Source of the DNA: Candidatus Kuenenia stuttgartensis
GTDB taxonomy: Bacteria; Planctomycetota; Brocadiia; Brocadiales; Brocadiaceae
Length of the DNA stretch: 32,000 bases
Direction of reading: 5' to 3'
Assembly: GCF_900232105.1 (NCBI RefSeq)
Contig: NZ_LT934425.1
Coordinates: 3,120,001-3,152,000 of the forward strand
Below the pieces are notes generated by a model. It was not told where the DNA came from and did not search any database. It saw nothing but the letters and a program-made list of their open reading frames with translations. The position numbers and the translations under genes were made by a program. The stretch's first letter is position 1; every line of letters begins with the position of its first letter. Positions 1-32,000 of the stretch are shown one piece after another.

Positions 1-1779
1 CAAGGCAGAATACATTGCAACAAAGAAGGCAACGCCTATCTGACAATCAATATTTGTATTTAGTAAGTCTACACCTTCCACATGAAAATCTGTTGTATCT
101 ATATCTCTTCCAATTCCGAACTCAACTTTATGGCTTTTAAGATAATCAAAAGCCCTTGATAGGGAGTCTTTCATCGACTTGCTCAGTCCTCCTGAACTTT
201 TTAGCTTTCCCGTACCGGCCGATATACCTACCTCTATTCGATAGAGTGCTGCTCTACCATCAGTGCCGACAAATGTCGTATATGCGCTTCCCGGTGGTAA
301 CGGATCTGTGGAGATAAGATCACGTCCCCCTTCTTCTGGAACACCGACAAACCGCTCTTCCCGTATCTCCTGATCGATATATGAAAAGCTGGTATGGCTA
401 TACTCATAAGAGAGCATTTTCTTCAATTGCTCTTTTACCCGACGCCTGCATTCCAATGCAATTTTCAGGTACTCTTCTAATTCTTCTTTAATGAATTCCC
501 CGTTAGGGTGTAGCAGTTTAAGAAAGCCTGATACTGTCTTTCGTACAGCTTTGGAATCTCTGGCATTAAGGTGGGTTCCCAGAGCGAAGTATTTATCAAC
601 GGATTCTGTGAAATTCGCCTTGCGGAGTTCTCTGAACGCTTCAGCGAGGTAATCAACCACAAAGCCATAGTGATCAGTGAACATCTCCGCGGACATCTTT
701 GCTATTTCCCACCCTGGAAGATAGAAATGCAATCTATCTATTAAGGCCGGATCTTTGAGTCCGTCAGGAAATGGTTGAAATAGATGGCTCGATTTGACTA
801 GAATGTCAACTGGCTGATTAATGTTTCCTAACATACAAACACTTGCTTTTGCAGATATCTCTTCCCGGCCACGACTGAAAGAGCCAGATTCAAGATAATC
901 CTTCATGATATCCACGACATAGTTATCATCAAGGTTAATCCCGCCTACCTCATCAAACGCAACCACATCCCAAAGTCCTACCAACCCAACCTTTCTGGTG
1001 CTCATGTTGTAAAACATGTTTGCTACCGTTGTTTTTCCGCCACTAATTAAAATGGCATAGGGTGTTGTCTCTCTGTATACAAAGGACTTCCCTGTACCTC
1101 GTGGCCCTAATTCAACAAAATTATAGTTTGTTTCGACCATCGGGATGAGTCTTGATAAGTAGAGCCGCTTAATACGTTTGTCCATTCCCGCTGGTTCCAG
1201 GCCTATAGAACGAATCAGAAGATCAATCCATTCTTCTGTTGTGAACCCGGAACGCCCAGCCAGATACTCATTGTGATCATACGAAGCAAGCTGAATCGGA
1301 TTAATTTTCGTTATCCAGAAAGGACTTCTTTTACCCCTCTGTTCCTCATCGTAGCGATAAATCATTTCAACCTGTGCCCAGATACCGCCTTCAAGAAGCC
1401 GTTCATATTGTTTTACAAAGTTATCTGGAATATGGATTTGAGTATTGCTGAAATTCACAAGCTCTGCCCAGTATTTATCCTCGCTGGCGAGAAGCCGGAC
1501 TTTTACCTTATCAATGAAGGTGTAGCTCCCCTTCTCTTTTACCCATGATTGTGCCTTATTAGCTTCATCTGGATTAATGAAGTTTTTTGCCAGAGTATTA
1601 TTAACCAGGCGTAGCCCTGACTCAATTGCCTGTGTGTCGTCTGTTGCGCAGTATTTTCCCAGCAAAAACTCAAGCACATAGACAGGCACATTCGCGCCAA
1701 CCTTCACCTTCCTTACGAGGTCTTTGCGAACAACTTTACCTCCAAAAAACTCATTTGTTTTTTTGTCAAGGATTGCCAT
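1..1779 (-). CDS. brxL: BREX Lon-like ATPase BrxL, C-terminus truncated by the window edge
   Basis: Own translation from ATG at 1779: MAILDKKTNEFFGGKVVRKDLVRKVKVGANVPVYVLEFLLGKYCATDD... matches the BrxL N-terminus as I remember it. P-loop ELGPRGTGKS, Walker-B-like VVAFDEV, Lon-like tail ...HVEGVDLLNTNIDCQIGVAFFVAMYSAL. Open to base 1, so it is absent from the ORF track. GAGGGA RBS about 7 nt upstream; 11 nt after the pglZ stop. Confidence 0.9.
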   Translation of the reverse strand, partial: MAILDKKTNEFFGGKVVRKDLVRKVKVGANVPVYVLEFLLGKYCATDDTQAIESGLRLVNNTLAKNFINPDEANKAQSWVKEKGSYTFIDKVKVRLLASEDKYWAELVNFSNTQIHIPDNFVKQYERLLEGGIWAQVEMIYRYDEEQRGKRSPFWITKINPIQLASYDHNEYLAGRSGFTTEEWIDLLIRSIGLEPAGMDKRIKRLYLSRLIPMVETNYNFVELGPRGTGKSFVYRETTPYAILISGGKTTVANMFYNMSTRKVGLVGLWDVVAFDEVGGINLDDNYVVDIMKDYLESGSFSRGREEISAKASVCMLGNINQPVDILVKSSHLFQPFPDGLKDPALIDRLHFYLPGWEIAKMSAEMFTDHYGFVVDYLAEAFRELRKANFTESVDKYFALGTHLNARDSKAVRKTVSGFLKLLHPNGEFIKEELEEYLKIALECRRRVKEQLKKMLSYEYSHTSFSYIDQEIREERFVGVPEEGGRDLISTDPLPPGSAYTTFVGTDGRAALYRIEVGISAGTGKLKSSGGLSKSMKDSLSRAFDYLKSHKVEFGIGRDIDTTDFHVEGVDLLNTNIDCQIGVAFFVAMYSAL

Positions 1780-1790
1780 GTGTATTCCCT

Positions 1791-4349
1791 CTAAATAATT
1801 AGGTTGACTACTATATTTTCTAGCCGCGCAAGTTCCACCAATGTTTCAGCATCCACTAAAACCAAATATAGAACATTCTGAGCAGGTTCTCCCGTAAGCA
1901 TTATTGTCACGAGGTTTGGTTTGTTCTGTTCCAAAATGATGTCCTTTGTTCCATCTTCGTATCCATATACTGCATGAACTGCCTCACCTACATCATTCTT
2001 GCCAGATTTTACCGCCACTCGTACCCGTTTCTTTGTTTCCGAAGTTCCCAGAAGTTTCCGTTTAGCAGGCGATTTCCAAACAAGCTGTACAGAGAAAAGC
2101 CTGTTCGTGATTTTTGCTTTTTCCAAAATTATCTTGATTTCTGGCGCCGTTGGTAACGGTACAACTTCAGTTTTAGTGATTTTGATGATTGGAACAACCA
2201 TCTCTTGTAACGATATTCCGCCATGGAAATACGGATTCTCTGGTCCTTTAACCATAAAACATGCGATTCTACGTGGGAATACCAAATCGTAATTGCCAGA
2301 GAGTCCAACATCGCTTTCTTTAAAACGTATATACGCATTACTTGCCTGTCCGCCATTCCCAATCCATGCTCTACGATGAAGTGCGAGTTCTTCTCCGCCT
2401 GGTTTCTGTATCTTATTGCTTGGTTCGATTTCGTCTAGAAATATATAACCATGATCAGCAGTAACTATAAAGGTATCAACACCCAGTACCGATAAATTCA
2501 CTATGGCTCTGCGAATCTGCTCTAAAATGTCCTGCATGGTTCGATGTGCCAGCGTTGTATTCCCCCGTTCACATATCTCATCGATTTCCTGTGAAGTAAC
2601 CAATATAAAATTGCTTGCGGCAATCTGATCTTTAAGTTTTTTACGTGGTTTCTGAAGCGCCTCAATTTTTACCTCAACAACTTGTCCTTTTAAGTTTTTT
2701 GTCAGATAGTTTACTCTATCCTGCCGCGTAGTAATTATAGTATCACCGCACCTAACCGCCAATTTACCTTTGTTCTCCAGAATAGCAAAGTTTTCTTCTG
2801 CACCGGGGAGAAGGGATGCCATTCCCATTTCCGTAATTCCTGGGATTGTTGCGATAGCCGGTTTCAATTCGCTGTGAAAATCTGGCCCAAATCCCGATAC
2901 AAGTTCCGCGGCCATTTCATAGCGCAGTGCATCTACCCAGATATATGCTATCTTATGCTTACCAACTAGTGGCTTAACTTCCCTGCTAAAAGTATCGCGT
3001 TGAAGTTGAAAACCAAAGCCAAATTCCGGGAATTCTGAATCCTGTAAAAATTCTGCCAGATCACCAGCCATGTTTGTATAAAATTGCCGTGCTTTGGCAA
3101 TGACCTTTTCAATTGGGCTGTTTTCGTCCGAGAGATCTATATTATATCGCTCATATCTATGTTCCAGTTCACGATGAAACCTATCCAACTCATACCATGG
3201 TAAAGTAGTTCTGCAATAATTCTTAATCAAGTCTTTGGGTAAATATTTTTTACCTTTAAGTTCTTTTTTTATATCCCCGGTTTTGATACAAATACTAACG
3301 ACGGTCTCCAGGATACTCCATTTCAACATAAGCGTTTCTTCGGTACGCGGCCAAAATGAATCTTTTTGCGCATCAACTAATTGAGTAGCTTGAAGTAAAG
3401 CATTTTCTAAAATGAGTTTACAAGCCCAATCTATTAGCTTGCTTTCTGTTGATAAAAATGTCTGGGATTTGACAAGCTTTTCAGGTGGGATAGAGAATGC
3501 CGCAACATTGCATTTCTGATCAACCATCTTTGACACGTCAACATAAGAATCCTTATGCTCAATATCGCTTCGCCATCGCTGGGCAAGTTTTGATGTATTT
3601 TGCTTATGCGATTCCAGTGAAGGAATGTCCATTTGTGATATTACTGATGGAATGCCATCATCATCAATGTTGTTTACTAAATCTCCTAGCAATACATACC
3701 GAACGAACCTTTCCCTGGTCTTGTCAGGAATCTTATCTGTCGTGTCAAAGCCGAATGAGTTTTTGAGAATTGCCTGAAGTTCCTGTATTGCGTTTTTTTT
3801 GACGATATTGTCATCAATTTCCGGTTTTGTTAGAAATAGGTAAGCAATCTCTACCGGATCAATACTTCCGAAGATCAATTTTACCGTTCCTGATCCAATC
3901 TCAGCTCCATGTTCAGCGATACCCTCTACATCATCATAGGTCAGACTACCGGATGCAATCTGTTTGCAGATATTTTCTGCTGCATCTGGCATTATGGGCT
4001 TAAGCACTGCACGTGCTACAACCTCAAGGCGGGTATTCTGATTTATAGACGGATGACCCGGCTCAAGCACACAGCCGGCTTTCTCTATTTCTATAAGGGC
4101 GTTGTCAGTCTCGCTCCTTTCTTTCGCGACATAAACCAGTATTTTTGGTGGTGTTATTCCATCAAGCATCGGTTCTAACTGGTATTTGAGTTCAAAGAAG
4201 CTATCGTTAAAGTTGAACAGTTTTGCACCAGTGTTGAGTGTTTTAACGATCCCCTGATAGTGTTTCTCCGGATCATACCATACCACTATTCCGAAATCCT
4301 TCACCTGCTTTGTTATGAGTTCTTGAAGGTAATCGGTAATCTTACCCAT
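1791..4349 (-). CDS. pglZ: BREX alkaline-phosphatase-fold protein PglZ
   Basis: 852-aa track ORF. PglZ-type motifs AYIWVDALRYEM and FIVTADHGYIF. Positioned between brxC and brxL. Confidence 0.92.
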   Translation of the reverse strand: MGKITDYLQELITKQVKDFGIVVWYDPEKHYQGIVKTLNTGAKLFNFNDSFFELKYQLEPMLDGITPPKILVYVAKERSETDNALIEIEKAGCVLEPGHPSINQNTRLEVVARAVLKPIMPDAAENICKQIASGSLTYDDVEGIAEHGAEIGSGTVKLIFGSIDPVEIAYLFLTKPEIDDNIVKKNAIQELQAILKNSFGFDTTDKIPDKTRERFVRYVLLGDLVNNIDDDGIPSVISQMDIPSLESHKQNTSKLAQRWRSDIEHKDSYVDVSKMVDQKCNVAAFSIPPEKLVKSQTFLSTESKLIDWACKLILENALLQATQLVDAQKDSFWPRTEETLMLKWSILETVVSICIKTGDIKKELKGKKYLPKDLIKNYCRTTLPWYELDRFHRELEHRYERYNIDLSDENSPIEKVIAKARQFYTNMAGDLAEFLQDSEFPEFGFGFQLQRDTFSREVKPLVGKHKIAYIWVDALRYEMAAELVSGFGPDFHSELKPAIATIPGITEMGMASLLPGAEENFAILENKGKLAVRCGDTIITTRQDRVNYLTKNLKGQVVEVKIEALQKPRKKLKDQIAASNFILVTSQEIDEICERGNTTLAHRTMQDILEQIRRAIVNLSVLGVDTFIVTADHGYIFLDEIEPSNKIQKPGGEELALHRRAWIGNGGQASNAYIRFKESDVGLSGNYDLVFPRRIACFMVKGPENPYFHGGISLQEMVVPIIKITKTEVVPLPTAPEIKIILEKAKITNRLFSVQLVWKSPAKRKLLGTSETKKRVRVAVKSGKNDVGEAVHAVYGYEDGTKDIILEQNKPNLVTIMLTGEPAQNVLYLVLVDAETLVELARLENIVVNLII

Positions 4350-4364
4350 GGCGTTACCTCCATT

Positions 4365-7300
4365 TTATTGGAACGATATTTTGTATCCTTCGGCCAGCAT
4401 TTTCATCATCTTTTCCTTAAGTTTTTGCAATGCAATTTCAACGTCTTCTTCTTTCTCAATATATCCTGATATAATTTCGGACGCCCGCAGATATTCGATT
4501 TTGCCAGAATCGGTAAGTTTCTCTATCTGTCGGGCAGCATTATCCTTCATACCCTGAATTGCAAGCAGGTCAGAATCCATCTGATCAATTGTTGCCCTGC
4601 ATTTTTCACAAGCGCAGGTATCTTTGAGCATCGCTTTCTCGCAACAACGTTCGATAAAGGGTGCCAACAATATATTTTGCTCTTCCTCACTCAGGAGAGC
4701 AAAATTAACATGCCCTTTGACAGATTCGATTGCCTTTTCAACCCTTTCTTTGCGATGATCATGCTTCTCGCTATAAGCTTTTATGTATACTGCATAGATC
4801 CCCTGCGTATTTAATCTGATAGCTTCAAGTTTATCATAGAAGTTTTCCGAATTGAGTGCAATTCTAAGCGCTTCTGCCTTCTCATAAACTTCACCATCCA
4901 GTCCCAATTTTTCCAACATTGGTATTATTGTGGAGAGAGCAGCTTTGGCATTTTGGACGTTTTTCATATCTTCATCAGACATGACATCTGCAAGACGGCG
5001 TATTTTCTCTCTTAATTCCTTGTAGGACATGCCCTCCCCGGCAAGTATCTTTACGCAGTCGTCAATGTCACTGTTCAATACACTGTCTATAGTCTGCCTG
5101 AATTCGCTCAGTGTATCTTTAACCGGAAGCCCAAGAGCACTGACCTGAACCTGAAGCGGCAGGAGTATTTCTTTGTCATCTTTTGCTAACTCCTTAAATG
5201 CGGATGCGATTGCTTCTTCTTCGATGTTTACTTCATTTCCGGTTATTTCCTCATAGTGCTTTGCTGCATCTGCACGCATTTTAAGATCAAGCGTTTCGCG
5301 GGGTGCAAACGTCGCTGACTTGAATGCGCGATTGCTGATAAACGGTAATCGTGCATCAGGGTCACTATATCCCCTGTGCCTTACAGCCTGATGGGTTACC
5401 TCAATGGCGCCTCCACGAAAAAGCACTGCAAGCACCAGACGGAGAATGTCGCCTTCCCAGCCATAATCAAATCCCCGAAAATGCTCTTCCAATGAATTTC
5501 CTGTGACCTTAGTACCATACGAGTGTTCATTTTTAATATAGTTGAGAATCTCCTGCGCAATTTCAGCGTTTATGTTCGGTTGATATTTGTTATCGTGTTT
5601 TACCACGAGATTAAGCCCGTCGTCTTTATCATAAAAGATAGATGGCAGTCCTTTTAGATTAGCCGCGGTCAGTATCTTTTCAGGTTCATCTCCCTTAATT
5701 TTCCGGGTACCCATTTCCAATTTTGGGTAGAGTTCCGGCACTGCGGCATCCAACATCCCTGTAATTATTTCTGAGATGGAATTTCCCAACTCGCTTCCAT
5801 CTTTTTCTACACCTCTGAATAACCCGGAGCCTGATTCTATAACTTTTGTGATTTTACTCCGTAAATCCTGATGGATGCGGTTTTCCCGCTGTTTCTCATC
5901 CTCCAAACATGCACTTTGCTCCGGAGAAATTTGATTGTGTGCGCGAATCCTGGAGTAAGTAGCGATCATCTCATTAGACCTGTACTTCTCCTCGATAAGG
6001 CGATAGATATCCTCATTTACCGAAAACACCCAAAATATTTCGTTGTTGTGTGAATCTTGCCGGCTTTGCACACGCAACTGCTGGTTTTTCTCTTTGAAAT
6101 CGTTTTCGTTGTCTGCGATATAGATTGATAACGGTATATCCCCCTCTTCGACTTTCTCGCCGTCTATAAAGAGGCCTACCCTGAAAGTCCTCATGCCCTT
6201 GTAGCTGTATGTGCGGGTCTTTGGGGCGCTGAATATTTCCTTTATACTCTCCTGCTTAATGATGTTCCTCTGTTTTGGTTTTGGAGATAAACTTGCCCGC
6301 TCTGTGTCCCAGTTTTTCTCCTGGACTGTGAGCAGTTTGTAGCCTTCCTCTGATGCCCTTATTATTTGCGCCTTCTCCAGTTCTGTGATAGCGTCCTTTA
6401 CGTCACTCAGAATGGACCCTGAATTAACCGAAGGATGCAAAACAACAGCGATGTTGTGCGCTGTTCTGGGTAGGTTTTTTACTGCTTCCAGGAGTGTAAT
6501 AGCTTTGGTTACCTTAAGTGCCATCTCGTTGTTGTGGATGTGCCTGGCAACACTGTCCACTTCCCGGGTTACTTCCACAGGCAAAAGGCTTCCTGCGTAG
6601 AGTAGCTCATACACCTTGTCCAGAGTCACCAGATTACCTATCTCCTGATCAGCGAGATTTGTCCTTGGATGGATAAGCATTTCCTGTGCTTGCTTTATAA
6701 TTGTTCGGTTACTGCCGCCTATATGCTTCTGTGCCCCGCGTTTTTGTCTGAGTCCTGCGACTATGTCAATACACAGCTCTATTTGATAGGGTAAATACGG
6801 ATAGAGGTTAATAAAATCTTCTTTTGTAATAGTAGTGTTCCTGCTTGTACGTTCCAGCTTGCAATAGGTCTTGAGATGCCCCTCATTTTTGTCAAATAAC
6901 TCACAGAGACTCTCATATCCTTTATCTTTCTTTTCAAGGACGCGTTTTGCTGTAACTTCCTGGATATTGGATTGCTTAAGGTCTATTGGAATGGGGAATC
7001 GGTCTTGCAGACGTGCAAGCTCAATAATCCTCCCCCCCATTGCATCCACGACCTCATTCAGCTTCTCCTGTGATGTTACCACGATCCAACACGGTGCGAC
7101 AATTTGCTTCGCCTTAAACCTGTTTTTGCTTTCCCTGCCAAATGCCTGTACCACTGCCTGTAGATCCAACATCTTCTGGACACTTCGGGATACATACTGT
7201 CCTACTTCATCAATAATAAATACCAATCCAGCGCCGGGTTTGCGTTTGGCCATAAGCTCAAAGGCACGCTCCGCGAGTTTATTGGGTGTGATGTCAGCCC

Positions 7301-8027
7301 TGCCGATGAAGTTTCCGGAATCTTTCTTTATCCCAAGAGAATTTGACCAGCTATCTTCCCGTGGGAAGACGTTCGGCATCATCTTGTACAGGATAGCGCT
7401 GGCCTCAGAGATTCCCATTGCCATATCCCGTTCCTCTTCCCATGTAGCCGGGCTATACTCTTTGTTGAAGAGAGAGACGAATTCCTTAAGTCTGCCTTTG
7501 GCTTCCAGGGTGATTTCAAGCTCCGCCAGATCAAAATCCTCGGCATATCCCAATTCTCTCAGCAGGGCTTTATACATTATTTCCGTGATCTGCTCATTGG
7601 CGGTGCGTACGCCGCGGTCCATGGCGACGTCAAAGATTATGGCGTGAATTGTGAAGCGGGAGTTGATGTTCTGGAGAAAATTGGTGATTTGCTTATCCTG
7701 GACGTTCTCTATAAACCATTGGGAAGCACTCTGTGTTATGATTTTGCGGTTTGCCAGTGTGTAGCCAAGTATCTTGGCAAAGGATGATTTACCAGAACCG
7801 AAAAACCCTGACACCCAGATACCAATACCTTCATGTGGTTCTGAAGGGTATTCAGCAACAGCATTGTACACCTGGCAGAAATGGTCTTTGATGTCCGGGG
7901 TTGCCACGTATTCCTGTATTTCATTTTTAACAGTTCCCTCGTCATGCTGGTCTACCTTTATTACCTCTTCTATCTTACGATAAATATCTTTCCGAAACAG
8001 GTCTTTAATTATTTGCATAGCTATCAT
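4365..8027 (-). CDS. brxC: BREX P-loop ATPase BrxC/PglY
   Basis: 1220-aa track ORF. Walker A GFFGSGKSSFAK, Walker B LVFIIDEVGQY; size typical of BrxC. Alternative start at 8018 (MQIIKDLF) is possible. Confidence 0.9.
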   Translation of the reverse strand: MIAMQIIKDLFRKDIYRKIEEVIKVDQHDEGTVKNEIQEYVATPDIKDHFCQVYNAVAEYPSEPHEGIGIWVSGFFGSGKSSFAKILGYTLANRKIITQSASQWFIENVQDKQITNFLQNINSRFTIHAIIFDVAMDRGVRTANEQITEIMYKALLRELGYAEDFDLAELEITLEAKGRLKEFVSLFNKEYSPATWEEERDMAMGISEASAILYKMMPNVFPREDSWSNSLGIKKDSGNFIGRADITPNKLAERAFELMAKRKPGAGLVFIIDEVGQYVSRSVQKMLDLQAVVQAFGRESKNRFKAKQIVAPCWIVVTSQEKLNEVVDAMGGRIIELARLQDRFPIPIDLKQSNIQEVTAKRVLEKKDKGYESLCELFDKNEGHLKTYCKLERTSRNTTITKEDFINLYPYLPYQIELCIDIVAGLRQKRGAQKHIGGSNRTIIKQAQEMLIHPRTNLADQEIGNLVTLDKVYELLYAGSLLPVEVTREVDSVARHIHNNEMALKVTKAITLLEAVKNLPRTAHNIAVVLHPSVNSGSILSDVKDAITELEKAQIIRASEEGYKLLTVQEKNWDTERASLSPKPKQRNIIKQESIKEIFSAPKTRTYSYKGMRTFRVGLFIDGEKVEEGDIPLSIYIADNENDFKEKNQQLRVQSRQDSHNNEIFWVFSVNEDIYRLIEEKYRSNEMIATYSRIRAHNQISPEQSACLEDEKQRENRIHQDLRSKITKVIESGSGLFRGVEKDGSELGNSISEIITGMLDAAVPELYPKLEMGTRKIKGDEPEKILTAANLKGLPSIFYDKDDGLNLVVKHDNKYQPNINAEIAQEILNYIKNEHSYGTKVTGNSLEEHFRGFDYGWEGDILRLVLAVLFRGGAIEVTHQAVRHRGYSDPDARLPFISNRAFKSATFAPRETLDLKMRADAAKHYEEITGNEVNIEEEAIASAFKELAKDDKEILLPLQVQVSALGLPVKDTLSEFRQTIDSVLNSDIDDCVKILAGEGMSYKELREKIRRLADVMSDEDMKNVQNAKAALSTIIPMLEKLGLDGEVYEKAEALRIALNSENFYDKLEAIRLNTQGIYAVYIKAYSEKHDHRKERVEKAIESVKGHVNFALLSEEEQNILLAPFIERCCEKAMLKDTCACEKCRATIDQMDSDLLAIQGMKDNAARQIEKLTDSGKIEYLRASEIISGYIEKEEDVEIALQKLKEKMMKMLAEGYKISFQ

Positions 8028-8041
8028 GCCTTTATATTAAA

Positions 8042-8419
8042 TTACTTTGCAAAGGATCTTACTATCTCGTTTATGACTTCTGTAATATCTACATTTTTGG
8101 AAGGTAAAACTTCATTTTGAATATGCTTGTGATGTGGATAGGTTTCAATTTCTGTATAATGTTCTGCATTATCATATCTAAAAATTAATTTCTTGTCATG
8201 AGCCTGATAATGATAGGAATAAGCCAGTCTTTTTAAAGCGGGGATAGCAATAAAGTACTCTTTAAAATGCAGTTCACTTTTATCAGCAAATATAATCTCT
8301 CCTTTGACATACAATGCAGCATCGCCTCTATTTTCCGACTGAACATTGGTAAGGAGTTTAAACGGCACATTACTGAGAAATTTATCCAATTGAGCAAGAT
8401 ACTCTTTTATGACTGACAT
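8042..8419 (-). CDS. DUF6516-like small protein (family labelled TumE toxin-like by some pipelines); candidate toxin/effector embedded in BREX
   Basis: 125-aa track ORF. C-terminal motif FRYDNAEHYTEIETYPHHKHIQ fits my recollection of the DUF6516 'RyDNapHH...PHHKH' signature. 13-nt overlap with the upstream 99-aa gene; 14 nt upstream of brxC. About 28-35% GC on sampled lines versus about 43% on one sampled brxC line. Family call is from memory, not searched. Confidence 0.6.
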   Translation of the reverse strand: MSVIKEYLAQLDKFLSNVPFKLLTNVQSENRGDAALYVKGEIIFADKSELHFKEYFIAIPALKRLAYSYHYQAHDKKLIFRYDNAEHYTEIETYPHHKHIQNEVLPSKNVDITEVINEIVRSFAK

Positions 8420-8706
8420 ATCTCAATGTTTTCAATTATTGACAATTTCTGTTTAAGTTCATTTACAAGTTTTTCTTCTGCCCACCAGTTAAAAGTATCA
8501 TCATCCTCTTCAATTTCCCTATTTCTGAACTTTTCAATGAAGACACTCGTAGAAATTCCGTATTTCTCTTCATATTTTTTTGTTTTTGATAAGGACATTT
8601 CAATGGCAAATTTTATTCTTCTTTTTTCCTCTTCCAGCCCTCCGGCCAGAAGTTCCTTAATTGTTTCTGCTTCACCTGAAATACTTTTTACATTTAAAGT
8701 AACCAT
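8407..8706 (-). CDS. Small acidic protein, candidate antitoxin/partner of the DUF6516-like protein
   Basis: 99-aa track ORF, translationally coupled (stop 8407-8409 overlaps the downstream ATG at 8419-8417). Helical, Glu/Lys-rich, ...KYEEKYGISTSVFIEKFRNREIEEDDDTFNWW... No family recognised with certainty. Confidence 0.5.
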   Translation of the reverse strand: MVTLNVKSISGEAETIKELLAGGLEEEKRRIKFAIEMSLSKTKKYEEKYGISTSVFIEKFRNREIEEDDDTFNWWAEEKLVNELKQKLSIIENIEICQS

Positions 8707-8793
8707 ATCATATTCACCTCTAAATAATTTTCATTTATTCACTACAATTCATTGGCTCCTGCATGGCAGGACAATAAATGCACAACTAAAAAC

Positions 8794-8828
8794 AGTCACA
8801 AATATGTCATTTGTGACTATCTATTATA
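8794..8828 (-). promoter_or_regulatory. -10-like TATAAT followed by a 10-5-10 inverted repeat (possible autoregulatory operator) upstream of the small-gene pair
   Basis: Minus strand reads ...CATTATAATAGAT AGTCACAAAT GACAT ATTTGTGACT. TATAAT = 8828..8823; perfect 10-bp arms at 8794-8818. The -35 is weak (TTACAC-like). Lies 88 bp upstream of the 99-aa start, downstream of the MITE. Confidence 0.3.
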
Positions 8829-8884
8829 ATGTTTTCTATAAAAATTTGTGTAAGAAATGGAGAAGAGAGAGAATAAAAGTTTTT

Positions 8885-9142
8885 GTAACGCTTTAGTTTT
8901 TTGTTTTTTGAAAAATCCAAGGGGACATAAAAAACAATGTAGCCCCGTTAGGGGCGATCTGTTTGTAGCACAATAAAATTCAATAGGGTAAATAGCTCCG
9001 TAGGAGCGGCCTGTATATGATTGACAGGAAAACAGGTCGCTCCTGACGGAGCTAATATCTGTTATGGCTCCTATCTTGCTACAAACAGGTTGTTCCTACG
9101 GAGTTTATAGGTAATACCTTTTTCAAAAGACTAAAGTGTTAC
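8885..9142. mobile_element. 258-bp MITE-like non-autonomous element inside the BREX operon
   Basis: Termini GTAACGCTTTAGTTTTTTG(TTTTTT)GAAAAA / TTTTTCAAAAGACTAAAGTGTTAC (inverted). Perfect 8-bp direct repeat AAGTTTTT at 8877-8884 and 9143-9150. Interior consists of nested small hairpins (AGCCCCGTTAGGGGCG, AGCTCCGTAGGAGCG, CGCTCCTGACGGAGCT). Confidence 0.75.
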
Positions 9143-9202
9143 AAGTTTTTTGATATTTGTTTTTTCCCCCTTTTCCCCTACTTCACCATTCCCCACTTTT
9201 TA

Positions 9203-12200
9203 TTATTCATAACCATGCGCTATGGCAAGGGATTTGTCCTTTTTGCATTTTGCTTTAACTCTTTCCGACCAATACTTCATTGCAATATGTGCCCAGTCAT
9301 ATTTACCAGATTCCAAATCTTTCCAGTATTTTGGAGGCTCGCTCCATGGTATCACAGTATGAAGCGGTGCCATGTTTAATATCACTCCATCGTCAAAGTT
9401 TGGATCGTAGCCCATCTTTGCAACCTTCTCCAGTTCCTCTTTGAACTCTGTTATCTCCTGCCTTAATTCATCTAGCTTTTCCAGTTCCTTTTCATAGGTT
9501 AGCTTATCTCTTCCGTCAGTATTTACGACCTTTTGAGATACCTCTAAAATCTGGCTGGAAATAAGGTTTAGCTTTGGCTCAACGTAGTTCCGTAATATTT
9601 TAAAAAGGGTGTCGTTATCCAATTTGTGATAATAGAGCCAAATTCCATAGTTTTTCTTTTTCGTTTGGAGAAGCCAATATATCGGTGCTTTGCGACGACT
9701 CTTTGAGTATCTTTTGATATGAAAGTCAAAGAATCTCTTTGGTTGCCTGAAATAGTCACGAAGGCTTTTTACATCAAGAATCTCCAATATCTCCCGCTCT
9801 CGTTCGTCCGCATGTTCACCATAGATTAAAACCAACACTTCATGCACTTTTTTTACAATATCATTGCTGTGTCCTTCATCATCAACTAAAATGCCGTTCC
9901 AATCAACCTGTATCGGGTAATCTTTGTCAGCAATAGTGGGATTTGGCACGTCCGTTGGAACATCAAGCACATTAACCCGCCTTTTTAGCCATGCTTCACT
10001 GACGATACTCCCCAAAGTCGCAGGATAACCATCTGGAGAGAGGAGCATTCCAGGTGAGCATACAGGCATCGGATCAAATGGGTTTGCGAGTTTTGGAATG
10101 AGTGATTTATCTAAAGCCATCCGCACATCCCAACGACCAAAGACGGCACCAATGCACCACATAAGCAGATTTTGAACACGATCAACAATGCTTTCGGAAA
10201 TGATCTCTTCTTCAGTTTCAGCTTTGTCTGATTCCTTTTCCACTTCATCTTGTACTTGAATAGTTTGTCCTAATTCGTGTTCAATAATTCTGCGATCAGT
10301 AAAATCAATATCATATAAGTCATAGATAATATTATTGACTTTCAACTGTATACAGACAATTTCATTATTTTTTTTGATTTCTTTCTCTTGAATATCTTCA
10401 CTCGTTTCTGATAAAGGGATGTTAATCAATCTAAGTAGAGGTGGAACTAAAAAAACATGAGTTGTTTCATCGCCGTAATAAAGTGATTGTTGACAATTAA
10501 CGATTTTTAACGACAATTCTGTTAATTTATCGACATTGGGTTTCTTAACTGGTATTCTCTGCACTTGACCAACTTCATAACCATGTTGAGCTCTTAGCAT
10601 CATAATAAACTTCTCAGTCAAGGTACTATTAAAAAAACCCAAAGCATTTAATAATCCAAATTCTGAGAAAATCGCTATTCCTTTATGGCTAAAAATACAA
10701 CCTGCGTTCATCTCTCTTGAATTGAAACGTCTATTTACTAATGGATATGTCAATCCAGAACGAAAGTAATAATCTGGATTTCTAATTACTGAACCTGCAA
10801 ACAAATACAGTTCTCTACCTTTATATTTATAATTTACTACCAAATGAATATCTGAATAATATGGAGAATACTCTCCACCCTTAACAAAAGTTGCCCATCT
10901 TTTATTTGCTGTCTGTTCTACGAAAATAGTTTGCTGCTCAGAAATATTTTCGTCTTTCACATTTAACCAATCAGCCCATTTTATTGCGTTAATATCTGTT
11001 GGTTTTACTTCCCAGTTTGCACGAACAAAACGAAAATCATCAGCAGTTGCAAGCCCTTGTTTTACTGTTCCCCCATTTCCTTCAAATGGTGGAAACTCCT
11101 TAAACTTATTCCTGATCCTATCGCAGACCCAATAGGAGAAAGGTGTATTCGGCACAAGGGAAAATGAGTCCAATTGTATATCAAAACGTTTCTCGCTTTG
11201 AGCATTCTGTATAGCTTCCAACAACTTTTCGCCTTTAGCATCAACATCATCCTTTAGTAATCTAAAGAAAATTGCTTTTCTTCCGGTTGCGGGAGTTTTT
11301 TCGATTGTATAAGCGGCTGTTTCAACCATCGCCTCAAGGACACCGAAACCAAAATCTGCAACGGCATGTAAACTTGATTCCTTCATCAGTATCTCTTCTC
11401 TCCACTTTGTAAAGCTAGAAAGGAAAAAGCCTGTCCTGCTTGAGATAATCCCAATAAAGCCTTTATCATGAAGCAATTGAAGGATCCGCTCTACAAATGC
11501 GGCATAAACATCATTTTTGGTTCGGGGGTATGTCTTGTCAATATATCCCCTAGACGGTAAGCTTGCTGCTCCAAACGGTGGATTCATCAAGACAACATCA
11601 AAGCGATTCTGCAACACTTCTACAAACTGAAACCCCCTGATTGATTCCTCTGCAAACAGCCGTCTGCTATAACCGTGATTTTCTGCTTTAACTTTCTCCG
11701 CATAATCTCTCAGGGCAGAAAAAACCTTCTCCTCTGCCTCTTTGAAGAAATCCTCATCTTTTATCTCTGATAAGGAGAGCGATAATTGCCTGGGCTCTGA
11801 TTTTCCAAAAAGGGGCACTTGAACCGGCTTCAGCGGGCCTTCCCATTTTCGCTTTGCCTCTTGTATTGCTGCTCTCAACTCCTGCTCTATTTGTAATAAT
11901 GAGCCTGCCTCACCAGCAAGCTTCATCTTTTCCCATACATTTCTCACCAGATCACCCAAAAGGGCAGGTTTTAGCGTGGAGACAAAATCCTCAAAAAGCT
12001 TCTGGTTACCTGGCATTGGTTCCGCACAAATAAAGTGTGCATTCCTTACTCTTGGTCTGTCTTCCCTGCGTATCTTGACCCACTCCCTCTGCGCCCTGAG
12101 CCAGAGGGCAAGGGCGGCAATCTGAATTGCTCTCAGGTCAATGTCTATGCCATAGAGGTTATTTTCGAGTATCAGGCGAGGGATCTCACGCTCAAATGCA

Positions 12201-13252
12201 TCTTTATCAGGATAATCTTTCTGTAATGCTATTCCCAGGTCTTTATCGTCATAAGCCTCTCTGTATATAATCATCAGCAGGTTAAATACATACAGCAGAA
12301 AATGCCCGCTACCGCATGCCGGATCAAGTATCTTTAGCAATCGCGGGTCTTTTTTCTCACGGAAAGGAACCTGAAAGCTATCTGCTTGTGCAGCCGGTTT
12401 TTCATCCCTCTGAAGGAATACCTCATTCCTGGGCTTGACCATATATTCGCAGTATTCTGAAAGCCTGGTATTCCCCTGCATAATCTCATACCACATCCTG
12501 CCGAGGGTATTATCAGTGAGAAACTGCACAACGTATCTTGGCGTATAGAATTGATTGCGGAATGCCAGTTCCCAGGAATTGCGTGGTGCAGAGCTTTCAG
12601 CCCTTGCCTGCTCCCTGATCTCTTTTGGCGTGAAATATTGATAAATCCACCCGATGGTTTCATCAAAATCCCATATATTGTCAATCTCCGGATTATTTAT
12701 GATTTCTAAAACAGCCTTTAATGCCCGCGGTCTTGGAAATACATAAGATGAAAGGTCTTCCTGGTCAAAGAGGACTTTAATCTCCTCTGCAACTTCTCTG
12801 CATTGGTACAAAATATAATCCTGGTAAGCAATGTCTATGTCATCAAGCTGTGATAAATCAGTCTTTTTTAACACATCCACCACGTAGTGGACGAAACCAT
12901 TGGATTTGCTGCCGCGGGAAACAGTCTCCCGGATGACCTTTCTCCGCTCCATGAGTTTCAAGGCCACAAGACGGTTCAGGTGGGTAAATGTCAAACCAAG
13001 TATCAATCTTTCCACAGCTTCATGTCTCTTGCTTCCGGCCACAGTTTCCCGCTCAATGACGTATGCAAATCCTTCACGGGCTTTTATTACGTTCTGATCA
13101 TCTTTGATTTGTGGCAAGCGGGAGATATCTTCGATAGTTCCATCTTTGTGCAGTCCAAATGCACCTTCAAGTAACTCACCTATCTCCTTTAAAAGCGCTT
13201 TACGCGCATCCTGCACCATCTTTTTTATTTTATTACGGATTTCTTTATCCAC
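9203..13252 (-). CDS. pglX: BREX N6-adenine DNA methyltransferase / specificity subunit PglX
   Basis: 1349-aa track ORF. SAM-binding motif I ILDPACGSGHFLL, catalytic motif IV VVLMNPPFG. Long C-terminal half as in type IIG/IIL-like PglX. 9 nt after brxB. Confidence 0.92.
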   Translation of the reverse strand: MDKEIRNKIKKMVQDARKALLKEIGELLEGAFGLHKDGTIEDISRLPQIKDDQNVIKAREGFAYVIERETVAGSKRHEAVERLILGLTFTHLNRLVALKLMERRKVIRETVSRGSKSNGFVHYVVDVLKKTDLSQLDDIDIAYQDYILYQCREVAEEIKVLFDQEDLSSYVFPRPRALKAVLEIINNPEIDNIWDFDETIGWIYQYFTPKEIREQARAESSAPRNSWELAFRNQFYTPRYVVQFLTDNTLGRMWYEIMQGNTRLSEYCEYMVKPRNEVFLQRDEKPAAQADSFQVPFREKKDPRLLKILDPACGSGHFLLYVFNLLMIIYREAYDDKDLGIALQKDYPDKDAFEREIPRLILENNLYGIDIDLRAIQIAALALWLRAQREWVKIRREDRPRVRNAHFICAEPMPGNQKLFEDFVSTLKPALLGDLVRNVWEKMKLAGEAGSLLQIEQELRAAIQEAKRKWEGPLKPVQVPLFGKSEPRQLSLSLSEIKDEDFFKEAEEKVFSALRDYAEKVKAENHGYSRRLFAEESIRGFQFVEVLQNRFDVVLMNPPFGAASLPSRGYIDKTYPRTKNDVYAAFVERILQLLHDKGFIGIISSRTGFFLSSFTKWREEILMKESSLHAVADFGFGVLEAMVETAAYTIEKTPATGRKAIFFRLLKDDVDAKGEKLLEAIQNAQSEKRFDIQLDSFSLVPNTPFSYWVCDRIRNKFKEFPPFEGNGGTVKQGLATADDFRFVRANWEVKPTDINAIKWADWLNVKDENISEQQTIFVEQTANKRWATFVKGGEYSPYYSDIHLVVNYKYKGRELYLFAGSVIRNPDYYFRSGLTYPLVNRRFNSREMNAGCIFSHKGIAIFSEFGLLNALGFFNSTLTEKFIMMLRAQHGYEVGQVQRIPVKKPNVDKLTELSLKIVNCQQSLYYGDETTHVFLVPPLLRLINIPLSETSEDIQEKEIKKNNEIVCIQLKVNNIIYDLYDIDFTDRRIIEHELGQTIQVQDEVEKESDKAETEEEIISESIVDRVQNLLMWCIGAVFGRWDVRMALDKSLIPKLANPFDPMPVCSPGMLLSPDGYPATLGSIVSEAWLKRRVNVLDVPTDVPNPTIADKDYPIQVDWNGILVDDEGHSNDIVKKVHEVLVLIYGEHADEREREILEILDVKSLRDYFRQPKRFFDFHIKRYSKSRRKAPIYWLLQTKKKNYGIWLYYHKLDNDTLFKILRNYVEPKLNLISSQILEVSQKVVNTDGRDKLTYEKELEKLDELRQEITEFKEELEKVAKMGYDPNFDDGVILNMAPLHTVIPWSEPPKYWKDLESGKYDWAHIAMKYWSERVKAKCKKDKSLAIAHGYE

Positions 13253-13261
13253 CAGAATACC

Positions 13262-13840
13262 TCAGTAAATTTTTACCCTGTAATTATAGCCGCTAATGCC
13301 CTCTATTTCCTGAATGTCCATGAACCTAAGCTCGTTTTCGCCTTCTCTTGCACCCGGGTAAAATAAAATCATAGGGACCATAGTTCGGCGGTGCATCTCG
13401 TCCAGAAGTTTACTCATACGGTAAATTGCTGGCGCCAGGGCTGCTGCCCGTGTAAGGAACACAATATCGATTTTGGGATTAAGCCCTTCCATAAGTTTTT
13501 GAAGCATATCAGGCAATGGGCTGAGCTTTGAGAGGATATTGTTTACAGTTGACTGTGTCCTTTGGAATCCAAATTTTTTCTCTGTTTGTATAACATAGGA
13601 TAACCCACGTGTTTTCTCAATTCCTTCCCATATGGATTTTGCCAGAGAAATGGTAGTAACCTTCCTTCCTTTATTGTTTAATCTGGTGGCTAAACGGGAG
13701 ACTTCTTCGCGTAGTTTATATTCTTCCTGCGGTGGATAGCAGAAGATGGCAAAGGGCAAATCATGGTATGCGCTGATACGTAAGGGGTCTGATACCAAAT
13801 CCTGTTCCAGATTATCAATACGCTCCCGAAGCGATGTCAT
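13262..13840 (-). CDS. brxB: BREX protein BrxB (DUF1788)
   Basis: 192-aa track ORF. ...YHDLPFAIFCYPPQEEYKLREEV... resembles DUF1788. Sits between brxA and pglX; 26-nt overlap with the brxA end. Confidence 0.85.
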   Translation of the reverse strand: MTSLRERIDNLEQDLVSDPLRISAYHDLPFAIFCYPPQEEYKLREEVSRLATRLNNKGRKVTTISLAKSIWEGIEKTRGLSYVIQTEKKFGFQRTQSTVNNILSKLSPLPDMLQKLMEGLNPKIDIVFLTRAAALAPAIYRMSKLLDEMHRRTMVPMILFYPGAREGENELRFMDIQEIEGISGYNYRVKIY

Positions 13841-14603
13841 GAGCTAACTCCTCCGTTGAATGATAGGGAAATTCTATGCGGATGAGCCTTCCAGCGGCAT
13901 GGTATTTCAGGTATCCTGTCTGATGCGATTCAAGAAACATACGTTCCACGGCCTGGGGTTTGAGGAGAAACAACTTCCAATCCTCATTTTGAATAATAAG
14001 CTCTCCGGTAGAAACCCGTGAATGGATAAGAAATGCAACATACGCAAATGCTTCAATGGGCAGGTAGAAGTTGGCTATCTGTTTTTTCGACTTACCTTCC
14101 AATATACCAAAGTCCCTCAGAGTTGACATTACCCCCCGTGATAGCCTTCCCTTTACTGAATCACTCCACATCTGGTCAAACATGCCGGGTTTTGCACTTT
14201 CTATAAATTTGTATACATCTCCTGATGAAATAGCAAGTTGTCCTGCGTAATATCGGTCAAAAAGATCAAGGATCACGAAATCATAAAAGAAATCGTCAAT
14301 TTTTGCTGTGTGATAATACATAATAGAGCGGATAATGGATAAATCAACATTTTTAGCGCATAAAATTTTCAGAGCCTTCCATGCATAGCTTGACTCTTTT
14401 GTAACAAACCGGGCGAGGAAATATCGTTTAACAATCTCATTGGTCCATGAACGGGATCTCTTTCCTAAAACATTTTTGCGCACGATCTGCTCCACCCACG
14501 TATTAATATCTACCGCAGGATCGAATATATCTAATAAAATGCGCGTTTCATCAATGAATGCGCCGCCGTGTGCTAACCATGTCATGTATTTTTTTTCTGC
14601 CAT
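13815..14603 (-). CDS. brxA: BREX protein BrxA (DUF1819-like)
   Basis: 262-aa track ORF, first gene of the cluster. N-terminal pattern Y..WL..GGAFIDETRILL....W...I...NVLGKRS fits my recollection of DUF1819. Longer than typical BrxA. Confidence 0.75.
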   Translation of the reverse strand: MAEKKYMTWLAHGGAFIDETRILLDIFDPAVDINTWVEQIVRKNVLGKRSRSWTNEIVKRYFLARFVTKESSYAWKALKILCAKNVDLSIIRSIMYYHTAKIDDFFYDFVILDLFDRYYAGQLAISSGDVYKFIESAKPGMFDQMWSDSVKGRLSRGVMSTLRDFGILEGKSKKQIANFYLPIEAFAYVAFLIHSRVSTGELIIQNEDWKLFLLKPQAVERMFLESHQTGYLKYHAAGRLIRIEFPYHSTEELAHDIASGAY

Positions 14604-14809
14604 TCAGAATAACCAACCCTAATGTTTGTATTTTTAAATGAAGGCGGTATGACAACCAAATATTACTTAGTTCCTTAACTAAACCACTCTCTATGCGGGT
14701 GTGAATAGCAAAAGCGGTGCTATTGTATCTACAAAAAAATATTCTTTAGTATATTGCGAGTAGGAATGTTTTAAGGTTCGCACTGGAGCAGAAGAAAACA
14801 AGGACAAAG

Positions 14810-14947
14810 GTAACACTTTAGTTTTTTGAAAAATTCCAATAATCGCAATGTAGGGGCGAAGCATTTGCTGTAAATTGTCATAAATGCGTTCATACCCAAA
14901 ACGGGCAAATGCTTCGCCCCTACTTTTTCAAAAAACTAAAGTGTTAC
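14810..14947. mobile_element. 138-bp MITE, copy A
   Basis: Perfect 24-bp terminal inverted repeats GTAACACTTTAGTTTTTTGAAAAA. Inner 19-bp inverted repeat GTAGGGGCGAAGCATTTGC / GCAAATGCTTCGCCCCTAC. Perfect 8-bp TSD GGACAAAG at 14802-14809 and 14948-14955. Confidence 0.85.
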
Positions 14948-14962
14948 GGACAAAGGCGTTTA

Positions 14963-15829
14963 TCAAATTAAGTAGATGATGAACTGTATCAGATACCACT
15001 CATCGGGGTATAATCCCTTCTGCCCAGATAAATCAATCTGATGATAAGTTTTGAGCGATACCATCTCACGATGATTGGAGTTAGCTAGTTCTTCGGCCTC
15101 ATCAGCCTGGAAAGTAAACTTTCAGTCAGAAGTATTGCAACATGAGCGACACACACGTGGAAGTGAGGTGTACCCCATTGTCAAGACAGATTTGATCGAT
15201 GCGCTTCCCTCTTGTTTGTAGCTATAGTAGTAGAAGGCTTTGAAAGGATCCAACAGATCAACTATTCGGGCTTGTATCTTCTGATTTCACTCCCCGTAAG
15301 CCGGAAATACTTCGCATGCTTTGTTGAGTTTATCTTTTTCAAAGTATGCTTTGTATGCAACAATCGATCCTTTAGTGTCAAGGTGTTTTTTCAATAGCTT
15401 TAATAATTCCGGACGTGGATCGTCTTTGCCTTCTGCCAAATAACTGATGTGCTCAAGTTTACTCTTTGGTGATGCTTGAATATGAAGCGAGAACTGAAAT
15501 GGAATCTGTTGATACGGCTTTACAGAATCAAACATCAGTATTGCAGTTCCGATAGTCTCAAAATCAAAATCAAGGTAACACTTTAGTTTTTTGAAAAATT
15601 CCAATAATAACGATATTTTGCCGAACGATGTAGGGGCGAAGCATTTGCATGCTTGGGCATGAACGCATGTATGCCCGTTATAGCAAATGCTTCGCCCCTA
15701 CGTTTTCAAAAAATTAAATTGTTACAAATCAAGATTATAATTGTAATCTCTATTTAAGTAAAATTCTCCAAAAAACGCAGCTTTTCTACAGTATAGTAAT
15801 TCCAATGCATACAGGGTTTCTTGAATAAT
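14963..15829 (-). pseudogene. DUF2779-family (nuclease-like) gene remnant, interrupted by MITE copy B and carrying a frameshift and an in-frame stop
   Basis: Minus-strand translation gives ...NLDFDFETIGTAILMFDSVKPYQQIPFQFSLH...AYKAYFEKDKLNKACEVFPAYGE*. After a frameshift it reads RIVDLLDPFKAFYYYSYKQEGSASIKSVL, then an in-frame TGA. 'lDFEt..PyqqiPFQFSlH' and 'GS.SIK.VL' fit my recollection of DUF2779. The reading frame continues across the MITE once one TSD copy is removed. The bulk of the N-terminal part is missing (stop at 15830-15832). Confidence 0.65.
15575..15725. mobile_element. 151-bp MITE, copy B (inserted in the DUF2779 gene)
   Basis: Same TIRs and inner 19-bp inverted repeat as copy A. 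Perfect 8-bp TSD AAATCAAG at 15567-15574 and 15726-15733. The central loop is in reverse orientation relative to copies A and C. Confidence 0.85.
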
Positions 15830-15863
15830 TCAGGAAAGCAACGGCGGCTTTTAGGGCGGTAAC

Positions 15864-15962
15864 TCAAGCCTTCTTTTTAGCCTTTTTATCTGCCCTCTTT
15901 TCTTTGAGGGTTTTGGTAGGTTTTTTCTTTTCTTCTTTACGAGAGTCTTTTCCTTTACTCAT
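15864..15962 (-). CDS. Possible 32-aa lysine-rich small protein
   Basis: Own translation: MSKGKDSRKEEKKKPTKTLKEKRADKKAKKKA*. Strong AAGGAG 8 nt upstream of the ATG. Below the ORF-track size cutoff; no homology recognised. Confidence 0.3.
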   Translation of the reverse strand: MSKGKDSRKEEKKKPTKTLKEKRADKKAKKKA

Positions 15963-16060
15963 TTTTTTTCTCCTTTTTATAGATGAACTGATATGAAATT
16001 GTTTTCTCCATGTGATGCAATATTAAAACAAAAAACGAAGATGATTGCCATTTTTTTATT

Positions 16061-16207
16061 CTAAACTGGTTGCCATTTCAGTGCTGAGACTATGCCTGTC
16101 GCGAGGGCAATTCCCGTCGAAGGTTCTTCTTTGGGTACCCCCATAAAGGTTGCAAACACGGCCACGTCGTAGTTTTGGCGCCACTCGGTACTGGAAATTG
16201 TTAAAGG
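16061..16207 (-). pseudogene. Remnant of a Lon-type (peptidase S16) protease domain
   Basis: Own minus-strand translation: PLTISSTEWRQNYDVAVFATFMGVPKEEPSTGIALATGIVSALKWQPV*. It aligns by eye to the Lon catalytic-Ser region (E. coli [35 protein letters not shown]). Only 48 codons; bounded upstream by MITE copy C and downstream by a premature stop. Confidence 0.4.
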
Positions 16208-16214
16208 TCAATTT

Positions 16215-16365
16215 GTAACACTTTAGCCTTTTGAAAAATTCCAACAATAACGATGTTTGCCGCATAGTGTAGGGGCGAAGCATTTGCCATAAATTGTCAT
16301 AAATGCGTTCATACCCAAACTGGCAAATGCTTCGCCCCTACTTTTTCAAAAAACTAAATTGTTAC
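16215..16365. mobile_element. 151-bp MITE, copy C (no target-site duplication)
   Basis: TIRs GTAACACTTTAGCCTTTTGAAAAA / TTTTTCAAAAAACTAAATTGTTAC and the same inner 19-bp inverted repeat. Flanks GTCAATTT versus AAAAAACA do not match. Confidence 0.75.
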
Positions 16366-16526
16366 AAAAAACATCACTTTTTTTTAAATAGTGTAAAACA
16401 TCTTTGAAAAACGTGGGAAAAAGGCGTCTTTACTTTTCAGGAAAGAAACATATTTTGAATGAAAAACCGTAAATAGCAGAGAAAAAAGCATGCTCACCTA
16501 TCGCTTCAAAAAATATATCTTATTGG

Positions 16527-16556
16527 TTGATAACTATCATTGTGGTAGTGTAAAAT
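16527..16556 (+). promoter_or_regulatory. Sigma-70-like promoter with a Fur/PerR-box-like sequence, far upstream of the rubredoxin cluster
   Basis: TTGATA (16527-16532) - 18 nt - TAAAAT (16551-16556). TGATAACTATCATT overlapping the -35 loosely resembles AT-rich Fur-family boxes. About 435 bp upstream of the rubredoxin ATG, with MITE D in between. Confidence 0.25.
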
Positions 16557-16714
16557 ATATATGCTTGCATACGAATTAAAAATTTGTCTTCCTGTTTCAG
16601 CGGAAAGAAATAGGGCTTGATTGCCACCTAATTTATTGCTTGGCCTTTAAAATAATTGTAAGATTATATGTTTTTTGTCGTGATAAAGATTTAAATTCGG
16701 TATATAAAAAAAGG

Positions 16715-16972
16715 GTAACTATTCAGCGTAAACGATACACGGCTCGTTCCCAAACTCCAGTTTGGGAATGCATTTGTTCGAGAAACTCCGGTTTCTCGCC
16801 TGTTTGCTGATAGATAGGGAATAAAATCACAGGGTTAAGACAGTTTGTAATTCGTCAAGTCTGACACGCACTGGAAACAAAGTTTCCAGTGCAATTGTGT
16901 TCCCAAACTGTGGTTTGGTAACGAGTTGCGCTCTGATCTCCGGTAGTTTAATAAATTACGCTGAATAGTTAC
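16715..16972. mobile_element. 258-bp MITE-like element, copy D, in the rubredoxin leader
   Basis: Perfect 17-bp TIRs GTAACTATTCAGCGTAA / TTACGCTGAATAGTTAC. Perfect 8-bp TSD AAAAAAGG at 16707-16714 and 16973-16980. Interior carries four small hairpins (TTCCCAAACT/AGTTTGGGAA, CGAGAAAC/GTTTCTCG, CACTGGAAAC/GTTTCCAGTG, CCAAAC/GTTTGG). Confidence 0.75.
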
Positions 16973-16990
16973 AAAAAAGGAGGATTTATA

Positions 16991-17152
16991 ATGGAAAAAT
17001 GGGAATGTAGTGTTTGCGGCTACGTATATGATCCGGAAAAAGGTGACCCGGATAACGGGGTTGCACCTGGGACTTCTTTTGAATCGATACAAGATGATTG
17101 GGTCTGCCCTTCATGTGGTGCGAACAAGGATTTATTTGACAAACTCGACTAA
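16991..17152 (+). CDS. Rubredoxin
   Basis: Own translation (53 aa, below track cutoff): [53 protein letters not shown]. Both CxxCG knuckles are present. AAGGAGG RBS 7 nt upstream. Confidence 0.9.
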
Positions 17153-17177
17153 TGGTAATTTTTTTCATCTTATTCTT

Positions 17178-17777
17178 ATGCTAAAATTTCTTCTCAAAAA
17201 AAACATTCGGGTTTACGCTGCTGTTATTAGTATGCTGATGACACTTTCGTTCTGTAAATACGCTGCAACTGGTACAGAAAAGAGAGATGAAACAAGCCGA
17301 CCCTCTGTAACATATTCAAACCCCTATTTTAAAGGAACCATGGAAGAGAGGTTTTCTCAAGTGGAAAAGATATCCAAACTTTTTGGAGTAGAATGCGATC
17401 ATTGTCATAATGAAGAGTTAACTGTTTTTACGGAAAATGGTGAAATTTCAAAAAAAATGATGGCTGCCTCTGTTGCCCTTGGAGTAGATTGCGATTATTG
17501 TCATATAGACGGTAAGCGCTATACCGAAAAAGAAAACCAGGCAAGGAATATGTTTGAGCTTTCCGAAACGATGGCGGTTGAATGCAATTTTTGTCATATG
17601 GGGAAAGAGAAACTGACGTCACGAGGGTTGCAGGCAAAAACTGCTTTTCTAACACGTGATTGGGCGACAAAAGGTTCAAAGCAATGCCTGGAATGTCATA
17701 TTGAGAAAAAACAATTTGCGCTGAATTTTTATGGCTGGCAGGTTTTAAATGCCATGAAAGGATTAAAGGGGATGTGA
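17178..17777 (+). CDS. Tetrahaem c-type cytochrome with N-terminal signal peptide (reaction-centre-cytochrome-like CytoC_RC type)
   Basis: Track ORF 17010-17777 trimmed to the internal ATG at 17178 (MLKFLLKKNIRVYAAVISMLMTLSFC...), because the upstream part overlaps rubredoxin. Four haem motifs: CDHCH, CDYCH, CNFCH, CLECH, each in a 'G/A-V-(E/D)-C-x-x-C-H' context. Confidence 0.8.
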   Translation: MLKFLLKKNIRVYAAVISMLMTLSFCKYAATGTEKRDETSRPSVTYSNPYFKGTMEERFSQVEKISKLFGVECDHCHNEELTVFTENGEISKKMMAASVALGVDCDYCHIDGKRYTEKENQARNMFELSETMAVECNFCHMGKEKLTSRGLQAKTAFLTRDWATKGSKQCLECHIEKKQFALNFYGWQVLNAMKGLKGM

Positions 17778-18718
17778 ACAGGGATTACGATGTAATAATA
17801 GTGGGTGGCGGGCCTGCAGCACTTGCAGCGGCGGTTTACACTTGCCGGGCATTATTAAAGACGGTGGTTTTTGAAAGAAAAATTACCGGCGGTCAGTTAG
17901 CCGGCACAGATATGATAGAGAATTATCCTGGGTTCCCAGACGTAATCAGCGGCGTAGACTTAACACAGCGGATGGAAGAACAGGCGAAGCGCTTTGGATT
18001 GATTGTCCGCTATGAAGAGGTTCTGAAACTAACAGTAGAAGATGGACTGAAGGTAGTAACCACAGATACTGGTGTGTATGCAAGTTATGCGGTTATTCTT
18101 GCCTGCGGAGCCGATCCAAGAAAATTAGATATACCGGGTGAAAATGAGTTTTACGGAAGAGGTGTCAGTTATTGCGCTACTTGTGACGGGGCATTTTTCC
18201 GAGACAAAGATGTAGTTGTCGTTGGTGGCGGTGATTCCGCTTTGACGGAAGGTATTTTCCTGACAAAATATGTTAAAACAGTTCAAATAATTCACCGGGG
18301 GGAAGCATTCAAAGCCGCAAAGATTTATCAGGAAGATGCTTTCGCCAATCCGAAGATACACGTCAGTTTTAATACCACCGTAGAAGAAATTCATGGCAAA
18401 GAAAGTGTAGAAGGCATTATTACAAGAAATGTGGTTACAGGGGAGAAAAATAGTTTGCCCTGTCAGGGTATTTTCATTTTTATTGGAAGTGTGCCGAATA
18501 CCTCATTTTTGGGAAATTTGTTGTGCGTTGATACGGGTTGCCACATTGAAACAAACATGCACATGGAAACGGAAATAGAGGGTGTCTATGCTGTCGGCGA
18601 TGTGAGAAAATGGTCATACCGGCAAATTGCAACTTCGGTGGGTGACGGCGTTACAGCGGCTATTGCTGCCGAACATAAACTTGCCGAATTGAAGGCGTTA
18701 GGCAAAATAAAAAACTAA
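17774..18718 (+). CDS. trxB: Thioredoxin-disulfide reductase-like flavoprotein
   Basis: 314 aa. FAD motif IIVGGGPAALAAA, redox-active CATCDG, second dinucleotide fold VVVGGGDSA. GTG start overlapping the cytochrome stop (ATGTGA). The pyridine-nucleotide motif reads HRGEAFKA. Confidence 0.85.
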   Translation: MNRDYDVIIVGGGPAALAAAVYTCRALLKTVVFERKITGGQLAGTDMIENYPGFPDVISGVDLTQRMEEQAKRFGLIVRYEEVLKLTVEDGLKVVTTDTGVYASYAVILACGADPRKLDIPGENEFYGRGVSYCATCDGAFFRDKDVVVVGGGDSALTEGIFLTKYVKTVQIIHRGEAFKAAKIYQEDAFANPKIHVSFNTTVEEIHGKESVEGIITRNVVTGEKNSLPCQGIFIFIGSVPNTSFLGNLLCVDTGCHIETNMHMETEIEGVYAVGDVRKWSYRQIATSVGDGVTAAIAAEHKLAELKALGKIKN

Positions 18719-18780
18719 CTTGATACGTTTAAATAAAAAATCCATGTTATAACTTTTAACGGTAGGGAGGGATTGCAATA

Positions 18781-19224
18781 ATGAATGTAAAAGAACTCAT
18801 TGAAAAAGCTGTAATGCATGAAGACAAATCGCAGAAGTTTTATTTGGATGCCTTAAAGCATGTTACAGACCCAGCAGCGAAGGTCTGGTTAAAAGAACTT
18901 GCGGCAGAAGAGGTAAAGCACAAGGAGATGTTGCTAAATTTTGATACGTCCAAAGTGATGAGTTTCAAACCTGGCGAAACACAGGATTTGCATATCTCAG
19001 AATTCCTGGTAGACAAGGACGTCTCTGAAATCAAAGATTTTCAGGATGTATTGATTATTGCCATGAAGAAGGAACAAAAGTCATATAATTTTTATGTTAG
19101 TATGTCTCAATCAACCGATAGCATGGAGATGAAAAAAATGTGCAGAATTCTGGCACAGGAAGAACTAAAGCATAAACATAAATTAGAAGTAGCCTATGAT
19201 GATATGGTGTTTTCAGAAAATTAA
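18781..19224 (+). CDS. Ferritin-like / rubrerythrin-family diiron protein
   Basis: 147 aa. Two ExxH motifs in helical context (AAEEVKHKEML, AQEELKHKHKL). GGGAGGG RBS upstream. Confidence 0.7.
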   Translation: MNVKELIEKAVMHEDKSQKFYLDALKHVTDPAAKVWLKELAAEEVKHKEMLLNFDTSKVMSFKPGETQDLHISEFLVDKDVSEIKDFQDVLIIAMKKEQKSYNFYVSMSQSTDSMEMKKMCRILAQEELKHKHKLEVAYDDMVFSEN

Positions 19225-19323
19225 ATGTAGCCTGCTAAGTTCCATGCGACACCTAAAGTAGATGGATTTATCGAGGCCATTTATTCTTAATATTTAGATG
19301 CATTAATCCATCGATAACAGTAT

Positions 19324-19377
19324 GCAGAAGGGTAACTAAGGGATGCCGTAGGGCGAAGACTGGTGTTACCCTTCTGC
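19324..19377. repeat. 54-bp hairpin with 13-bp perfect arms whose inner ends mimic the MITE termini
   Basis: GCAGAAGGGTAAC ...GTAGGGCGAAG... GTTACCCTTCTGC. The arms contain GTAAC/GTTAC and the loop contains a GTAGGG(G)CGAAG core like the MITE inner repeat. Confidence 0.5.
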
Positions 19378-19708
19378 GCTCTCCGCAATTTTTCTTCTCA
19401 CGTAGCCCCCTAGTTTATTCTTTCTCATAATAAACTACAAAATGAACTTCATAGGGTGTTTTATAGCCAAACAAATATGATTTTAGAAAGTTTGGCAACA
19501 AAATGGCTTTCTGAAAAATAGATTTATTGTATTAGTTTAGTTTTTTGAAAAAGATATTCACGTGTGCCTTTTATGTGATTGGGACTTCCGCCATGTTTTA
19601 AGGAAACGTTACAGTAGTGTTAACCCTGTCAGGGTTGTTTCGTCCTGACCCCTTGAACGATTACAAAAAATTGGGAATAATCCCTGGCGCTTTTCTTCAG
19701 TAACTACA

Positions 19709-19742
19709 AACTCAACATCGGTTTCGAAACCGATGTTGAGTT
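19709..19742. repeat. 34-bp perfect palindrome
   Basis: AAACTCAACATCGGTTTCGAAACCGATGTTGAGTTT read directly. Centre TTCGAA, no mismatch, no flanking T-run. Confidence 0.6.
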
Positions 19743-19903
19743 CCTCGAAATGGGTTCATGATTCGTTTCCAGTCACCGCAATCTTCTCCTTGACTTGGCT
19801 CAAAATTGCCGTTTTGCATATGTTCCACGCCTTGTTGTGCAAACAGGTGGCTACACTGGCGGGTTTTCGCCATCTCAGGTGCGGGGAACTGTCAAATTGC
19901 TTA

Positions 19904-19931
19904 TTGACAAAATCTTGTTTCCTGTTATAAG
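19904..19931 (+). promoter_or_regulatory. Sigma-70-like promoter upstream of the cyclase gene
   Basis: TTGACA (19904-19909) - 16 nt - TATAAG (19926-19931). It would give a roughly 275-nt leader crossing the MITE-end remnants. Confidence 0.3.
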
Positions 19932-20000
19932 AATGGCACGTCTGCGGAAAAATTATAGACTAACGAGCCGTGTTTATTTACGCGTAAAGATTGTAAAAAG

Positions 20001-20067
20001 GCAACATTTCAGTTTTTTGAAAAAACTCAATAAAACTAAGAATTCCGTATTGGTTTAGTTTTTTGTA
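20001..20067. repeat. Degenerate MITE-terminus remnants
   Basis: GCAACATTTCAGTTTTTTGAAAAAACTCAATAA resembles GTAACACTTTAGTTTTTTGAAAAATTCCAATAA. A second TTTAGTTTTTTG occurs at 20054-20065. A further TTTAGTTTTTTGAAAAA occurs at 19536-19552. Confidence 0.4.
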
Positions 20068-20214
20068 AGTTTTTATTCGTGTTTCTCCATTACCCTGTTA
20101 ATACTCTATGCGTTTTGTGTTTAAAATCTTTTTGGTTGAGGTTTTGCTTCGCCGCATATATGTTTTTTATAAATAACTACAGGTAAAATACCCCCCCTTT
20201 TATTAACAGTAACA

Positions 20215-21660
20215 ATGTCCCAAATCAATCTTGAAAAACTGGTTTCCAAAAAAGATTTGTTCAGTCTTTTGAAAGACTTAATAAACGTATTGGGAAACCC
20301 AATAGAAATTCAAGGCAAAGAAGGGAAAACCATTGCCTCCTTTTGTGATCAACCAGACGTAAACGTACAAACCCATAATGACGTCATAAGTACAAACAAC
20401 ACCTATCCTATAAAGCTCAACGACATTGCCATAGGCTGGGTAAAAGGGGACCAACCGGCTCACGTATTTTCAGAACTGCTTTCATATCTGGCAAATAAAG
20501 AGTTTGAAAAAAAATCCCTTGCCAGCGATATGCTTGACAAATACAGGGAAATAAACCTCCTTTACGACATCGCAGATAAAATAGCCGCATGCACTGAAGT
20601 TAAGGACGTTGCGCAGTTGATTATTGACGAGGCAAGGCAGTTAATAAACGCAACAAACGCTTCCCTGATGCTGTTGAACGACAATAATACACTTGAAATA
20701 CTGTCGGCGTATGGAGAGGAATATATCCCAAAGACCATATTGCAATCAGGCGAAGGCATTGCCGGGAATGTGGCCGTTACCGGCGTCGCAGAGATAGTGA
20801 ATGACGTTGCTTCTGACCCGAGATTTGTGAATGGACACAATGCTGTTTCTTCCTTACTATGCGCCCCGCTCAGGCTTAAGGACAGGATTTTAGGCGTAAT
20901 GAACCTCAGCAGCCGCTCCCCTTACCCTTATAGCGCCAGAGACCTGAAGCTGCTCAGTATTTTTGCGTCCCAGGCGGCGTCTTCCATTGAGAATGCCATT
21001 TTATATGAAAACAGAATGAAGACGGAAAATATTAAGGCGCATTTACAACGTTATGTTTCGCCCCAGATTGTAAGCTCCATCCTGGAAGATTCCGGGGGAA
21101 ATTCACTAAACCCATCAAAAAAGAAAATATCCATTCTGTTTTCCGACATTAGAAATTTTTCCACTGTATGCGAGAAGCTTGCACCTGAAAAAATTGTAAC
21201 ATATCTCAATGAGTATTTTTCACATATGGTGGAAATAATATTTGAACATCAGGGCACAGTAAACAAATTTGTAGGCGACATGATTGTTGCCTTCTTCGGC
21301 GCTCCTTTTCATTGCGATAATAATGAAACGCAGGCAATTAAATCTGCTATTAAAATGCAGCAATGCATTAAAAAAACGGGCAGTAGTTGGATACGGGATA
21401 ATTTTACTACCGGCATCGGCATAACTGCCGGAGAAGTGGTGGTTGGCAATATAGGCTCTCCCCGGCATATGGACTATACAGCAATAGGTGATGAAGTAAA
21501 TATCGCAGACAGGCTGCAATCCCTTGCAAAAGGCGGACAAATATTGGTGGAGCATAATGTATATCATGCAACCAAAAACATATTTGAATTTGAAAAATTT
21601 GGCAAAATCACCGTAAAAGGCAAAGAAAAACCAATAGATATCTTTAACGTAATTTATTAG
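20215..21660 (+). CDS. GAF-domain class III adenylate/guanylate cyclase
   Basis: 481 aa. GAF-like region (...ASLMLLNDNNTLEILSAYGEE...GIAGNVAVTG...) then cyclase core ISILFSDIRNFSTVCEKL...FVGDMIVAFFGAP...GEVVVGNIGSPRHMDYTAIGDEVNIADRLQS. Confidence 0.88.
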   Translation: MSQINLEKLVSKKDLFSLLKDLINVLGNPIEIQGKEGKTIASFCDQPDVNVQTHNDVISTNNTYPIKLNDIAIGWVKGDQPAHVFSELLSYLANKEFEKKSLASDMLDKYREINLLYDIADKIAACTEVKDVAQLIIDEARQLINATNASLMLLNDNNTLEILSAYGEEYIPKTILQSGEGIAGNVAVTGVAEIVNDVASDPRFVNGHNAVSSLLCAPLRLKDRILGVMNLSSRSPYPYSARDLKLLSIFASQAASSIENAILYENRMKTENIKAHLQRYVSPQIVSSILEDSGGNSLNPSKKKISILFSDIRNFSTVCEKLAPEKIVTYLNEYFSHMVEIIFEHQGTVNKFVGDMIVAFFGAPFHCDNNETQAIKSAIKMQQCIKKTGSSWIRDNFTTGIGITAGEVVVGNIGSPRHMDYTAIGDEVNIADRLQSLAKGGQILVEHNVYHATKNIFEFEKFGKITVKGKEKPIDIFNVIY

Positions 21661-21681
21661 ATAACAAAGGGGGGGAGTAGT

Positions 21682-22062
21682 ATGCCGAAGGTATTAATTG
21701 TAGATGATGAGCCACATATAAGACTGTTGCTGGAACAAACGCTTGAAGAATTTGAAGAGAAAGGAGTGGAAATTATCACTGCCGGAAATGGCAAACAAGC
21801 GTTGGAATTAATAAAAAAAGAGACGCCCGATATTGTCTATCTTGACGTAATGATGCCGGAAATGAATGGCTATGATGTATGCAATGCGGTAAAAAACAAC
21901 TCTGCACTGAAGGGCGTCTATATCATTCTGCTTACTGCAAAAGGGCAGGAATATGACAAAAAAAGGGGTGACGATTCAGGCGCAGATATTTATATGACAA
22001 AACCCTTTAATCCCGATGTGATCATTGCAAAGACAGCAAGCATTTTGAATATAACATTATAA
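21682..22062 (+). CDS. Single-domain response regulator (CheY-like receiver)
   Basis: 126 aa. KVLIVDDEPHIR, phospho-acceptor context IVYLDVMMPEMNG, LLTAKG, K in YMTKPF. Good GGGGGAG RBS; 21 nt after the cyclase. Confidence 0.9.
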   Translation: MPKVLIVDDEPHIRLLLEQTLEEFEEKGVEIITAGNGKQALELIKKETPDIVYLDVMMPEMNGYDVCNAVKNNSALKGVYIILLTAKGQEYDKKRGDDSGADIYMTKPFNPDVIIAKTASILNITL

Positions 22063-22080
22063 CTGCGTTAATGAATTTCA

Positions 22081-22110
22081 TTGACTATTCCTTGTTGTTT
22101 ACAGTATAAT
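22081..22110 (+). promoter_or_regulatory. Strong sigma-70-like promoter for the DUF4912/GH57 genes
   Basis: TTGACT (22081-22086) - 18 nt - TATAAT (22105-22110), 97 bp upstream of the 22207 start. Confidence 0.45.
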
Positions 22111-22206
22111 CAATTTCAATATGTGACTGTAAAATACTATTATACAACTACTTATGAATATGCTTGCCTGTGGATGCATTTTCAGAATTTATGATTTTTT
22201 GAAACT

Positions 22207-22992
22207 ATGGACAAAGACGTTATGAAAGAAATCTTCCTCTTAATCCTGGAGATTTTTAAAGCGCTGACAGAGATCTTGTGGGAAAAAATAAAATACGTTT
22301 TAAAAATACTTTGGATTCGGTTTTTTGGTTATGAAGAAATACCTCAAGAGAAAAAAGAAGCGGTAGTGGAATGGGGGGTTACAGGGGAAGATGAATGGCC
22401 TGGCATAACTGAAACAGAGACGAAAGAGCCTCCGGTAAAAGAAATGGTGGTCTCTCCCCCATCCGCAATTCCCGATCTTCCGGATAGCTACGGGGAAAAT
22501 CGAATCGTAATCATGCAGAGAGACCCATTATGCCTTTTCTGCTATTGGGAACTACAGCAGGCCAAAATAGACAACTTCCTGAAAAACCTTTCTACGTTGG
22601 CGTATGACGCAAGCCTCGTCCTGAGAGTGTATGATGTGACAAACATTCTTTTTGACGGCAATAATGCCAATAAGTATTTTGATAGTGTCTTAGTGCAGGG
22701 AGCCAAAGACTGGTATATTCATTTAGAGGAACCAAACAGGTCATTCTGTGCAGACATAGGCTTTTTAACCTCAGACGGAACCTTCCATATGCTGACAAGG
22801 TCAAATACCATAACAACACCAGGTATGTGCCCTTCTGATATAACAGAAGATCAGCGGGTTGAAATTGAAGCGCCTTATGAAAAGGTGTATGCTTCTATGG
22901 GCATTGATGCAGCTTCACATGTCCCTGAAAGCGCCTCTGCGAAGTGGCAAAGATTTTTTTCACACATTTTATCATCCAGTGAAATTTGCTGA
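22207..22992 (+). CDS. DUF4912 domain protein (GH57-associated)
   Basis: 261 aa. YGENRIVIMQRDPLCLFCYWEL fits my recollection of the DUF4912 signature. Immediately upstream of a GH57 enzyme, the usual partner. Confidence 0.7.
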   Translation: MDKDVMKEIFLLILEIFKALTEILWEKIKYVLKILWIRFFGYEEIPQEKKEAVVEWGVTGEDEWPGITETETKEPPVKEMVVSPPSAIPDLPDSYGENRIVIMQRDPLCLFCYWELQQAKIDNFLKNLSTLAYDASLVLRVYDVTNILFDGNNANKYFDSVLVQGAKDWYIHLEEPNRSFCADIGFLTSDGTFHMLTRSNTITTPGMCPSDITEDQRVEIEAPYEKVYASMGIDAASHVPESASAKWQRFFSHILSSSEIC

Positions 22993-23017
22993 TTAGTTCT
23001 CATTCTGAAAAAGATAT

Positions 23018-24604
23018 ATGAAAAAAGGCTATCTATCCTTAATATTGCATGCCCATTTGCCCTATGTCCGCCATCCGGAATTTGATGCATACCTTGAAGA
23101 AGATTGGCTCTTTGAGGCAGTGGCCGAAACATATATCCCGCTGATTAATGTGTTTGATAACCTGATAAATGAACACATTGATTTTCGTATTACAATGACT
23201 CTGACTCCTCCACTTATTTCAATGCTTACCGATGAACTTCTGCAGCAGCGTTGCCTCCGGTACATAGAAAAACGACTCGAACTTGCGGAAAAAGAGATTA
23301 AACGGACAAATAATCAATCCGAATTTAATCAAATTGCAAGGATGTACTATAATCATTTCCACGATGCAAGATATGTATTTGCGGAAAAATACCAGAGAAA
23401 CATTATTACTGCGTTTAAAAAATTCCAGGATGCCGGAAAAATGGAAATTATTACCTCCTGTGCTACGCATAGCTTCCTTCCTCTTATGAATAATAATGTA
23501 AATGCGATGCGGGCGCAGATACACGTTGCCATGAATCATTATGAAAAACATTTTGGCAGAAAACCGCGTGGAATATGGCTTCCCGAATGTGCTTACGAAC
23601 CCGGCATTGACCAGCTTCTTAAAGAAGAAGGTATCAGGTTTTTCATAGCCGAGGCACACGGACTCCTCTTTGCCTCGCCACGGCCAAAATACGGTATCTA
23701 TGCCCCCATAGTATGCCCGTCAGGGGTTGCTGTTTTCGGGAGAGACATAGAATCTTCCAAGCAGGTTTGGAGTTCCAAAGAAGGATATCCAGGCGACTTT
23801 TATTATCGAGAATTTTACAGGGATATCGGCTTTGACCTTGATTATGACTATGTAAAGCCGTATCTCCATGGCGATGGAAAACGTTCGAATGTTGGGATAA
23901 AATATTACCGCATTACCGGAAAAACAAATCACAAAGAGCCTTATTCAATAGAAATGGCGCGGAACAAGGCTGCGGAACACGCCGGGAATTTTATGTTTAA
24001 CCGGGAAAAACAAGCAGAATATCTGGATTCCCTGATGGATAGAACACCGATTATCATTGCCCCGTACGACGCTGAACTCTTTGGTCACTGGTGGTTTGAA
24101 GGTCCGCTCTGGATTGATTTTCTTTTCAGAAAGATTGCGTTTGACCAGCAGACGATTTCGCTGATTACCCCTTTGGAATATCTTGACAGATATCCTGAAA
24201 ACCAATGCGCCGTCCCTTCCGCCTCCAGTTGGGGATATAAAGGTTACAGCGAATACTGGCTGAATGATAAAAATGACTGGATTTACCGCCATCTTCACAT
24301 AGCGGCAGATCGTATGGTTGCGCTGGCAAGAACATACCCCCGCACCGATAAATATTCCATACAACAGCGGGCCTTGAACCAGGCCGCACGGGAACTTTTA
24401 TTGGCACAAAGCAGTGACTGGGCGTTTATCATGAAAGCCGGAACCATGGTAGAATACGCCGTAAAACGAACAAAAGAACACCTCTTTCAATTCAATAAAC
24501 TTTATAATGATATCCGGGCAAATGCTATTGATGAAAAATGGCTTTGTGAAATAGAACATAAAAATAATATATTCCCCGATATAAACTATTGCATTTACCA
24601 GTAA
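23018..24604 (+). CDS. GH57-family 1,4-alpha-glucan branching enzyme
   Basis: 528 aa. N-terminus GYLSLILHAHLPYVRHPE, IWLPECAY, APYDAELFGHWWFEG, C-terminal LLAQSSDWAF (DUF1957-like). Confidence 0.88.
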   Translation: MKKGYLSLILHAHLPYVRHPEFDAYLEEDWLFEAVAETYIPLINVFDNLINEHIDFRITMTLTPPLISMLTDELLQQRCLRYIEKRLELAEKEIKRTNNQSEFNQIARMYYNHFHDARYVFAEKYQRNIITAFKKFQDAGKMEIITSCATHSFLPLMNNNVNAMRAQIHVAMNHYEKHFGRKPRGIWLPECAYEPGIDQLLKEEGIRFFIAEAHGLLFASPRPKYGIYAPIVCPSGVAVFGRDIESSKQVWSSKEGYPGDFYYREFYRDIGFDLDYDYVKPYLHGDGKRSNVGIKYYRITGKTNHKEPYSIEMARNKAAEHAGNFMFNREKQAEYLDSLMDRTPIIIAPYDAELFGHWWFEGPLWIDFLFRKIAFDQQTISLITPLEYLDRYPENQCAVPSASSWGYKGYSEYWLNDKNDWIYRHLHIAADRMVALARTYPRTDKYSIQQRALNQAARELLLAQSSDWAFIMKAGTMVEYAVKRTKEHLFQFNKLYNDIRANAIDEKWLCEIEHKNNIFPDINYCIYQ

Positions 24605-24657
24605 TAGCAGCAATTATTTTTATTATCCCATACATTTTTAGAGAAGGAGACACGAAC

Positions 24658-25098
24658 ATGTCCTCTGAAATGATGAAGTGGCCTTATCTGCCAATGATGG
24701 ACACATTCAAAAAAGAAATGAATAAACTTTTCGATACCTTTGGAGGTATCGGCGAAAATGTTTTCCGGGAATGGATGCCCCCTCTTGACATATCCGAGAC
24801 AGGAGAAACCGTTGTTGTTAAGGCCGAAATACCCGGTGTTGACCCAAAGGAGATCCACATATCCGTTAAAAACGATGCGCTTACCATAAGAGGCGAAAAG
24901 AAAGGAGAGAAGGAAGAAAAGGGGAAAAACTATCATTTTATCGAAAGGAGATACGGAAGTTTTGTGAGAACTGTTTTACTACCTACCGCCGTTAAATATG
25001 AGCAGGCAAAGGCGGAATACAGAAATGGCATTCTGGAAATAACGTTGCCAAAGCAGGAAAAAGAAGAATCGAAAAAGATTCCGATAAAAGTGAATTAA
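24658..25098 (+). CDS. Hsp20/alpha-crystallin small heat-shock protein
   Basis: Track ORF 24589-25098 trimmed to the ATG at 24658, which has a GAAGGAGA RBS. Alpha-crystallin domain PPLDISETGETVVVKAEIPGV...ERRYGSFVRTVLLP...AEYRNGILEITLPK. Confidence 0.9.
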   Translation: MSSEMMKWPYLPMMDTFKKEMNKLFDTFGGIGENVFREWMPPLDISETGETVVVKAEIPGVDPKEIHISVKNDALTIRGEKKGEKEEKGKNYHFIERRYGSFVRTVLLPTAVKYEQAKAEYRNGILEITLPKQEKEESKKIPIKVN

Positions 25099-25267
25099 AT
25101 GCTGGACCACGGTTATTGCATAACTATCCCGGCTTTCAATAACTCTTTGGCATGATAAACCATGACAGGAGTATACGCTCAAACAAGACCCTTGTTTTTT
25201 TGCGCTTTCTGACAAAAGGAAATCTGTACGACGTTTTTTCAGATGCGCGAAAGGAGGAATGCCTAGT

Positions 25268-25774
25268 ATGAAAATACCAAAAGATGTAGGCAAATTTGCC
25301 CGTGACAAAATACATGCAGAAAACGACCCGTATTTGCCCAAAAAAGGGTTCATTGATTACTCTATATGTAAAGATTGCAATGCGATTTATCACAATAAAA
25401 AATGGTTTCTGGACGCCAATCTTTATGAACAAAAAAAATCCCTGAAGGATATTAACTGGGTAGAATGCCCTGCATGTAAAAAAACAAAGGAAAACGTGCC
25501 CAGCGGTATTGTTACTTTGAAGGGAGAATTTTTGCAACAACACAAACAGGAAATTCTGAACCTCATTAAAAACGAGGATGACCGGTCGAAGAAGTTTAAT
25601 CCGCTAAAAAGAATCATGAAGATTGATGAAAAAGGCGGGGAAATTGAAATCTTTACTACCTCAGCAAAACTCGCACAACGTATCGGCTCGATTCTGCACA
25701 AGGCTTACAATGGAGAAGTAGATTATAAAAAACATGAAAATGCAAAATTCATGCGTGTTGCATGGACGCGTTGA
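25268..25774 (+). CDS. Uncharacterised zinc-ribbon protein (CxxC...CxxC)
   Basis: Track ORF trimmed to the second ATG (AAGGAGG 10 nt upstream). CKDC ... CPAC pair. Family not securely recognised (possibly NMD3-like/BCAM0308-like). Confidence 0.55.
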   Translation: MKIPKDVGKFARDKIHAENDPYLPKKGFIDYSICKDCNAIYHNKKWFLDANLYEQKKSLKDINWVECPACKKTKENVPSGIVTLKGEFLQQHKQEILNLIKNEDDRSKKFNPLKRIMKIDEKGGEIEIFTTSAKLAQRIGSILHKAYNGEVDYKKHENAKFMRVAWTR

Positions 25775-25835
25775 TTGCATGGCAAGCGCTTTGTAATAAT
25801 CCGGTAAAATAACTTTATACTGAGGGGCCGATAGC

Positions 25836-26303
25836 ATGATTATTGTCAAAAATATTCTCTTCCCAACCGATTTTTCTCCATGCGCTAAACAAGCTTTACA
25901 ATATGCCTTATCCCTTGCCACGCTCTTTAAGGCAAAACTGCATATCCTCTATGTTGTTCCAAGAATGAATGTCTCCATTAGCGCAGGCGGGGTAATGTAT
26001 CCCATTTTAAAGGTATATGAAGATATGGAAGGAAAAGCAAAAAAGAAGATGCATCACTTAATCCCAAAAAGGTTTCTGGAACAAATAGAGGTAAATAATA
26101 TCATTGTTCGTGGCACGCCATATGTGGAAATTATAAAAGTTGCCAAAAAACAGAACATCGATCTTATCACCATTGCAACACACGGGCGTACAGGGATTTC
26201 CCATGCCCTTATGGGCAGCACGGCTGAAAGAGTGGTGAGGAAGGCGCCATGTCCCGTTTTAACAATCAAGCACCCGGAACATGAATTTGTAATCCCCGCA
26301 TAA
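25836..26303 (+). CDS. Universal stress protein (UspA family)
   Basis: 155 aa. ILFPTDFS..., ...ITIATHGRTGISHALMGSTAERVVRKAPCPVLTIK. Confidence 0.88.
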   Translation: MIIVKNILFPTDFSPCAKQALQYALSLATLFKAKLHILYVVPRMNVSISAGGVMYPILKVYEDMEGKAKKKMHHLIPKRFLEQIEVNNIIVRGTPYVEIIKVAKKQNIDLITIATHGRTGISHALMGSTAERVVRKAPCPVLTIKHPEHEFVIPA

Positions 26304-26454
26304 TGTATTTCAATTTCTTATTCTTTAAGTACCGCCGTTGCCTGAATCAGAGTGAGAGGTAAACAACCCCTCTTGCCCCCCTTTATTAATGGGGAATAAG
26401 GCACAATCGGCAGTCGGCAAATTGCAGATTGCAGACTGTAGACCGAGGCTTTTT

Positions 26455-27636
26455 ATGGAAATAATAATAGAACAAACACGGGAAACGCCCGTCGGCAAAT
26501 CTTCGGTAGAGATTGTGGAACGTAAGGGCATAGGACATCCTGACACACTTTGCGACGGCGCAGCAGAAGAGTTAAGCAAGGCCTTTTCAAAATACTATTT
26601 GGAGCATTTTGGAAGAATCCTGCACCATAATGTCGATAAATGTCTTCTGGTGGGCGGATGCGCTGAAGTCTCTTTCGGAGGCGGCAGGGTAACCGTTCCT
26701 ATGAAATTAATTATGGCAGGCCGCGCCACTGAATATGCCGGAAATAGCAAAATACCACTGGAAGAAATTGCAAAAGAAACCATTTATGCGTGGCTAAGGA
26801 ATCGCATGCGATTCCTGGAACCGGAGAAGAATGTTGTCATTGATATGCAGACAAGAACAGGAAGCGCAGATTTACGGGCAACCTATGATAGTACGCAGCT
26901 TTCGGCAAACGATACTTCGGTTGGCGTAGGGTTTTCACCAATGACGGAACTGGAATCCATTGTGTATTCCACCGAACAATTTCTCAATTCTGCAGAAACA
27001 AAACGCAATTACCCCATGGTCGGCGAAGATATTAAAATTATGGGGATCAGATTAAACGATCAAATAAATCTTACTATTGCCATTGCCTTTGTAGCCCGAT
27101 TCATTTCATCAAAAGAAGAATACCTCAAAATCAAACGTCTTCTCGCAGAATACATCGATGCATTTATTAAAAAACATACCTCAAAAAGAATCACCAGTGT
27201 CATCAACGCCGCAGATGATGCAGAGAGGAATATTTACTACCTGACCGTTACAGGTACAAGCGCGGAGTGCGGAGACGACGGACAGGTAGGAAGGGGAAAC
27301 AGGGTAAACGGCCTTATTACCCCCTATCGTCCTATGACGATGGAAGCGACTGCGGGGAAAAACCCTGTTACCCATACAGGAAAATTATACAATATAGCCG
27401 CGCATGAAATATCCAGGGAACTTACACAGAATGCGGATATTCACAATGCAGAATGCTATCTGGTGAGCCAGATAGGAAAACCTATTACCGAACCGCAAAT
27501 TGTGCACATAAAAATACATTCCTCCATTACCAGAGAGTCCCTGGAAGACATATGCACAAATATTGCAAAGAAACATCTCCACCTGATACCGCAATTGTGG
27601 GAGAGTATTTTAGAACAACGTTTTACCCTCTTTTAA
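26455..27636 (+). CDS. Archaeal-type S-adenosylmethionine synthetase (methionine adenosyltransferase, PF01941 type)
   Basis: Track ORF trimmed to MEIIIEQ. EIVERKGIGHPDTLCDG, ILHHNVDK, ANDTSVGVGF, YLTVTGTSAECGDDGQVGRGNRVNGLITPYRPMTMEATAGKNPVTH are near-identical in pattern to the Methanocaldococcus MAT sequence as I recall it. Confidence 0.92.
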   Translation: MEIIIEQTRETPVGKSSVEIVERKGIGHPDTLCDGAAEELSKAFSKYYLEHFGRILHHNVDKCLLVGGCAEVSFGGGRVTVPMKLIMAGRATEYAGNSKIPLEEIAKETIYAWLRNRMRFLEPEKNVVIDMQTRTGSADLRATYDSTQLSANDTSVGVGFSPMTELESIVYSTEQFLNSAETKRNYPMVGEDIKIMGIRLNDQINLTIAIAFVARFISSKEEYLKIKRLLAEYIDAFIKKHTSKRITSVINAADDAERNIYYLTVTGTSAECGDDGQVGRGNRVNGLITPYRPMTMEATAGKNPVTHTGKLYNIAAHEISRELTQNADIHNAECYLVSQIGKPITEPQIVHIKIHSSITRESLEDICTNIAKKHLHLIPQLWESILEQRFTLF

Positions 27637-27686
27637 ATCAGGCTGCTTTTGGCAGCGACTTTATTATGTTGTTAATGTTAATGTAG

Positions 27687-27713
27687 AGACGCATTGCATG
27701 CGTCTTTCTGTTG
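27687..27713 (+). terminator. Probable intrinsic terminator after the SAM synthetase gene
   Basis: AGACGCA TTGCA TGCGTCT stem-loop followed by TTCTGTTG, 50 nt after the stop. Confidence 0.45.
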
Positions 27714-27809
27714 TGTCGGTAAGTTCTTTTGTGTCGACATTATTATCAATCATTTAAAACAGCACATATTTTCATGGCAATTCTATTTAGCAAGGAGAAA
27801 TTTACTTAA

Positions 27810-28469
27810 ATGGCTATAAAAATAAGCTTCAATTCCGGCAGGATAAAATTCCTCATACACCTTTCGGTTTTTATCAGTGCGTTATGTTTTGTAATGAATA
27901 CAGACGCTGGAGAAAAAAAGACGGGAGAGATACATGGCACCGTAGTAGCAAAAAAGGCAAAATATAGAAAACATGCTATTGCTTATATAGAAAAGACATC
28001 TGAAACGTACGACACTCCCGTTGAACATGCCGTTATGGACCAAAAAAATATCACATTTATCCCCCATGTCCTTCCTTTATTAAAAGGTACAACGGTAGAT
28101 TTCCTGAACAGCGACGATGTACGGCACAATATCTATTCTTCTGATGATGTTGCAGATAATATGAATCTTGGCTCATGGTTTAAGGGGGAAACACGATCTT
28201 TTACTTTTAACAAAACAGGAGTGGCAACAATGCGATGTAACGTGCATAGTGATATGTTGGCTTATATTGTAGTATTGCAGAATCCGTATTTTTCCAGGGT
28301 AGACGATGAAGGCTTTTTTACAATAAACAATGTGCCGGAAGGTAAATATACTTTAAAACTTTGGACGGCGCCAAAAAGAGTCTTGTGGGGAAAATATCCT
28401 GAAGCAAAAGATATATCAATTGAAGTAACTGCGGGGGGGATTACGAAGGTTGCCTTTACAATCGAATAA
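27810..28469 (+). CDS. Secreted cupredoxin-like protein with C-terminal carboxypeptidase-regulatory-like beta domain
   Basis: 219 aa. Signal-peptide-like N-terminus. Possible type-1 Cu ligand set HN...CNVHSDM. C-terminal GFFTINNVPEGKYTLKLW typical of CarboxypepD_reg-like folds. Confidence 0.55.
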   Translation: MAIKISFNSGRIKFLIHLSVFISALCFVMNTDAGEKKTGEIHGTVVAKKAKYRKHAIAYIEKTSETYDTPVEHAVMDQKNITFIPHVLPLLKGTTVDFLNSDDVRHNIYSSDDVADNMNLGSWFKGETRSFTFNKTGVATMRCNVHSDMLAYIVVLQNPYFSRVDDEGFFTINNVPEGKYTLKLWTAPKRVLWGKYPEAKDISIEVTAGGITKVAFTIE

Positions 28470-28581
28470 CCGCACAATGAAATATACACCGATAATCTTT
28501 TAGGGAGCATTTCCGAATAATCCTCTGATTTTGTGAGCCAGTGGGGTGGGGTACGGGCAATTCCACCTCCTCTGGTTTTCC

Positions 28582-31200
28582 TTAAAAGACACCCTTTGCA
28601 TTCAAATAGGGGCCATACTTTCTGTCTTCAGTAAGGATATGGTCAATAATCCAATCTTTAAACAAATCCAGCGCCTCCATATTCATCTCCATGTCTTCAT
28701 TACTGATTTGCTTTTTTATTTTCATTATATCTTCTATCAGCCTCTGATGTTTCATTCGATGGGATTCATAATCATTATAGTAGTGTTCTCTTAATAAGTT
28801 TTCTTCCTCGGCAAAATGATATAAAACGAAATCAATTAAAAAACTTATTGATGCGTCTAAAATGGGAGTTTCTTTTTTTGAATCGATTGCTTCGCAAAGT
28901 TTATTTGCCTTTGCCAGCAGCTGTTTGTGGTGGTAATCGATTTTTTGTATATTGATGCAATACTCATTTCTCCAGTAGAAAATAGGTAGGCTGTTGAGGG
29001 TTGGGTCTAACAGATGTTTTCTTCTTTTTTTAAATGTTTCGAAAAGTTTCCATCGTATTACCGGGATATCCCTGAGTTCGTTGCCTGATATTTTACAAAT
29101 CTCAACCGGTTCCGTTGCGCGAATCTTAAACAGGCTGGGCATACCGAAAAGCATGCCTTCTTCACCGAAGAAATCGCCTTCTTCCAGGGTTTCCAATACG
29201 TCCTTTCCGATATAGATTTGCAACTTTCCCATCTTAACAACATAAAGATCGGAGCAGTTTTTATCCAAAAAGATTTCTCCTTCGGGATAGTGGTGGAAAC
29301 TCATTGCGCGCGTAAGCATAACCTGCCTTAGATATGATATGGAATAACCAAGAAGCCATGTCTTTTGCAGGAATTTTCTTTTTTCCTGTATTTTCTCAAT
29401 CCTGCCATACAGTTCATTCTTCTTTACAAACCCGATATACAATGAGTGGGGCAGTCTTAATGCCTGCACAAAACTTGCCGCACGATACGTATCTGCCGAA
29501 GGGGCATTGTTCAGAGCTGACATTTCACCAATCAAAGCGCCCGCAGACAATATGCCCTGTCTTCCCGTGCCGGCTTGTATGTGTTCTACGTTTCCGGTTA
29601 AAATTAAAAAAATATCATCCGGGATGGTTCCTCCCTTTAGCATGATCGTTTCCGGATTAAACGAAATTACCGGGTTGTTTAACAGGATTCTTACCTGATA
29701 AAGAGGCACGGAGGGGAAGTACGATTTCAGATGTTGAAAGGCATATTGGCGGGCATACTCCTGATGGGTGGGAATTAATACGTCAACCATTCCAAAAGGG
29801 GCGCCTGAGCCGATTTCTTTCTGCTGACTGGTCAATTCCGAAGAGGTATGCGATAATATAATCTTTTCCGATGTATCCTCCCGGAAATCTTCTGCTTTCC
29901 CATGAATCAATCCGCCCCCGATATCAATTTTTTTTAAGGTGACTTCTTGTAAATATTCTTTTTCTACCCGGTCATAAAACTTTTTGGAAATCCCGGAGCC
30001 TGCGTTGTCCTCTGAAATCATGCCGTTTAACGCATCAAGGTCTACGGTATCAGCATAGTGTGCATAGGTTTTATAGCCATCTTCACATAAAGCGCGAAAA
30101 ATGAATATGTTGTTTTCCACGGGGTGGGGGGAAATCATAGGGTATACCTCTAAGCCGTCAATATTATTCCAGACGTTAAACTCAAGATCGTTGACTTCAA
30201 AGTAATCGGAAAAATTTTTCTCTTCAATGGAAACCAACGCGGAGAGTTTTTTCGCGACAGAGACACGCACCAATGGAGTAGCAAAATACTTGACACGGTG
30301 ATCCGCCCGCATTAATGTAGTAAGTCCGGCAAAATGGTCATCGTGGGCGTGGGTATGGAAGATGCCTTCAATCTCGTTAACATTAATTCCTAATGCTATA
30401 AGACTATTGGCAATATTCGGTTCTGCGTCAATCAGATATACTTTCCCCTGAAACATTATAATGCTTGACATAGCAGGGCGTTTGATATCCCATCCATCGC
30501 CCTGCCCGGAGTGAATTATCGCAAAATACTCCCTCTTTATGTTGTGAAACCCAAGTGAATAGGGGGCGCTGTAGTTTTCGTGGCGGGCAAGATTCAGGTC
30601 AACCGTAATAAACTCGCCTTGGTACTGCAATTCAAAGACATTCAGGCGTAAATGTCTGATAAACACGCCATTTCGAATTTCCGTAGGCTCGTTTTTCACT
30701 ATTACGGCGTCGAGAAGATCTTTAGTTTTATGGATTTTTCCATAGGCAAATTTTAACTTTACATTCATTAATTCCTTTGCCTCGTCAGGAGACATACCGG
30801 CGTTTATTAATTCTTCTTCAGATACCAAACCGTAATTGCCTCTATATATATATTGCATTTGAGCCTCTACTTGGTCCTCTGACCCAATAAGCATTGGTTT
30901 GGCATTTGTATTATTGGGGTGATTGGGCAACATCATTCCCTGGCGGTAGAGCATCTGCATTACGGGAAATTCTGCAAGATTTGCAAATCTTCCATTTTGT
31001 ACTAACAAGTCTGACAATAAAATAGCATTAGGCCCCGATTCATACTTATCTTCCCCTACTATTCTGTTTTGGATAAACCCCTGTTTTTTTAAATGTTTTA
31101 CGGCATCCGCCGGGCAACCACACAAGATATAAACACCGGCTTCGGGTATTTCTACCCAAAAGACTCCATTCGTAATCTTGCATTTTCTTAATTTGGACAT
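28582..31200 (-). CDS. Multidomain signalling protein: N-terminal domain / MBL-fold hydrolase / two cyclic-nucleotide-binding domains / bacteriohemerythrin
   Basis: 872 aa. MBL motif HTHAHDDHFAG. Two cNMP-binding-like segments (...LSAGALIGEMSAL..., ...EGDFFGEEGMLFG...). C-terminal hemerythrin pattern W..EY..NIQKIDYHHKQL...HFAEEENLL...H...H...FKDWIIDHILTEDRKY. AGGAAGG RBS. Confidence 0.85.
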   Translation of the reverse strand: MSKLRKCKITNGVFWVEIPEAGVYILCGCPADAVKHLKKQGFIQNRIVGEDKYESGPNAILLSDLLVQNGRFANLAEFPVMQMLYRQGMMLPNHPNNTNAKPMLIGSEDQVEAQMQYIYRGNYGLVSEEELINAGMSPDEAKELMNVKLKFAYGKIHKTKDLLDAVIVKNEPTEIRNGVFIRHLRLNVFELQYQGEFITVDLNLARHENYSAPYSLGFHNIKREYFAIIHSGQGDGWDIKRPAMSSIIMFQGKVYLIDAEPNIANSLIALGINVNEIEGIFHTHAHDDHFAGLTTLMRADHRVKYFATPLVRVSVAKKLSALVSIEEKNFSDYFEVNDLEFNVWNNIDGLEVYPMISPHPVENNIFIFRALCEDGYKTYAHYADTVDLDALNGMISEDNAGSGISKKFYDRVEKEYLQEVTLKKIDIGGGLIHGKAEDFREDTSEKIILSHTSSELTSQQKEIGSGAPFGMVDVLIPTHQEYARQYAFQHLKSYFPSVPLYQVRILLNNPVISFNPETIMLKGGTIPDDIFLILTGNVEHIQAGTGRQGILSAGALIGEMSALNNAPSADTYRAASFVQALRLPHSLYIGFVKKNELYGRIEKIQEKRKFLQKTWLLGYSISYLRQVMLTRAMSFHHYPEGEIFLDKNCSDLYVVKMGKLQIYIGKDVLETLEEGDFFGEEGMLFGMPSLFKIRATEPVEICKISGNELRDIPVIRWKLFETFKKRRKHLLDPTLNSLPIFYWRNEYCINIQKIDYHHKQLLAKANKLCEAIDSKKETPILDASISFLIDFVLYHFAEEENLLREHYYNDYESHRMKHQRLIEDIMKIKKQISNEDMEMNMEALDLFKDWIIDHILTEDRKYGPYLNAKGVF

Positions 31201-31287
31201 TTATAAAAACCTTCCTGCAAATACTAAAAATAGAACGTAAACTATTATAGCCAAACAAATACTGTTGCCGAAAGATGAGCAATAAAA

Positions 31288-31345
31288 TTCACTGTAAGGG
31301 GTGACACGGACAAACTTGTTTGTCCGTGTCACCCCTTACAGTGAA
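31288..31345. repeat. 58-bp near-perfect palindrome (28-bp arms)
   Basis: TTCACTGTAAGGGGTGACACGGACAAAC TT GTTTGTCCGTGTCACCCCTTACAGTGAA. Lies 88 bp upstream of the 872-aa gene start, in the divergent intergenic region. Confidence 0.7.
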
Positions 31346-31579
31346 TGATAGAAGCACCATTTTGCGTGACTTTTCATAAACGCTAAAACTATACCATTGT
31401 ACCCATGGCAAGTAAATTAATTTTAAATAATTCATAACAATTTAGTACCTTATCGGTAATTTCTTTGTATTTCTTGGCAAAATATTTAATTGTGAAATCC
31501 GAAATGCTCAATATACTAGAGAGGTTCACAATTTGTGATGTATCAACTTGATACAAGGCAATTATTCCATAAGGGGCGG

Positions 31580-31604
31580 CACTGACAAGCCTTGCTTGTC
31601 AGTG
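31580..31604. repeat. 25-bp hairpin with a core related to the 58-bp palindrome
   Basis: CACTGACAAGC CTT GCTTGTCAGTG. Shares the GACAA(G/A)C..TTG..TTGTC core. Ends 39 bp upstream of the priA start. Confidence 0.5.
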
Positions 31605-31642
31605 ATATAATTAGTTAACAATAAAACTCTCTTTCATCAGCG

Positions 31643-32000
31643 ATGAGCATTGCAGATAAATCATCAAAACTTCAAGATACGCCAACCGGCCAGACGCTAC
31701 AGCAATTATTTGCGGAAGTGGTTTTCAATATTCCGTTAAACAAGCTGTTTCACTACAGCGTGCCTCCGGATTTAAGGGAACTCCTCACGCCTGGTATGCG
31801 TGTAAAAGCGCCTTTTGGCAATAAGGTAATTACAGGTTTTTGCGTAGGCCTTACCACCATACCTTCCGTATATAAGACCAAAGATCTCATGGGGATACTG
31901 GATGCGTTTCCTCTGGCGGACGAGACTATGCTCAGGATTACAAAATGGCTTTCTTCCTACTATTGCTGCGGATGGGGAGAGGCGATACATGCGGTGATAC
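31643..32000 (+). CDS. priA: Primosomal protein N' (PriA), N-terminal part; continues beyond the window
   Basis: Own translation: MSIADKSSKLQDTPTGQTLQQLFAEVVFNIPLNKLFHYSVPPDLRELLTPGMRVKAPFGNKVITGFCVGL... The pattern 'V....P....F.Y.VP......G.RV.VPFG.....G' is typical of the PriA N-terminus. Open to base 32000. Confidence 0.8.
   Translation, partial: MSIADKSSKLQDTPTGQTLQQLFAEVVFNIPLNKLFHYSVPPDLRELLTPGMRVKAPFGNKVITGFCVGLTTIPSVYKTKDLMGILDAFPLADETMLRITKWLSSYYCCGWGEAIHAVI

Follow-up and report, generated by a model that had tools for sequence, protein, structure and literature searches.

A TumE–TumA toxin–antitoxin cassette inserted in the type 1 BREX operon of Candidatus Kuenenia stuttgartiensis: a probable accessory module

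Introduction

In the type 1 BREX operon of Candidatus Kuenenia stuttgartiensis, two small AT-rich genes stand between pglX and brxC, and the question that they raise is whether they belong to BREX or form a module that travels by itself and has lodged in the operon. The pair resembles the TumE–TumA superfamily of translation-inhibiting toxin–antitoxin systems (Durairaj et al., 2023, Nature; PMC10584680), represented by Pfam PF20126 and by NCBIfam NF045777 and NF045776. Using the 32,000-nucleotide window that surrounds the pair (NZ_LT934425.1, positions 3,120,001 to 3,152,000), we set out its gene structure, family membership, modelled fold, purifying selection, insertion status and distribution. 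The reading that we consider likely is a mobile type II toxin–antitoxin cassette of the TumE–TumA kind, captured in a BREX cargo slot and accessory to BREX rather than a component of it.

Layout of the cassette and its BREX host

All six type 1 BREX core genes (brxA, brxB, brxC, pglX, pglZ and brxL) are present, five with PADLOC matches; brxL extends past the first position of the window and is whole in L023. Every gene of the BREX locus and the cassette lies on the minus strand, in the order brxA, brxB, pglX, a 496-nt intergenic region, the 99-aa gene, the 125-aa gene, brxC, pglZ and brxL. Placing pglX before brxC differs from the canonical type 1 order, brxA-brxB-brxC-pglX-pglZ-brxL; the Kuenenia order is also found in a relative (L117), and the canonical order in more distant ones. 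The genes at the junction are as follows.

9203 to 13252, minus strand: pglX, 5′ of the cassette (PADLOC PglX, 1248 bits)
8407 to 8706, minus strand: tumA-like antitoxin gene, an ORF of 99 aa
8407 to 8419, minus strand: 13-nt overlap of the tumA end and tumE start in the sequence, pointing to translational coupling
8042 to 8419, minus strand: tumE toxin gene (PF20126, formerly DUF6516), an ORF of 125 aa
8028 to 8041, minus strand: 14-nt spacer in the sequence from the tumE stop to the first brxC ATG
4365 to 8027, minus strand: brxC, directly 3′ of tumE (PADLOC BrxC, E 1.2e-255)

The open reading frames bear out the arrangement given by the first-pass annotation, with two minus-strand genes of 99 and 125 aa that share 13 nt and stop 14 nt short of brxC, and an overlap of the same 13-nt length is seen in the homologous pairs L001-L006. 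The spacer carries an AAAGG ribosome-binding-like motif and is too short for a promoter. The earliest brxC ATG is at 8027, 14 nt 3′ of the tumE stop, and the start picked by gene callers in other assemblies lies 23 nt past that stop. Because tumAE is co-oriented with brxC-pglZ-brxL and stands 14 nt ahead of them, we infer that brxC and the genes after it are probably co-transcribed with the cassette.

The cassette has a GC content of about 32% (0.317 for the 99-aa gene, 0.325 for the 125-aa gene), against 0.443 for brxC, 0.407 for pglX, 0.408 for pglZ and 0.407 for the whole window. The drop in GC that had been claimed is thus real, but with neighbours at 41-44% rather than 43-50% it is smaller than was implied. 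Only 1.75% of 665-nt windows are equally AT-rich, all of them within the cassette or a variable segment of pglX.

The 125-aa protein is a divergent TumE homologue

The 125-aa protein passes the Pfam PF20126 model with 80.9 bits (gathering threshold 23.4; E 7e-23), its residues 42-121 aligning to profile positions 1-78 of 81. Against NCBIfam NF045777 it aligns over its full length (residues 2-119 to positions 4-122 of 122) and scores 72.8 bits, under the equivalog cut-off of 90, while the PADLOC model PDC-M44B gives a full-length alignment with 74.9 bits and an E of 1.4e-21. On this profile evidence the protein is best classed as a TumE homologue and not an NF045777 equivalog. The DUF6516 signature recognised earlier, FRYDNAEHYTEIETYPHHKH, is present and constitutes the family's conserved core, although the name DUF6516 is outdated, the family now being TumE. 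Residues E54, Y67, Y69, F80, R81, D83, N84, A85 and H99 are invariant among 36 homologues, and H70, Y71, H87, P95, H97 and K98 are at least 90% conserved among them; the Kuenenia protein keeps every one. A PGAP-named Nostoc TumE has the same motifs and shows 29% identity to the Kuenenia protein along the whole length of the latter.

The AlphaFold model of TumE (pLDDT 95.1) has a helix at residues 3-16, seven strands and a second helix at 112-124, and this corresponds to the family description of an alpha+beta protein with two helices on a seven-stranded antiparallel sheet (PMC10584680). Searches for a resembling solved structure found none, the best Foldseek match having an E of 0.57 and the best sequence-profile match an E of 0.26, and an RNase activity of TumE is suspected, as a conjecture. 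A PADLOC match to ‘Cas3d’ (E 0.0044) is weak and was taken as chance.

The first-pass annotation regarded the family as essentially lacking experimental characterisation, a view that the literature overturns. Six TumE–TumA pairs have been found toxic and neutralised in E. coli, and for one of them, from Allochromatium tepidum, labelling showed that TumE blocks methionine incorporation (PMC10584680). The assayed TumE proteins are gammaproteobacterial, and a high-confidence multimer model has been reported for other TumE–TumA pairs (PMC10584680). The toxicity, neutralisation and biological role of the Kuenenia pair we infer.

The 99-aa protein is a probable divergent TumA

As the first-pass annotation described, the partner is small, acidic and helical, with a pI of 4.9 and a three-helix AlphaFold model (pLDDT 91.5). 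Direct comparisons place it near TumA weakly: NCBIfam TumA NF045776 gives 18.4 bits (cut-off 100; E 0.0018) over residues 42-88 and positions 22-68 of 76, PADLOC PDC-M44A gives 17.5 bits (E 8.8e-4), and hhalign against one Nostoc TumA gives an E of 0.0095 with a probability of 4%. Both proteins score under the NCBIfam cut-offs, TumA by a wide margin. Pfam matches of the partner to CBM_4_9_1, DUF6123 and Stathmin are weak and were taken as chance.

The relationship becomes clearer through intermediates. A profile of the 99-aa family retrieved 331 cluster representatives, and 136 of the best 150 of these relatives match NF045776 at E <=0.01, the best with an E of 3.7e-21. An upstream ORF matching the 99-aa profile is found at 62 of 80 TumE loci. 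Together these results uphold the proposal that the upstream gene encodes the cognate antitoxin-family partner, and homology through intermediates identifies the protein as a probable divergent TumA. With the Pfam, NCBIfam and PADLOC matches and the structure model, the identification of the pair as a toxin–antitoxin cassette with a DUF6516/TumE toxin stands. The dN/dS values of tumA (0.09-0.15) and tumE (0.06-0.26) indicate that both genes are under purifying selection.

Among RHH, HTH, AbrB and Phd folds, none was found in the TumA model, so autoregulation by TumA is unsupported, the model having no recognisable DNA-binding fold. DeepFRI has predicted DNA binding for TumA partners (PMC10584680). 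The best and only structural match is HP1531, a protein of unknown function, and it offered no lead to function.

Insertion into the BREX operon

The DNA between the two BREX genes can be described as a single insertion.

8028 to 9202, minus strand: whole insertion of 1,175 nt, from the pglX stop to the brxC start, comprising a repeat cluster, a promoter-like region and tumAE

In L117, whose BrxC is 56% identical and whose genes run brxA-brxB-pglX-brxC-pglZ-brxL, pglX and brxC are 7 nt apart and the junction is empty. A sister lineage with a BrxC 90% identical (L115) retains only tumE codons 101-125, and this remnant stands before an intact brxC-pglZ-brxL. These comparisons identify tumAE as an insertion into the BREX operon. 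The later acquisition proposed earlier is therefore sustained by the insert-free L117 with its 7-nt junction, not by GC: the cassette lies 3-10 GC points under its flanks in 10 of 10 other hosts examined, and low GC was rejected as sufficient proof of recent acquisition because of that recurring dip.

At junctions between their genes, related BREX loci carry other cargo, namely RiboL-PSP-HEPN, MNT+HEPN, DUF4145, DUF3800, GmrSD+HNH, Schlafen/AlbA_2 and AAA_21. We searched the 496-nt intergenic region for relics of the relatives' cargo genes, by tblastn with the cargo genes and by blastn against all loci, and found none. The arrangement of tumAE within BREX is kept at 99-100% identity across many Kuenenia assemblies. 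Such strict conservation would also be expected from a functional link to BREX, and to that extent it counts against an accessory reading.

Might the region consist of chance ORFs, or of a dead relic with no present function? It is AT-rich, and L115 illustrates that the cassette can be lost. Both ORFs are nevertheless intact in Kuenenia, the family HMM matches are strong, all invariant TumE residues are kept, dN/dS is 0.06-0.26, both structure models are confident, and the genes are 99-100% conserved across many assemblies. We regard this explanation as disfavoured and exceedingly improbable.

The cassette beyond BREX

The Kuenenia pair belongs to a divergent TumE–TumA clade centred on anammox and other Planctomycetes. 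Close copies (74-90% identity) occur in unrelated and mostly non-defence settings, either in toxin–antitoxin islands or beside housekeeping genes. DNA homology to copies elsewhere (76-90%) is confined to the cassette, with sharp ends at 8756 and 8043; a non-BREX copy, L003, is 90% homologous from 8756 to 8043 and the similarity stops there. This shared stretch includes a short leader.

8707 to 8756, minus strand: conserved cassette leader, defined by DNA homology to L003, with the Shine-Dalgarno sequence GAGGTGA at 8720 to 8714

Among 80 metagenomic loci with TumE relatives, none has BREX genes beside it, and the neighbours, from aggregated family counts, are mostly non-defence. The first-pass annotation named a random distribution, as opposed to enrichment near defence genes, as counting against its reading, and for this clade that is largely what is seen. 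As to carriage by phages, 2.9 million viral contigs yielded no relatives, and one archaeal provirus gave a match.

These distributions bear on the possibility that the cassette is an abortive-infection back-up dedicated to BREX. Here, TumA–TumE would be silent in healthy cells and fire once a phage stops host transcription or inactivates BREX (through an Ocr-like inhibitor, say); the labile TumA would decay, TumE would halt translation and the infected cell would die, in parallel with PARIS or BrxU embedded in other BREX islands. Consistent with such a role, the cassette is embedded, co-oriented and tightly linked to brxC, its arrangement is conserved across Kuenenia assemblies, and its type corresponds to the PADLOC phage-defence candidate PDC-M44, one of a set of cassettes taken from within BREX, DISARM or type I RM loci. 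Equivalent junctions in relatives also harbour cargo of the RNase type (HEPN, MNT-HEPN, Schlafen; see also PMC12839542), and in another lineage (L085) a TumAE pair lies 27 nt after a type IIG restriction-modification enzyme. Against it, homologues at 74-90% identity reside in toxin–antitoxin islands or by housekeeping genes, 0 of 80 metagenomic loci have BREX genes and most of their neighbours fall outside defence, L115 combines a decayed cassette with an intact BREX, and literature searches found no phage data for any TumE–TumA pair. We consider a dedicated back-up unlikely.

The intergenic region and control of brxC

The part of the insertion between pglX and tumA contains the following candidate signals.

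8940 to 9103, both orientations: four hairpin units of about 30 nt each, GCTCCGTNAGGAGC then CCTGTTT
8823 to 8852, minus strand: sigma-70-like promoter match from a consensus scan (TACACA, 18 nt, TATAAT; 10 of 12 positions)
8794 to 8818: perfect 10-nt inverted repeat, AGTCACAAAT-N5-ATTTGTGACT, directly after the -10-like hexamer

Two of the four hairpin units score terminator-like, and after pglX there are 5 terminator-like hairpins versus 1.2 in shuffled sequence. Many Kuenenia assemblies break at 8936/8946, and L026 departs from the window sequence at 9017. An Rfam search of the intergenic region returned only a sub-threshold plant miRNA match. The promoter match lies 117 nt 5′ of tumA and is treated as a lead only, because the total of matches in the region is not above shuffle expectation. 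The inverted repeat occurs only once in the window, where chance would give 0.05 matches, and could be a candidate operator or stem-loop. Both elements fall outside the DNA common to other cassette copies; the palindrome was not found upstream of the non-BREX copies, and across the copies compared there is no conserved operator upstream of tumA.

One could envisage an expression gate in which the hairpins cut brxC-pglZ-brxL off from pglX, a promoter upstream of tumA now drives them, and TumA or TumAE represses through the palindrome at 8794-8818, tying BREX restriction capacity to the state of the toxin–antitoxin pair. The 14-nt gap between tumE and brxC leaves no space for a promoter, the ancestral pglX–brxC junction was 7 nt (as in L117), and the excess of terminator-like hairpins after pglX, the 10/12 promoter-like match followed by a perfect and unique 10-nt repeat, and the DeepFRI prediction of DNA binding for TumA partners (PMC10584680) would all suit such a gate. 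The proposal is set back by the position of promoter-like site and palindrome outside the shared cassette DNA, with no conserved operator seen upstream of the copies; by a TumA model that has no RHH, HTH, AbrB or Phd fold and matches HP1531 best; by a number of promoter matches not above chance; and by read-through from pglX, which may supply brxC transcription. We judge it very unlikely.

A version that wires TumA–TumE into BREX altogether, in which the tumA promoter and palindrome gate brxC-pglZ-brxL and TumE serves as a back-up when phage blocks BREX or host transcription, strikes us as rather improbable. If true, the TumE family would gain its first demonstrated role in defence, and the restriction half of BREX would stand as a case of control by a toxin–antitoxin system.

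Proposed model and significance

For the accessory cassette that we favour, the course of events may be put as follows. A mobile unit of about 0.7 kb, made up of the two overlapping genes and a leader of at most 50 nt, would have landed between pglX and brxC, until then closely abutting genes of the Kuenenia type 1 BREX operon, and it now lies inside a 1.17-kb insertion. TumE, predicted to be a small alpha+beta protein with conserved Tyr, His, Arg and Asp on neighbouring strands, would by analogy with its family arrest growth by blocking translation, and TumA, made from the overlapping upstream gene, would likewise neutralise it through direct binding. The cassette fills a type of slot that related BREX loci use for other accessory RNase or nuclease cargo. 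The pair most likely acts as an accessory module that maintains itself rather than as a part of BREX. An abortive-infection benefit is possible, a defence or regulatory role is plausible, and the addiction module put forward earlier is likewise a candidate role; genes embedded in defence loci are, it has been argued, usually defence genes (bioRxiv 10.1101/2024.01.29.577857), a point that counts against the accessory reading.

The Kuenenia pair is a fresh example of a known pattern and not a new kind of system, and it brings no new protein family, fold or principle. It offers a well-delimited natural TumE–TumA cassette nested in the BREX locus of an environmentally important and genetically intractable anammox bacterium, with comparators at hand in an insert-free relative (L117) and a sister lineage with a decayed cassette (L115). 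Such comparators would allow testing whether embedded toxin–antitoxin modules aid defence or hitch-hike. The locus also shows where guilt-by-embedding falls short: copies of this cassette with 74-90% identity are found mostly in non-defence contexts.

Comparison with known systems

Accessory modules nested in type 1 BREX loci in the same orientation are known from PARIS in Salmonella BREX and BrxU in the pEFER BREX island, both of which are thought to back up BREX. The first-pass annotation was correct in citing PARIS (ariAB) in Salmonella BREX, and the embedded precedent is confirmed (PMC11341690). Neither module is related to TumAE, PARIS being an ABC ATPase with a Toprim nuclease and BrxU a GmrSD type IV restriction enzyme. 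Anti-phage activity has been demonstrated for BrxU, whereas TumAE is a candidate only; PARIS is anti-phage in other hosts, but its BREX-embedded Salmonella copy showed no such activity (PMC11341690).

Closer in kind are the HEPN/MNT, RiboL-PSP-HEPN and Schlafen cargo genes (PMC12839542), which are likewise small RNase- or toxin–antitoxin-type accessory genes between core BREX genes and which we saw directly in relatives of the Kuenenia locus. They differ in belonging to other protein families, and the RNase activity of TumE is conjectured. The main text of PMC12839542 contains no TumE or DUF6516 apart from a reference author name.

The position of the pair, for which precedent had seemed to be lacking, does have one. 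PADLOC PDC-M44 is a candidate phage-defence cassette (Payne et al., 2024, bioRxiv 10.1101/2024.01.29.577857) of the same type, and the PDC set was drawn up from cassettes that lie within BREX, DISARM or type I RM loci (bioRxiv 10.1101/2024.01.29.577857). The Kuenenia pair has the same two genes in the same A-then-B order, matches both models by E-value and is similarly embedded in a defence locus, here BREX. Because of its scores (74.9 and 17.5 bits), it is not a seed of the PDC-M44 models.

Compared with the TumE–TumA superfamily as a whole, the Kuenenia clade is divergent: its identity to a TumE named by PGAP is about 29%, and the two proteins score below the NF045777 and NF045776 equivalog cut-offs. 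Its TumA has 99 aa as opposed to about 76 aa, an N-terminal extension of some 20 residues accounting for the difference. Its host is an anammox Planctomycete, whereas the assayed pairs come from gammaproteobacteria. What it has in common with the superfamily is the Pfam domain, the motifs YxYHY, FRYDNA and PHHKH, the two-helix and seven-strand fold of the toxin, an antitoxin gene that lies upstream and overlaps the toxin gene, and a partner that is homologous by transitive profile evidence.

Organization and composition of the locus

The cassette sits within a BREX operon that runs brxA-brxB-pglX-brxC-pglZ-brxL, with pglX ahead of brxC, and the remainder of the window holds housekeeping genes (such as those for cytochromes, thioredoxin-reductase-like proteins and SAM synthetase).

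Genes of the operon and cassette (window positions)
14603..13815, minus strand, brxA (PADLOC model)
13840..13262, minus strand, brxB (PADLOC model)
13252..9203, minus strand, pglX (PADLOC model; intact in the window, 1349 aa)
8407..8706, minus strand, 99-aa ORF, tumA-like
8042..8419, minus strand, 125-aa ORF, tumE
8027..4365, minus strand, brxC (PADLOC model; 1220 aa)
4349..1791, minus strand, pglZ (PADLOC model)
Start near 1779 and extending past the window start, minus strand, Lon-like brxL (complete in other assemblies)

The canonical BREX order is brxA-brxB-brxC-pglX-pglZ-brxL, which is found in relatives whose BrxC is 42-55% identical to that of Kuenenia. The order of the window recurs in comparison locus L117 (BrxC 56% identical), and L007, from Ktedonobacterales, carries two pglX copies, one on either side of brxC. 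The two small ORFs overlap by 13 nt, and 14 nt separate the end of the 125-aa ORF from the first ATG of the 1220-aa ORF. Their GC contents are 0.317 and 0.325, with 0.349 in the 496-nt intergenic region upstream, as compared to 0.443 for brxC, 0.407 for pglX, 0.408 for pglZ and 0.407 for the window. AT-richness at the level of the cassette is reached in just 1.75% of 665-nt windows, all of them in the cassette or in one pglX segment. The AT-rich, coupled pair that the first-pass annotation placed before brxC is thus present, with a weaker GC contrast than it had estimated.

Identity of the two proteins

The 125-aa protein is TumE: its score against Pfam PF20126 ("Toxin TumE", renamed from DUF6516) is 80.9 bits (gathering cut-off 23.4), supporting the family proposed from sequence alone, and it also matches PADLOC PDC-M44B (E 1.4e-21) and, over its full length, NCBIfam TumE (72.8 bits, under the equivalog cut-off of 90). 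Its end-to-end identity with a protein of a Nostoc plasmid that PGAP annotates as "toxin TumE" is 29%. The motif originally quoted for DUF6516 forms the conserved core of the family: across 36 aligned homologues, E54, Y67, Y69, F80, R81, D83, N84, A85 and H99 are invariant and H70, Y71, H87, P95, H97 and K98 nearly so. The AlphaFold model (pLDDT 95.1) places seven strands between an N-terminal and a C-terminal helix, the same fold as that described for the TumE family (PMC10584680), and neither sequence profiles nor Foldseek found a solved structure resembling it.

The 99-aa protein, acidic with a pI of 4.9, matches NCBIfam TumA (E 0.0018) and PDC-M44A (E 8.8e-4) weakly, in both cases over residues 42-88, and hhalign against one Nostoc TumA was marginal. 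We assign it as a divergent TumA because of three lines of evidence. First, among 80 metagenomic loci, in which TumE relatives were included down to about 32% identity, the ORF directly upstream of the TumE relative matches the 99-aa family profile in 62. Second, this profile recovered 331 relatives from 1.84 billion cluster representatives, and 136 of the best 150 match NCBIfam TumA (best E 3.7e-21). Third, gene order and the short overlap are alike in the window pair and annotated tumA-tumE pairs. The TumA model (pLDDT 91.5) has three helices and an unstructured N-terminus, and structure comparison found no RHH, HTH, AbrB or Phd fold in it. Its sole structural neighbour is Helicobacter pylori HP1531 (PDB 1zke), of unknown function (TM 0.56-0.68, probability 0.94, but E about 0.85), a possible hint that the two share a family of small three-helix proteins.

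Insertion and mobility of the cassette

In L117, only 7 nt lie between the pglX stop and the brxC start, with nothing in between, and Kuenenia therefore carries an insertion of 1,175 nt at this junction (8028..9202). This insert-free junction bears out the later acquisition of the cassette by the BREX operon suggested in the first-pass annotation. Low GC content is a different matter: in each of the ten other hosts checked, the cassette lies 3-10 points under the flanking DNA; AT-richness therefore characterizes the family and is not itself proof of recent arrival. DNA homology with copies in unrelated contexts covers the two genes and a short leader only, within the insertion, which defines a mobile unit of about 0.7 kb.

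Cassette copies in unrelated contexts (window positions covered)
8756..8043, 90% identity, L003
8710..8026, 88% identity, L001 (Jettenia)
8723..8060, 76% identity, L004

No recombinase gene was found among the genes called beside the fetched copies. In L003, a tRNA-Leu(CAG) gene (L003:9500-9583) precedes the cassette copy by 130 nt; tRNA genes are typical integration hotspots. The window has no tRNA gene.

Distribution, loss and decay

Close homologues occur in several settings: in L001 and L002 they are part of a Jettenia island of PIN/HTH toxin–antitoxin genes, in L003 the pair adjoins RtcR and a methyltransferase, in L004 it is near MNT/HEPN and a group II intron, and in L020 and L021 it is beside housekeeping genes. 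Further homologues are on plasmids of cyanobacteria, eleven in all, and on one archaeal provirus; viral contigs yielded no relatives. When searched with the window proteins, none of the 80 metagenomic loci, 27 of which are at least 5 kb long, contained BREX genes, and the 109 larger genes neighbouring them are a mixed set, metabolic for the most part, with a minority that are ATPase-, helicase- or restriction-like. In a sister lineage (BrxC 90% identical), just tumE codons 101-125 are left (L115:94-168), with brxC-pglZ-brxL intact directly downstream. This locus reads as a natural near-deletion, and hence the cassette can vanish while the downstream BREX genes persist.

Across these loci, the cassette is neither BREX-specific nor essential to BREX. 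Both of its genes are under purifying selection (dN/dS 0.06-0.26). A dedicated back-up or regulatory role for BREX is possible, but neither distribution nor conservation favours it. The evidence favours a generic mobile toxin–antitoxin module that would have come to occupy a BREX cargo slot; it has the same orientation as brxC-pglZ-brxL and is probably transcribed together with them. Separately, three sequences resemble decayed remnants of the cassette: P0050, in which the TumA N-terminus is fused to the C-terminal two-thirds of TumE; a stretch of 59 nt from around the tumA/tumE overlap, located elsewhere in the Jettenia island (L001:7212-7270, 98% identical to window 8453..8395); and the record P0077.

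Intergenic features and transcription

Features between pglX and tumA (window positions)
9103-8940, four hairpin units of about 30 nt each, in alternating orientation
8852..8823, minus strand, predicted promoter-like match TACACA-18-TATAAT
8818..8794, perfect inverted repeat AGTCACAAAT-N5-ATTTGTGACT, directly after the TATAAT-like hexamer
After the inverted repeat and before tumA, minus strand, conserved leader with Shine-Dalgarno GAGGTGA

Each hairpin unit consists of GCTCCGTNAGGAGC followed by CCTGTTTGTAGCA-like sequence, and two of the four score as terminator-like. Because many independent assemblies break in this region, at 8936/8946, and contig L026 departs from the window sequence at 9017, where it is joined to unrelated sugar-nucleotide genes, the cluster suggests a dispersed REP/MITE-like repeat or a point of recombination or rearrangement. 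Given the short tumE-brxC gap, brxC-pglZ-brxL are probably transcribed through the cassette, on a transcript that could start at the predicted promoter or read through from pglX. The inverted repeat occurs once in the window and is absent upstream of the non-BREX copies compared; since the palindrome is unshared and the TumA model lacks a DNA-binding fold, it is only a possible TumA operator.

Variation among Kuenenia assemblies

A protein annotated in Candidatus Kuenenia stuttgartiensis matches the 99-aa protein at 100% identity. The BREX region is 99-100% identical to the window in ten fetched contigs from independent assemblies, and contigs reaching upstream of the cassette share the layout brxA-brxB-pglX-gap-99aa-125aa-brxC-pglZ-brxL, except L026. 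Within pglX, a second AT-rich island (10176-10812, GC about 0.31) cannot be aligned with assembly L027, which is elsewhere 98-99.8% identical; this suggests exchange of a PglX target-recognition region, i.e., strain-level variation in specificity. In some assemblies (L024, L025 and L028), pglX is called in two or three pieces (213+1092 aa; 96+343+727 aa), which could reflect frameshifts, phase variation or assembly errors. Just past the window start, a Polbeta/MNT and HepT-like (HEPN) pair lies directly downstream of brxL (L023:19043-19758), so that a second toxin–antitoxin module flanks the Kuenenia island. Upstream of brxA, two copies of a 99-nt repeat (14849-14947 and 16268-16365), each about 95% identical to the L023 copies, bracket a region with what looks like a decayed DUF2779 (nuclease-like) gene, a fragment of 105 aa (15287-15604). 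In L115, the truncated tumE is also bordered by part of this repeat (nt 70-98).

Comparison with known systems

In the relatives with BrxC 42-55% identical, junctions between BREX genes hold other cargo.

Cargo at inter-gene junctions of related BREX loci
RiboL-PSP-HEPN: L007, L008, L012, L015, L118
MNT+HEPN pair: L012
DUF4145: L011
DUF3800: L016
GmrSD+HNH enzyme: L015
Schlafen/AlbA_2: L008, L119
AAA_21 ATPase: L016

Kuenenia TumAE is one more occupant of this slot. The cargo agrees with the auxiliary RNase and nuclease effectors described in BREX loci (PMC12839542), a study whose main text does not mention TumE. In a closer relative (L116:2-957, BrxC 68% identical), two ORFs of at least 125 aa and 191 aa immediately precede brxC; they have no match in Pfam or among window brxA, brxB, pglX and tumAE, and may be another cargo of no recognised family. 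The precedent named in the first-pass annotation, PARIS within Salmonella BREX, is confirmed (PMC11341690). Outside BREX, a TumA–TumE pair of 34% identity follows a 1078-aa type IIG restriction-modification enzyme by 27 nt on the same strand (L085:6401-10381; also L081, L084), paralleling the position of the window pair after the type IIG-like PglX.

The DUF6516-type toxin–antitoxin cassette acquired by the BREX operon is real and was correctly identified, but two statements about its novelty no longer hold. The family had been said to have essentially no experimental characterisation, which is out of date, since six DUF6516 proteins arrest E. coli growth, with rescue upon co-expression of the upstream partner, and one lowers methionine incorporation; the same authors named TumE–TumA and conjectured RNase activity (Durairaj et al., Nature 2023, PMC10584680). 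Nor is an embedded DUF6516 pair new as a type: the 145 "phage defence candidates" that Payne et al. (bioRxiv 10.1101/2024.01.29.577857) derived from cassettes within BREX, DISARM or type I RM loci include the two-gene cassette PDC-M44, whose models both window proteins match. The scores are modest, and the Kuenenia pair is therefore not a seed of these models, so there is at least one other case of a TumAE-type cassette embedded in a system of this kind. The Kuenenia cassette hence belongs to a type already listed as a defence candidate on account of its embedding, and to a family already validated experimentally as a translation-targeting toxin–antitoxin system.
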